IMG/VR virus record: IMGVR_UViG_2541047870_000003
From: a virus
Taxonomy: Duplodnaviria > Heunggongvirae > Uroviricota > Caudoviricetes
DNA length: 40,696 nt
Strand: one strand, 5' to 3'
Positions 1-40,696 of the stretch are shown here, one piece after another. A program made the translations under genes and the position numbers. Numbering within the stretch: the first letter of the stretch is position 1; the number at the start of each line of letters is the position of its first letter. The notes under the pieces were generated by a model. The model saw only the letters and a program-made list of their open reading frames with translations, made no database searches and was not told the origin of the DNA.

Positions 1-1236
1 CTACGATAACCGCGCATTCAACATGGCTATCTGTTCGTCGTTCATGTCATCAATCCACATACCGTAAATTTCATACACCATCTGCGCAGTTTCATGCCCC
101 ATCTGGCTGGCTATAAATGCCGGGTTCGCTCCTGCCGTCAACAGCCAGCAGGCAAAAGTATGCCGCGTATGGTACGGATTACGGCGGCGAATACCAGCAC
201 GTTTTACTGCTGCATTCCACCTTGCCCCCAAACTGCTTACCGAGTAATAAGGTTTTTGTTTTCCGTTACACACCCTGGGCATGAAAACAAAATGCAGTTT
301 TTGCTTTTCGGTTCTGCCGTACTCCCGATGATAAAAGGTGATTTCGCTTTTGCGATGATGCCCGGTCAGTTTGTATTGCTCCTTCAGTGCTTCAAGAGCA
401 GGCTGCAGTAGTGTTACTGTTCGGATCCCGGCATTTGTTTTTGGGGGACCGAACATATCAAGTATCGTCAGGTTTCTTCTGACATTCACTATTCCCTTTT
501 CGAGATCCACATCCTCCCACGCCAGAGCTGCCAGTTCCCCGTGACGAAGTCCTGAGTAAACGGCAAATTTCCACAAGTTCTGGCTCTGTCCTTTTTCACT
601 TTCCATTAATGCATTGAATTCTGTTTTAGATAACGGATCAGGCTTTATTCTGTTTCGCTGTAATTTTTTTACTCCTTCAAATGGTTTGGTTGATATAAAT
701 CCCGACTGATACGCAAAACGCAACAGCGAACAGAGCAGGGCGATATAGTTATCAACTGTGCGCACGGTTCTTCCTTTTTTGTTGGATCTTGGATTATCCA
801 GGTAAAGCGTTTCTCCATGCAGCAGTTCATTCCGGTAGTTTAAGATATCGCTATAACGAATATGTGATATCGGGGTACTTTCACAAATTATTATTCTGAG
901 TGTTTTTAATTGTGATTTCGTTTTCTTCATTGTGTTTGTTGTTAACTCTGTCTCTTTAATTTTTGTCCAGATATCACAAAGCTCTCCGAACGTTTTTATG
1001 ACTCTCGTTGTCACCATTTTTGCCCCAGTGCTGGACTGGGGAAAACGTCTTAAATACTCAAATTCACCGGAGTTTATTTCATGAACTATCAGCGCTCTTA
1101 AATTTCCGGCCTTTTTAATATTACTGTTTGTAATCTCCCAGCCTTTTAATGTTTCCCGACATCGTTTTCCTCGAAACATGAACCAGATGCGAATGTATCT
1201 ACCTCTAATCTCGACACCTGTTGGTAATTTAGACAT
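1..1236 (-). CDS. intR: Tyrosine integrase (Rac IntR-like), complete 411 aa; stop codon is at window positions 1-3
   Basis: Full-length ORF in supplied track; N-terminus MSKLPTGVEIRGRY and length match my recollection of Rac IntR; position at prophage left end next to xis. Not verified by search. Confidence 0.88.
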   Translation of the reverse strand: MSKLPTGVEIRGRYIRIWFMFRGKRCRETLKGWEITNSNIKKAGNLRALIVHEINSGEFEYLRRFPQSSTGAKMVTTRVIKTFGELCDIWTKIKETELTTNTMKKTKSQLKTLRIIICESTPISHIRYSDILNYRNELLHGETLYLDNPRSNKKGRTVRTVDNYIALLCSLLRFAYQSGFISTKPFEGVKKLQRNRIKPDPLSKTEFNALMESEKGQSQNLWKFAVYSGLRHGELAALAWEDVDLEKGIVNVRRNLTILDMFGPPKTNAGIRTVTLLQPALEALKEQYKLTGHHRKSEITFYHREYGRTEKQKLHFVFMPRVCNGKQKPYYSVSSLGARWNAAVKRAGIRRRNPYHTRHTFACWLLTAGANPAFIASQMGHETAQMVYEIYGMWIDDMNDEQIAMLNARLS

Positions 1237-1237
1237 A

Positions 1238-1453
1238 TCATGAGTCTTTGATAAACTGATTTATCTTTGGATAGTTGTACCAGATAATCCCTCGTTTGCT
1301 GTCTGGCTTACCTAAAGGAGATACTCGTTTGAAGTGGAAGCCCTCCACCCAACAGTTCTGGCGGTATGCTTCAATTTGTCTGGCCCCCAGACCAGTGCGA
1401 AGCATCAGGCCGTATTCAACCATCCACTCTTCATTAAAGATTACTTGTGCCAT
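1238..1453 (-). CDS. xisR: Excisionase (YdaQ/Xis-like), about 71 aa from internal Met [10 protein letters not shown]
   Basis: Small ORF immediately upstream of int on same strand; 2-nt gap to int start; sequence recalled as Rac excisionase. Start chosen at internal Met; ORF track gives 1238-1477. Confidence 0.7.
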
Positions 1454-1531
1454 CGCATCACCTCTGGCAGGCGCCAATGTTAGACTGAAATTGACGCCCG
1501 ATGTTGATTATTAATAATCAGCTATGAAGTT

Positions 1532-1741
1532 TTAATTTGAATACAATGCAATTCTCGAGGACTGAAGTTTCTCGCAATTAAAATTTATCAGTTTTACTTT
1601 CTGCTCTCTGGAAACGCCTGCTTCTTTTTTACCTGAGAGCATTTTTTCGCATTCTGATTTCGTTAGTTTAGATTTTGAATATCTTGTCCAGTTAGTAGGA
1701 GTGCCACCTTCCTTTTCAATAGTGGCGGTAATTTTATACAT
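1532..1741 (-). CDS. ydaC: Small Rac-type early protein (YdaC-like), about 69 aa from MYKITATIEKEGG
   Basis: ORF in track (1532-1813); internal start chosen to avoid long overlap with next gene; recalled similarity to Rac YdaC. Function unknown. Confidence 0.55.
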   Translation of the reverse strand: MYKITATIEKEGGTPTNWTRYSKSKLTKSECEKMLSGKKEAGVSREQKVKLINFNCEKLQSSRIALYSN

Positions 1742-1928
1742 GAACACCTCCATTATTATTTCCAGTGGTTCGTTTATTCCATCTTTCGAGTGCTTCTTTT
1801 TCACTTCCACCATAACCGGTTCGGGATTCGCATCCGTTACACTTCGCTCGGTAATATCCTGAAATGGCTTTCACCGTTACTGATGGACAACCACAAAATG
1901 GACATGGTTTAACATTGTCATATCTCAT
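1734..1928 (-). CDS. ralR: Restriction alleviation protein Lar/RalR-like, 64 aa from MRYDNVKPCPFCG; Cys-rich zinc-finger-like CPFCGC...CNGC
   Basis: Translation contains two CxxC pairs; matches my memory of Rac RalR (Lar). Start at internal Met of track ORF 1734-1967. Confidence 0.7.
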   Translation of the reverse strand: MRYDNVKPCPFCGCPSVTVKAISGYYRAKCNGCESRTGYGGSEKEALERWNKRTTGNNNGGVHV

Positions 1929-1984
1929 AATTTTTCTCATAAAAAATATTTCAAGTTGGCGGTGCATTACACCGCCAGGCTGAA

Positions 1985-2794
1985 TTATTCCTCTGAATTA
2001 TCGATTACACTGTATTCCCCGGTTAATACAGAGGAATCTGCAGGATCGATTGTCAGTGGTTCCTTTTCATCCATTGATACTGCACGCTGGATCTCAATTG
2101 ATACGGGCAGATATTTGAACAGGCGACGAATAGCCGTTTTCTTTGCCATTTCTTCCCAGTGAGTTACCCACGGCCCGTTATTACCAGCTTTACTCAGGCT
2201 GCGCACCAGCTCAATCTGTTTGCGCGTCATAACTTCAAACTGAGTACCTCCGTCTTTCAGTCTTGCGACAGCATAGACGTGGGTAACCGGGGCATCTTCG
2301 TTTTCTCCCGGGCGGTGTATTAACTTTTCATCAAGGCCAAATTCGAAGCTAAACTCGTCACCTTCACGGACAACACGGGCTGACAGGCTGGCGATTTGAC
2401 CAGAACGGCGAGCCAGATCAATCATGCCGCGATAGCCAATGATTAGCTGAACGTTCTTTTTACCGCTCTTTTCGTTTTTATTACCAAAAGGCAGTAAATA
2501 TGCATGACCGAGGGCGCTACCTGGCTCAAGTCCGAGCTGTGAACACTGTACGATCGCACTGACAAAACTCATAGTGTCACAGTTTCCTAACGCCGGAACT
2601 TTACGAATTTCTGTGGTGGCGATACGGATCATACGTTCAGCCGTCATATGGCGTGGAAGAGCTGCTGCCAGTTGCTCTTTCATTGATGGCTGGTTAATAA
2701 AACTAATCACGTCGCTATTTTTAACTGCTGCTGGTGCACGGTTTCCCTGAGTTTTTTGCAGATCGGCTTTTGCGATTGGTGGTTGCTTAGTCAT
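1985..2794 (-). CDS. recT: RecT single-strand annealing recombinase, 269 aa from [13 protein letters not shown]
   Basis: Translation recognised as RecT; 8-nt overlap with recE stop (operon coupling). Track ORF extends to 2851; internal Met preferred. Confidence 0.88.
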
Positions 2795-5387
2795 TTGCAT
2801 ATTCCTTAGCCCAGCGGGGCAGTGATAATGTCTTAATAGCTGGCCATTCATCGGTATTCAGGCAGTCAGACAGGGTTCGCAGATTGCGGTGATATTCCTG
2901 TTGACCTGCCAGTTTTGCTTCTTCGCCCATCATGAAAATTTCAACCGGATAACGTCCGCATTCAATAGTTGTGCTGGCAACCAGAAAAACGAAAGTTGGC
3001 TGCACTCCAAACTGTGCTTCATAACCGTCACTGTAGAATGCATCCTGAACGTGATAGCGGTAGTCGTAATAAGCGGTTTTGAATCGTTGAATATCCGCCG
3101 TAGTTTTCACGTCCATGATCCAGTGAAATTCAGGGATAATTTTGTCCGGACGGCACCGACACAAAATTCCTGTTTCAGGATCTTCCCAGTAAATTGATGA
3201 TTCAGCGTGTCCGGCGCTTTCAACAAGCCATTGCCCCAGCGGCAAAGCCATAACGCTCTGATACATGAGTTCAATTTTCCGGCCTTCTTCGGCAGTGATA
3301 ACCGTTTTTCCTGTGCTTGCGCATTCCCTCAGAAACGCTTTCTCTTCTTCTTTTCCGGAGTTTGTCCGGCGGTTAAATTCAGGTGCTACGATAAAGCGGT
3401 TACTGAATTCTTCCGGCTCAAGTACCCGGCAGTGGAAAGCGGTTCCTAAATCGAGCGTTTTTGTCTTTGTGGTGTCCACGGGGGCATTTTTACGCCACAA
3501 ATATAGTGCCGGAGTATCAGCAATGTCATCGAGCTGAGACTTACTGATACCGGGACCCGCGTGGTAATTCTCATTCGAAATTCCGTAATAAATACCTGGC
3601 TCTATGTCTTCTACGATTACGGGATCTGCGACTTCGCCAGTTTCATCACTGCAATCGCGATGCGGATCGCTGCCAGCATTCTCATTGTGCGGATGTTCAG
3701 CGCCTTCCATTTCCTCCGGATCATTTTCCTTAGCTTCAACCTGACTCTCTTCATCGAATGTTTCCTGGTATGTTGCGTCGCCCATCACCGCACCACAGTC
3801 AGGGCAGTTATCCCCGCCAGTCTGGCCGCAGGCATTGCAGGCTATTTCCGGTTCCTGTTGCACTACTGGCTCAGGTTGATTCATATCCGGGCTGGTTTTT
3901 TCCGTTTCTGGCTGGTTCTGGTACACACAATCGCGAGTCTGGATCCCCTTTACCCATTTCGGATCGTTCGGGTCGCTAATTCCGTCAACAAATTCACCAC
4001 GTGATGCAGCAAGCAATTTATCGGCATCGACAGGATTTTTTGATGGAATGTTTTTCCGGGCTTCATGGAGTTCTGCCCACAGTTCCTGATATTTCGCATC
4101 AACAGAATTTACCTGTGACTGAGCATCCAGCGGCTGCGTGTCCTGATGATGTTCAGTTGCGTCCGGTTCCATTGTTTCAGCCTCTCCCTGTTCAACTGCC
4201 GTTGTTCCAGATGGTTGCGGTTTTTCTTCATCATCCTGTTTTCCTTCTTCTGTTACTCGCTGCGGCATCGGGGCAGAGGAGCGACCGCAGGCAATATCCA
4301 CGATTTCCGGATCAGGGTTGGCATGATCGGTTTCAGTCAGTACTTTGTTCAGATATTCAGTGACGTGCGCGGGGATGACCTCGATCCCAATTGGTGCTTC
4401 TTTTACGGACGCAACCACGATGGCGCGGGAATAATCCAGCCCGCCAGGCATGGTGATGAATTTGTCGCGGAAAACAGAAAAGGGCGGTTTATTTTCAGCG
4501 ATAATTTCCTCAATGCGTTTAGCGTGTGCCGGATGAAGGTTATAGATGTCCAGATCCATTGAACGGGCCAGTACGCCAGTGGCTACGTCGCGCGCCAGTG
4601 ACGTCAGATCGTGTACGAAACCTTCGCCGCGATCGGTGAGGTTTCCGCCGCCAGCATTAGCACCGGAAGCCGTGCGAGTGATGTGTGAAACACGATTACC
4701 CTTCATCCACTCTTTTGTCAGCAGTCCTCGATCGGTGTAGTCAGCGTTCAGGTATGCTTCGAAAAAAGCAGTTATCAGTCCCAGGTTTGAATTACCAGGA
4801 TTAGGGAAAACTTTGTCAGTGTCACGAACCAGTTTGTGGAGTTCGCGAATTTCCAGCGGGTCGAGCAGGCTGGTTTTGTGGGAAACAGCCAGGGCAGTAA
4901 CAGCCGGTAGTTCTTCAGCCCGAGCAATGTGTAATGCCTGGAGTCCGTCGCGTGAAACGTGCGTTACCGGTTTTTCGCTGCCGTGTTGAGCAAGCCAACG
5001 AATGGGCAGTTCCTGGCCAGAAATTGGGAGTAGCATATTCTCCTCAATCTCAGTCATGTCTTCGCCGTTGACGTTGGTATTGCCTTGATAGTGAGCGTTG
5101 TCTGGTGCTGCTCCCGGTTTTAGTTCCCATGTCATGGAGTCTTTGCTGAGTTGATAGCGTTCACTCCAGGTAAAATCGATCTCACCTTCAGCGGGCAGGT
5201 CATTAACGACAGGAAAATTCGTGGCAACAGCTTTAAAATAGCTGCTCAGTTTTTTACCTGACTTAACGATCAGGTAGTCCAGAGTGGCACAGGTCGATTC
5301 AAAATCGTTGCTTGCCCACAGGACGACGTCAGGTTCACCGGATGATTTTTTCGCTTTCCGTAACAGGAAGAGTGGTTTTGTGCTCAT
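2787..5387 (-). CDS. recE: Exodeoxyribonuclease VIII (RecE), 866 aa
   Basis: 866-aa ORF directly upstream of recT on same strand; length and acidic linker with Cys cluster ([16 protein letters not shown]) consistent with RecE as I recall it. Confidence 0.85.
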
Positions 5388-5488
5388 TGTTTTTTAACCT
5401 CAACTCAGATTAAAATTCGTTTTGTTCAGTGAATGATCTTGCCGGATACACACTGTTCATAGCCTGCGCCATACGCAGGCTATTTCTT

Positions 5489-5764
5489 TCAGATTTCACC
5501 TTTTAATTTCATTGCAATTAGAGTTGCCAGAAATTCGGCTTTTTTTTCTGCGGGCAGATTCTTTCCGATATGCACCAGGCACATTTTTTTGACACCTTCA
5601 TCAAGTGTTTTTACGTTGCCTGATGGACCATCGATATCAACCACAGTGAATGGGGTTTCTTTATTTTCTGTTTTAATTACGTAGCCAATGCGCTTTCCTT
5701 CCAGATTCACCTCGTGAACAATGTCATCGGTAGTTACAACAGTGGCTTCATAATTGGTAATCAT
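5489..5764 (-). CDS. racC: RacC-like small early protein, about 91 aa from MITNYEATVV
   Basis: Track ORF 5489-5812; internal Met gives protein matching recalled RacC. Function unknown. Confidence 0.55.
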   Translation of the reverse strand: MITNYEATVVTTDDIVHEVNLEGKRIGYVIKTENKETPFTVVDIDGPSGNVKTLDEGVKKMCLVHIGKNLPAEKKAEFLATLIAMKLKGEI

Positions 5765-5838
5765 GTTTTTCTCCTTAATTAAGGTTGAGCGAATACCTGC
5801 CATTTCTGGCATAAATTCAGTTTCGAATAGTCAATTAA

Positions 5839-6009
5839 TTAAAGTTCATGTGCCATCTGGTCTTTTTCGGCACAAGCTTCACTGCAATATTTTCTCGGTT
5901 CGTCTTTTGATAAAATCCCGTGCATGAAGTGAAGCATTCTTTCAATAGCTTTGCTTTCTTCAACGTCTTTTTTGCAAAGGTGGTAAGCACATTTTATTTT
6001 CTTAGTCAT
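5839..6009 (-). CDS. ydaE: YdaE-like small Cys-rich protein, 56 aa ([14 protein letters not shown]...)
   Basis: Not in ORF track (below its length cutoff); I translated the minus strand by hand. Start ATG overlaps kilR stop (ATGA-type coupling at 6007-6011). Confidence 0.55.
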   Translation of the reverse strand: MTKKIKCAYHLCKKDVEESKAIERMLHFMHGILSKDEPRKYCSEACAEKDQMAHEL

Positions 6010-6230
6010 CACCATGACTCCGCCTTTACAGGTAAACCATCACGACCGAGGAAGACTTTAATCATGCGGTCAGTAATGCATGTTTTTGTGGTCAGGTTAC
6101 GAATATATAGTTTTCGCTTTTTAATATTGTTTGCCGAGGCAATATATGTCCGGCCTTCATGAAGAACATAATCGCCAGGAGTCACACACTGACGTGGTAT
6201 TTCATCAGTTCCGAAGTGATGTGCAATCAT
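6009..6230 (-). CDS. kilR: KilR-like host-killing protein (cell division inhibitor), 73 aa from [12 protein letters not shown]
   Basis: Track ORF 6009-6242; internal Met gives sequence recalled as Rac KilR. Confidence 0.7.
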
Positions 6231-6671
6231 AATTATCTCCATTTTTACAAATGAACTTTGTTGATGCGGTGCCTGGTGCCTCCAGGTGACTGCAACCAGT
6301 TAACAATTACAGTCGGCTTTCCCACCCAAACCAATAAGGACTAACATGACTTTTAACTGTGCCACGTGCGCTTAGCCGCATTCACCGCATCACAAAATTC
6401 ACTTTAAAAAGGGCGGACATCAGCCGAACTTCAAGAAAAAAACTGATGCCGCCAGGACTACACACAGCAATGTCGTTATTTACAACCGGAGGCGCACTCC
6501 CACCATTTAAATTTAACAGACAAGACCGACTCTTTATGGATATCGGAAATGCGCCTTCGTGTTGTGCCCGGTTTTATTTCACCACCTCCGGGCTTCGGTG
6601 GTCTCGGCTATACCCCTACAGCGAGAGCTTGTGTTAACATTTCAATACCCTTACAGTTGAGAGTTATTGAT

Positions 6672-7160
6672 ATGTTGGATGTATTTACTCCATTGTTGAA
6701 ACTTTTTGCTAACGAGCCACTCGAAATACTTATGTATACGATTATCATTTTTGGTCTCACTCTCTGGCTGATACCGAAAGAGTTTACTGTCGCATTCAAT
6801 GCTTATACTGAAATACCTTGGCTCTTTCAGATTATCGTTTTTGCCTTTTCTTTCGTGGTCGCCATTTCCTTCTCAAGATTGCGAGCACATATTCAAAAGC
6901 ATTATTCATTACTACCAGAGCAACGAGTATTGCTTCGTTTATCTGAGAAAGAAATCGCTGTATTTAAAGATTTCCTTAAAACAGGAAATCTTATTATCAC
7001 TTCTCCTTGCCGTAACCCGGTTATGAAAAAATTAGAACGGAAGGGCATCATTCAACATCAGAGTGATAGCGCAAACTGTTCTTATTATCTCGTCACCGAA
7101 AAATACTCCCATTTTATGAAGTTATTCTGGAACAGCAGGAGTAGACGTTTTAATCGTTAG
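6672..7160 (+). CDS. sieB: Superinfection exclusion protein SieB-like, 162 aa from MLDVFTPLLKLF; hydrophobic N-terminal segments
   Basis: In-frame internal ATG of track ORF 6549-7160; two hydrophobic stretches (IIIFGLTLWLI, IIVFAFSFVVAI) visible; recalled as Rac SieB. Confidence 0.75.
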   Translation: MLDVFTPLLKLFANEPLEILMYTIIIFGLTLWLIPKEFTVAFNAYTEIPWLFQIIVFAFSFVVAISFSRLRAHIQKHYSLLPEQRVLLRLSEKEIAVFKDFLKTGNLIITSPCRNPVMKKLERKGIIQHQSDSANCSYYLVTEKYSHFMKLFWNSRSRRFNR

Positions 7161-7312
7161 CTTACTGTGTGCTTCTCCAACCATCGGCGCGCACCAGTTT
7201 CGGTTTTAAATGTTTTGCTTTTGGTATACGTCATGGCAGTGAACGTTCCATCCTGGTTGGGGAACACGCCGCACACCAGGGATTCGTTGTTGCCGAGGTC
7301 GATTTTTTGCAT
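7157..7312 (-). CDS. ydaF: YdaF-like small protein, 51 aa (MQKIDLGNNESLVCG...)
   Basis: Hand translation of minus strand; below ORF-track cutoff; first gene of leftward early operon. Confidence 0.5.
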   Translation of the reverse strand: MQKIDLGNNESLVCGVFPNQDGTFTAMTYTKSKTFKTETGARRWLEKHTVS

Positions 7313-7322
7313 TTTGCGAATC

Positions 7323-7457
7323 TCACATCTTGTTGCTACGTATAGCGACTTCTGCCTGCCAGAGATCCCAGTCGTTGCTGCGTAAAGCCTGCACAGCCTG
7401 GTTGTAAGTGATACCGCAACAATCCATCAAATACTGAACTACTTCGTAATGCACCAT
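7323..7457 (-). CDS. ydaG: YdaG-like small protein, 44 aa (MVHYEVVQYLMDCCG...)
   Basis: Hand translation of minus strand; below ORF-track cutoff. Confidence 0.5.
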   Translation of the reverse strand: MVHYEVVQYLMDCCGITYNQAVQALRSNDWDLWQAEVAIRSNKM

Positions 7458-7629
7458 CTTATCTCTCCCCTTAACGCCGGGTGGCGGAACTAACTGCTGC
7501 ACTGCAAAATTTGAATCCCGCCGTCATGTTCATACGCCTCGGGCTGGCTACTTAACCCCTTACCACTGCCTGGTAACTCGAAGTATTGCCCGGCGTTCTG
7601 TGGGGCGGGGTGGGTGGTATGCTGGAACT

Positions 7630-7675
7630 ATAGGTAATGCCTAATTGATTGTCAATAGGCTATGCCTAATGTTTT
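7630..7675. promoter_or_regulatory. Left operator-like cluster (OL analogue): repeated TGCCTAAT motifs and ATTGTCAATAGGCT, inverted relative to the copy right of racR
   Basis: Seen directly: atgcctaat occurs twice and attgtcaataggct is the reverse complement of agcctattgacaat at 8298-8311. Confidence 0.4.
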
Positions 7676-7765
7676 GAGCGTAACCTAATAGGTGATGGCG
7701 ACAGCAGAAAGTGATGGGGGGGTTAAATAACGGAATCCAGGAGTTTTCCGTCAGACCATATAAGT

Positions 7766-8242
7766 TTAAGTTCCAGTTTTTGTGATGTTCTGGCTTTTCC
7801 GTTCAGATTCTAGAGCTTTCAGATACTTACCCACTTTCATTTCCATCGCTGCTATGTAGGCGCGAACATCGTGGTCAACCCAATCTGGTTCTGTAGCATT
7901 TCCAGATAACAGGAAAGCTACAATCGCTCTTATTTCATCAGAGGCTGCTTGATAAAGGTTGTTTATATCTAAAAGTTCACTTTTTGTATCTGAATTGGTG
8001 GGGGTTGGTATGGGGTATTCGTTAAGCCCCCAATGCTCTGGACCAACAACATCAGAAAAGAAACGCCATAATTCTGGAAGTTTATCTTTACTTATAGAGC
8101 CTTTCTTAATCCAGTCATAAATTGATGGTGGTTGGACTTTGAAGTGGCGTGCGACCTCCGCCTTTGATTTGACGGATCCCGATGCGATTTTTTTGTTAAT
8201 GGCCTGCTCTATCGCTCGGCCTAAGTCTTTACCACTAAGCAT
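7766..8242 (-). CDS. racR: Prophage repressor RacR-like, 158 aa
   Basis: ORF divergent from the ydaS/ydaT pair; translation recalled as RacR; operator-like repeats on both sides. Confidence 0.8.
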   Translation of the reverse strand: MLSGKDLGRAIEQAINKKIASGSVKSKAEVARHFKVQPPSIYDWIKKGSISKDKLPELWRFFSDVVGPEHWGLNEYPIPTPTNSDTKSELLDINNLYQAASDEIRAIVAFLLSGNATEPDWVDHDVRAYIAAMEMKVGKYLKALESERKSQNITKTGT

Positions 8243-8261
8243 TGCTTAATATTCTCCTATG

Positions 8262-8335
8262 CGCATTACATTAGGCAATCCCTATCCTTACCGCATTAGG
8301 CACAGCCTATTGACAATTGCGTTAGGCGTCGCCTA
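8262..8335. promoter_or_regulatory. Divergent promoter/operator region (OR analogue) between racR and ydaS: CATTAGGCA x2 plus 7-N-7 palindrome TTAGGCG-t-CGCCTAA
   Basis: Seen directly in the 123-bp racR-ydaS intergenic region; perfect 7-bp inverted arms at 8322-8336. Confidence 0.5.
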
Positions 8336-8365
8336 ATATTTCTGTGTGTTTTTGGAGTTCATTCG

Positions 8366-8662
8366 ATGAAAAAAGAGAACTATTCATTCAAGCAAGCTTG
8401 TGCTGTTGTCGGTGGGCAATCAGCAATGGCTAGGCTTTTAGGTGTATCACCTCCAAGCGTAAATCAATGGATCAAAGGGGTACGTCAATTGCCTGCCGAG
8501 AGATGTCCAGCAATTGAACGTGCAACAAGAGGTGAGGTTCTGTGCGAAGAACTTCGTCCTGATATTGACTGGTCATATTTACGACGTTCGGCATGTTGTT
8601 CGCAGAATATGTCAGTGAAGCAACTAAATGACAGTAACAAATCCTCATTTGATCATACCTGA
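8366..8662 (+). CDS. ydaS: Cro-like HTH regulator YdaS, 98 aa
   Basis: Divergent from repressor; HTH-like segment GQSAMARLLGVSPPSVNQWIKG; recalled as Rac YdaS. Confidence 0.8.
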   Translation: MKKENYSFKQACAVVGGQSAMARLLGVSPPSVNQWIKGVRQLPAERCPAIERATRGEVLCEELRPDIDWSYLRRSACCSQNMSVKQLNDSNKSSFDHT

Positions 8663-8684
8663 AACATCAAGAGGCAAATGATTC

Positions 8685-9107
8685 ATGAAAATCAAGCATG
8701 AGCACATCGAATCAGTGTTGTTTGCCCTAGCAGCCGAAAAAGGGCAGGCATGGGTAGCCAATGCAATTACTGAAGAATATCTGCGCCAGGGGGGCGGCGA
8801 ATTGCCCCTGGTTCCAGGCAAGGACTGGAACAATCAGCAGAATATCTATCACCGTTGGTTGAAAGGTGAAACGAAAACGCAAAGAGAAAAAATTCAGAAG
8901 CTGATCCCAGCAATTCTGGCAATCCTTCCGCGCGAGCTGCGTCACCGACTCTGCATCTTCGATACCCTGGAACGCCGTGCATTACTGGCGGCGCAGGAAG
9001 CGTTAAGTACGGCAATTGATGCGCATGATGATGCAGTCCAAGCCGTTTACCGGAAAGCGCATTTCAGCGGCGGCGGTTCTTCCGACGATTCTGTCATTGT
9101 TCATTAA
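8685..9107 (+). CDS. ydaT: YdaT-like protein (reported toxic when derepressed), 140 aa
   Basis: Second gene of rightward early operon; recalled as Rac YdaT. Confidence 0.75.
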   Translation: MKIKHEHIESVLFALAAEKGQAWVANAITEEYLRQGGGELPLVPGKDWNNQQNIYHRWLKGETKTQREKIQKLIPAILAILPRELRHRLCIFDTLERRALLAAQEALSTAIDAHDDAVQAVYRKAHFSGGGSSDDSVIVH

Positions 9108-9119
9108 GCAAAAGTTTCC

Positions 9120-9977
9120 ATGCTGTTTGTGCTTATTCTAAGCCACCGGGCAGCATCATACGGGGCAATTATGGCCGCATTACCATACATGCAACTGTAC
9201 ATAGCTGATTACCTGGCTGACACCATGCATTTGTCAGCAGAGGAGCATGGTGCGTATTTGTTGCTGATGTTCAATTACTGGCAAACAGGAAAGCCAATAC
9301 CTAAAAACAGGCTGGCAAAAATTGCCCGTCTGACTAACGAGCGATGGGCTGATGTTGAACCATCCTTGCAGGAGTTTTTTTGCGATAACGGCGAGGAATG
9401 GGTGCATCTTCGGATTGAGGAAGATCTGGCATCAGTCAGGGAAAAATTAACCAAAAAATCAGCCGCAGGAAAAGCATCTGTTCAGGCCAGAAGAAGCAGA
9501 AAGGAAGCAGATGTTCAAACAAAACAAGAGAGAAATTTAACAGGTGTTCAAACAGATGTTGAAGTGGTGTTTGAACATGATGTCAACACAAAGGCAACTA
9601 ATAAAGATACAGATAAAGATCTAAAAACAGATCCCCCCCTAAATCCCCCCCGGGGGAATCGAGGTGTCAAAAAGTTTGACCCTCTGGATATTGCTTTGCC
9701 GAACTGGATTTCTGTCTCGCTTTGGCGTGAGTGGGTTGAATTTCGCCAGGCATTGCGAAAACCGATTCGAACGGAGCAGGGCGCTAACGGGGCGATACGG
9801 GAGCTGGAAAAATTCCGCCAGCAGGGTTTTTCACCTGAGCAGGTGATTCGACACAGCATCGCCAATGAATACCAGGGCTTGTTCGCGCCGAAAGGTGTTC
9901 GACCTGAGACGTTACTCCGACAGGTTAACACCGTCTCGTTACCGGATAGTGCGATCCCGCCAGGCTTCAGGGGGTAA
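9120..9977 (+). CDS. ydaU: Replication initiation protein YdaU-like (O-like), 285 aa
   Basis: Position upstream of DnaC-like gene; recalled as Rac YdaU. Confidence 0.75.
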   Translation: MLFVLILSHRAASYGAIMAALPYMQLYIADYLADTMHLSAEEHGAYLLLMFNYWQTGKPIPKNRLAKIARLTNERWADVEPSLQEFFCDNGEEWVHLRIEEDLASVREKLTKKSAAGKASVQARRSRKEADVQTKQERNLTGVQTDVEVVFEHDVNTKATNKDTDKDLKTDPPLNPPRGNRGVKKFDPLDIALPNWISVSLWREWVEFRQALRKPIRTEQGANGAIRELEKFRQQGFSPEQVIRHSIANEYQGLFAPKGVRPETLLRQVNTVSLPDSAIPPGFRG

Positions 9978-9983
9978 CTGACC

Positions 9984-10730
9984 ATGAAAAATATTGCGAC
10001 AGGCGATGTTCTTGAACGTATCCGCAGACTGGCCCCGTCACATGTAACCGCGCCATTCAAGACGGTAGCGGAGTGGCGCGAGTGGCAACTTTCCGAAGGC
10101 CAGAAACGTTGTGAGGAGATCAATCGTCAGAATCGTCAGTTGCGGGTGGAAAAAATTCTGAATCGCTCTGGCATCCAGCCATTGCACCGCAAATGCTCGT
10201 TTTCGAATTACCAGGTGCAGAACGAAGGGCAGCGATACGCGTTGAGTCAGGCGAAATCCATCGCTGATGAACTGATGACCGGGTGTACAAATTTTGCGTT
10301 CAGCGGAAAACCTGGTACCGGGAAGAACCACTTAGCGGCAGCTATCGGGAATCGCCTGCTGAAAGACGGTCAGACAGTGATTGTGGTTACCGTGGCTGAT
10401 GTTATGAGTGCCCTGCACGCCAGCTATGACGATGGGCAGTCAGGCGAAAAATTTTTGCGGGAACTGTGCGAAGTGGATCTGCTGGTTCTTGATGAAATTG
10501 GCATTCAGCGCGAGACGAAAAACGAGCAGGTGGTACTGCACCAGATTGTTGATCGCCGGACAGCGTCGATGCGCAGCGTGGGGATGCTGACAAACCTGAA
10601 CTATGAGGCCATGAAAACATTGCTCGGCGAGCGGATTATGGATCGCATGACCATGAACGGCGGGCGATGGGTGAATTTTAACTGGGAGAGCTGGCGTCCG
10701 AATGTCGTCCAGCCAGGAATTGCGAAGTAA
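9984..10730 (+). CDS. ydaV: DnaC/IstB-like AAA+ helicase loader YdaV-like, 248 aa
   Basis: Walker [16 protein letters not shown] and Walker B LLVLDEIG visible in translation. Confidence 0.85.
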
Positions 10731-10752
10731 TTTTTACCGGGAGAAAAATTTA

Positions 10753-11514
10753 ATGGAGACTGTTTTTGACGCACTGAAAGCAATGGGAAAAGCCACATCC
10801 ATAGAACTTGCTGCGCGACTTGATATCAGTCGTGAAGAAGTGCTGAACGAACTATGGGAACTGAAAAAGGCTGGTTTTGTTGATAAAAGCGCGTACACCT
10901 GGCGTGTGGCTGATAACAACGTTCAGCAGGAACAGCCAGCGCAGGCAGAACTGCCGGAAGAAATCACCACAGCAACAGTAGCGAAAATCTCAGAGTGCGA
11001 TTTAACCGCGACGATTGAACAACGAGGACCACAAACGGCTGATGAGCTGGCTACATTGTTTGGTACCACATCACGCAAAGTGGCTTCAACGCTGGCAATG
11101 GCAATCAGCAAAGGTCGTCTGATTCGCGTAAATCAGGGCGGTAAATTTCGTTACTGCATACCGGGCGATAATTTACCAGCAGAGCCGAAAGCAGCATCGG
11201 TAGCGGAAACTGATGGTAAGGCCTTTCCTCAGACCGCAGGTGTTGCGTTACCAGTACAGGAGGCTGCAACACAGGAAGATATTAAAACAGAAACTGTGGC
11301 GGACATTGTGCAGTCGCTGCCATCGTTTACTGAAACGCGAGCGGATGACCTGGTTTTACCATCACTGCATATGGCAAACCGCGAACTGCGTCGGGCGAAA
11401 AATCATGTCCAGAAGTGGGAGCGTGTCTGCGCCGCGCTGCGTGAGTTGAACAAGCACAGGGATATTGTACGACAGATTACTGATTCTTCCCGCCATGTTG
11501 CATCGGAAAAGTGA
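10753..11514 (+). CDS. Hypothetical protein (YdaW-like), start at [13 protein letters not shown]
   Basis: In-frame ATG with upstream purine-rich stretch inside track ORF 10702-11514; N-terminal HTH-like segment; no function assignable. Confidence 0.5.
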
Positions 11515-11529
11515 TTGCCGGAGGCACCT

Positions 11530-11952
11530 ATGGCAAAAGTATTTACACCAGAAGAGCGAGAAAAAATTAAAGGACAGGTTGTTGAACTCGTACGCCAGAG
11601 TGGGCGTGAGACGTTACGGCAACTGGAAGTCAAGACAGGTGCGACAAGATATCTGATGAGCGTTCTCGCAAGAGAGCTGGTTGCCAGCGGCGATGTATGC
11701 AACTCTGGTTACGGGTTATTCCCGTCTGAACAGGCGCGTAAGGACTGGCAAAATGCCCGTAAAAAGCTCTCAAGGGCAAAGCTGAAGAAACCATCTGCGG
11801 TTGATCCGGACCTTATCTGGTCATTACCTGACGGAGAAATACGTCGCTACGACAGGCGTCAGAACATAATCTGTCGCGAGTGCCGGAAGAGTGAAGTTAT
11901 GCAGCGTGTACTGGCGTTTTATCGGGGAAACTTTCAAGAGGTGCTGTTGTGA
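11530..11952 (+). CDS. Hypothetical protein, 140 aa from MAKVFTPEEREKIKG
   Basis: GGAGG 6 nt upstream of ATG 11530; C-terminal CxxC (CRECRKSE). Confidence 0.45.
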   Translation: MAKVFTPEEREKIKGQVVELVRQSGRETLRQLEVKTGATRYLMSVLARELVASGDVCNSGYGLFPSEQARKDWQNARKKLSRAKLKKPSAVDPDLIWSLPDGEIRRYDRRQNIICRECRKSEVMQRVLAFYRGNFQEVLL

Positions 11953-12112
11953 GCCAAATTAATAATCGGAACTTGGTGAAGTGAAAGAGAAAACATAATC
12001 CAAATCTGAATAATTAAATTCAGCACTGTGAATAAAATAGAGTCCTTAACCGGAGGAATTCCTGCACTCTCAAATCATCAGGAGGCCGCCCGAAAAGGCG
12101 GTGGAGATAATA

Positions 12113-12631
12113 ATGGAAATAACTAAAGAACGATTATTGGAAATAGCAAGTCTTAGTGATGGGGCATTAAGTGATGGGAGAATTATTTCTCCTGATGCTT
12201 ATGAATCAGTTACAAGTATAGAAATAATAACGATGGCTAGGATGCTTCTTGCGCGCTTCAAAAAAGAATATAAAAAACAGGTAGATAGCAATGCTAATAT
12301 ATATGATATTTTGGACGGTTGGGGAGCCTGGGCTGTAGCTGAAAATAGTTCTATTGATTGGCAGGAAATAGCTGATAAATATAAAAATGTTGTTCCTCAT
12401 GGTAAAAAATCACGTCGTCAGTGCAGCAATGATGAAGGGGGTATAATTGATACCTGCATGCTGAGGCTTAAACAATATAGGATAGATGACTATGAGTTAA
12501 TTATCGCTCATTTTGTTATGGGAGTTTCATTGCGTTGTTTAGCTAAGATAAACGAATGTTCAGATGGTAAAATAAGGAAAAAAATGCAAATGGCAATGGG
12601 ATTTATTGCAGGTTGTATCTATTACCGTTGA
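12113..12631 (+). CDS. Q82/QuuD-type antitermination protein Q homologue with about 60-aa N-terminal extension, in accessory island
   Basis: C-terminal half shares the pattern I recall from DLP12 QuuD (GAWA, SRxQC, DD, CMxRLK, CSDGxIxK, GFIxG). Start 12113 chosen for GGAG spacing; track ORF starts at GTG 12101. Memory-based. Confidence 0.55.
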   Translation: MEITKERLLEIASLSDGALSDGRIISPDAYESVTSIEIITMARMLLARFKKEYKKQVDSNANIYDILDGWGAWAVAENSSIDWQEIADKYKNVVPHGKKSRRQCSNDEGGIIDTCMLRLKQYRIDDYELIIAHFVMGVSLRCLAKINECSDGKIRKKMQMAMGFIAGCIYYR

Positions 12632-12636
12632 TTTTT

Positions 12637-12659
12637 TAAGGCGAGTTTCTCTCGCCTTA
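12637..12659. other. Perfect 9-bp stem-loop (TAAGGCGAG/CTCGCCTTA) filling the convergent intergenic gap
   Basis: Seen directly; T-run precedes and A-run follows on the plus strand, so not a canonical intrinsic terminator in either direction. Confidence 0.5.
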
Positions 12660-12661
12660 AA

Positions 12662-14095
12662 TTAACTACAGTAACTATTGATTAAGTGAGAACTGAGCCA
12701 AGAGGTAATTGCATTCGTAGCATGTTCATCAAGCATTGAGAATCCTAATATGATCATTATAAATGAAATCAGCAAAGTCAGAATCACAACGAATGTGGCT
12801 ATAATCTGATAAGCTTTGTATGCCTCTCTTAATGGTGTGACTGCAAGATTCTCATAGTCAGTATCATCAAGAAAACCATATAGTTTATCTCTCCAGACTA
12901 GCCTAGTATTATCAAGTATCTTAAAGTAATTTTTATTTATGAAGAGAGTTGTAACCTGAGATATAAAAATATATATAGATAACGCGAAGAACATATATGG
13001 GAATATGTTATTGGTTATATTAATCTTTGATGCGTCTAGCGCATATTTTATTGCAAATAGACTTATAACCAGAGCCAGATCTTTCCAAAGAGCGGATGTG
13101 ATGTCTTTAGACTGACTTATTATTTTTTGCGTGTCTTCAGCTAAGGTTTTCCTTAGATCGGACAGAGATTTAATAGTCTCTCTGCTGCTAGCGCGAATGT
13201 GGGCCTTATATAGTAATTTTGCTGACTCAAAGGCCATAGGGAGTTTTTTTGGTAAACCCTCACAGAAGGATACATACTCTGGCCATTCTCGTGCTAACTC
13301 ACTTGTGAAGAAAGTATGTTTGAGTTCAATCTCATTGCCCTCAATAAAGATCCAGTTTATTACAGTTTGTAAAACTGAATAGTCGGAAAGCAGAATGTCT
13401 GGATCTCCATAAATTAATTTTTTTGGTGGCTTTCCAGTTAAACAAATTGATTTCTTTTCATCTGCTAATAATTCATTAACGAGAGTGCGACAAAGCATAT
13501 TGCAGGAAACTTGTAACCATTTTTTGAAAAAGTTGTCCTCTTCCTCAGGCATTTTATAAAGTACCCAAGGAGCTATATCAGATGCAGGCATGAACTCACT
13601 AGAATAGAATTTAACGTAGCTCTGTAAATTGATTGAAGTTCGTACGGTTTCATTAGGTTCAATTTTTTCTGGAGCATGGTTCCATGGCTCAACAGAATAT
13701 CCTAAAGTTTCAAATCCATGTTTCAAACCGAGAATATTCACTTTATTGGTTATTGATACTAAATCATCATTGTGTAGAAAAACATTCCACCCTTCGAGCG
13801 TAAAAATATACCTGTTATTTTCGAATGCAATGCATTTTAGCGTAATGTTAAGTTTATCACCTTCACTGCATGACGATGGTTTTACTTCATCATTACAGTC
13901 ATCTTTAACAGTAATTTCAATCCAATTTGGTACGTTTTCGTAAACGTACTGCCAAAGAATGAGTGCATCTTTGTCCATTTTGGCAGAAATTAGAACGCGC
14001 GCAGAATCATTTTTTATTGATTCTGATGCCAAAAATTCAGGGTCTTTCCTTGACGCCTGTATAGACTCATCGATTTTTTGAAGTATCGATGTCAT
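12662..14095 (-). CDS. Hypothetical protein, about 477 aa: about 350-aa soluble N-terminal domain plus three predicted C-terminal transmembrane helices; candidate membrane effector
   Basis: Hydrophobic segments LALVISLFAIKYALDAS, IFPYMFFALSIYIFISQVTTLFI, IIATFVVILTLLISFIMIILGF; GAGGA 9 nt upstream of ATG at 14095; 29-nt overlap with upstream gene. Track ORF extends to 14143. Confidence 0.6.
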   Translation of the reverse strand: MTSILQKIDESIQASRKDPEFLASESIKNDSARVLISAKMDKDALILWQYVYENVPNWIEITVKDDCNDEVKPSSCSEGDKLNITLKCIAFENNRYIFTLEGWNVFLHNDDLVSITNKVNILGLKHGFETLGYSVEPWNHAPEKIEPNETVRTSINLQSYVKFYSSEFMPASDIAPWVLYKMPEEEDNFFKKWLQVSCNMLCRTLVNELLADEKKSICLTGKPPKKLIYGDPDILLSDYSVLQTVINWIFIEGNEIELKHTFFTSELAREWPEYVSFCEGLPKKLPMAFESAKLLYKAHIRASSRETIKSLSDLRKTLAEDTQKIISQSKDITSALWKDLALVISLFAIKYALDASKINITNNIFPYMFFALSIYIFISQVTTLFINKNYFKILDNTRLVWRDKLYGFLDDTDYENLAVTPLREAYKAYQIIATFVVILTLLISFIMIILGFSMLDEHATNAITSWLSSHLINSYCS

Positions 14096-15125
14096 CAGTA
14101 ATAATCCTCGCAGTAGTAACAATAATTTGTTTTCGCCCATCATCTAAGTTTCTTATTTCTGGACGGTCATCTTCATTATAACTAATTACTACACTTTCTG
14201 CAGTTTCAATTTTTCGTCTTGGTGGTTTATGAATGCCATCTGCTTTTATAGTAAAGGATTCGCCTTCAATACCAGCATTTTTTGTTTGAGTTTTGAATGT
14301 GTTGAGAATTGGTGATTTTTCATCTAACGGCCCAAAAATGCTGGTCAATAACGGAGAAGCATCTTCAGGATTATATTCGAAATCAGCTCTGCTTAAAACT
14401 TCATATATTTTATTTACGCCGCTTTTTTGAATTGACTCTGGCAATAATTCTTTATGCCTTTTGAAGGTTATTTTCAGCGCATCAATAAGCTTATTGCAAA
14501 GTTCAATTTCAGAGTTGACTCTTTTAACATTTAAGAAGCCTTTAAAATATCCTGAAATATTGGTTCTTTTACTCCTGTCTTTTACAATAACTTTCCCGCC
14601 TTTCCCACTTGGATCAAGTTGAATTAACGCTATTTTTTGCATTGCCTCAGCTTTTTTTACGAAAGTTTCATGAAATCTTTCTAAAGTAGGCATTTGTTCT
14701 TCAGATAACTCTTCGTCAAGAACATAACGAACCACATCTTCATTATCGTATTTTATAATTGCATAGAATTTTTCCTTATCTGAAACCAATTCAAATAAGA
14801 AAAAGCATCCCATACTCGTGTTACCGCTAGAATGGTGTGACTGAAAATCACTGGCCAGTAGCTTCGATTGTTCTGTAAAACAATTAGCTTCAGCATCTGC
14901 TTTATCTCTAATGATACGCAGGATTCTTTCGGTATTTGAATTCTCCAGAAAAGTGAAAAGATTTCCTTTCAGTGAAGATTTGATACGTTCAAGAAAAAAA
15001 TCCACATGCTGAACTGGTTTTATTTCTTTGAGAAGTGTCGGTGCTTCAAGATTCTTACCTACAACGTGAAAGATCATTTTATTAATGACTAAATTTTGTA
15101 CGTCTTGTTCAGAAAGGAAACTCAT
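14067..15125 (-). CDS. Hypothetical soluble protein, 352 aa; weak resemblance to NA37/YejK-type nucleoid-associated proteins; candidate sensor
   Basis: GGAG 5 nt upstream of ATG at 15125; N-terminal INKMIFHVVGK and central GCFFLFELV...FYAIIKY segments resemble YejK as I recall it. Low-certainty, memory-based. Confidence 0.55.
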   Translation of the reverse strand: MSFLSEQDVQNLVINKMIFHVVGKNLEAPTLLKEIKPVQHVDFFLERIKSSLKGNLFTFLENSNTERILRIIRDKADAEANCFTEQSKLLASDFQSHHSSGNTSMGCFFLFELVSDKEKFYAIIKYDNEDVVRYVLDEELSEEQMPTLERFHETFVKKAEAMQKIALIQLDPSGKGGKVIVKDRSKRTNISGYFKGFLNVKRVNSEIELCNKLIDALKITFKRHKELLPESIQKSGVNKIYEVLSRADFEYNPEDASPLLTSIFGPLDEKSPILNTFKTQTKNAGIEGESFTIKADGIHKPPRRKIETAESVVISYNEDDRPEIRNLDDGRKQIIVTTARIITDDIDTSKNR

Positions 15126-15166
15126 CCTGACTCCATAATCAAGCAGATTAGAACTATGACTAGTCT

Positions 15167-15195
15167 AGTATATGCATCTTTTGGTGCGTACGCAA
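15167..15195 (-). promoter_or_regulatory. Candidate sigma70 promoter for the two-gene operon: -35 TTGCGT, 17-bp spacer, -10 TATACT, with 8-bp palindrome GCGTACGC over the -35
   Basis: Seen on the minus strand about 35 nt upstream of the 15125 start codon; hexamers judged by eye. Confidence 0.35.
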
Positions 15196-15454
15196 AAGTT
15201 CTTAAACTCAAAATGTTATCGCGGATAGATCTTTGTAGAGTCAGTGATTGGCGCAGGTAGGTGGTAACAGCAGACAAATAGCTGCGGATACTTGAGGCTA
15301 TCTGCCTCGGGCATGAACATCAAAGGCAGATAGAGAAAAGCCCCAGTTAACATTACGCATCCGGCAAGACGCTTAACATTAATCTGAGGCCAATTTCATG
15401 CTTTGCACATGTAGGTTAGCCTCTTACGTGCCGAAAGGCAAGGAGAAGCAGGCT

Positions 15455-15610
15455 ATGAAGCAGCAAAAGGCGATGTTAGTCGCCCTGATCGTCATCTGTT
15501 TAACCGTTATAGTGACGGTACTGGTAACGAGGAAAGACCTCTGCGAGGTACGAATCCGAACCGACCAGACGGAGGTCGCTGTCTTCACAGCTTACGAACT
15601 TGGGGAGTAA
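15455..15610 (+). CDS. hok: Hok-family type I toxin, 51 aa (MKQQKAMLVALIVICLTVIVTVLVTRKDLCEVRIRTDQTEVAVFTAYELGE)
   Basis: Near-identical to Hok/RelF-family sequences as I recall them; single TM helix; in-frame upstream extension (from 15398) resembles a mok-like leader; 10-bp inverted repeat at 15298-15341 upstream. Confidence 0.8.
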   Translation: MKQQKAMLVALIVICLTVIVTVLVTRKDLCEVRIRTDQTEVAVFTAYELGE

Positions 15611-16072
15611 GAGGACCGGCGGGGAGAAATCCCCGCAACCTCTGATGTATTATGCATCCTCAACGCAGCCACAGTTAACCTGATTGGCGGGTTTATTTCA
15701 TCTGTAAATATATTTATAAAAATAATGCCCACGCACAGCATAAAACAAAAAGTATTACAGATAAAAAAGGAACGTAATGTGCAGATTTGTTGTTTTCCAT
15801 ATTTACTCACCTTAATATGATTAACCCTGATAGGGTTGTTATTTCAGCGGTTTTCAAATGAGATATTATGGTGATCTGGCAGATTTGCATAACATTAAAA
15901 TTTAATTTGTTTAACCGCTTTTAATAATAAGCGTTGTTTGTATCCCAGCAATCTGTTGTTTGGTTTTTATTCCATTAAGGTGGGGCTTTACACTGGAGCC
16001 AGTTTATTTATACTTCATACGTCAGCCTGAACAACTGGCATCTGCTGCGCTGCGCCATCGAGAGATTAAGAA

Positions 16073-16672
16073 ATGGCGCATATACAACTGGTCAAACAAA
16101 CCTCTTCCGGATTACTTCTCCCGGCGACGCCGGAGAGTTGTGATTTTCTGCATCAAATCAAAATAGGCGAGTGGATACACGCAGACTTTAAGCGTGTGCG
16201 TAACTACGCATTCCACAAGCGTTTTTTCAAACTCCTGCAACTGGGATTCGATTACTGGACTCCGGTCGGTGGGGCGATCACGCCACGCGAACGAGAACTG
16301 CTGTCTGGTTTCGTTGATTACCTGTGCGAATCAGTTGGTCGGGAACACACGCCAGCCCTGAGTGAGGCCGCAGAGCAATATCTGAATACAGTTGCGACAC
16401 GCAGAACCCGGGATACGGCATTGCTAAAGTCGTTTGAGGCTTTTCGCGAGTGGGTAACCATTCAGGCTGGATTTTACACCGAACATTTTTATCCGGACGG
16501 TAGCCATGGGCGTCGGGCGAAATCCATCGCTTTTGCGAATATGGATGAAACCGAGTTTCAGCAGGTTTATAAATCTGTTCTGAATGTGCTGTGGAACTGG
16601 ATTCTGTTCCGTAAATTTTCCTCTCCGGAACAAGTCGAAAATGTGGCCGCGCAGCTGCTGGAGTTTGCGTAA
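16073..16672 (+). CDS. DUF1367 family protein (DLP12 YbcN-like), nin-region gene, 199 aa
   Basis: Recalled similarity to YbcN; position upstream of YbcO-like gene and Q. Confidence 0.6.
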   Translation: MAHIQLVKQTSSGLLLPATPESCDFLHQIKIGEWIHADFKRVRNYAFHKRFFKLLQLGFDYWTPVGGAITPRERELLSGFVDYLCESVGREHTPALSEAAEQYLNTVATRRTRDTALLKSFEAFREWVTIQAGFYTEHFYPDGSHGRRAKSIAFANMDETEFQQVYKSVLNVLWNWILFRKFSSPEQVENVAAQLLEFA

Positions 16673-16962
16673 TGGTGGATTTACGTAAAGCGGCGCGGGG
16701 GCAGATGTGCGCCGTCAGAATTCCTGGCTACTGCAATCACGATCCGGAAACGTCTGTGCTGGCGCATTACCGACTGGCGGGAACGTGCGGAACAGCGACA
16801 AAACCACACGATATGCAGGCGGCGATTGCCTGTAGCTCATGCCACGATCTAATCGACGGGCGGGTAAAAACCAGCGATTACACCAAAGAAGAATTACGCC
16901 TGATGCATGCAGAAGGTGTTTTTCGCACACAAGAAATCTGGAGAAAGGAGGGATATTTGTGA
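16672..16962 (+). CDS. DUF1364 family protein (YbcO-like), 96 aa, Cys/His-rich
   Basis: CxxH/CxxC-type motifs (CSSCHDL, CNHD); ATGG start overlaps upstream stop; recalled similarity to YbcO. Confidence 0.65.
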   Translation: MVDLRKAARGQMCAVRIPGYCNHDPETSVLAHYRLAGTCGTATKPHDMQAAIACSSCHDLIDGRVKTSDYTKEELRLMHAEGVFRTQEIWRKEGYL

Positions 16963-17501
16963 TTTACCCAACGAATACAGGAAAAAGCGGAGAACACCTT
17001 CGTCTCGCCACGCTGGAAAGTGTCTGGATTCAGGGCAAACTGCGTATGTGGGGGCGCTGGTCGTATATTGGCGGTGGCAGGTCAGGAAATATGTTCAATC
17101 AGTTGTTGGCATCCAAAAAATTGACGAAAACAGCCATCAATGAAGCCCTGCGCAGAATGAAAAAAGCGGGAATAGAGAAAGCTGAGCTGGAAGCGTTTTT
17201 GCGAGAGATGATCAACGGCAAGCAAAAGAGCTGGCTGGCGCATTGTACTGATGCAGAGGCGTTATGTATTGATCGAGTCATAAGTGAGGTGCTGGCAGAG
17301 CATCCAGGATTGATTAGCGTCCTTCGGCAACGGTATGAGGGGCGGGGGATGACCAAACGCAAAATGGCTGAATTGCTAAATGATGCACACCCAGAGTGGT
17401 GTTTTAGCACATGCGAAAAGCGAATTGCTAATTGGTTGGCCGTTGCTGAGTATGCGCTATACATTCCCATGCGAGAATCATTCGCTCAAAAAACGGCTTG
17501 A
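16959..17501 (+). CDS. Putative late antiterminator Q (positional call), 180 aa from GTG
   Basis: GGAGGG 6 nt upstream of GTG 16959, overlapping upstream stop; last gene before the AT-rich late-promoter region, tRNAs and lysis cassette. Family not recognised with certainty. Confidence 0.5.
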   Translation: MIYPTNTGKSGEHLRLATLESVWIQGKLRMWGRWSYIGGGRSGNMFNQLLASKKLTKTAINEALRRMKKAGIEKAELEAFLREMINGKQKSWLAHCTDAEALCIDRVISEVLAEHPGLISVLRQRYEGRGMTKRKMAELLNDAHPEWCFSTCEKRIANWLAVAEYALYIPMRESFAQKTA

Positions 17502-17586
17502 TTTTTTACGCATAAACTGCTTCAATTTTGCTACGCTTCGCAAAGCTGTATCGCGAGGCGAATCAAGCGCAATTAAACTTTAATAG

Positions 17587-17618
17587 AACCCGCCATCAAG
17601 CGGGTTTTGTTGTTATTG
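17587..17618 (+). terminator. Intrinsic terminator-like hairpin downstream of Q (AACCCGC-catcaa-GCGGGTT followed by TTGTTGTTATTG)
   Basis: Perfect 7-bp stem plus T-rich tail, seen directly. Confidence 0.5.
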
Positions 17619-17821
17619 TGGTGTGATATAAGAAACGACATTTAATATTGCCTTCAAAATAAATTTGTTTATATATTGTCGCGTATATTTTAAGTGAAGG
17701 TGAAATGTTCACATAAAATAAAAATACATAAATAAATTTACATAGCTTGACGCAAAGTGTTGTTGCGATTGGAATATTAAATTGTATCATCGAAAACGGT
17801 TCTGAGGGGGAACTCTTCTTT

Positions 17822-17903
17822 GCTCGGTGATATCGCTCGGTGATATCGCTCGGTGATATCGCTCGGTGATATCGCTCGGTGATATCGCTCGGTGATATCG
17901 CTC
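17822..17903. repeat. Perfect direct tandem repeat: 13-bp unit GCTCGGTGATATC x6 plus 4-nt partial copy; each unit has an EcoRV site
   Basis: Counted by hand from the sequence; units identical. Confidence 0.9.
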
Positions 17904-17918
17904 CCCTGAAGAACCAAT

Positions 17919-17994
<76 letters not shown>

Positions 17995-17997
17995 TAT

Positions 17998-18072
<75 letters not shown>

Positions 18073-18280
18073 GTTAGAGTCTTTCAGTCTGCGATGATGG
18101 GAAATCCCGGAGTGACTGAAAGACGTTTAAGTTATGAATGATCGCTTTTTTTAGCAAAATTGCTGTGCAGAAATACTAACCTTCGGGCAGGCGATCATTC
18201 ATAAGCACTCTGCTTTTATTCCGATTAACTGTGGGTGGTTTGTTGGATAGAGTGCTTTCCTTACTGTATATATTGTTTCG

Positions 18281-18306
18281 CCCGCTTTTGCGGGCTTTTC
18301 TTTTCA
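18281..18306 (+). terminator. Intrinsic terminator (GCCCGC-tttt-GCGGGC followed by TTTTCTTTTC); candidate tR'-like terminator between tRNAs and holin
   Basis: Perfect 6-bp GC stem plus U-tract, seen directly. Confidence 0.6.
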
Positions 18307-18364
18307 AATCCCTTTCATTTCTCAGTGTAAAACTACGCCATCCGTTATTTGCGGAGGTGAGGCT

Positions 18365-18580
18365 ATGAAATCCATGGACAAAATTTCAACGGGCATTGCC
18401 TATGGCACCTCCGCAGGCAGTGCTGGCTACTGGTTTTTACAGTGGCTTGATCAGGTCAGTCCGTCACAGTGGGCTGCGATTGGTGTGCTGGGGAGTCTGG
18501 TTCTGGGCTTCCTGACTTATCTGACAAATCTGTACTTCAAAATCAGAGAAGACAAGCGTAAGGCTGCACGGGGAGAGTAA
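18365..18580 (+). CDS. S: Phage-21-type pinholin S21 with dual-start motif (Met1-Lys-Ser-Met4)
   Basis: [27 protein letters not shown]... matches S21 as recalled; two TM segments; Lys between the two Met codons. Confidence 0.85.
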
Positions 18581-18584
18581 TTCA

Positions 18585-18935
18585 ATGACTCAAAACTATG
18601 AACTGATTGTGAAAGGGATCCGCAATTTTGAGAATAAAGTTACGGTAACTTTAGCGTTACGGGACAAAAAACGCTTTGACGGTGAAATTTTTGACCTGGA
18701 CATCTCGCTGGACCGTGTTGAAGGTGCCGCGCTGGAGTTTTATGAGGCAGCAGCCAGAATGAGCATCAGACAGGTCTTCCTGGATGTTGCTGCCGGGTTA
18801 TGTGAAGGGGATGAGCAGTCGCCGGAAAAGCGCCCCGTAATTTTAGAGGCGCAGAATGTATGGATAACCTACAAAGGAAAGCTACCGGGAAGAATTACTG
18901 GTTCTCTGAAGACTCCTCCGGAATCACAACCTTAA
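18585..18935 (+). CDS. Hypothetical protein, 116 aa, inserted between holin and endolysin
   Basis: GGAGAG upstream of ATG; no recognisable motif. Confidence 0.5.
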   Translation: MTQNYELIVKGIRNFENKVTVTLALRDKKRFDGEIFDLDISLDRVEGAALEFYEAAARMSIRQVFLDVAAGLCEGDEQSPEKRPVILEAQNVWITYKGKLPGRITGSLKTPPESQP

Positions 18936-18998
18936 GTCACTGACCGGAACAGATAAACCTGTCCGTGGGCAGAAACCGATAAATCCTGATAAATATCC

Positions 18999-19532
18999 AT
19001 GAACGCAAAAATCAGATACGGCCTGTCGGCTGCCGTTCTGGCACTGATTGCCGTCGGTGCGCCCGCGCCTGATATTCTCGACCAGTTTCTGGATGAAAAA
19101 GAAGGTAACCACACAACGGCATACCGCGATGGGTCCGGCATCTGGACCATCTGTCGGGGTGCCACGATGGTGGATGGAAAACCCGTTTTTCCCGGTATGA
19201 AACTGTCGAAGGAAAAATGCGACCAGGTCAACGCCATTGAGCGTGATAAGGCGCTGGCATGGGTGGAGCGCAATATTAAAGTACCACTGACCGAGCCACA
19301 AAAAGCGGGTATAGCGTCATTCTGTCCCTATAACATTGGCCCCGGTAAGTGTTTCCCGTCGACGTTTTATAAGCGGCTGAATGCCGGTGATCGTAAGGGC
19401 GCATGCGAGGCGATTCGCTGGTGGATAAAAGATGGTGGGCGCGATTGCCGCATACGTTCAAATAACTGCTATGGACAGGTTATTCGTCGTGACCAGGAAA
19501 GCGCATTAGCCTGTTGGGGGATAGAGCAGTGA
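18999..19532 (+). CDS. R: SAR endolysin (T4-lysozyme-like muramidase with N-terminal signal-anchor-release segment), 177 aa
   Basis: Gly/Ala-rich weakly hydrophobic N-terminus [16 protein letters not shown] followed by E-x8-D-x5-T catalytic spacing ([18 protein letters not shown]). Confidence 0.85.
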
Positions 19533-19993
19533 GCAGAGTCGCCGCGATTATTTATGCTTTGGTTATCTGCATCATCGTCTGCCTGTCGTGGGCGGTCAAT
19601 CATTACCGTGATAACGCCACCGCCTACAAAGAGCAGCGCGACAAAAATGCCAGAGAACTGAAGCTGGCGAACGCGGCAATTACTGACATGCAGATGCGTC
19701 AGCGTGATGTTGCTGCGCTCGATGCAAAATACACGAAGGAGTTAGCTGATGCGAAAGCTGAAAATGATGCTCTGCGTGATGATGTTGCCGCTGGTCGTCG
19801 TCGGTTGCACATCAAAGCAGTCTGTCAGTCAGTGCGTGAAGCCACCACCGCCTCCGGCGTGGATAATGCAGCCTCCCCCCGACTGGCAGACACCGCTGAA
19901 CGGGATTATTTCACCCTCCGGGAACGACTGGTAATGATGCAGGCCCAACTTGAAGGTGCTCAGCAATACATAACCGAACAGTGTTTAAAGTAA
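19529..19993 (+). CDS. Rz: Rz-like inner-membrane spanin (i-spanin), from GTG overlapping endolysin stop
   Basis: N-terminal TM segment, coiled-coil-like Ala/Arg/Asp-rich body; start uncertain (track ORF starts 19514). Confidence 0.7.
19749..19934 (+). CDS. Rz1: Rz1-like outer-membrane lipoprotein spanin embedded in +1 frame of Rz, 61 aa
   Basis: Lipobox LVVVGC and proline-rich body (PPPPPAW, PPPDW); fully embedded in Rz. Confidence 0.7.
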
Positions 19994-20130
19994 AATCTTA
20001 ACTACAATATGATTCATTTTGATGATTGTTTCATAAGGAACAGTGAAGTAAGATCTAAGAGGAGTTAAATTTTATACAGTATAATCATAATATTGCAGCA
20101 AGGTGGTTATAATTGAAAGAATATTTAGAT

Positions 20131-21588
20131 ATGAATACATCTCATGTAAGAGTTGTTACTCATATGTGTGGGTTCCTGGTTTGGCTCTATAGTCTTTCAA
20201 TGTTGCCACCAATGGTTGTAGCATTGTTTTATAAAGAAAAAAGCCTGTTCGTTTTCTTTATAACTTTCGTTATATTTTTTTGTATTGGTGGCGGAGCGTG
20301 GTATACAACTAAGAAATCTGGCATTCAATTACGTACCCGTGATGGGTTTATTATAATTGTAATGTTTTGGATTTTGTTTTCTGTTATTAGTGCATTCCCT
20401 TTATGGATTGACTCAGAACTTAATTTAACGTTCATTGATGCTCTGTTTGAAGGGGTTTCTGGAATAACAACAACAGGAGCAACTGTAATTGATGATGTTA
20501 GTTCATTACCTCGGGCATATTTGTACTATCGGTCACAGTTAAATTTTATAGGTGGTTTAGGAGTTATTGTTCTGGCGGTTGCTGTATTGCCATTATTGGG
20601 TATTGGTGGTGCAAAGCTTTATCAGTCAGAAATGCCGGGGCCATTTAAGGATGACAAACTCACTCCCCGCCTGGCCGATACGTCACGGACACTGTGGATA
20701 ACTTATTCTTTATTAGGTATTGCTTGTATTGTCTGTTATAGACTTGCAGGAATGCCTTTGTTTGATGCTATTTGTCACGGGATTTCCACAGTTTCGCTTG
20801 GTGGTTTCTCAACTCATAGCGAGAGTATCGGATATTTTAATAACTATTTGGTTGAGCTGGTGGCTGGTTCTTTTTCCCTGCTATCGGCTTTCAACTTCAC
20901 TCTTTGGTATATTGTTATTAGCAGGAAAACGATAAAACCTTTAATCAGAGATATTGAACTTCGTTTCTTTCTGTTAATAGCCTTAGGGGTGATCATTGTT
21001 ACCTCTTTCCAGGTCTGGCATATAGGTATGTATGACTTGCATGGAAGTTTTATTCATTCGTTTTTTCTTGCCAGCTCCATGCTCACTGATAATGGTTTAG
21101 CTACGCAGGATTATGCAAGTTGGCCCACGCACACGATAGTGTTTTTGCTGTTGTCAAGTTTCTTTGGGGGATGTATAGGTTCAACTTGTGGTGGAATTAA
21201 GTCACTTCGATTTCTTATACTTTTCAAACAAAGCAAACACGAGATAAATCAGCTTTCTCATCCCAGAGCGTTGTTGAGTGTAAATGTAGGAGGGAAGATA
21301 GTTACAGATCGTGTAATGAGGTCTGTATGGAGTTTCTTTTTTCTTTATACTCTCTTCACGGTGTTTTTTATACTGGTGTTAAATGGTATGGGATATGATT
21401 TTCTTACATCATTTGCAACAGTGGCTGCATGTATTAATAATATGGGATTAGGTTTTGGGGCTACTGCATCGTCATTCGGAGTGCTTAATGACATTGCAAA
21501 ATGTTTAATGTGCATAGCTATGATTCTTGGTCGCCTTGAAATTTATCCTGTTATTATATTGTTTTCAGGTTTTTTTTGGCGCTCCTAA
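20131..21588 (+). CDS. trkG: TrkG/TrkH-family K+ uptake membrane protein, 485 aa from MNTSHVRVV
   Basis: Polytopic membrane protein; recalled as Rac TrkG; sits in a region that looks AT-rich by eye. Track ORF starts at TTG 20113. Confidence 0.85.
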   Translation: MNTSHVRVVTHMCGFLVWLYSLSMLPPMVVALFYKEKSLFVFFITFVIFFCIGGGAWYTTKKSGIQLRTRDGFIIIVMFWILFSVISAFPLWIDSELNLTFIDALFEGVSGITTTGATVIDDVSSLPRAYLYYRSQLNFIGGLGVIVLAVAVLPLLGIGGAKLYQSEMPGPFKDDKLTPRLADTSRTLWITYSLLGIACIVCYRLAGMPLFDAICHGISTVSLGGFSTHSESIGYFNNYLVELVAGSFSLLSAFNFTLWYIVISRKTIKPLIRDIELRFFLLIALGVIIVTSFQVWHIGMYDLHGSFIHSFFLASSMLTDNGLATQDYASWPTHTIVFLLLSSFFGGCIGSTCGGIKSLRFLILFKQSKHEINQLSHPRALLSVNVGGKIVTDRVMRSVWSFFFLYTLFTVFFILVLNGMGYDFLTSFATVAACINNMGLGFGATASSFGVLNDIAKCLMCIAMILGRLEIYPVIILFSGFFWRS

Positions 21589-21725
21589 TATATGGCTGAT
21601 TTATAATTGTGAGTTTAATATTATGTTGACTCACTCATTGATCCAATACCTAACTTTACCAGCAATACCTCCGTCCCCAGTAGCACTGGCTGCTGGGGTG
21701 CGTTTTATTCATAAAGCAAGGCTGT

Positions 21726-22517
21726 ATGAGCGAGAAATTAAAGATAGTCTATCGCCCATTACAAGAATTGTCACCGTATGCGCACAACGCCAGGACGCAC
21801 AGCCCTGAGCAGGTGGCACAACTGGTAGAAAGTATTAAGCAATTCGGCTGGACTAATCCGGTGCTGATTGACGAAAAGGGCGAAATTATTGCGGGTCACG
21901 GTCGTGTTATGGCGGCTGAAATGCTCAAAATGGATTCTGTTCCGGTCATTGTTCTGTCTGGCCTGACGGATGAGCAGAAAAAGGCGTACCGCCTGGCAGA
22001 TAATCGCCTGCCGATGAATGCTGGCTGGGATGAAGATCTGTTGCGGATGGAGCTGTCGGACCTAATCAATGCTGATTTTGATGTCTCCCTGACAGGCTTC
22101 ATCCCGACAGAAATTGATGAACTGTTGACGGATGTTTTGCCCGGTACAGGAAATGAGGAGGAGCCGTATACGACGAAAATTGATACGCCTGTTTATGAGC
22201 CGTCGGGCGGTAAACCGGATATCAGTGAACTGTACGACGATACGAAAACTCAGGAGCTGATCAGCCGGATACGTTCGGCGTCCCTTGAGCCTGATATTGA
22301 GAAATTCCTCCTGTGTGCGGCAGAACGTCACACGGTGTTTAATTTCAGCAGAATTGCGGACTATTACGCTCACGCCCCCGCTGAAATTCAGTGTTTTTTC
22401 GAGGAGTCGGCGCTGGTGATCATTGATTATCAGCAGGCTATTGAAAATGGATTTGTCCGGATGACGCAGCGCATGGTGGAGATCATGCATGGTGGTGAGG
22501 AGGAGGAATATGCGTGA
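21726..22517 (+). CDS. ParB-like nuclease domain protein, 263 aa
   Basis: N-terminal ParB/Srx-like pattern (ELSPYAHNARTH...NPVLIDEKGEIIAGHGRVMAAEMLKMDSVPVIV) recognised from memory. Confidence 0.65.
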   Translation: MSEKLKIVYRPLQELSPYAHNARTHSPEQVAQLVESIKQFGWTNPVLIDEKGEIIAGHGRVMAAEMLKMDSVPVIVLSGLTDEQKKAYRLADNRLPMNAGWDEDLLRMELSDLINADFDVSLTGFIPTEIDELLTDVLPGTGNEEEPYTTKIDTPVYEPSGGKPDISELYDDTKTQELISRIRSASLEPDIEKFLLCAAERHTVFNFSRIADYYAHAPAEIQCFFEESALVIIDYQQAIENGFVRMTQRMVEIMHGGEEEEYA

Positions 22518-23442
22518 TGATTTTTGCGCCTTTATTCTGACTCACGGGCGACCGGACAAAGTTCTGACTTACCGGACGTTGCGTCGTGCTGGCTATACCG
22601 GGAAAATTTTTATCGTTGTTGATGATGAAGATAAGACACGGCATCAGTACATGGCTGAATTTGGTGAACAGGTGCTGGTGTTTTCCAAAGCCGATATCGC
22701 CAGTCGTTTTGACGAAGCCGATAATTTCTGTGACCGCCGCTCAATTTTTTACGCCCGTAATGCCTGTTTCGACCAGGCAAAACTGGTCGGGTGTAAATAC
22801 TTCATTCAGCTCGATGATGATTATCACGAGTTCCAGTTTCGGGTGGATCGCAACTATGACCAGGCCTATTTTCCGATAAGGAAACTGGATGCGATCCTTT
22901 CTGAAATGCTGGCGTACTACGAATCAATACCTGCTCTTTCCATCGCTATGTCGCAGGGAGGGGATTTTCTTGGTGACAATGGCGGCCATGCTTCGTGGGT
23001 GAAACGCAAGGCAATGAACAGCTTTATCTGTTCGGTTGATCGACCGTTCTCATTCATGGGGCGCATTAACGAGGATGTGAATACGTACACGAATCTCGGT
23101 CGCTGTGGTGAATTGTTTATGACGATCGGTGCTGTCCAGTTAGGGCAGAAACAGACGCAGAAAAACAGCGGCGGAATGACCGAGCTGTATCTGGATTCCG
23201 GAACCTACGTTAAAAGTTTTTACTCCGTCATGTATGCGCCGTCGTGCGTAAAAATCTCACTGATGGGTGCCAGCCATAAACGCATTCACCATCAGGTCAC
23301 CTGGAACAACGCTGCAGTAAAAATCCTTCACGAAAAATACAGGAAGAAGACACCCTGCATATCAATAGGGGTGACAAATGATTCCGTATTCGAAAGTCGA
23401 GTCTCTGGCAGCGTGCCGGATGACTGCACAACAAATCGCTGA
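22510..23442 (+). CDS. Hypothetical protein, about 310 aa, possible GT-A-like fold (DxD-like QLDDDY)
   Basis: ATG overlaps upstream stop (ATGCGTGA); motifs FILTHGRPDK, IVVDDED, QLDDDY; fold assignment speculative. Confidence 0.45.
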   Translation: MRDDFCAFILTHGRPDKVLTYRTLRRAGYTGKIFIVVDDEDKTRHQYMAEFGEQVLVFSKADIASRFDEADNFCDRRSIFYARNACFDQAKLVGCKYFIQLDDDYHEFQFRVDRNYDQAYFPIRKLDAILSEMLAYYESIPALSIAMSQGGDFLGDNGGHASWVKRKAMNSFICSVDRPFSFMGRINEDVNTYTNLGRCGELFMTIGAVQLGQKQTQKNSGGMTELYLDSGTYVKSFYSVMYAPSCVKISLMGASHKRIHHQVTWNNAAVKILHEKYRKKTPCISIGVTNDSVFESRVSGSVPDDCTTNR

Positions 23443-23629
23443 CGTTCTGGATGTTGATCTGAACCGACTGAAAGAAAATCGGGAAGCAATGACAGATTTT
23501 TATGCGGCCATCCGTAAGGGCAGAGCGAAAGGTGAAGCCGAGTTACGAGCGGCATTGTTTAAGCTTGCCAGAAAAGGGGATGCCTTTGCTCTGCGCGAAC
23601 TACTCAGGTTGGATAAAAATCAGGACTAA
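23378..23629 (+). CDS. Hypothetical small protein, 83 aa, upstream of terminase small subunit
   Basis: AGGGG upstream of ATG; helical basic protein. Confidence 0.4.
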   Translation: MIPYSKVESLAACRMTAQQIADVLDVDLNRLKENREAMTDFYAAIRKGRAKGEAELRAALFKLARKGDAFALRELLRLDKNQD

Positions 23630-23632
23630 CTG

Positions 23633-24727
23633 ATGAGCAGACCGGACTGGGGGGCGTTGCAGCAGGAGTATATTGCTGAATACACCCGCTCCGGTATATC
23701 TCCGGTGGCATGGTGTGAAGCAAGGGGACTGAATTACGCAACAGCCCGTCGTTACATCAAAAAACCTCCGAAAAATGCGCAGACAGAAATGCGCAAAACT
23801 GCGCAAAAAAGTGCGCAGAAAAAATCTGCGCAGACTGCACAAAAGCGGAACGAAAAATCTCAGGAAAAAAAGCCAGTATTCGATGCGGGCCTGAATGAGG
23901 GCGACGCGGAGGAATTTTCGTTCTGTCCCGATGAATTCGGCATTTCTGACCAGCAGGCTAAGTTTGCGATGCTTGTTGCTCAGGGTAAAAAGCCGACAGA
24001 GGCGTACCGACTAGCCGGTTATGAGGGGCAAGGTGCGACAGCTAACAGCAACGCCAGTCGTATGCTTAGAAATGCCAGGGTTTATCGTGCTATCAGCTAC
24101 TTCCGCAATCAGTACCAGAAACGCTATACCGCAGACCTGGATTTACTGGTGAGCCAGTTGATGGCCATTGTCCAGGCCGACCCCAATCAGTTGGCACAAT
24201 TTCGCCGTGTTAACTGCCGTTATTGCTGGGGCGAGAATCATCTCTACCAGTGGCGTGATATTGCAGAATTCGATAAGGCTGCGGCACAGGCCTCCAGAGA
24301 TGGTAAACCCGAGCCGGAATATGGAGGCCTCGGCTTTGTTGATAACGCCATACCCAATCCGGATTGCCCGAAGTGCTGCGGTGAGGGAACGGGACAGCTT
24401 TATATGGCTGATACCACACTGCTTGATGGGGATGCGCGGCAATTATATGCAGGGTCAAAGCTCGGAAAATACGGTGTTGAGATCCTGCTGGAGGATAAGG
24501 CTGCCGCCCGGCGTGAATTGTTGCGTTTGCTTTCTGCTGGCGGGGCATTATGTGCAGATAAGCGGCTACAGGAACTGGAAATTGAACGGCGCAGAATAGA
24601 AAACCAGAAGCTGCGCAAAGAGATCGAAACGGTGGAGGATAATGAACATCCCCAGCCTGTGGCGATCAATATTAATGTGGTTGATGCCAGAGTAAGGAGT
24701 GATGAAGATGATCTCTCCGACGCTTAA
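23633..24727 (+). CDS. Terminase small subunit (HTH-containing), 364 aa
   Basis: Immediately upstream of and overlapping terminase large subunit; HTH-like segments (GLNYATARRYI; KPTEAYRLAGYEG); Cys cluster CRYCWGE...CPKCCGEG. Confidence 0.6.
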   Translation: MSRPDWGALQQEYIAEYTRSGISPVAWCEARGLNYATARRYIKKPPKNAQTEMRKTAQKSAQKKSAQTAQKRNEKSQEKKPVFDAGLNEGDAEEFSFCPDEFGISDQQAKFAMLVAQGKKPTEAYRLAGYEGQGATANSNASRMLRNARVYRAISYFRNQYQKRYTADLDLLVSQLMAIVQADPNQLAQFRRVNCRYCWGENHLYQWRDIAEFDKAAAQASRDGKPEPEYGGLGFVDNAIPNPDCPKCCGEGTGQLYMADTTLLDGDARQLYAGSKLGKYGVEILLEDKAAARRELLRLLSAGGALCADKRLQELEIERRRIENQKLRKEIETVEDNEHPQPVAININVVDARVRSDEDDLSDA

Positions 24728-26009
24728 TGTGCCTCAGGCGCGATTTCTTTCAATGCCCCATAAATTTAAAGCCTATATTGCTGGTTTTGGCTCGGGCAAA
24801 ACATGGGTTGGGTGTGGCGGCATATGCAAGGGGATTTGGGAGCATCCAGGTATAAATCAGGGATATTTTGCGCCAACGTATCCCCAAATTCGCGATATTT
24901 TTTACCCTACAGTGGAAGAAGTTGCTGCTGACTGGGGATTGAACGTAAAAATTAATGAGGGAAATAAAGAGGTTCACTTTTATTACGGACGCCAGTATCG
25001 GGGAACCACTATCTGCAGATCGATGGAGAAGCCACAAACGATCGTCGGTTTCAAAATTGGTAATGCGTTGGTGGATGAACTGGACATTTTGCCGAAGGAA
25101 AAAGCCAGAACGGCGTGGCGCAAGATAATTGCACGTATGCGTTATAAGATTGATGGACTTCGCAACGGTATTGACGTTACAACCACGCCGGAAGGATTCA
25201 AATTTGTCTACGAGCAGTTTGTTAAAGCCGTGCGTGAAAAAACAGAGCTGGCCTCACTGTATGGTCTGGTGCAGGCATCTACTTTCGATAATGAAAAGAA
25301 CCTGCCAGCAGATTACATTCCTTCGCTTCTTGAATCATACCCTCCAGAGCTGATTAAAGCCTATCTTCGAGGACAGTTTACTAACCTGACAAGTGGTACT
25401 GTTTACCATCAGTTTGACCGGAAACTGAATAATTGCGAAGAAGTGGAGCAGCCAGGGGAGCCGATTTATATTGGGATGGATTTTAACGTTGGAAAGATGG
25501 CGGGAATCGTCCATGTGCTGCGTTTGGGGCTTCCATGTGCGGTAACTGAAATCATCAATGCCTACGATACGCCGGATATGATCCGCATCATTAAAGAACG
25601 CTTCTGGCTGTATGATGGGAATGATTACCGGAAAGTGAGGGAAATTTATATTTATCCAGATGCTTCCGGGGATTCCAGAAAATCAAGTAACGCAAGTACG
25701 ACGGATATAGCCCAGCTTAAGCAGGCTGGTTTTAACGTTGTGGTGAACAGCTCGAACCCGCCAGTAAAAGATCGCGTTAACTCAATGAATGCAATGTTCT
25801 GCAATGCCAATGGTGAGCGTCGCTATAAAGTTAATGTGAAGCGTTGCCCGTTATATGCCGAATCTCTGGAGCAACAGGTCTGGGATGAGAAGGGGGAGCC
25901 TGATAAAAAATCTGGCAATGATCACCCGAATGATGCCGGAGGTTATTTCATCGTTAAGCAATTCCCTATTGTCAAACCGACCGGAAGAGTCACATCACTT
26001 CGGATTTAA
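24699..26009 (+). CDS. Terminase large subunit, 436 aa
   Basis: Walker A-like AGFGSGKTW near N-terminus; acidic nuclease-like C-terminal region; position before portal. Confidence 0.85.
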   Translation: MMKMISPTLNVPQARFLSMPHKFKAYIAGFGSGKTWVGCGGICKGIWEHPGINQGYFAPTYPQIRDIFYPTVEEVAADWGLNVKINEGNKEVHFYYGRQYRGTTICRSMEKPQTIVGFKIGNALVDELDILPKEKARTAWRKIIARMRYKIDGLRNGIDVTTTPEGFKFVYEQFVKAVREKTELASLYGLVQASTFDNEKNLPADYIPSLLESYPPELIKAYLRGQFTNLTSGTVYHQFDRKLNNCEEVEQPGEPIYIGMDFNVGKMAGIVHVLRLGLPCAVTEIINAYDTPDMIRIIKERFWLYDGNDYRKVREIYIYPDASGDSRKSSNASTTDIAQLKQAGFNVVVNSSNPPVKDRVNSMNAMFCNANGERRYKVNVKRCPLYAESLEQQVWDEKGEPDKKSGNDHPNDAGGYFIVKQFPIVKPTGRVTSLRI

Positions 26010-26011
26010 TT

Positions 26012-27418
26012 ATGGCTGATATATCAACACCCAACCTCGACTATAACGATATGCTGGAGGCGTGGGATATTAACGACGCACTGATGGGCGGTACGCTTGA
26101 AATGCGCAGGCAGGGGGAAAATTATCTCCCAAAATGGCCTAACGAAGATGAAGACGCTTATAAAAAACGCCTGTCTGTGGCTACGCTACTTCCTGTGTAT
26201 GAAGAAAGCATCAAGCAAAATATTGGGCGCATATTTGCAGAGCCGACAGTATTGAGTGAGGAAACGCCGGCAAAAATCAGGGAATATGCAGAAAATATCG
26301 ACATGGAGGGGAGCCGACTGGATGTGTGGGCGCAGCAATTTTTCAGCCTCGCATTTCAGTATGGTGTGGCACATGCGCTGGTGGACTATCCACGAACGGA
26401 TATGAAAGAGATTCGGACAAAAGCCGATGAAAACGCGACCGGTGGTCGTCCGTACGTTACGATGCTGAATCCACGCCAGGTTATTGGATGGAAATCGAAA
26501 GTTGAAAAAGGGAAAGTTGTTCTCACTGATTTGCGTATAAAAGAGGTCATCATTATTGATGGTGATGATTTCGGGCAGAAGAAGGTGGAGCAGATCCGCC
26601 ATATTATGCCCCGTCGAGTTGAAATTTATCGACGTAGCGAAGGCACTAATGGCGAATCTGTCTGGACGCTTCATGAGTCATGGAATACCAGCCGTGATGA
26701 TATTCCTCTGGTAACACTGTACACGAAGAAAACAGGATTTATGCGTGGTACACCGCCATTGCTTAATCTTGGCTTGCTGAATATCAAGCACTGGCAAAGC
26801 CAGAGCGAGCAGGACAATATTCTTCATGTTGCCCGCGTTCCATTGCTGGTGGCCTACGGGCTGGACAGGAATGAAGAACTGACGGTTGGTGCATCCACCG
26901 CTACGATTTTTGAGGACAGAACAAAAAATGGCCTCGAATATGTTGAACATAGTGGCGCAGCGATAGAATCTGGCGAAACATCACTTGAGAAGCTGGAAAA
27001 TCAGATGCGTCATGCCGGCGCTAAACTTCTGCGTGCTGAAAATACATCCACCAAATCTGTTGATCAGACTAATGAAGAGCGAATGCAGGAAAACTCGCCG
27101 CTTTATACAATGGCGAACTCCCTCGAAGATGCCCTCGATAATATTCTCCAGATAATGGCGGAATGGATCGGAGAGAGTTGCGGTGGCAATGTGGATGTGC
27201 GCACTGAACTGGATGTATCTGCCCAGGTGTTTGACTCATCCTCCGCGCTGGCTGTTCAGTCATTGCGTCAGGGCGGTGATATACGTCAGATTGATGCGGT
27301 TCGGGTGTTGCAGGCGTTGAAATTTATCGATCAGGATTCCCGTCCAGAGGAAGTGATCGATGAATTAAAAAATCAGAGTGTAATGCTGATGGAAATCAAT
27401 GATGCAAACCGTGAATGA
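26012..27418 (+). CDS. Portal protein, 468 aa
   Basis: Size and position between terminase and head morphogenesis gene. Confidence 0.7.
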   Translation: MADISTPNLDYNDMLEAWDINDALMGGTLEMRRQGENYLPKWPNEDEDAYKKRLSVATLLPVYEESIKQNIGRIFAEPTVLSEETPAKIREYAENIDMEGSRLDVWAQQFFSLAFQYGVAHALVDYPRTDMKEIRTKADENATGGRPYVTMLNPRQVIGWKSKVEKGKVVLTDLRIKEVIIIDGDDFGQKKVEQIRHIMPRRVEIYRRSEGTNGESVWTLHESWNTSRDDIPLVTLYTKKTGFMRGTPPLLNLGLLNIKHWQSQSEQDNILHVARVPLLVAYGLDRNEELTVGASTATIFEDRTKNGLEYVEHSGAAIESGETSLEKLENQMRHAGAKLLRAENTSTKSVDQTNEERMQENSPLYTMANSLEDALDNILQIMAEWIGESCGGNVDVRTELDVSAQVFDSSSALAVQSLRQGGDIRQIDAVRVLQALKFIDQDSRPEEVIDELKNQSVMLMEINDANRE

Positions 27419-28514
27419 ACGGCTGCGTGATGAATCAATTGCTCATGCAGTCTGGATATCCCGCTATAGCACTGGTGTGGCTGCCAGAATGGTGAAAATA
27501 CTGAATGACAGCGATGCGGAGCTTACAGCTCGCCTGCTGGTAGCACTGGACAGCCTCGATCCTGGTAGTTTTACCGTTACGCGCCTGGAGTCACTTCTGG
27601 CGAGTGTCAGAGAGGTTAACCGCGCTGCTATTAACAGCATGTTTACCCGTCTCTCCGGAGAGCTGAACGAGCTGGCAATTTATGAGGCTGGTTATCAGTT
27701 AAGTCTGTTTGATTCTATGCTACCTGATTTTGTTGCTGATGTTCACCCTCTGGTTGGTATCTCTCCTGATGCACTTTATGCCGCTGCAATGGCGCGACCA
27801 TTCCAGGGACGACTGCTCAGTGAGTGGGCCTCAGATCTTGAGGCGGATCGGCTCAGACGCATAACAAATACAGTGCGTCAGGGTTTTTTGCTGGGGGATA
27901 CCAATGAGCAGATCGCAAGAAAAATTCGGGGACATGTCAGTAAGGGATTTCAGGATGGTGCATTGCAGATGAGCCGGGCTAATGCGGCCAGCATTGCAAA
28001 AACAGCGGTTGGACATCTTGCTGCTACTGCCCGTGAGAGTTTTGCCAGCGCGAATAATGATTTGATTAAGGGTAAGCAATGGTTATCAACGCTTGATAAT
28101 CGTACTACGCCACAATGTCGAATCAGGGATCGCCTCAAATATACGCTGAATAATAAACCTGTAGGTCACAGCGTGCCTTATTTGCAGGGGCCGGGAAAAA
28201 TTCATTTCTGCTGCCGCTCAACGGAAACGTTCATTCTGAAATCAGCGAAGGAACTGGGTATTGATGTTCGCGATATTTCCCCGGCTGAGCGGGCCAGCAT
28301 GGATGGCGTGGTGGCCGGAGATACAACCTACAGGGAATGGTTTTTGCGTCAGCCTTACACCAGACAAAAACAGATTGTGGGGGAAACCCGAGCAAAGCTG
28401 ATTCGGGATGGTGGTATGTCGCCAGATGAATTTTACACCGATAAAGGCGAATGGCTGACGCTGAAGCAGCTCCGTGAGCGTGATGCACAGGTATTCAGAA
28501 AAGCAGGGATTTAA
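27399..28514 (+). CDS. Head morphogenesis / minor head protein (Mu F / SPP1 gp7-like), 371 aa
   Basis: Position after portal; family assignment by recollection. Confidence 0.6.
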   Translation: MMQTVNERLRDESIAHAVWISRYSTGVAARMVKILNDSDAELTARLLVALDSLDPGSFTVTRLESLLASVREVNRAAINSMFTRLSGELNELAIYEAGYQLSLFDSMLPDFVADVHPLVGISPDALYAAAMARPFQGRLLSEWASDLEADRLRRITNTVRQGFLLGDTNEQIARKIRGHVSKGFQDGALQMSRANAASIAKTAVGHLAATARESFASANNDLIKGKQWLSTLDNRTTPQCRIRDRLKYTLNNKPVGHSVPYLQGPGKIHFCCRSTETFILKSAKELGIDVRDISPAERASMDGVVAGDTTYREWFLRQPYTRQKQIVGETRAKLIRDGGMSPDEFYTDKGEWLTLKQLRERDAQVFRKAGI

Positions 28515-28533
28515 ATAAATCATTTATTACAAC

Positions 28534-28560
28534 AGGCTACCTTCGGGTGGCCTTTTTTAT
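28534..28560 (+). terminator. Terminator-like hairpin (AGGCTACC-ttcg-GGTGGCCT followed by TTTTTTATT) inside late operon
   Basis: 8-bp stem including one G-U pair, TTCG tetraloop, T-run. Confidence 0.45.
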
Positions 28561-28618
28561 TGCTGCGATCCGGATGGTGAGCAGCGTAACTGTCGGAAGA
28601 CTTAAACCAGGTACTAAT

Positions 28619-29383
28619 ATGAAACTGAAAACGGTCGAGATTAACGGAAAACAATACGCAGAAATTGATACTGCTGGCCTGCCAGTTTATGTGCACGACG
28701 ATGGTAAAGAAATTGGCTTCGATGCACCGCTGGCGACAAAAAAAATTACAGAGCTTAATGGCGAGGCAAAAAATCATCGCCTGGCTAAAGAAGCTGCAGA
28801 GGAAAAACTGGCTAAGTTTGCCGCTATCGAAGACCCGAAGAAGGCGATCGAGGCACTGGAAATGCTGTCAAAAATCGACCAGAAAAAGCTGCTCGATGCG
28901 GGACAGGTTGACCAGGTTAAGGCAGAAATTACGAAAAATTTTCAGCAGCAATTAGATGAAGAAAAGCAACGCTCTCAGATGCTGGAGACGCAGCTTTACG
29001 ATTCTATGATTGGCGGTAGTTTTGCGGGTTCAAAATATATTGCCGATAAAATTGCGATCCCGGCAGATTTATTACAAGCCCGCTTCGGGCAGGCATTCAA
29101 AGTGGAAGAAGGGAAGATCGTTGCTTATGACGCTTCCGGCAACAAAATTTATTCCCGCGCGAAGCCTGGCGAACTGGCGCAGTTTGATGAGGCGCTGGAG
29201 TTCCTCGTCGAAAATTACCCTCAGAAAGACTACATCCTGAAAGCCAGTGGCAACAATGGCGGCGGCTCCCGTCCGACACAGCATGATATTGGTCAGAAAA
29301 CGATGAAACGCTCTGCTTTTGATGCACTGGATATTGCAGGTAAGCAAAACGCATTGAAAGACGGTATCACAATTGTTGATTAA
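28619..29383 (+). CDS. Putative scaffolding protein, about 254 aa from MKLKTVEINGK
   Basis: Helical charged protein between head morphogenesis gene and major capsid gene; start chosen downstream of hairpin. Confidence 0.5.
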   Translation: MKLKTVEINGKQYAEIDTAGLPVYVHDDGKEIGFDAPLATKKITELNGEAKNHRLAKEAAEEKLAKFAAIEDPKKAIEALEMLSKIDQKKLLDAGQVDQVKAEITKNFQQQLDEEKQRSQMLETQLYDSMIGGSFAGSKYIADKIAIPADLLQARFGQAFKVEEGKIVAYDASGNKIYSRAKPGELAQFDEALEFLVENYPQKDYILKASGNNGGGSRPTQHDIGQKTMKRSAFDALDIAGKQNALKDGITIVD

Positions 29384-29481
29384 CACATTTGTCAGCTTCC
29401 GGATGGGAGCTGGTGTCAGGGCTGGATAGCTCATTACTCCATCTATTCACAATTACGCAAATTTTTAAGGAATATTTAATT

Positions 29482-30621
29482 ATGGCTGGAAATACCCTGA
29501 CCGGGTTGATCCCGACTATTTATACCGCCCTGGATATTGTATCCCGTGAGCAGGTAGGTTTTATCCCTGCGGTAGCAAAAAACGCAAAAGCTGACGCCGC
29601 AGCAAAAGATCAGACGGTAACCGCGCCAGTTGCGCCTGAGGCGAAAACCGAAGATATCGTACCGGGGCCGTCAGCTCCGAATACCGGTGATCAAAATATT
29701 GGCACTGTTGATGTGAAAATTACTAAATCCAAAATGGCACCGGTTAAATGGAATGGTGAAGAACAACTGGCTCTTGGCCCTTCAGGGACTTACAACACCA
29801 TTCTTGCTGATCAGTTCAAGCAGGCTTTTCGCGCCCTTGCAAACGAGGTTGAGGCTGATCTTGGTGCGTTGTATTTCGGTGCTTCCCGCGCCGTGGGAAC
29901 CGCAGGGACAACGCCGTTTGGTGTTAAAGATGATCTTTCTGATGCTGCTCTGGCTCGTCAGGTTCTGGAGGATAACGGCGCACCGACAACCGATCTGCAG
30001 ATGGTGCTTGGCTCCACTGCCATTGCTAATTTGCGCGGAAAACAGTCTGTACTGTTTAAAGTGAATGAATCCGGCACTGAACAGCTACTGCGTGAGGGCG
30101 TGTTGGGGCGTCTGGAGGGATTCAATATTCACAGTTCGGCAGGTGTAAAACGAGCGCCAAAGGTTGCTGCAACTGGTTATCTCGTGAATGGCGAGAAAAA
30201 AGAAGGCGATGTTCTTATTTCCATTGATACTGGTTCGGGGAGTATTTCTGCAGGTCAGATTGTTACGTTCGCTGGCGATCCGAATCAGTATGTTGTGGCA
30301 GCAGCGACCAGCAATCTGATTACTCTTGCAGCGCCCGGACTGCGTCAGGATCTGGCCGATGATACTGCAATCACAGTTGTTGGCTCCTTTACTGCAAATA
30401 TGGCGTTTGATCGCAACGCGTTTCTGCTGGCATCCCGTACTCCGGCAATGCCGGAAGGTGGCGATAATGCTGATGATGTAATGAATGTTACGGACCCGAT
30501 TTCAGGGATTACGTTCCAGATTGCACTGTATCGTCAGTATCGCCAGGTGCGCTATGAAGTTGGACTGGCATGGGGTGTTTCATCAGTGAAGCCGGCACAT
30601 GGTTGTCTGATTCTTGGTTAA
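29482..30621 (+). CDS. Major capsid protein, about 379 aa from MAGNTLTGLIPT
   Basis: In-frame ATG inside track ORF 29389-30621; position after scaffold; followed by terminator-like hairpin. Confidence 0.65.
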   Translation: MAGNTLTGLIPTIYTALDIVSREQVGFIPAVAKNAKADAAAKDQTVTAPVAPEAKTEDIVPGPSAPNTGDQNIGTVDVKITKSKMAPVKWNGEEQLALGPSGTYNTILADQFKQAFRALANEVEADLGALYFGASRAVGTAGTTPFGVKDDLSDAALARQVLEDNGAPTTDLQMVLGSTAIANLRGKQSVLFKVNESGTEQLLREGVLGRLEGFNIHSSAGVKRAPKVAATGYLVNGEKKEGDVLISIDTGSGSISAGQIVTFAGDPNQYVVAAATSNLITLAAPGLRQDLADDTAITVVGSFTANMAFDRNAFLLASRTPAMPEGGDNADDVMNVTDPISGITFQIALYRQYRQVRYEVGLAWGVSSVKPAHGCLILG

Positions 30622-30631
30622 ACATTCAAAC

Positions 30632-30651
30632 GGGGCTTCGGCCCCATTTTT
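30632..30651 (+). terminator. Terminator-like hairpin (GGGGC-ttcg-GCCCC followed by ATTTTTA) after capsid gene
   Basis: 5-bp GC stem, TTCG tetraloop, T-run. Confidence 0.45.
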
Positions 30652-30663
30652 AATGGAGGGCAT

Positions 30664-30840
30664 ATGGCCGGATTAACTAAAGAGCAAAGAGCACAGCGTG
30701 AAGCCGCACAAAAAACGCAAATTGAGTTAGTGGTTATGGTGACCGATTATCAGATGTTTCCCGGCGCACCAACTATCGCTAATGTTCATCCTGATGAAGT
30801 TGACAACTGGAAGGCTATGGGCTGGAAAACTCAGGAGTAA
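30664..30840 (+). CDS. Small hypothetical protein, 58 aa (MAGLTKEQRAQREAAQKTQIELVVMV...), not in ORF track
   Basis: Hand translation; GGAGGG upstream of ATG; fills the gap between capsid and connector genes. Confidence 0.45.
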   Translation: MAGLTKEQRAQREAAQKTQIELVVMVTDYQMFPGAPTIANVHPDEVDNWKAMGWKTQE

Positions 30841-30843
30841 CAC

Positions 30844-31239
30844 ATGATCACTTACGTGACCTGTGATGACGTTGATAATGCGTTTGGGAACGGCTGGACG
30901 AGTGAGAACGCTAAAAATAAAGCTGTTTTAATGGCTAATGCCTGGCTTAATGGCTTCAACCTGAAAATTAACCCATCCCGTATTCCGGAAGAGGTAAAAC
31001 TTGCGGGAGCATATGCAGCCAGAATTGCCTCATTCGGTAAGTTGTTTCAGCAGAAAAATGATTCTGGCGTTGTTATCAGTAAAGCCGTGTCGGCTGACGG
31101 GGTCAGTGTATCGAAATCATTTGCTGAGTTGCCAGCAAACAGCACTGCATTGCTTGAACCCGATTTACAGCTTGCGATAGCACTGCTGAAACCGTACGGA
31201 CTTAGTCGCTCACAAGTCAGGGTTGTGAGGGGGGGATAA
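30844..31239 (+). CDS. Head-tail connector / head completion protein (positional), 131 aa
   Basis: Position and size only. Confidence 0.45.
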   Translation: MITYVTCDDVDNAFGNGWTSENAKNKAVLMANAWLNGFNLKINPSRIPEEVKLAGAYAARIASFGKLFQQKNDSGVVISKAVSADGVSVSKSFAELPANSTALLEPDLQLAIALLKPYGLSRSQVRVVRGG

Positions 31240-31622
31240 TGGGGCTTCGTGAAGAGATTCAGTCAGAGGTTGCCGCTGCTTTTGATGAGGATTTAGCGGA
31301 CGCCGTGAGTGATTTTTCTGGTTCTTACGTTACGCACCGGCACTGGGATCCTGTGACGGAAACTGGTGGCGAATCCACCGCAATCTATACCGGGCGAGGC
31401 GTGTTGACACGTTATAAGCTGGGCAGAATTGATGGGATTAATATTTTGCATGGTGACCTTAAATTAACCGCTCTGGTATGCGAGGTTACGGATAAACCCG
31501 CTGTCGACCATATTATTGAGATTTATGATCCTGTATTAAGGCAGTTACAACGATACGAGGTAATTACAGCGAGTGTAGATCCTTCCGCATCAGTTTACTC
31601 TATCCAGTTAAGGAGAGCGTAA
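31239..31622 (+). CDS. Head-tail joining protein (positional), 127 aa
   Basis: ATGG start overlap with upstream gene; position only. Confidence 0.4.
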   Translation: MGLREEIQSEVAAAFDEDLADAVSDFSGSYVTHRHWDPVTETGGESTAIYTGRGVLTRYKLGRIDGINILHGDLKLTALVCEVTDKPAVDHIIEIYDPVLRQLQRYEVITASVDPSASVYSIQLRRA

Positions 31623-32003
31623 ATGGCAAAGGCATGGGATATAGAACCGTCAATATTTGCCGGGATGATTGAGGAAGATGTAGGGCTGAAGATTCGCTAC
31701 ATCGCTATGCAGATTCTTACTGCTATTGATATTGCTGCTCCGGTTGATACCGGACGTTTCAGAAATAACAACCTGGTGTCGTTACAGCATCCCGATTTTG
31801 GTATATCTGATAACGTGGATCCGAACGGTACGATTGCTGTTCAGCGTGGGATCGGGGTTATTTCGAAAGCTGCAAATTACGGGGTTATTTATATCCAGAA
31901 TAACCTTCCTTATGCAGAGGCTCTTGAAAACGGTCATTCACAACAAGCGCCAACTGGCGTGTATGCCAACGCTTTTCATGGTGTTTTACAGGCTTACAAA
32001 TGA
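31623..32003 (+). CDS. Tail component / neck protein (positional), 126 aa
   Basis: Position only. Confidence 0.4.
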   Translation: MAKAWDIEPSIFAGMIEEDVGLKIRYIAMQILTAIDIAAPVDTGRFRNNNLVSLQHPDFGISDNVDPNGTIAVQRGIGVISKAANYGVIYIQNNLPYAEALENGHSQQAPTGVYANAFHGVLQAYK

Positions 32004-32392
32004 CGTTTACTGAAATCAGAAATACGGTTATTTCCAGAATGACGGCACAGACGATTATTGATGGAAAAGACGTATTGTATCCGAACGGGCCAACGTTCGA
32101 TCCTTCCGGTAAGTTAATCTGGGCGCGGTTAAGTAATATTCCCGGGCAGGCTGGAGTTAATGAAATTGGCGCGGGGCCGGTTGTTTATCGCACGGGGATA
32201 ATCATTATTCAGTTATTTGTCCCCGCAGGTTCTGGTTCAAAACTCATTACTGAGACAGCCGATAAATTGCGGGAACTGTTTGAGTTTCAGGATGACGATC
32301 GTCTCAGTTACCAGGCTGTTTCCTCAATAGCCGTCGGCGAAAAGAATGGCTGGTTCCAGCTTAATCTTCAAATTCCATATCGCGCGCTCTAG
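32000..32392 (+). CDS. Tail completion / terminator protein (positional), 130 aa
   Basis: 4-nt overlap with upstream gene; position only. Confidence 0.4.
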   Translation: MTFTEIRNTVISRMTAQTIIDGKDVLYPNGPTFDPSGKLIWARLSNIPGQAGVNEIGAGPVVYRTGIIIIQLFVPAGSGSKLITETADKLRELFEFQDDDRLSYQAVSSIAVGEKNGWFQLNLQIPYRAL

Positions 32393-32418
32393 CGCAATTA
32401 ATGACATAGGAGGCTCCT

Positions 32419-33381
32419 GTGAGTTCAGGTGCAAAGGTTATCTCGGCATTTATCCGGGAGACGGTTGCAGGCACTACGCCAGCAAGTGGTGACTGGAGTT
32501 TATTAAAACGCACAAGCTGGGGAGTAAAACCCACCCAGAATAAAGGCGAAAATAATGAGATTGGTGGCTCCCGGATGGCTCAGGGGGCGACGCCTGGCAC
32601 TGTGGATGTCGGCGGTGATGTTGGTACCAAATTTCGCTGGGGTCAACATGATGATTTTCTTGCATCCTGTTTCGGCGCGGAATGGTCAGGCGATTCTCTG
32701 ACAATGGGGAATGAGCGAATAACATTTTCTCTGGCGACCTATGCGTCCGATGTCGGAATTGCCTCTGTCGTCAGAGGAGCGCAGGTTGGCTCATGGAAAA
32801 TGCAGATCCCTAACGACGGCGATATTACAGCGACCGTAACCTTTGCCGGACTGGACTGGGAATCAAAGGCCGATGATACGAATTTTATCAAAGGCGAACC
32901 TGTGGATAGTGCAGGAAAGCTACGTTATTCGTTTAAGGAGGTTTCAGCAGTAAGCCTGAATGGTGTTGCCGGAGGTAACGGTTTTTGTATCGACAGTTTT
33001 GATATTCAGTTCGATAACAAACTCCAGACACAGCGTTGTATCGGGACTGGCTCGCCTTATGCAGGAGCAAATATTCCGACTACTTTTACACCGTCCGGTA
33101 CGGTGACGCTTTCATGGTCTAAAGCCGCGTGGGAAATCTGGAGTAAAACACTGACTGGAGAAACAGTTCCGTTCAGCTTCACGCTTTCGAATGGAGAGGG
33201 GGCATACACTTTCAGTTTCCCGAAGGTTCAGGTGTCAGGTGAATGGCCTGATGGGGGTAATAGCGACATTATCCAGGTTCAATTGAGCATTACCGCAGCA
33301 GATGAAGCACCTACGATAACCAGAAAAAAATGCTCCCCAACTGCCGTGATCGCAAAAGCCAGTGCTGATGCGATTAGTTGA
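32419..33381 (+). CDS. Major tail tube protein (positional), 320 aa
   Basis: Gly/Thr/Ser-rich protein directly upstream of chaperone pair and tape measure; followed by 8-bp hairpin CCCCCTGT/ACAGGGGG at 33395-33421. Confidence 0.55.
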   Translation: MSSGAKVISAFIRETVAGTTPASGDWSLLKRTSWGVKPTQNKGENNEIGGSRMAQGATPGTVDVGGDVGTKFRWGQHDDFLASCFGAEWSGDSLTMGNERITFSLATYASDVGIASVVRGAQVGSWKMQIPNDGDITATVTFAGLDWESKADDTNFIKGEPVDSAGKLRYSFKEVSAVSLNGVAGGNGFCIDSFDIQFDNKLQTQRCIGTGSPYAGANIPTTFTPSGTVTLSWSKAAWEIWSKTLTGETVPFSFTLSNGEGAYTFSFPKVQVSGEWPDGGNSDIIQVQLSITAADEAPTITRKKCSPTAVIAKASADAIS

Positions 33382-33429
33382 TTTTCCGTTATTCCCCCTG
33401 TGGTACTGCACTACAGGGGGACGCATTGA

Positions 33430-33891
33430 ATGAGGTTATGGATGTTTATTCTTAATCAGAAAATTATCATCGGTGGAGAACGCTGGTTTACGCCAATGAA
33501 GGACTTAAAACCTGTAGACGGGTTAAAACTGTTGGTGGCAAGCAGCGATAACGATCAGTATCGCTCCCGTAATGCATTAATCCGTCGTCACATTGAGAAA
33601 ATGGATGCCAGTTTGCACGTCGGAACGAAGGAGTTTGATATTTCAAAGGTTTCCGAGGTAGATTCTGTTGATGATTTACTCATTGATAATGCTGCTCGTT
33701 ATCTGCTGAAAGACTGGAAAGGGGTTGGTGAACTGGTTAATGGTGCTGAGGTTGCACTGGAATATACGCCAGAACGAGGGATCGCGCTGCTTAAGCAGAA
33801 TCCAGAGTTGTACTGGCAGATCCTTGCAGAAGCAGCCAGCATCGCCCAGGGTAAAGAGCAGCAGAAGCAGGATACGATAAAAAAGCCATAG
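33430..33891 (+). CDS. Tail assembly chaperone (lambda G analogue), 153 aa; ends just after slippery site A AAA AAG
   Basis: Position before tape measure; in-frame heptamer AAAAAAG at 33879-33885 three codons before the stop. Confidence 0.6.
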   Translation: MRLWMFILNQKIIIGGERWFTPMKDLKPVDGLKLLVASSDNDQYRSRNALIRRHIEKMDASLHVGTKEFDISKVSEVDSVDDLLIDNAARYLLKDWKGVGELVNGAEVALEYTPERGIALLKQNPELYWQILAEAASIAQGKEQQKQDTIKKP

Positions 33892-34199
33892 CCGCCCAGC
33901 GGTGGTTATCGGAGTTCGGGGGAGAAAGGGGGGAAAAGGCAAGATGGAAGCGAGAAAAACTCAGGTTGCCACCGATACCGGAACCAGAAATAGACCCGGT
34001 GCTTAAGGAATTGTTGTACGCCTATTCGGTAATATCCCGTGCCCGACGTTATGCTGGAATGACCGGGGTGCCTTTGCCTTTATCTCTGACAGAGATAAAT
34101 GAATATTTAGCCACTCATCCGGTATTGATTGAGCGCGATGAGTTTGAAGCAGTGATCTTTGCACTGGATGACCAGTATTTTCAGGATCAGTGTGTGTAG
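33885..34199 (+). CDS. -1 frame extension of the tail chaperone (lambda G-T analogue) by programmed frameshift
   Basis: The -1 frame is open from the slip site to 34199 (track ORF 33966-34199 is its 3' part). Confidence 0.55.
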   Translation, partial: AIAAQRWLSEFGGERGEKARWKREKLRLPPIPEPEIDPVLKELLYAYSVISRARRYAGMTGVPLPLSLTEINEYLATHPVLIERDEFEAVIFALDDQYFQDQCV

Positions 34200-34323
34200 T
34201 TGTTAATTACGTACACTCTGTTACAGAGATGTGATGGTGTCTTTAATTAAATCGATGATGCTCCTGGAGAAAAGCATTGCGTGGCCTCGTAATCGCTATA
34301 TCTACTATTATGTCGCCTGAAAC

Positions 34324-34346
34324 CCACTTCGGTGGGCTTTTTGTTG
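34324..34346 (+). terminator. Terminator-like hairpin (CCCAC-ttcg-GTGGG followed by CTTTTTGTTG) between chaperone and tape measure
   Basis: Seen directly. Confidence 0.4.
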
Positions 34347-34362
34347 TCTGGAGTTTTAATAA

Positions 34363-37300
34363 ATGGCAGAGCAAACCTCGCGTCTCGCAATAATTATTGA
34401 TAGCACTGGAGCAAAAAATAATGCTGACAATCTGACCTCCTCATTAGTCAAAATGACGCAGGCCGGGGAAACTGCTGCAAATAGCGCAGGGAAAGTGACT
34501 AAGGCAACAGAAGATGAGAAGAACGCGCTCGCAAAATTAAAAGCAGCTATTGATCCAGTTGGTGCCGCAATTGATACTGTCGGTCGACGCTATTCTGAAT
34601 TAAAGAAATTTTTCGATAAAGGGCTTATTGATAAAGAAGAATATGAATTTCTTGTCCGTAAACTTAATGAAACCACAGAGGAATTGAGCGGGGTTGCGCA
34701 AGCGCAGAGAGAAGCCGAGAAGGCCGGAAAACTTGCTGCCGCCCAGCAGGAAGCGCAGGCTCAGGCCTTTCAAAGAATGCTGGACAAGATCGACCCTCTG
34801 GCTGCGGCGCTAAGAAATCTTGAACAACAGCAGGATGAACTTAATGCTGCGTTTGCATCCGGGAAAATAAATGGTTCTCAGTTTGAGAATTATAGCCGAA
34901 AAATACAGGAAACACGGCGAGAGCTTACCGGAGAGGCTCAGGCAGAGCGAGAAGCAGCAAAAGCGCATGATGAACAGGTTGCTGCTTTGCAACGTCTGAT
35001 TGCTCAACTTGACCCTGTCGGAACTGCTTTTAATCGTCTGGTAGAACAACAGAAACAGCTCAATGAAGCAAAAGCTAAGGGGATGCTCTCTCCTGAAATG
35101 TATGAGGAACTTTCTGGAAAACTTCGTGCTATGCGGAGTGAGCTTGAGGTTACTCAATCTCAATTAAGCAAAACCGGAATGTCGGCAAAACAAACGGCTT
35201 TTGCTATGCGCATGTTGCCTGCACAAATGACGGATATTGTTGTTGGGTTGTCCACTGGTCAGTCGCCTTTTATGGTGTTAATGCAGCAGGGCGGCCAGCT
35301 AAAAGATATGTTCGGTGGGATTGGCCCGGCGATCAAAGGTGTTGGTTCTTATGTGCTGGGATTAATTAATCCTTTTACCCTGGCCGCAGCAGCCGTTGGC
35401 GTCTTAGGGCTGGCTTACTATAAAGGCTCTCAGGAGCAGGACGAATTTAATAAATCTCTTATTCTTACCGGAAATCAGTTGGGGACAACCAGCGGGCAAT
35501 TGGCCGATATAGCTCAACGTGCCGGGAATGCGGCTGATTCGACAACTGGCGCTGCGGCGGCAGTATTAAACCAGCTTGTGCGTTCGGGAAAGGTAGCGAG
35601 CAGTTCGCTGGAGCAAGTGACGACAGCGATAGTAAAAACGAGCGAAGTAACAGGAATATCAACCGAACAACTGGTTAATGACTTCAATGAAATTGCAAAG
35701 GATCCTGTCAGTGCCATATCAAAACTTAATGATCAGTACCATTTTCTGACAATTGCGACTTATAACCAGATTAAGGCGCTACAGGATGAAGGGAACCAGC
35801 AGGAGGCCGCCCGCATTGCGACAGAAGCATACTCATCCTCAATGATCCAGCGCACCAACCAGATTAAAGAAAATCTTGGTTATCTTGAGACTGCATGGAA
35901 AGCTGTCGCAGACTCCGCAAAATGGGCATGGGATTCCATGCTGGATATTGGCCGTGAGGCCTCCCTTGATCAAAAAATCTCAGATGTTCTCCGTCAAATT
36001 GATGAAATAGAAAAAAATACCCGACCCGGAGTTTTCGGGTTAGGTGGCATTGGAGATGGCGGAGCTCAAAATAAAAGGCTGGCACGATTAAAGCAGCAAT
36101 TGGGCGTACTTCAAGCAGAAAAAATTGCTCAGGACGTACTAAATTCATCAATAAACGATTACAACAAGCGACAACAGGAAGGAATTGAACTCAGACAGAG
36201 AGCAGATGCCTTTTCAAAACAATATCAGACCCGGGAGCAGCAGAGAGCTAGTGAACTTGCAAAACTGGAAAAACTAAAGAGTCAGTATTCAAAGGAAGAA
36301 TATAATAATCTTATCGCTCAAATAAATGAGCGTTATAAAGATCCAAAGCAACCAAAGGCGAAAGGTTATTCGGATGATGCTGCCCAACGAATGATTGATC
36401 ATCTGAATCAACAGAATGCGTTACTAAGTTCACAAACTGAATTAACCGTTAAATTAAGTTCCTCTGAACAGGAACTGGTTAAGTGGCGTCAGCAGATTGC
36501 CGACCTGGAGTCACGACCGTCATCGAAATTAACCAAGGATCAGAAATCGCTTCTCTTACACCGGGAAGAAATAACCGCGTTGATGGAGAAAAATGTTGCG
36601 ATTGAAAAAAATAACAGGCTAATCAAGGAATCCGCCGAAATAGCTGCATGGCGTGATTCATTGCAGGCTTCGATTGATAATCGTCAACAGGGGTATGATA
36701 TTCAGATTGCTGGTTATGGGGTTGGCGATAAAAATCAGCAACGCCAGCAGGAATTACTGCGGATTGAACGTGAATATAACAATCAGCGTCTGCAACTTGA
36801 ACGTGACTATGCAGATAAATCCCGTGGGATGTCAAATCATGTTTTTCAGGAGAAAATGCAGGCTCTGAATGATGCTCTGGAACGAGAAAAAGAAATTGTC
36901 AGACAGAAAAACGAGCAGCTCGATATTCAGGCAGGAGACTGGGTTAGTGGTGCCTCCCAGGGATTCAATAACTGGCTGGATGACACTAAGGATATCAGTG
37001 AGCAGATAAAATCAACCACGACTCAGATGTTTGATGGAATGACCGATGCGCTGGGTGATTTTGTCACGACAGGCAAGGCAAATTTTCGTTCTTTCGCTAC
37101 TTCCGTGATTTCGGATCTTAGTCGAATAGCATTAAAGGCTTCAATTACTCGGATTTTCGACAGCATTAGTAACAGTTCTTCGGGGGGGATTTTAGGAACT
37201 ATCGGGAGTGCTATTAGTAAATTTATTCCGAATGCAAAGGGCGGTGTTTATGAGTCTCCGTCATTGAACACGTATTCGAACGGTATTTATGATTCCCCGC

Positions 37301-37596
37301 AATTTTTTGCTTTTGCAAAAGGGGCTGGTGTTTTTGGTGAGGCTGGTCCGGAAGCCATTATGCCATTAACACGAACTTCCGATGGTTCTCTTGGTGTCAG
37401 AGCTATTAATAGTAAAAGTGGTAATGGAGGCGGAGATATTACCTATGCCCCTGTATACCAAATCACTATTCAAAATGACGGCCAGAATGGAGAGATTGGC
37501 CCTCAGGCAATAAAAGCACTTATGGGGATGGTTGATCAGCGGGTGCAGGGCAATCTGTTAAATATGCGACGTGATGGGGGAATGTTAAGTGGCTAA
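34363..37596 (+). CDS. H: Tail tape measure protein, 1077 aa
   Basis: Very long Ala/Gln/Glu-rich coiled-coil protein, then Gly-rich C-terminal region; position before M/L/K/I. Confidence 0.85.
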
Positions 37597-37927
37597 TACG
37601 GAAGAATTTCACTGGTTACCAGAGGATGGAATGAAAACAGAAAATAAACCATCGATAAAAACTGTAAGATTTGGCGATGGTTATGAGCAACGAAGTCCAA
37701 ATGGACTTAATCATTCTCTGCGCGTTTTCACCTGTGATTTCAAAGTTGAGGCGAATGAACGTGATTCATTTGAAAAATTTTTAGCCCGGCATGAAGGCTA
37801 TAAATCTTTTTTTTGGCGCCCGCCTGGTATTAACAGAAAAATCAGAGTGGTGTGTCGAACGTGGTCAGCGACAGAACATATCACCTATACCGATTTTTCG
37901 TGTCAGTTTGACGAAGTGGTGATCTGA
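37589..37927 (+). CDS. M: Minor tail protein M (lambda-like), 112 aa
   Basis: [12 protein letters not shown] and KSFFWRPP motifs resemble lambda M as I recall it. Confidence 0.8.
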
Positions 37928-38625
37928 TGCAGGACATACAACAGGAAACGCTGAATGAATGCATTCGTGCGGAGCAGTCGGCCAGCGTGGTGCTCTGGGA
38001 AATCGACCTGACCGAGGTAGGCGGGGATCGCTACTTTTTCTGCAATGAGCAGAACGAGAAAGGAGAGTCTGTCACCTGGCAGAGTCGGCAGTATCAGGCC
38101 TATCCCATTCAGGGGAGTGGATTTGAGATGAACGGCAAAGGTGCCAGTGCAAGGCCAACGCTGAAAGTCTCTAATCTGCACGGCATGGTCACCGGGATGG
38201 CGGAAGACCTGCAGAGTCTGGTCGGCGGAACGGTGGTCAGGCGTAAGGTTTACGCCCGTTTTCTGGATGCGGTGAACTTCGTCAACGGAAACAGTGACGC
38301 CGATCCGGAGCAGGAGGTGATCAGCCGCTGGCGTATTGAGCAGTGCAGCGAACTGAGCGCGGTCAGTGCCTCCTTTGTACTGTCCACGCCGACGGAAACG
38401 GACGGCGCTGTTTTTCCGGGGCGCATCATGCTTGCTAATACCTGCACCTGGACCTATCGCGGTGATGAGTGCGGTTATCACGGTCCGGCGGTCGCGGATG
38501 AATATGACCAGCCGACATCCGAAATCACGAAGGATAAATGCAGCAAATGCCTGAGTGGCTGTAAGTTCCGCAATAATGTCGGCAACTTTGGCGGCTTCCT
38601 TTCCATTAACAAACTTTCGCAGTAA
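37927..38625 (+). CDS. L: Minor tail protein L (lambda-like), 232 aa
   Basis: Near-identical to lambda L as recalled (MQDI.QETLNEC...CSKCLSGCKFRNNVGNFGGFLSINKLSQ); same length. Confidence 0.9.
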   Translation: MQDIQQETLNECIRAEQSASVVLWEIDLTEVGGDRYFFCNEQNEKGESVTWQSRQYQAYPIQGSGFEMNGKGASARPTLKVSNLHGMVTGMAEDLQSLVGGTVVRRKVYARFLDAVNFVNGNSDADPEQEVISRWRIEQCSELSAVSASFVLSTPTETDGAVFPGRIMLANTCTWTYRGDECGYHGPAVADEYDQPTSEITKDKCSKCLSGCKFRNNVGNFGGFLSINKLSQ

Positions 38626-38630
38626 ATCCC

Positions 38631-39374
38631 ATGACAGAGACAGAATCAGCGATTCTGGCGCACGCCCGGCGATGTGCGCCAGCGGAGTCGTGCGGCTTCG
38701 TGGTGAGAACGCCGGAAGGGGAAAGATATTTTCCCTGCGTGAATATCTCCGGTGAGCCGGAGGCGTATTTCCGGATGGCTCCGGAGGACTGGCTGCGGGC
38801 AGAAATGCAGGGTGAGATTGTGGCGCTGGTCCACAGTCACCCCGGTGCTCTGCCCTGGCTGAGTGAGGCCGACCGGCGGCTGCAGGTGCAGAGTGATTTG
38901 CCGTGGTGGCTGGTCTGCCGGGGGGCGATTCACAAGTTCCGCTGTGTGCCACATCTTACCGGGCGGCGCTTTGAGCACGGGGTGACGGACTGTTACACGC
39001 TGTTCCGGGATGCTTACCATCTGGCGGGAATTGAGATGCCTGATTTTCATCGTGAGGATGACTGGTGGCGTCACGGTCAGAATCTCTATCTGGATAATAT
39101 GGAGGCAACGGGGCTGTATCAGGTGCCGTTGTCAGCGGCGCAGCCGGGCGATGTGCTGCTGTGCTGTTTTGGTTCATCGGTGCCGAATCATGCCGCTATT
39201 TACTGTGGTGACGGCGAGCTGCTGCACCATATTCCTGAACAACTGAGCAAACGAGAGAGGTATACCGACAAATGGCAGCGACGCACACACTCCCTCTGGC
39301 GTCACCGGGCATGGCACGTATCTGCCTTTACGGGGATTTGCAACGATTTGGCCGCCGCATCGACCTTCGTGTGA
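38631..39374 (+). CDS. K: Tail tip assembly protein K (JAB/MPN plus NlpC/P60-like), lambda-like
   Basis: HSHP JAMM-like motif and Cys/His peptidase-like C-terminal region; ORF end overlaps next gene by about 100 nt, so true stop/start boundaries are uncertain. Confidence 0.8.
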   Translation: MTETESAILAHARRCAPAESCGFVVRTPEGERYFPCVNISGEPEAYFRMAPEDWLRAEMQGEIVALVHSHPGALPWLSEADRRLQVQSDLPWWLVCRGAIHKFRCVPHLTGRRFEHGVTDCYTLFRDAYHLAGIEMPDFHREDDWWRHGQNLYLDNMEATGLYQVPLSAAQPGDVLLCCFGSSVPNHAAIYCGDGELLHHIPEQLSKRERYTDKWQRRTHSLWRHRAWHVSAFTGICNDLAAASTFV

Positions 39375-39919
39375 AAACGGGGGCCGAAGCCATCCGGGCG
39401 CTGGCCATGCAGATCCCGGCGTTTCGTCAGAAACTGAGCGATGGCTGGTATCAGGTGCGCATTGCCGGGCGTGATGCAGGCGAAAACGAATTATCAGCCC
39501 GTCTTAATGAGCCGCTGAAAAATGGTGCCGTGATCCACATCGTTCCGCGTCTTGCGGGAGCAAAAAGTGGCGGTGTGTTTCAGGCGGTGCTGGGTGCGGC
39601 GCTGATTGCGGTGGCGTGGTGGAACCCTGCAGGCTGGCTGGGAGCTGCGGCTTTATCGGGCATGTATGCTGCGGGGGCCAGTATGATCCTTGGCGGTGTG
39701 GCGCAGATGCTGGCACCGAAAGCCAGTACCGCAACAACGACCAGCACGGATAACGGTAAGCAGAACACGTATTTCTCGTCACTGGATAACATGGTTGCCC
39801 AGGGCAATGTTATGCCTGTTCTGTACGGTGAAATGCGCGTGGGATCACGTGTGGTTTCTCAGGAGATCAGCACGGCAGACGAAGGGGACGGTGGTCAGGT
39901 TGTGGTGATTGGTCGCTGA
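39272..39919 (+). CDS. I: Tail tip assembly protein I (lambda-like)
   Basis: Recalled similarity to lambda I; start codon uncertain (several in-frame Met). Confidence 0.75.
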   Translation: MAATHTLPLASPGMARICLYGDLQRFGRRIDLRVKTGAEAIRALAMQIPAFRQKLSDGWYQVRIAGRDAGENELSARLNEPLKNGAVIHIVPRLAGAKSGGVFQAVLGAALIAVAWWNPAGWLGAAALSGMYAAGASMILGGVAQMLAPKASTATTTSTDNGKQNTYFSSLDNMVAQGNVMPVLYGEMRVGSRVVSQEISTADEGDGGQVVVIGR

Positions 39920-39938
39920 GGCAAAATGTTTTATGTGA

Positions 39939-39965
39939 AACCGCCTCCGGGCGGTTTTGTCGTTT
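39939..39965 (+). terminator. Terminator-like hairpin (AACCGCC-tccg-GGCGGTT followed by TTGTCGTTT) upstream of J
   Basis: Perfect 7-bp stem plus T-rich tail. Confidence 0.4.
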
Positions 39966-39979
39966 ATGGAGCGTGAGGA

Positions 39980-40696
39980 ATGGGTAAAGGCAGCAGTAAG
40001 GGGCATACCCCGCGCGAAGCGAAGGACAACCTGAAGTCCACGCAGCTGCTGAGTGTGATCGATGCCATCAGCGAAGGGCCGGTTGAAGGTCCGGTGGATG
40101 GATTAAAAAGCGTGCTGCTGAACAGTACGCCGGTGCTGGACACTGAGGGGAATACCAACATCGCCGGTGTCACGGTGGTGTTCCGTGCCGGTGAGCAGGA
40201 GCAGACACCGCCGGAGGGGTTTGAATCCTCCGGCTCCGAGACGGTGCTGGGTACGGAAGTGAAATATGACACGCCGATCACCCGCACCATTACGTCTGCA
40301 AACATCGACCGTCTGCGCTTTACCTTCGGTGTGCAGGCACTGGTGGAAACCACCTCAAAGGGGGACCGGAATCCGTCGGAAGTTCGCCTGCTGGTTCAGA
40401 TACAGCGTAATGGTGGCTGGGTGACGGAAAAAGACATCACCATTAAGGGCAAAACCACCTCGCAGTATCTGGCCTCGGTGGTGGTGGATAACCTGCCGCC
40501 GCGCCCGTTTAATATCCGGATGCGCAGGATGACGCCGGACAGCACCACAGACCAGCTGCAGAACAAAACGCTCTGGTCGTCATACACCGAAATCATCGAT
40601 GTGAAACAGTGCTACCCGAACACGGCACTGGTCGGCGTGCAGGTGGACTCGGAGCAGTTCGGCAGCCAGCAGGTGAGCCGTAATTATCATCTTCGC
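39980..40696 (+). CDS. J: Tail tip/host specificity protein J, N-terminal 239 codons (truncated by window end)
   Basis: Hand translation MGKGSSKGHTPREAKDNLKSTQLLSVIDAISEGP... matches lambda J N-terminus as recalled; open to the window end, so absent from the complete-ORF track. Confidence 0.85.
   Translation, partial: MGKGSSKGHTPREAKDNLKSTQLLSVIDAISEGPVEGPVDGLKSVLLNSTPVLDTEGNTNIAGVTVVFRAGEQEQTPPEGFESSGSETVLGTEVKYDTPITRTITSANIDRLRFTFGVQALVETTSKGDRNPSEVRLLVQIQRNGGWVTEKDITIKGKTTSQYLASVVVDNLPPRPFNIRMRRMTPDSTTDQLQNKTLWSSYTEIIDVKQCYPNTALVGVQVDSEQFGSQQVSRNYHLR

Follow-up and report, generated by a model that had tools for sequence, protein, structure and literature searches.

The lysis cassette of the prophage analyzed here (IMGVR_UViG_2541047870_000003; the whole stretch of 40,696 nt is referred to below as the window) holds an additional gene between its holin and lysozyme genes, which we assign with near certainty to the YdfR family (DUF1327). 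This family is modular, with a conserved N-domain (module A) joined to exchangeable tails, and the gene is dispensable for lysis in related phages. Going by its K-12 homolog, we tentatively propose that its product is a nonessential late cytoplasmic accessory protein whose N-domain may bind a host protein, most likely RNase E. We rank this reading first, followed by a modifier of lysis dosage or timing, then by other kinds of cargo, and place a functionless passenger last.

Identity of the gene

The open reading frame (ORF) begins with ATG, extends for 116 codons and terminates at a TAA stop codon according to both the ORF list and the sequence itself. The gene and its two modules are located as follows:

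18585..18935, + strand: ydfR-family gene (DUF1327), 116 aa including Met (ORF list, Pfam PF07041, PHROG, RefSeq)
18585..18800, + strand: module A, aa 1-72, three beta-strands and a long helix, acidic, pI about 5 (AF2, alignment, dN/dS)
18813..18920, + strand: module B, aa 77-112, EQSPEKRPVILEAQNVWITYKGKLPGRITGSLKTPP, also given as EKRPVILEAQNVWITYKGKLPGRITGSLKTPP (alignment, AF2)

Residues 1-112 align to positions 1-92 of the 93 in the Pfam model DUF1327 (PF07041; E 5.3e-42, 142.4 bits against a gathering cutoff of 25), and RefSeq WP_000193264.1, annotated as a "YdfR family protein", is the identical protein from a 100% identical locus. The ORF also matches PHROGs 406 and 2091. A chance ORF is ruled out by the DUF1327 score, the clusters of homologs and the dN/dS of the N-domain, and we regard the ORF as a true coding gene. 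Neither the gene nor its family or position is new, all three having been recorded for years by Pfam and by the annotation of the K-12 genome.

A first-pass annotation of this DNA had described the ORF as unassigned and devoid of recognizable motifs, a description that does not survive the clear Pfam and RefSeq family assignments. It had correctly recognized that a phage-21-type holin and a lysozyme gene are separated here by an additional well-formed, soluble ORF equipped with its own ribosome-binding site, as confirmed by the coordinates, the Shine-Dalgarno sequence and the hydropathy profile. The predicted lack of a transmembrane segment is likewise upheld, the maximum Kyte-Doolittle 19-residue mean being 1.03. 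Judged from its sequence, the product is predicted to be a soluble, acidic, cytoplasmic protein of 13 kDa.

The profile and structure searches that the same annotation had proposed as a check were conducted and delivered the family (DUF1327), but no function came from any of them. All five PHROG matches are of "unknown function", and none thus provides homology to a lysis-annotated family. A BFVD structure search with YdfR returned nothing at E <=0.001, its fold matches remaining below significance, and neither a PDB profile search nor NCBIfam produced a match for the family. Four family members searched against the PADLOC defense models had no match at E up to 1. A dsRBD-like domain, considered because of a KKxAK-like motif in some alleles, was rejected: the domain is acidic, the motif is unconserved, helix 1 is missing and the dsrm model gives no match.

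The lysis cassette and its surroundings

The window is an E. coli Rac-type prophage adjoining ttcA; it contains intR, recET, kilR, racR, ydaS/T and trkG, and its complement of head and tail genes is complete. The prophage of strain VE-V10-F is nearly identical but carries IS1A between intR and xisR (L001, 2878-3647), an element that is lacking at the corresponding place in the window (about 1269-1277). The features surrounding ydfR are the following:

17919..18072, + strand: tRNA-Thr (UGU) and tRNA-Gly (UCC), in the late leader upstream of the lysis cassette (ARAGORN, Rfam)
18280..18295, + strand: terminator-like GC hairpin followed by a T-run, upstream of S (terminator scan)
18365..18580, + strand: S21-type class II holin (pinholin type) with Met1/Met4 dual start (PF04971, E 1.4e-35)
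18570..18577, + strand: Shine-Dalgarno sequence GGGGAGAG of ydfR, within the 3' end of the holin gene (sequence reading)
18936..18998, + strand: 63-nt spacer between ydfR and the lysozyme gene (no Rfam match, no stable fold)
18999..19532, + strand: RrrQ-type phage lysozyme, 177 aa, probable SAR endolysin (PF00959)
19514..19993, + strand: Rz i-spanin, with the RefSeq start a GTG at 19529 (PF03245, E 9e-53; RefSeq annotation)
19749-19934, + strand: Rz1 o-spanin, embedded in Rz (PF06085, E 2e-19; RefSeq annotation)

The holin is 98.6% identical to S of phage 21, and an MKSM dual start can be read in its sequence; in the phage 21 annotation, S21-71 and S21-68 arise from the Met1/Met4 dual start and represent antiholin and holin, respectively. 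The earlier identification of the upstream gene as an S21-type pinholin is thus borne out by PF04971, by near-identity to S21 and by the dual start. The window lysozyme is 94% identical to K-12 RrrQ and 34% identical to R21, a proven SAR endolysin. It has an E35-x8-D44-x5-T50 motif and a hydrophobic N-terminus rich in Ala and Gly (maximum 19-residue Kyte-Doolittle mean of 1.87 at residues 9-27), making it plausible that this enzyme too is a SAR endolysin.

In phage 21 the promoter pR', a terminator and tRNAs are found upstream of S, the same layout as in the leader of the window, from which it follows that the lysis cassette heads the late operon. The position of the hairpin at 18280-18295 suggests that it is the late-operon terminator read through by Q.

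Scans of the window for promoters and terminators found neither a promoter-like site between S and ydfR nor a terminator after ydfR, and the GC content of ydfR (0.46-0.50) equals that of the neighboring S and R genes. Lacking its own promoter and terminator and sharing the composition of its neighbors, ydfR is not a classical moron, and this candidate was rejected. It resembles the lambdoid morons (bor and lom of lambda, trkG of Rac) in being a dispensable, patchily distributed extra gene of the late region, and differs from them in its missing promoter and terminator and in its neighbor-like composition, the GC content of trkG being 0.31-0.43. The trkG gene, a classic Rac cargo gene encoding a TrkH-family potassium transporter (PF02386, 484 bits), is located at 20113-21588, directly after Rz/Rz1, and its GC content is clearly below that of the lysis genes (about 0.5).

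Several cassettes lack ydfR altogether. S abuts R in phage 21 and in DLP12 of K-12, and in VT2-Sakai an RrrQ-type lysozyme gene starts 4 nt after S. A clean 414-nt indel between S and R separates the window from VT2-Sakai in a three-way DNA alignment; it comprises ydfR and its 63-nt trailer and is flanked by homologous S 3' and R 5' sequence. With such flanks, it is structurally accurate to describe this block as inserted between S and R. Phage 21 and the Sakai/933W-type phages are functional for lysis. Since these well-studied phages manage without the 414-nt block, ydfR lies outside the core lysis machinery and is dispensable for lysis in related phages.

Distribution and linkage to the holin

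DNA resembling ydfR is found in 4314 of 5426 complete Escherichia coli genomes (in 1903 of them at a coverage of at least 80%), and the whole cassette is present at a coverage of at least 80% in 2183 complete E. coli genomes. Among phage records, 101 have a ydfR homolog as against 438 with an S21-type holin, and IMG/VR holds more than 586 ydfR loci. The first-pass annotation had viewed the ORF as an interruption of a phage-21-type cassette; this is right insofar as phage 21 lacks ydfR, but the arrangement is by no means unusual, being the gene order of Qin and widespread among the E. coli genomes just mentioned.

In sequence space and in host range the family is narrow. It comprises 319 clusters at 90% identity, and an exhaustive profile search of 1.84 billion representatives recovered 88 clusters, all of them DUF1327 or its fragments. 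The only species-representative genomes with the family are those of E. coli, E. ruysiae, E. albertii and Shigella, along with one probably mis-binned scaffold. The YdfR family is thus small and nearly restricted to lambdoid prophages of Escherichia and Shigella. The exceptional scaffold (L023), labeled as part of a Veillonella parvula metagenome-assembled genome (MAG), carries a Qin-like ydfR cassette whose best segment is 80% identical to the query, and its scores equal those of L022, a Qin-type locus of E. coli; mis-binning of an E. coli scaffold into that MAG is almost certain.

Cassette geometry was examined in a sample of 87 IMG/VR loci, 86 of which include upstream sequence. The commonest form, found in 70 of the 87, is the 116-aa protein composed of modules A and B in a geometry identical to that of the window. 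In the window the holin stop codon occupies 18578-18580 and the ydfR ATG follows 4 nt downstream, a gap that recurs in Qin, in six to seven annotated phages and in all 86 sampled loci with upstream sequence. The distance from ydfR to the downstream lysozyme gene is variable, ranging from -83 to +1241 nt across the sampled loci. Phage phiSTEC1575-Stx2k (L016, 1281-3299) has an S21-type holin and ydfR followed by two more holin-like genes and an M15 metallopeptidase, with no lysozyme. The presence of a different lysin set behind the same gene pair indicates that ydfR travels with the holin and not with the lysin.

Modular architecture and distant relatives

An AF2 model of module A, based on a diverse alignment, consists of three antiparallel strands and one long helix (pLDDT 85.7). 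Among 22 diverse members Y53-E54 is invariant and Y5 nearly so, and the pI of the module is 4.4-5.4 in most members, an acidity more in keeping with an inhibitor that binds proteins or mimics nucleic acid than with a basic RNA binder. Most pairs have a module A dN/dS of about 0.17-0.42 at dS up to about 2, indicative of purifying selection; a few very close alleles from Stx phages exceed 1, on few substitutions. Module B is nearly invariant wherever present (alignment columns 81-112) and is modeled by AF2 as disordered, with a pLDDT below 50. It occurs without module A in one protein (P0154), and neither module B nor module C alone has a family match, module B being covered only within the DUF1327 match. 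Other alleles, 176 and 183 aa long, end in a helical tail of ~65 aa, and still others carry larger extensions (263-287 aa); in some Stx-phage alleles of 263-268 aa (L003, 2501-3307; L017, 1501-2292) the C-terminal regions are unrelated and without a family match.

The best-known relative, YdfR of E. coli K-12 (b1555, P76160), is encoded by the Qin prophage in the same order as in the window (essQ-ydfR-rrrQ-rzpQ/rzoQ), with ydfR 4 nt after the S21-type holin gene essQ. The two proteins are 80% identical over aa 1-74 and then diverge completely: K-12 YdfR has 103 aa, a basic tail and no module B, whereas the window protein is of the 116-aa A-B form and is followed by the 63-nt spacer. The stretch coding for the K-12 tail (L002, 5055-5150, minus strand) is homologous to the spacer and leader between ydfR and R in other phages, and the K-12 ydfR stop codon overlaps the rrrQ start. 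As the Qin reading frame runs into spacer-homologous DNA, the K-12-specific tail was probably once noncoding sequence.

More distant relatives consist of module A alone. Found in Yersinia mollaretii, Sodalis ligni and metagenomes, these proteins are 72-94 aa long and about 25-30% identical, and all match PF07041. Their genes are on the late strand in lambda-like tail-tip modules instead of lysis cassettes. Their place among M, L, K, I and J varies: some precede L, others follow it, and others lie between I and J. No viral locus was found for one distant DUF1327 member. The stand-alone genes were located as follows:

L005, 3001-3231: stand-alone DUF1327 gene
L006, 5001-5219: stand-alone DUF1327 gene
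L008, 4695-4925: stand-alone DUF1327 gene
L009, 3788-4018: stand-alone DUF1327 gene
L011, 4642-4926: stand-alone DUF1327 gene

The occurrence of distant homologs at varying places in tail modules indicates that the domain is an accessory element of late operons and is not intrinsically bound to lysis. The first-pass annotation had suggested a lysis regulator or a moron, and had held that such a proposal would suffer if the ORF were absent or disrupted in related functional prophages whose lysis is unchanged, or if it were homologous to a known unrelated moron family. Both observations largely apply, the gene being absent from functional phage 21 and VT2-Sakai and belonging to a known family with distant members in tail modules.

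One explanation of these patterns is that the ORF has no function and is kept merely by being wedged between selected genes. Many database members are frameshifted, truncated or fused, the K-12 tail is apparently read-through of former spacer DNA, and related phages dispense with the gene, all of which would be expected of such a passenger. The purifying selection on module A speaks against it, as do the retention of the fold and of the Y-E motif out to the Yersinia and Sodalis homologs and the intactness of the 116-aa form, with identical geometry, in most of the sampled loci. We consider a passenger highly improbable.

A second explanation treats ydfR as cargo unrelated to lysis or RNA decay, settled at permissive sites of late operons: a lysogenic-conversion, counter-defense or superinfection factor, or a small acidic inhibitor of some other host protein. 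The different positions of the family fit this well (after S in Escherichia, among the tail genes M, L, K, I and J elsewhere), and so do its modular, often exchanged tails, its mosaic allelic classes and the dN/dS values above 1 between some close Stx-phage alleles, which involve few substitutions. It is opposed by the missing promoter and terminator, the neighbor-like GC content, the lack of a PADLOC match and fold matches that stay below significance. Counter-defense genes, moreover, are usually early rather than late. K-12 ydfR has been reported to be induced by cold stress, as a cargo gene might be, yet it is essentially silent in uninduced K-12, where almost no RNA-seq reads map to it (PMC13232886). 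On balance, cargo of this kind appears unlikely.

Takeover of the Shine-Dalgarno sequence

The Shine-Dalgarno sequence GGGGAGAG is located 7-9 nt 5' of the ydfR ATG and is kept in all seven of the other ydfR loci compared. The lysozyme gene of VT2-Sakai relies on this same GGGGAGAG at the end of S, a site that in the cassettes carrying ydfR is used by ydfR. The last 27 nt of the spacer (18972-18998), directly before the lysozyme ATG, form an AU-rich leader without a Shine-Dalgarno sequence (CCGATAAATCCTGATAAATATCC, with a tandem GATAAAT). This leader is conserved in nearly all of the ydfR-carrying cassettes inspected (the window, L003, L004, L015, L017 and L019-L105), the exceptions being the Qin-type loci and L021, which have diverged versions. 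As to an RNA element in the spacer, no Rfam family was matched and folding was not better than that of shuffled sequence (z = 0.32). Read from sequence, an endolysin gene left with such a leader should be expressed at a changed dosage.

These observations lend some appeal to a role in lysis timing, in which YdfR would bind the cytoplasmic tail of the pinholin or the membrane-tethered SAR endolysin, or in which the gene would act in cis: with the lysozyme gene moved away from the Shine-Dalgarno sequence at the holin end, endolysin synthesis would be lowered or delayed. The gene follows an S21-type holin at 4 nt in 86/86 loci, and does so even where the M15 peptidase set of phiSTEC1575 replaces the lysozyme; it is co-translated from a strong Shine-Dalgarno sequence at the end of S; and the lysozyme leader of ydfR cassettes lacks the GGGGAGAG that is available in VT2-Sakai. 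Accessory lysis regulators are known in several phages, namely the S21-71 antiholin, RI and RIII of T4, LydB of P1 and LysA/LysB of P2, and T4 RIII shows that a holin can have a soluble regulator in the cytoplasm. Like these, ydfR is an extra small gene in a lysis cassette; unlike them it belongs to a family also found outside lysis cassettes, and YdfR has no transmembrane segment and no homology to any of them.

Phage 21 and phages of the VT2-Sakai type lyse without ydfR, the dual start of S21 already supplies an antiholin, distant module A homologs reside in tail modules, and no PHROG match is lysis-annotated; each of these counts against a regulator of lysis timing. Overexpression of K-12 ydfR, furthermore, had no effect on growth (PMC13232886). 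Deletion of K-12 ydfR did score in an envelope-leakiness screen, where the gene appears in the supplementary hit lists only and is absent from the main text (PMC3879167). A polar effect on rrrQ, exerted by the resistance cassette, is a likely cause of that score. Taking both sides together, we view a lysis-timing regulator as doubtful, if somewhat less so than unrelated cargo.

A possible modulator of RNase E

Phage proteins directed at RNase E are well documented: Srd of T4 binds the N-terminal half of the enzyme and stimulates it, Dip (gp37) of phiKZ is acidic and blocks its RNA-binding sites, and further modulators include the gp0.7 kinase of phage T7 and the host proteins RraA, RraB and RapZ. 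Module A shares its acidity with phiKZ Dip. No sequence or fold homology of YdfR to a known RNase E-binding regulator was found. [quoted passage not shown]

This association, published in 2026, came to light in a bacterial two-hybrid screen baited with RNase G, from which residues 1-72 of K-12 YdfR were recovered three times, and the fragment gave a stronger signal with RNase E constructs than with RNase G (PMC13232886). A fusion of full-length K-12 YdfR was positive only with Rne 1-597 and not with Rne 1-498 or 1-415, and Rne 1-598-FLAG co-eluted with Strep-YdfR from lysates (PMC13232886). DNase-resistant nucleic acid co-purified with Strep-YdfR as well, and since the lysate had not been treated with nuclease, RNA may bridge YdfR and RNase E (PMC13232886). 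Besides leaving growth unaffected, overexpression of K-12 ydfR altered few transcripts (PMC13232886). The interaction is known for the K-12 variant only, whose basic tail the window protein lacks; the interacting segment, aa 1-72, lies in the part that is 80% identical between the two proteins.

On these grounds we tentatively prefer a YdfR that acts through RNase E. The window ydfR shares the late transcript of the lysis genes, and its translation starts from the strong Shine-Dalgarno sequence at the end of S. Module A, as a protein-interaction domain, would bind host RNase E through that enzyme's N-terminal half and, with less strength, RNase G as well. In the late phase of infection YdfR might then modulate the decay or processing of host RNA, for instance by shielding the long late mRNA or channeling it differently. 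The strong conservation of module B is not explained by this reading, and the constant position right after the holin could equally indicate a holin-related role.

The two roles could also be one. As an RNase E modulator encoded second on the late transcript, YdfR might steer the cleavage of late and lysis mRNA, for instance at the AU-rich leader, and so couple RNA-decay capacity to endolysin dosage and lysis timing, with the copies in tail modules doing likewise for tail mRNAs. We regard this combined scheme as a long shot, less probable than cargo but still ahead of a functionless passenger.

Implications

The function at issue is that of a y-gene spread over hundreds of Shiga-toxin and other lambdoid prophages. 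To what was known of it, the present survey adds the modularity of the protein, the tight linkage of its gene to the holin, the takeover of the Shine-Dalgarno sequence and the distant homologs in tail modules. If the interaction with RNase E is a natural one, temperate coliphages would carry a late modulator of RNA decay inside their lysis cassette, and a true role of this kind would bear on the expression of late genes and of Stx and on the timing of lysis.

Follow-up and report, generated by a model that had tools for sequence, protein, structure and literature searches.

A ParB-like protein and a TAGT-family glycosyltransferase encoded as a conserved two-gene module ahead of terminase in a Rac-like prophage of Escherichia coli

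Background

Why should a tailed virus place a glycosyltransferase gene so that it overlaps the gene of a ParB-like protein, and put both just ahead of its DNA-packaging genes? The question is raised by a window of 40,696 nucleotides (the whole stretch of DNA analysed; IMG/VR record IMGVR_UViG_2541047870_000003), in which the element that hosts the pair is an intact Rac-like E. coli prophage. Glycosylation of phage DNA is a main escape route from restriction, CRISPR and glycosylase-based defences. The TAGT family, to which the transferase belongs, was reportedly defined by Iyer et al. in 2013. In a survey of 2026, 288 of 753 TAGT-encoding phage genomes carried a 'solitary' TAGT of undefined function. 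A preliminary description of the locus, made from the sequence alone, had proposed that the two genes are co-translated and might together modify phage DNA.

Two overlapping genes

The first gene, of the ynaK type, occupies positions 21726-22517 of the plus strand and encodes a ParB-like protein of 263 aa with a pI of 4.5, recognised by PF02195, by phrog_620 and by a structural model searched with Foldseek. The second, the TAGT gene, lies on the same strand at 22510-23442 and encodes 310 aa from an ATG at 22510; a core of about 285 aa is followed by a non-conserved tail of about 25 aa that is modelled with low confidence. The two genes share the 8 nt ATGCGTGA (22510-22517, plus strand), which contain the start codon of TAGT and the stop codon of the ParB-like gene, in the -1 frame. 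A strong Shine-Dalgarno-like run, GAGGAGGAGGAA (22494-22505, plus strand), is found 4-5 nt 5' of this ATG, and PGAP also starts TAGT at 22510 in a genome with a 100% identical match to the region. The in-frame ATG at 22489, which would give 317 aa, was considered as the start and rejected; homologues align from the methionine at 22510.

The stop/start overlap from which co-translation had been proposed is present, is kept across phyla and fits translational coupling. Among 44 loci, overlaps of the same start-inside-stop type measure 11 nt in 22 and 8 nt in 10, and 32 of the 44 thus have one of these two lengths. The pair genes of Hafnia and Yersinia prophages overlap by 8 nt, and 11 nt is the value in the annotation of the haloarchaeal virus HHTV-2. 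Because the 8- or 11-nt type recurs in this way among the 44 loci, chance does not account for the overlap.

The TAGT glycosyltransferase

The product of the second gene is a GT-A glycosyltransferase of the TAGT/JGT/GREB1-related family, by sequence as well as by fold, which gives a family to what had been called a possible GT-A-fold protein. Residues 8-222 align to profile positions 4-205 of 205 of PF20691 with 120.3 bits (cut-off 27.5) and an E value of 1.4e-34. The structural check proposed earlier for the 310-aa protein returned a predicted model with the GT-A (nucleotide-diphospho-sugar transferase) fold, and a soluble GT-A fold fully explains this model.

Both motifs previously likened to those of nucleotide-sugar transferases are present and conserved, and correspond to the invariant acidic motifs of GT-A enzymes. 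IVVDDED spans aa 35-41 (nt 22612-22632), with D38 and D41 invariant among 46 homologues and D39 and E40 kept in at least 90% of them; QLDDDY spans aa 100-105 (nt 22807-22824), with D102, D103, D104 and Y105 invariant (46 homologues). The candidate catalytic residues, all on the plus strand, are R14 (22549-22551), D38/D39/D41, D102-D104 (22813-22821) and E188-D189 (23071-23076). They contain the pattern R...DDD...ED, in which R14, D102-D104 and D189 are invariant and E188 occurs in at least 90% of the 46 homologues (E-D-V in the window). An active-site motif R...DDD...ED[YF] has been published for phage GT-A DNA glycosyltransferases and JGT, and GT-A enzymes from metaviromes were found to glycosylate 5hmC (bioRxiv 10.1101/2023.12.21.572611). 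The enzyme of T2/T6 adds a second glucose onto glucosyl-hmC, and the eukaryotic relative GREB1 is reported to O-GlcNAcylate Ser/Thr of ER-alpha (PMC7968844).

In databases the gene product is labelled phrog_842 and 'GREB1-related protein', and the PHROG and RefSeq labels imply equivalence to the T2/T6 beta-glucosyl-HMC-alpha-glucosyltransferase. Neither NCBIfam nor PADLOC has a model matching it, and since PADLOC has none, TAGT is not a listed defence gene. Longer proteins labelled 'TAGT' also occur; they fall for the most part into clusters with one to a few members, taken from short assemblies, and are probably frameshift artefacts.

The ParB-like partner

The ParB-like identity proposed for the first gene is borne out by PF02195 (28.9 bits, cut-off 26.3), which places the protein in the ParB/Srx fold, by phrog_620 (E 1.1e-90) and by Foldseek, whose top matches are Noc, CTP-bound ParB, PadC and KorB (E ~1e-6, probability 1.00; entries 7nfu, 6sdk, 7bnr, 6ryk and 8qa9 for the N-domain). 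The word 'nuclease' in the same proposal is a historical name of the ParB domain; nothing points to nuclease activity, which was rejected as a working assumption. The region is annotated ynaK, and the window gene is the full-length form of the ynaK of E. coli K-12, whose truncated Rac copy retains only nt 1-254.

The N-terminal, putatively nucleotide-binding domain of YnaK (aa ~8-135; 21747-22130, plus strand) is modelled with a pLDDT of ~90. Residues conserved in the homologue alignment are N21-x-R23, S36, G57-H58-G59-R60 and D92-N93. The segment G57-H58-G59-R60 (nt 21894-21905) occupies the place of box II (GERR) of ParB; its Glu is replaced, with Asn or His there in homologues, whereas R60 and N93 are kept. 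Relatives bind CTP, ATP or GTP. The domain also matches phrog_498, a DNA methyltransferase N-terminal region (E 1.2e-50), and PADLOC MTase_II (PDLC03229) positions 13-151 (E 2.5e-38), and is thus the ParB-CTPase subtype that is fused elsewhere to DNA methyltransferases. Fusions of the ParB fold with DNA methyltransferases are frequent in phages. The score against TIGR00180 was 38.4 bits, below the cut-off of 58.45, and covered the N-domain only.

Residues 136-169 form a linker predicted to be disordered (pLDDT 32-43). Within it, the homologue alignment and the model delimit a motif, Y148-[ST]149-x-K151-[IV]-x-x-P155-x-Y157-x-P159 (22167-22202, plus strand). Across 35 aligned homologues that span many phyla, the motif shows no change at Y148 or Y157, holds Ser or Thr at position 149 without exception, and keeps the Lys and Pro155 in at least 80% of the sequences. 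TAGT might dock on this motif, or the motif might supply the hydroxyl that accepts the sugar.

The remainder is a private C-terminal domain (aa ~170-255; 22233-22490, plus strand) carrying FLxxAAxRH...SALVIID...AIExG, for which a Pfam search gave no match. Its mean column conservation is 0.59 versus 0.41 for the N-domain, and blastp identities outside Enterobacterales are 40-56% in the C-terminal part versus 23-58% in the N-terminal part. The domain was found in 1188 representative clusters at E <= 1e-3, always C-terminal and in proteins of ~250-300 aa, and no natural fusion of it to TAGT was evident among the 150 best representatives.

No helix-turn-helix was found in YnaK by Pfam or in the model, where the disordered linker follows aa 135. 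Acidic and devoid of a DNA-binding domain, YnaK probably does not bind DNA by itself. A role as a partition ParB was rejected, as the prophage has no ParA and the protein no helix-turn-helix.

Position ahead of the packaging genes

The location upstream of the terminase, as first described, is confirmed and is conserved: TerS (23633-24727; PF03592) and TerL (24699-26009; PF03237 and PF17289) follow on the plus strand. Across the diverse loci, TerL belongs to at least four Pfam families and is found at most 3 ORFs 3' of the pair. In the interval between TAGT and TerS there is a small conserved ORF (23378/23420-23629, plus strand; 69-83 aa), which matches the small-terminase segment phrog_309 (E 9e-23) and is kept in enterobacterial loci. 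With the start that corresponds to that of PGAP (23420-23629), it probably belongs to the packaging module and not to the pair.

On the other side, between trkG and the ParB-like gene, an intrinsic-terminator-like hairpin with a T-run is found at 21675-21708 (plus strand; tail TGCGTTTTAT). It has 10 pairs, 7 of them G-C, and is the strongest terminator-like site within 19900-24000; its folding energy is -22.5 kcal/mol (z = -4.4), and none of 200 shuffled sequences folds as stably. In lysogens this putative terminator probably keeps transcription of trkG from running into the pair, and only Q-antiterminated late transcripts would therefore be expected to read through it. The pair thus follows Q, the lysis genes and the terminator-like site and precedes terminase, a position that fits late expression.

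Distribution of the pair

A YnaK homologue lies directly 5' of TAGT in all 42 evaluable loci, which come from Enterobacterales, Bacteroidota, Firmicutes, Planctomycetota, Ignavibacteria, Saccharibacteria and others. This diverse set was obtained by scanning genome contigs with the TAGT alignment; the same scan of viral contigs yielded mostly near-identical E. coli prophages. Look-ups begun from the ParB gene recovered the same arrangement (Hafnia and Yersinia prophages), and the same pair is present in HHTV-2 and in Lactobacillus phages; in phage c5 it makes up ORF1-ORF2, adjoining cos. The ParB-like and TAGT genes thus constitute a conserved two-gene module.

Within E. coli, the region of the pair is covered to at least 80% in 889 of 5426 complete genomes, and across phyla the proteins of the pair are 45-60% identical. 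That the pair is a decayed relic was rejected on these two counts and on the invariance of the catalytic residues. At two loci additional enzymes accompany it. Genes for an NDP-sugar epimerase/dehydratase and a sugar-1-phosphate nucleotidylyltransferase lie directly 5' of the ParB gene at one (L099), and at the other (L117) the ParB gene is followed by a TAGT fused to a SAM-methyltransferase-like domain and then by a second TAGT. These accessory genes indicate real sugar chemistry.

Proposed function and alternatives

The reading that we favour, and would back at about an even chance, is a late-expressed glycosylation module in which the ParB-like partner activates or targets the transferase on phage DNA. 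The pair would be self-contained and would head the DNA-packaging operon of tailed viruses. TAGT would act as the enzyme, a metal-dependent GT-A transferase using a nucleotide-sugar donor, and YnaK as its obligate partner, with an acidic N-domain of ParB-CTPase fold, a linker motif and a private C-domain but no helix-turn-helix. Through the start/stop overlap, translation would be coupled and both proteins made together. YnaK may then bind the basic TAGT by its linker motif and C-terminal domain, a contact with which their complementary charges agree (pI 4.5 versus ~8.4-8.5), and may activate or position it on double-stranded phage DNA around packaging. The model for such an action is phage ParB176, through which the cognate thymine dioxygenase becomes active on dsDNA.

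The target of the module is probably DNA, on which the characterised viral members of the TAGT family act. Against a DNA target stand the acidic partner, the protein substrate of GREB1 and the absence of an enzyme that would make an acceptor base. The TAGT-family members characterised so far require as acceptor a hydroxymethyl-pyrimidine, or a sugar that such a base already carries, and to our knowledge a hydroxyl acceptor is lacking in canonical E. coli DNA. Neither TET/JBP, nor a thymidylate-synthase-like hydroxymethylase, nor an alpha/beta-GT is present in the annotation of the KKa014 prophage, whose sequence nearly coincides with that of the window across the pair and the late region but differs upstream. 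TET/JBP, hydroxymethylase and alpha/beta-GT are likewise absent from the list of 25 Pfam families matched by the window ORFs and from phage c5, whose complete genome measures 31.8 kb. Among neighbours of the pair at 26-36 diverse loci, no TET_JBP, thymidylate-synthase or alpha/beta-GT family is found in the 25 most frequent families listed, and because the neighbour tables list these 25, a weak TET_JBP match could be hidden.

That no acceptor-forming enzyme was found would favour a different reading, in which the sugar goes onto a protein hydroxyl and not onto DNA. The acceptor could be the Tyr-Ser/Thr...Tyr motif of the YnaK linker, as a glycogenin- or GREB1-like switch of partner activity, or alternatively a packaging or virion protein from the adjacent genes. 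This would agree with the invariant Y148 and Y157, the constant Ser/Thr at 149 and the predicted disorder of the segment, with the action of GREB1, the namesake relative in databases, on a protein, and with an acidic YnaK that does not look DNA-binding. However, the characterised viral TAGT-family enzymes all act on DNA, it is to N-domains of the YnaK subtype that DNA methyltransferases are fused, and a docking site explains the conserved linear motif equally well. Protein glycosylation is regarded as unlikely.

A bolder proposal is that the pair carries out self-sufficient sugar attachment without a hydroxymethyl-pyrimidine precursor, onto canonical or host-methylated DNA, onto DNA ends at packaging, or onto the Tyr/Thr motif of YnaK as a switch. 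We consider it rather improbable; if true, it would be viral glycosylation of a kind not described before, with carriers that include ~1 in 6 complete E. coli genomes, phages of many phyla and one haloarchaeal virus. Where DNA itself is the acceptor, a canonical or host-methylated base might be glycosylated directly (e.g. by N-glycosylation of an exocyclic amine), or the DNA ends made by terminase, and therefore no hydroxymethylase would be needed. Such new chemistry would suit the apparent self-sufficiency of the module in very small genomes, as at the cos site of c5, and the constant adjacency to terminase, and it shares with the favoured reading the ties to DNA-modifying enzymes. Nevertheless, the characterised TAGT-family members all use an O-nucleophile, and we know of no precedent for glycosyl transfer onto unmodified DNA bases or DNA termini; this chemistry is purely inferred and must be considered very improbable. 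That the two genes are unrelated neighbours, a ParB-like partition, nuclease or packaging accessory factor beside a lysogenic-conversion enzyme for surface glycans, accords with the old annotation of gene 1 as 'chromosome (plasmid) partitioning protein' and with surface-glycan transferases being common on prophages, but is scarcely credible in view of the strict coupling and gene overlap that extend over many phyla and include a virus of archaea, the C-terminal domain private to the YnaK-type partner family, the lack of ParA, helix-turn-helix and parS-type architecture, a TAGT model that is a soluble GT-A fold throughout with GtrA/GtrB-type genes absent, and the placement in a late operon behind a terminator-like site.

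It can be seen that one large, highly conserved clade of 'solitary' TAGTs is always paired with a dedicated ParB-fold partner before terminase, while the usual acceptor base has no visible source. If the favoured reading of a DNA glycosylation module is correct, the idea of ParB repurposed as an activator of DNA-modifying enzymes would be extended from dioxygenases to glycosyltransferases. Since many E. coli strains carry intact Rac-like prophages, of which the ynaK stub of K-12 is a remnant, the pair offers an easy experimental system.

Comparison with known systems

The CTP-dependent clamps Spo0J, Noc and KorB resemble YnaK in the fold of the N-domain, the box II Arg (R60) and the box III Asn (N93). 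Unlike them, YnaK has neither a helix-turn-helix parS-binding domain nor a ParA partner; it carries G-H-G-R in place of GERR, and so another residue instead of the hydrolysis Glu, and it is strongly acidic and encoded in a late phage operon. The ParB-N::DNA methyltransferase fusions of phages, prophages and plasmid leading regions share the N-domain subtype (phrog_498, PDLC03229) and also tend to be prophage-encoded. They differ in that the enzyme is fused and methylates canonical bases, whereas in the window pair it is a separate polypeptide, coupled by overlap, with predicted sugar transfer.

A further comparison is provided by 5mYOX176, the thymine dioxygenase that phage ParB176 activates on dsDNA (O'Toole et al., PNAS 2026, PMC13229309); that paper cites Iyer et al. 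2013 (its reference 27) for ParB in hypermodification clusters. As described there, 5mYOX-ParBs are like YnaK in having a nucleotide-binding N-domain (predicted in YnaK), a disordered linker and a C-domain but no DNA-binding domain, and in being encoded beside a DNA-modification-type enzyme. Their N-x-R...S...R residues are similar, with nearly the same spacing, and the best structural matches common to both are Noc, M. xanthus and B. subtilis ParB-CTP, PadC and pNOB8 ParB-N. The 5mYOX176/ParB176 clusters described there often include GTs and terminases, as is the case here. Unlike in those clusters, the neighbour of YnaK is TAGT, and no dioxygenase was found in the prophage annotation, the window ORFs or the listed neighbour families.

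With other members of the PF20691 TAGT family, namely the phage TET-associated and T2/T6 enzymes, the trypanosome base-J GT and GREB1, the window TAGT shares the sequence match, the GT-A fold and R...DDD...ED. In contrast to their settings, no TET/5mYOX, dCMP hydroxymethylase or primary alpha/beta-GT was found in the genome here. The T-even enzyme is only remotely related, since tblastn at 1e-5 returned no T-even phage, and a T4-like 'Beta-glucosyl-HMC-alpha-glucosyl-transferase' ranked 22 in the BFVD structure search with 11% identity. The window TAGT belongs instead to a clade of its own, whose members keep 45-60% identity between phyla and which is defined by the ParB-like gene next door.

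Prophage context and gene layout

An E. coli lambdoid prophage of the Rac-like type, essentially intact, makes up the window; over the region of interest, strain KKa014 is 100% identical to it. Its gene order runs from integrase through recET, kilR, sieB, racR, ydaSTUV, Q, the lysis genes and trkG to a pair of overlapping genes, followed by the terminase, portal, head and tail genes. Gene 1 (21726-22517, + strand, 263 aa), labelled ynaK in many genomes, ends at the TGA of ATGCGTGA, and the ATG that opens gene 2, at 22510, lies within the same ATGCGTGA. A GAGGAGGAGGAA run lies just 5' of this ATG, and the alignment of gene 2 homologues begins at its Met. The coordinates, the stop/start overlap and the motifs IVVDDED and QLDDDY given in the preliminary description were all correct, as judged from ORFs and the homologue alignment. 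Of 5426 complete E. coli genomes, 889 matched at least 80% of the 1717-bp region at a single site.

Between trkG and the pair lies a strong terminator hairpin with its tail (21675-21708; hairpin 21675-21698; -22.5 kcal/mol, z -4.4), and we infer that late transcripts antiterminated by Q are the only ones to express the pair. Two window ORFs matched Phage_antitermQ in the Pfam census. By the PGAP coordinates of L001, an intact prophage, one would be the Q-family ORF at ~12101-12631, with the DUF1133-annotated ORF at ~16839-17501 as the probable second.

Several accessory genes were also observed. The lysis cassette is separated from the ParB-like gene by a cargo gene, the potassium-transporter gene trkG (20113-21588, + strand; PF02386, E 5e-145), which occupies the same position in K-12 Rac; in related prophages of Hafnia and Yersinia, the pair is directly 3' of the lysis genes, without trkG. 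Two overlapping cargo genes (12662-15125, - strand) lie between the Q-like antiterminator and DUF1367. Their 493-aa product had no match in Pfam, NCBIfam or PADLOC, their 352-aa product is NA37/NdpA-like and nucleoid-associated (PF04245, E 9e-13), and they may be an uncharacterised accessory or defence pair. Genes for tRNA-Thr(TGT) and tRNA-Gly(TCC) were found by ARAGORN at 17919-18072 (+ strand), 5' of the holin gene.

In E. coli K-12 and BW25113, ynaK matches only nt 1-254 of gene 1 (window 21726-21979) and continues straight into ydaY, whereas in L001 ydaY is positioned after the tail-tube gene. K-12 Rac therefore appears to have lost ~10 kb in one deletion, which runs from mid-ynaK to the tail tube and takes in TAGT and the genes for terminase, portal and head.

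Gene 2 product

The product of gene 2 is a GT-A glycosyltransferase of the TAGT (TET-associated glycosyltransferase) family. It scored 120 bits against Pfam PF20691 (cut-off 27.5) and matched phrog_842 with an E of 4.9e-104. TAGT-domain proteins were its best structural matches in a viral structure library, where a T4-like 'beta-glucosyl-HMC-alpha-glucosyl-transferase' ranked only 22nd, with 11% identity. R14, D38, D41, D102-D104 and D189 do not vary among homologues, and E188 hardly does. This conforms to the R...DDD...ED[YF] pattern described in phage DNA GT-A enzymes as well as in the base-J glucosyltransferase (bioRxiv 10.1101/2023.12.21.572611). The GT-A fold guessed for this 310-aa protein was right, given the profile match, the structural matches and the invariant motifs, and the database labels Pfam TAGT and 'GREB1-related protein' already existed for it. 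By analogy with the SpsA residues Asp39, Asp98/99 and Asp191, IVVDDED would be nucleotide-binding, QLDDDY would serve as the DxD metal site, and the catalytic base region would correspond to E188-D189. The C-terminal ~25 residues show no conservation and low model confidence.

Gene 1 product

YnaK, encoded by gene 1, has the ParB-CTPase fold, and its C-terminal half is unusual. The ParB-like domain recognised earlier was borne out by PF02195, whose cut-off the N-domain just passed, by an end-to-end match to phrog_620, and by the top Foldseek matches, namely Noc, CTP/CDP-bound ParB of B. subtilis and M. xanthus, PadC, KorB and pNOB8 ParB-N. The N-domain is modelled confidently (aa ~11-135, pLDDT about 90), the linker at 136-169 is disordered, and the C-terminal domain is helical with lower confidence. 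The N-domain belongs to the subtype fused to DNA methyltransferases (phrog_498, E 1.2e-50; PADLOC MTase_II, E 2.5e-38), with conserved residues N21-x-R23, S36, G57-H-G-R60 and D92-N93. In partition ParBs the box II Glu hydrolyses CTP, but this Glu is replaced in YnaK. No HTH domain was found in YnaK, its TIGR00180 score was below the cut-off, and no ParA gene is present in the KKa014 prophage annotation.

YnaK is acidic (pI 4.5; homologue median 4.6, n=35), and TAGT is basic (median pI 8.4). Across phyla, the C-terminal half of YnaK is better conserved than its ParB domain. This half opens, within the predicted disordered linker, with the motif Y-[ST]-x-K-[IV]-x-x-P-x-Y-x-P, whose two Tyr are invariant across 35 aligned homologues and whose second position is Ser or Thr in all of them; the domain that follows carries FLxxAAxRH...SALVIID...AIExG. 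With residues 141-263 as query, 1188 clusters were retrieved from 1.84 billion representatives searched. The match was C-terminal, in proteins of ~250-300 aa, in nearly all full-length matches, and no fusion of this domain to TAGT was evident among the best 150 of the 1188 clusters.

Conservation of the pair

The ParB-TAGT pair is a conserved module. A TAGT-profile scan with one genome per species yielded 45 loci from Enterobacterales, Bacteroidota, Firmicutes, Desulfovibrionaceae, Planctomycetota, Ignavibacteria, Saccharibacteria, Chlorobi and others, with TAGT identities to the window of 45%-99% (mostly 45-60% beyond Enterobacterales). A YnaK homologue is directly upstream of TAGT in all 42 loci with usable upstream sequence. 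The TAGT start overlaps the ParB stop by 11 nt in 22/44 loci and by 8 nt in 10/44, an arrangement that would fit translational coupling and fixed stoichiometry.

A TerS-sized ORF and TerL follow no more than 3 ORFs downstream, and TerL belongs to at least 4 Pfam families (Terminase_6N, 15 ORFs; Terminase_3, 12; GpA, 3; plus T7-like). Therefore, the position of the module is constant while the packaging machinery changes, and its placement before the terminase genes, proposed for the window, extends to diverse loci. Searches of Hafnia and Yersinia starting from ParB homologues gave the order lysis genes, ParB, TAGT, small ORF, TerS, TerL, portal. In the window, a small ORF (23378-23629, + strand; 69-83 aa by start choice) shares 23-65 nt with the 3' tail of TAGT, a part that is not conserved, and matches a segment of the small-terminase phrog_309. 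Enterobacterial loci keep this ORF after TAGT, and a 364-aa TerS of the Terminase_2 family comes next, so the small terminase may consist of two parts or have been split.

Isolated viruses bearing the module include Lactobacillus delbrueckii phages c5, LL-Ku, phiLdb and Ld17, L. gasseri phi jlb1, Nocardia NTR1, Vibrio jumbo phages and HHTV-2. The paired genes overlap both in this haloarchaeal tailed virus (5196-6858) and in c5 (90-1713), where they are ORF1-ORF2 beside cos in a 31.8-kb genome. In RefSeq the transferase is called 'beta-glucosyl-HMC-alpha-glucosyltransferase', which is probably misleading and carried over from T-even phages.

Sugar acceptor and neighbouring genes

Characterised TAGT-family enzymes act on 5hmC, 5hmU or a sugar already on hmC (including bioRxiv 10.1101/2023.12.21.572611). 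Neither the PGAP annotation of the KKa014 prophage, a close relative, nor the list of 25 Pfam families for window ORFs included a TET/JBP, hydroxymethylase, alpha/beta-GT or DNA methyltransferase, and the complete phage c5 genome contained no acceptor-making candidate. Neighbour Pfam censuses covered 104 downstream, 59 proximal upstream and 85 distal upstream ORFs from 26-36 loci. TET_JBP was absent from the 25 most frequent families listed per census, a listing that a weak match could escape; the families listed included C5-methyltransferases (5 ORFs), N6/N4 methyltransferases (3) and PAPS-reductase-like proteins (3).

Two loci have richer surroundings. On Virgibacillus plasmid pCBA3643-01 (L099, 5581-8846), an NDP-sugar epimerase/dehydratase (PF01370, E 2e-61) and a sugar-1-phosphate nucleotidylyltransferase (PF00483, E 1e-25) directly abut the 5' side of the pair, which TerS-sized and TerL-sized ORFs follow; this implies a putative donor-sugar supply dedicated to the pair. 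A Hyphomonadaceae locus (L117, 2614-6161) encodes ParB, a 564-aa fusion of TAGT to a class I SAM-methyltransferase-like domain (PF13489/PF08241, weak match) and a second TAGT, with a ATGCGTGA-type overlap at the last junction at least, suggesting a two-sugar, possibly methylated product. The gene content of both loci is further evidence of real sugar chemistry.

Proposed function and comparison with known systems

ParB genes within DNA-hypermodification clusters have been noted by Iyer et al. 2013, as cited elsewhere, and in bioRxiv 10.1101/2023.12.21.572611. In the literature searched, no description of a ParB-TAGT two-gene module without a dioxygenase was found. A ParB-fold survey does not mention glycosyltransferases, a T4 paper calls the function of solitary TAGTs undefined, and a glycosyltransferase survey set solitary-TAGT-type contigs aside (bioRxiv 10.1101/2023.12.21.572611).

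The earlier suggestion that the pair modifies phage DNA is plausible. By analogy with ParB-dependent dioxygenases, YnaK would be an activating or targeting subunit of TAGT, and the complex would act on phage DNA late in infection; as the acceptor is missing, we give this proposal an even chance. Protein is the glycosylation target of GREB1 (PMC7968844), and for protein O-glycosylation here the most concrete candidate acceptor would be the conserved Tyr/Ser-Thr/Tyr linker motif of YnaK; this reading is considered unlikely. New chemistry on canonical DNA or DNA ends is less probable again. That the ParB-like and TAGT genes have two unrelated functions is very improbable, since their strict coupling counts against it.

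For YnaK as a partner of TAGT, the closest experimentally grounded precedent is the ParB-dependent phage thymine dioxygenases described in 2026 (O'Toole et al., PNAS 2026, PMC13229309). On dsDNA these enzymes depend on a cognate ParB; pairing is specific, and a stable complex could not be trapped. Their activating ParBs lack a DNA-binding domain and consist of a nucleotide-binding domain at the N-terminus, joined by a linker to a C-terminal one. The Foldseek matches reported there for ParB176, the activator of thymine dioxygenase 5mYOX176, are the same set as those of YnaK.

Follow-up and report, generated by a model that had tools for sequence, protein, structure and literature searches.

The window, which is the whole stretch of 40,696 nucleotides analysed here, is a Rac-like Escherichia coli prophage. 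Phage records of E. coli and Salmonella were 98-100% identical to a 1-kb query, which also found matches of 80-100% DNA identity in 1075 of the 5426 complete E. coli genomes. At the Rfam gathering score, the RalA antitoxin sRNA was matched with 225 bits and the sok antitoxin RNA with 99 bits, and a pair of neighbouring tRNA genes was also matched; this set fits a Rac-like lambdoid prophage that bears toxin-antitoxin modules. Beyond the chaperones, the tail module was lambda-like, with homologs of M, L, K, I and J. The features of the window that concern us are the following.

1557-1735: RalA antitoxin sRNA (Rfam)
15286-15460: sok antitoxin RNA (Rfam)
17919-17991: first tRNA gene (Rfam)
17998-18069: second tRNA gene (Rfam)
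32419..33381, plus strand: major tail tube protein gene, directly 5' of the chaperone gene (PF18906 Phage_tube_2, E 1.2e-31; phrog_290)
33442..33891, plus strand: tail assembly chaperone gene G, 0 frame, 149 aa
33855..33888, plus strand: G/T overlap of 34 nt, from the first -1 codon after a TAA to the last 0-frame sense codon
33869..33872, plus strand: Shine-Dalgarno (SD)-like AGGA, 6 nt upstream of the heptamer
33879..33885, plus strand: slippery heptamer A_AAA_AAG in the X_XXY_YYZ phase of G, proposed site of a tandem -1 slip of two tRNA-Lys
33885..34199, plus strand: T segment, -1 frame, 104 codons and a stop (TAG 34197-34199)
join(33442..33885,33885..34199), plus strand: predicted GT product, 252 aa
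33888..33909, plus strand: local 9-bp hairpin AUAGCCGCC-CAGC-GGUGGUUAU, beginning 2 nt after the heptamer
34323..34346, plus strand: terminator-like hairpin (34323-34336) and T-run, within the gap separating the T stop from the tape measure gene
34363..37596, plus strand: tail length tape measure protein gene, 1077 aa (PF06791, 1.1e-81; PF09718, 1.3e-25; PF24622, 1.7e-24; phrog_24), presumed to encode the client of G and GT

The gene order was thus the tube gene, G, T and the tape measure gene, and in an identical prophage the PGAP product name of the tube gene was 'phage tail tube protein'. The G reading frame was also open from an ATG at 33430, giving 153 aa; we preferred the start at 33442 because GAGG lies 6 nt upstream of it and most homologs align from residue 5. 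At its 3' end the 0 frame read ...GAT ACG ATA AAA AAG CCA TAG, with the stop codon at 33889-33891. A sequence-only reading of this DNA had placed A AAA AAG in the zero-frame phase three codons before the chaperone stop, and we found it exactly there: the AAA codon is the third before 33889-33891, and CCA is the single sense codon between the heptamer and the stop.

The -1 frame was closed upstream by a TAA at 33852-33854 and open from 33855 to 34199. Because it opens only at 33855, a G-T fusion is possible only via a shift inside the 34-nt overlap, in which A_AAA_AAG was the sole X_XXY_YYZ motif. After a slip at this site, the first T codon would be GCC at 33885, the T segment would read AIAAQRWLSEFGGERGEKARWKREKL...DDQYFQDQCV, and the predicted GT product would contain the junction ...DTIKK/AIAAQR... 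(slash at the junction) within the peptide ...QDTIKKAIAAQR... The earlier estimate of about 105 further codons in the -1 frame agreed well with the 104 sense codons that precede the TAG at 34197-34199. The accompanying statement that this frame runs up to the tape measure gene did not hold: the last position of the -1 ORF is 34199, and 163 nt (34200-34362) separate it from the tape measure start at 34363.

Among relatives (loci L010, L056, L075-L079 and L082-L093), the corresponding spacer ranged from 38 to 1783 nt and held 0-4 small genes, including those of a membrane protein and a DUF4760 protein. Within the tail operon, this spacer resembles an insertion site for morons. L095 (E. coli 266917_2) is identical to the window over the 1-kb query; in that genome, PGAP flagged the tape measure gene at 20964-24197 as a pseudogene with an 'internal stop', and the window ORF of 1077 codons was open.

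The heptamer was also compared with chance expectation. AAAAAAG occurred 20 times on both strands of the window, and shuffled sequences gave an expectation of 15.1 +/- 3.7; heptamer frequency was rejected as evidence, since the count was no higher than chance. The bare heptamer is not rare, and the evidence rests on its context. The 37 long ORFs of the window (10,677 codons) contained 56 in-phase X_XXY_YYZ heptamers, and for only two of them did the -1 frame continue beyond the 0-frame stop for over 100 codons. One of these was A_AAA_AAG at 33879. The other was G_GGG_GGA at 31230, in phase at the end of the ORF 30844-31239, and we rejected it as a second frameshift site because the next head-tail gene (31239-31622) has its own ATG within an ATGA overlap; positions 31230-31239 are an ordinary translationally coupled gene junction.

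Profile searches assigned both segments to phage families. G matched PHROG 313 'tail assembly chaperone' with an E-value of 8.2e-47, and T matched phrog_1189 with an E-value of 5.6e-36. The fused GT sequence scored 176.6 bits against PHROG 313, compared with 161 bits for G alone, and aligned to positions 13-245 of its 258. GT spans nearly all of the PHROG 313 profile, which therefore includes full-length G-T products. On the T part, we found a weak, sub-threshold Pfam match to PF23812 Phage_TAC_18. NCBIfam contained no model matching GT, and a PDB sequence search with GT returned nothing meaningful. An AlphaFold model of G built with 36 homologs was of moderate confidence (mean pLDDT 66.3, pTM 0.62), and in a Foldseek comparison of this moderate-confidence model with BFVD the named matches were almost all tail or tape-measure chaperones (E ~1e-4, TM 0.4-0.5), a weakly supportive result.

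To describe selection on T, 38 distinct T sequences were aligned by codon and the mean pairwise divergence was calculated for each codon position of the -1 frame. The values for positions 1, 2 and 3 were 0.206, 0.138 and 0.437, respectively. In the first 27 T codons (33885-33965), all of them lying before the window's first possible start codon, they were 0.139, 0.135 and 0.353, with 9, 9 and 23 variable columns. For pairs with unsaturated dS, the dN/dS of T was 0.14-0.18. This substitution pattern indicates purifying selection on the -1 frame, beginning with the codon that directly follows the heptamer.

These data bear on whether T might be made without any frameshift, as a separate small protein initiated at its own start codon, TTG 33966 or TTG 34014. 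Annotators do call an ORF of 61-66 aa in this region (GenBank/RefSeq 'hypothetical protein'), TTG 34014 is preceded by AAGGA 4 nt upstream, and phrog_1189 is made up of separately called ORFs. However, protein-level conservation and third-position bias begin at the heptamer, 27 codons before any start. Among 28 distinct relatives, no ATG was found in the first 45 T codons and no start codon of any kind was conserved; the TTG codons are clade-specific, that at T codon 28 occurring in the E. coli clade only, and the T region of the Klebsiella phages contained no start codon at all. In addition, the fused sequence fits the PHROG 313 profile continuously. We consider separate initiation of T very improbable. 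With conservation from the heptamer onward and no conserved start, translation of T must therefore enter from G.

We then examined whether the two-frame layout is kept among relatives. In 80 IMG/VR loci whose G was 77-100% identical, A_AAA_AAG was in phase in all 80 and T lay in the -1 frame; across the enterobacterial loci examined (G 64-100% identical), the heptamer was invariant in 85 of 85. The position of the 0-frame stop was more variable, as it lay one codon after the heptamer in the window clade, seven codons after it in L069-L076 and 35 codons after it in L061-L067, where the TAG of the window is replaced by TTG. To judge from these alignments, the preserved feature is the heptamer, not the heptamer-to-stop distance. 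The sequence-only reading had named stops in the -1 frame of related phages as evidence against a frameshift; of the 85 loci bearing the heptamer, about 80 had this frame open, and the proposal was thus not refuted.

More distant relatives showed the same organization with some variation in the motif. Klebsiella phages and the 'Flyfo' siphovirus (~64-66% identity) also carried A_AAA_AAG. Acinetobacter phages (~30-37% identity in T) carried an in-phase G_GGA_AAG within a 34-codon overlap, and Pseudomonas syringae phages (phiPSA1, MR15 and others; ~32%) carried G_GAA_AAG at the position homologous to A_AAA_AAG (about 435-445 in L083 and L088, which are phiPSA1 and MR15), reading ...CTG GAA AAG CCA TTG... 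where the window reads ...ATA AAA AAG CCA TAG... Farther on in these Pseudomonas phages, we also observed an out-of-phase GGGAAAG. Erwinia phage Gungnir39 (L082, at about 1985-1995) had GCA_AAG_UAA, in which an A_AAG tetramer abuts the UAA stop. The Pseudomonas G_GAA_AAG and the Erwinia A_AAG_UAA are not canonical X_XXY_YYZ heptamers and could be single-tRNA slip sites. Even in relatives of ~30% identity, G and T were still in frames 0 and -1, and the layout was kept in Escherichia, Salmonella, Klebsiella, Citrobacter, Erwinia, Pseudomonas and Acinetobacter phages from 100% down to ~30% identity. The earlier proposal that this is the conserved G/G-T arrangement was in agreement with the synteny, the in-phase heptamer, the PHROG 313 match, the selection on T and the relatives across seven genera.

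A two-frame locus in a prophage may also arise by decay or sequencing error, in which case a single ORF of a cryptic prophage would have been split by a 1-nt indel and would be functionless. The family is named for ydaY, a gene of the defective Rac prophage in E. coli K-12, a few loci (L031, L033 and L047) carry indels or truncations in T, and in-frame fusions exist in the database. The sole clear one was P0001 (E. coli NB16F79_39920), a protein of 240 aa in which G and T are truly fused in frame, with the junction ...QILAEA/GYDKKAIAAQ... We found a perfect 10-nt direct repeat, GCAGAAGCAG, at 33826-33835 and 33861-33870, with copy starts 35 nt apart; a 35-nt deletion between the two copies shifts G into the T frame and yields the P0001 junction. 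P0001 is thus a deletion product and not an ancestral single ORF, and it would give fusion only and no free G. Moreover, the two-frame layout with its in-phase slippery motif recurs in 1075 of the 5426 complete E. coli genomes and is also present in isolated phages of six other genera, and the -1 frame is under purifying selection. Decay or sequencing error is hardly credible as an explanation.

The shift could also take place during transcription, if RNA polymerase dropped one A or added two in the A6 run at the site. Homopolymer slippage of RNA polymerase is known from some IS elements and from Thermus dnaX (reviewed in PMC5009743); productive transcriptional slippage normally needs a run of about nine or more A/T, and the six-A run of the window is shorter than this. 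The conserved element is the phased heptamer including its final G, and the Acinetobacter G_GGA_AAG, which lacks a long homopolymer, and the Pseudomonas G_GAA_AAG fit tRNA re-pairing instead. Transcriptional slippage appears extremely unlikely.

Taken together, a programmed -1 ribosomal frameshift that makes G and G-T in this Rac-like siphovirus prophage is the best explanation of the locus, and we assign it a probability of about 0.9. The anatomy, homology, selection and site conservation were observed here; the slip itself, its frequency and, by way of lambda, the chaperone roles of its products are inferred as follows. The majority of ribosomes would read the 0 frame to the stop at 33889-33891 and release G (149 aa) as the major product. 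A small fraction would pause with tRNA-Lys on AAA in the P site and on AAG in the A site; both tRNA-Lys would slip one base back onto AAA AAA, and translation would restart at GCC (33885) and add 104 residues, producing GT (252 aa) as the minor product. By analogy with lambda, many G and few GT would coat the tape measure protein, the T domain would recruit the tail tube protein, and both G and GT would be absent from the virion.

The sequences flanking the heptamer were compared for stimulatory elements. The hairpin at 33888-33909 had a folding energy of -14.7 kcal/mol, which was not better than that of shuffled sequences (z -1.09); the 45-nt and 100-nt downstream folds gave z-scores of -1.09 and -0.58, respectively. 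The hairpin was disrupted in L061-L067. No conserved downstream stem-loop or pseudoknot was found among 15 relatives, whose consensus fold reached -5.2 kcal/mol with 0 compensatory pairs, and an Rfam scan of the whole window at the gathering threshold gave no match at the chaperone locus. A stimulatory role of the 33888-33909 hairpin is doubtful. The AGGA upstream of the heptamer was kept in 20 of 20 distinct flanks, yet it also codes for Gln-Asp/Glu; AGGA 33869-33872 may possibly act as a weak modulator. The flanks did not resemble a dnaX/IS3-type stimulated signal, as there was no conserved structure and the AGGA lies 6 nt upstream, compared with the 10-14 nt of such signals.

Published E. 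coli reporters provide a scale for the expected efficiency (PMC4066793 supplement). Without a stimulator, A_AAA_AAG shifted at 0.29% and G_GGA_AAG at 0.28%; with IS911 stimulators the values were 4.3% and 3.8%, and with the IS3 pseudoknot they were 39% and 43%. A_AAA_AAG and the G_GGA_AAG of lambda are near-equal in these reporters. Since no conserved stimulatory RNA was found, a low, lambda-like level of frameshifting is expected, and the slip frequency at 33879-33885 would probably lie below a few per cent. It is unlikely that the E. coli clade has gained stimulators of its own (the hairpin, the near stop and AGGA) that would make its G:GT ratio clearly unlike that of lambda. If this were true, the motif series A_AAA_AAG, G_GGA_AAG, G_GAA_AAG and A_AAG_UAA would form a natural set for studying how efficiency is tuned to tail stoichiometry.

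Among the closest counterparts of the locus is the gpG/gpGT pair of tail assembly chaperones of lambda. Levin, Hendrix and Casjens in 1993 and Xu, Hendrix and Duda in 2004 reportedly described this G/GT arrangement of long-tailed phages, and Xu, Hendrix and Duda reportedly treated the lambda pair again in 2013 and 2014. In lambda, the tape measure protein is bound by G and by the G portion of GT, whose T portion brings in the tube protein (PMC5009743). Both systems have overlapping ORFs between the major tail protein and tape measure genes, a -1 slip close to the 3' end of G on a heptamer of the V_VVA_AAG type, an extension of about 100 residues and no obvious stimulatory RNA. No similarity in sequence could be detected between G and T of the window and those of lambda; the window has A_AAA_AAG where lambda has G_GGA_AAG, with the 0-frame stop of the window one codon on; and T of the window ends 163 nt short of the tape measure gene, whereas lambda T abuts it.

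Acinetobacter phage vB_AbaS_TRS1 (NC_031098) provided a true distant homolog in TRS1_18/TRS1_19, with a T part that was 37.5% identical and the same gene order. GenBank gives the TRS1 chaperone pair as a two-part joined CDS. Unlike the window, TRS1 has G_GGA_AAG about 28 codons before the G stop, a 34-codon overlap and extra genes between T and the tape measure gene.

The A_AAA_AAG motif itself is shared with E. coli dnaX gamma/tau and with IS911/IS3 orfAB, where it is likewise read by E. coli tRNA-Lys (PMC4066793, PMC4344849). In contrast to the window, dnaX, IS911 and IS3 have strong flanking stimulators, namely an SD about 10 nt upstream and a stem-loop or pseudoknot, and the shifted product of dnaX is shorter, not longer. 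Sites of the dnaX/IS3 type shift at up to ~50% (dnaX). Sharma et al. 2014 described a cluster, A_AAA_AAG_25, containing ECs1801, the tail chaperone of the Sakai prophage Sp9, for which frameshifting was 'safely inferred'. Like the window pair, ECs1801 is a tail chaperone of an E. coli prophage; its A_AAA_AAG is conserved, and its product in the -1 frame is the longer one. We rejected this cluster as the same family because BLASTP showed no similarity between ECs1801 and G of the window, and the ydaY family is absent from the list of Sharma et al. 2014.

The proposed frameshift is of a kind long known, and its YdaY-family case is unannotated in the public records inspected. None of the E. coli, Salmonella and Klebsiella records inspected annotates slippage or a joined CDS. 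Instead, PGAP calls a 119-aa 'protein YdaY' from 33532 together with a 'hypothetical protein', or leaves T uncalled. As seen from the loci compared (window 33430-33532, L095 20133-20800 and L096 1493-2325), this internal YdaY start follows the 5'-truncated Rac relic of K-12, while the complete ORF encodes 149 or 153 aa. In K-12 MG1655, the Rac relic still has the heptamer in phase, and between ydaY and ynaA it preserves an intact T frame of 104 codons that lacks annotation. Among the papers searched, none tied ydaY to frameshifting. An earlier mention is possible, for example in Gurvich et al. 2003 (EMBO J 22:5941), which reportedly looked at A_AAA_AAG sites across the genes of E. coli K-12 and may include ydaY.

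The YdaY chaperone family is present in about one-fifth of complete E. coli genomes (1075/5426), and the main value of the finding lies in annotation: the entry join(33442..33885,33885..34199) would supply the GT product and remove a spurious hypothetical protein. It would extend a rule recognized since 1993 and 2004 to a further family and changes no concept.

Two minor observations were made within T. The G-rich tract GGGGGAGAAAGGGGGGAAAAGG (33920-33938), which encodes FGGERGEK in T, varied in run length among near-identical loci (L047 and L029). In L047 (at about 2995-3005) the tract had one G fewer, which places T out of frame; this lesion is either a pseudogene or a homopolymer sequencing error. 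Right behind the tract, which is strongly SD-like, we observed a 20-codon ORF in the +1 frame (33944-34006, ATG at 33944), probably arising as a by-product of coding for T.
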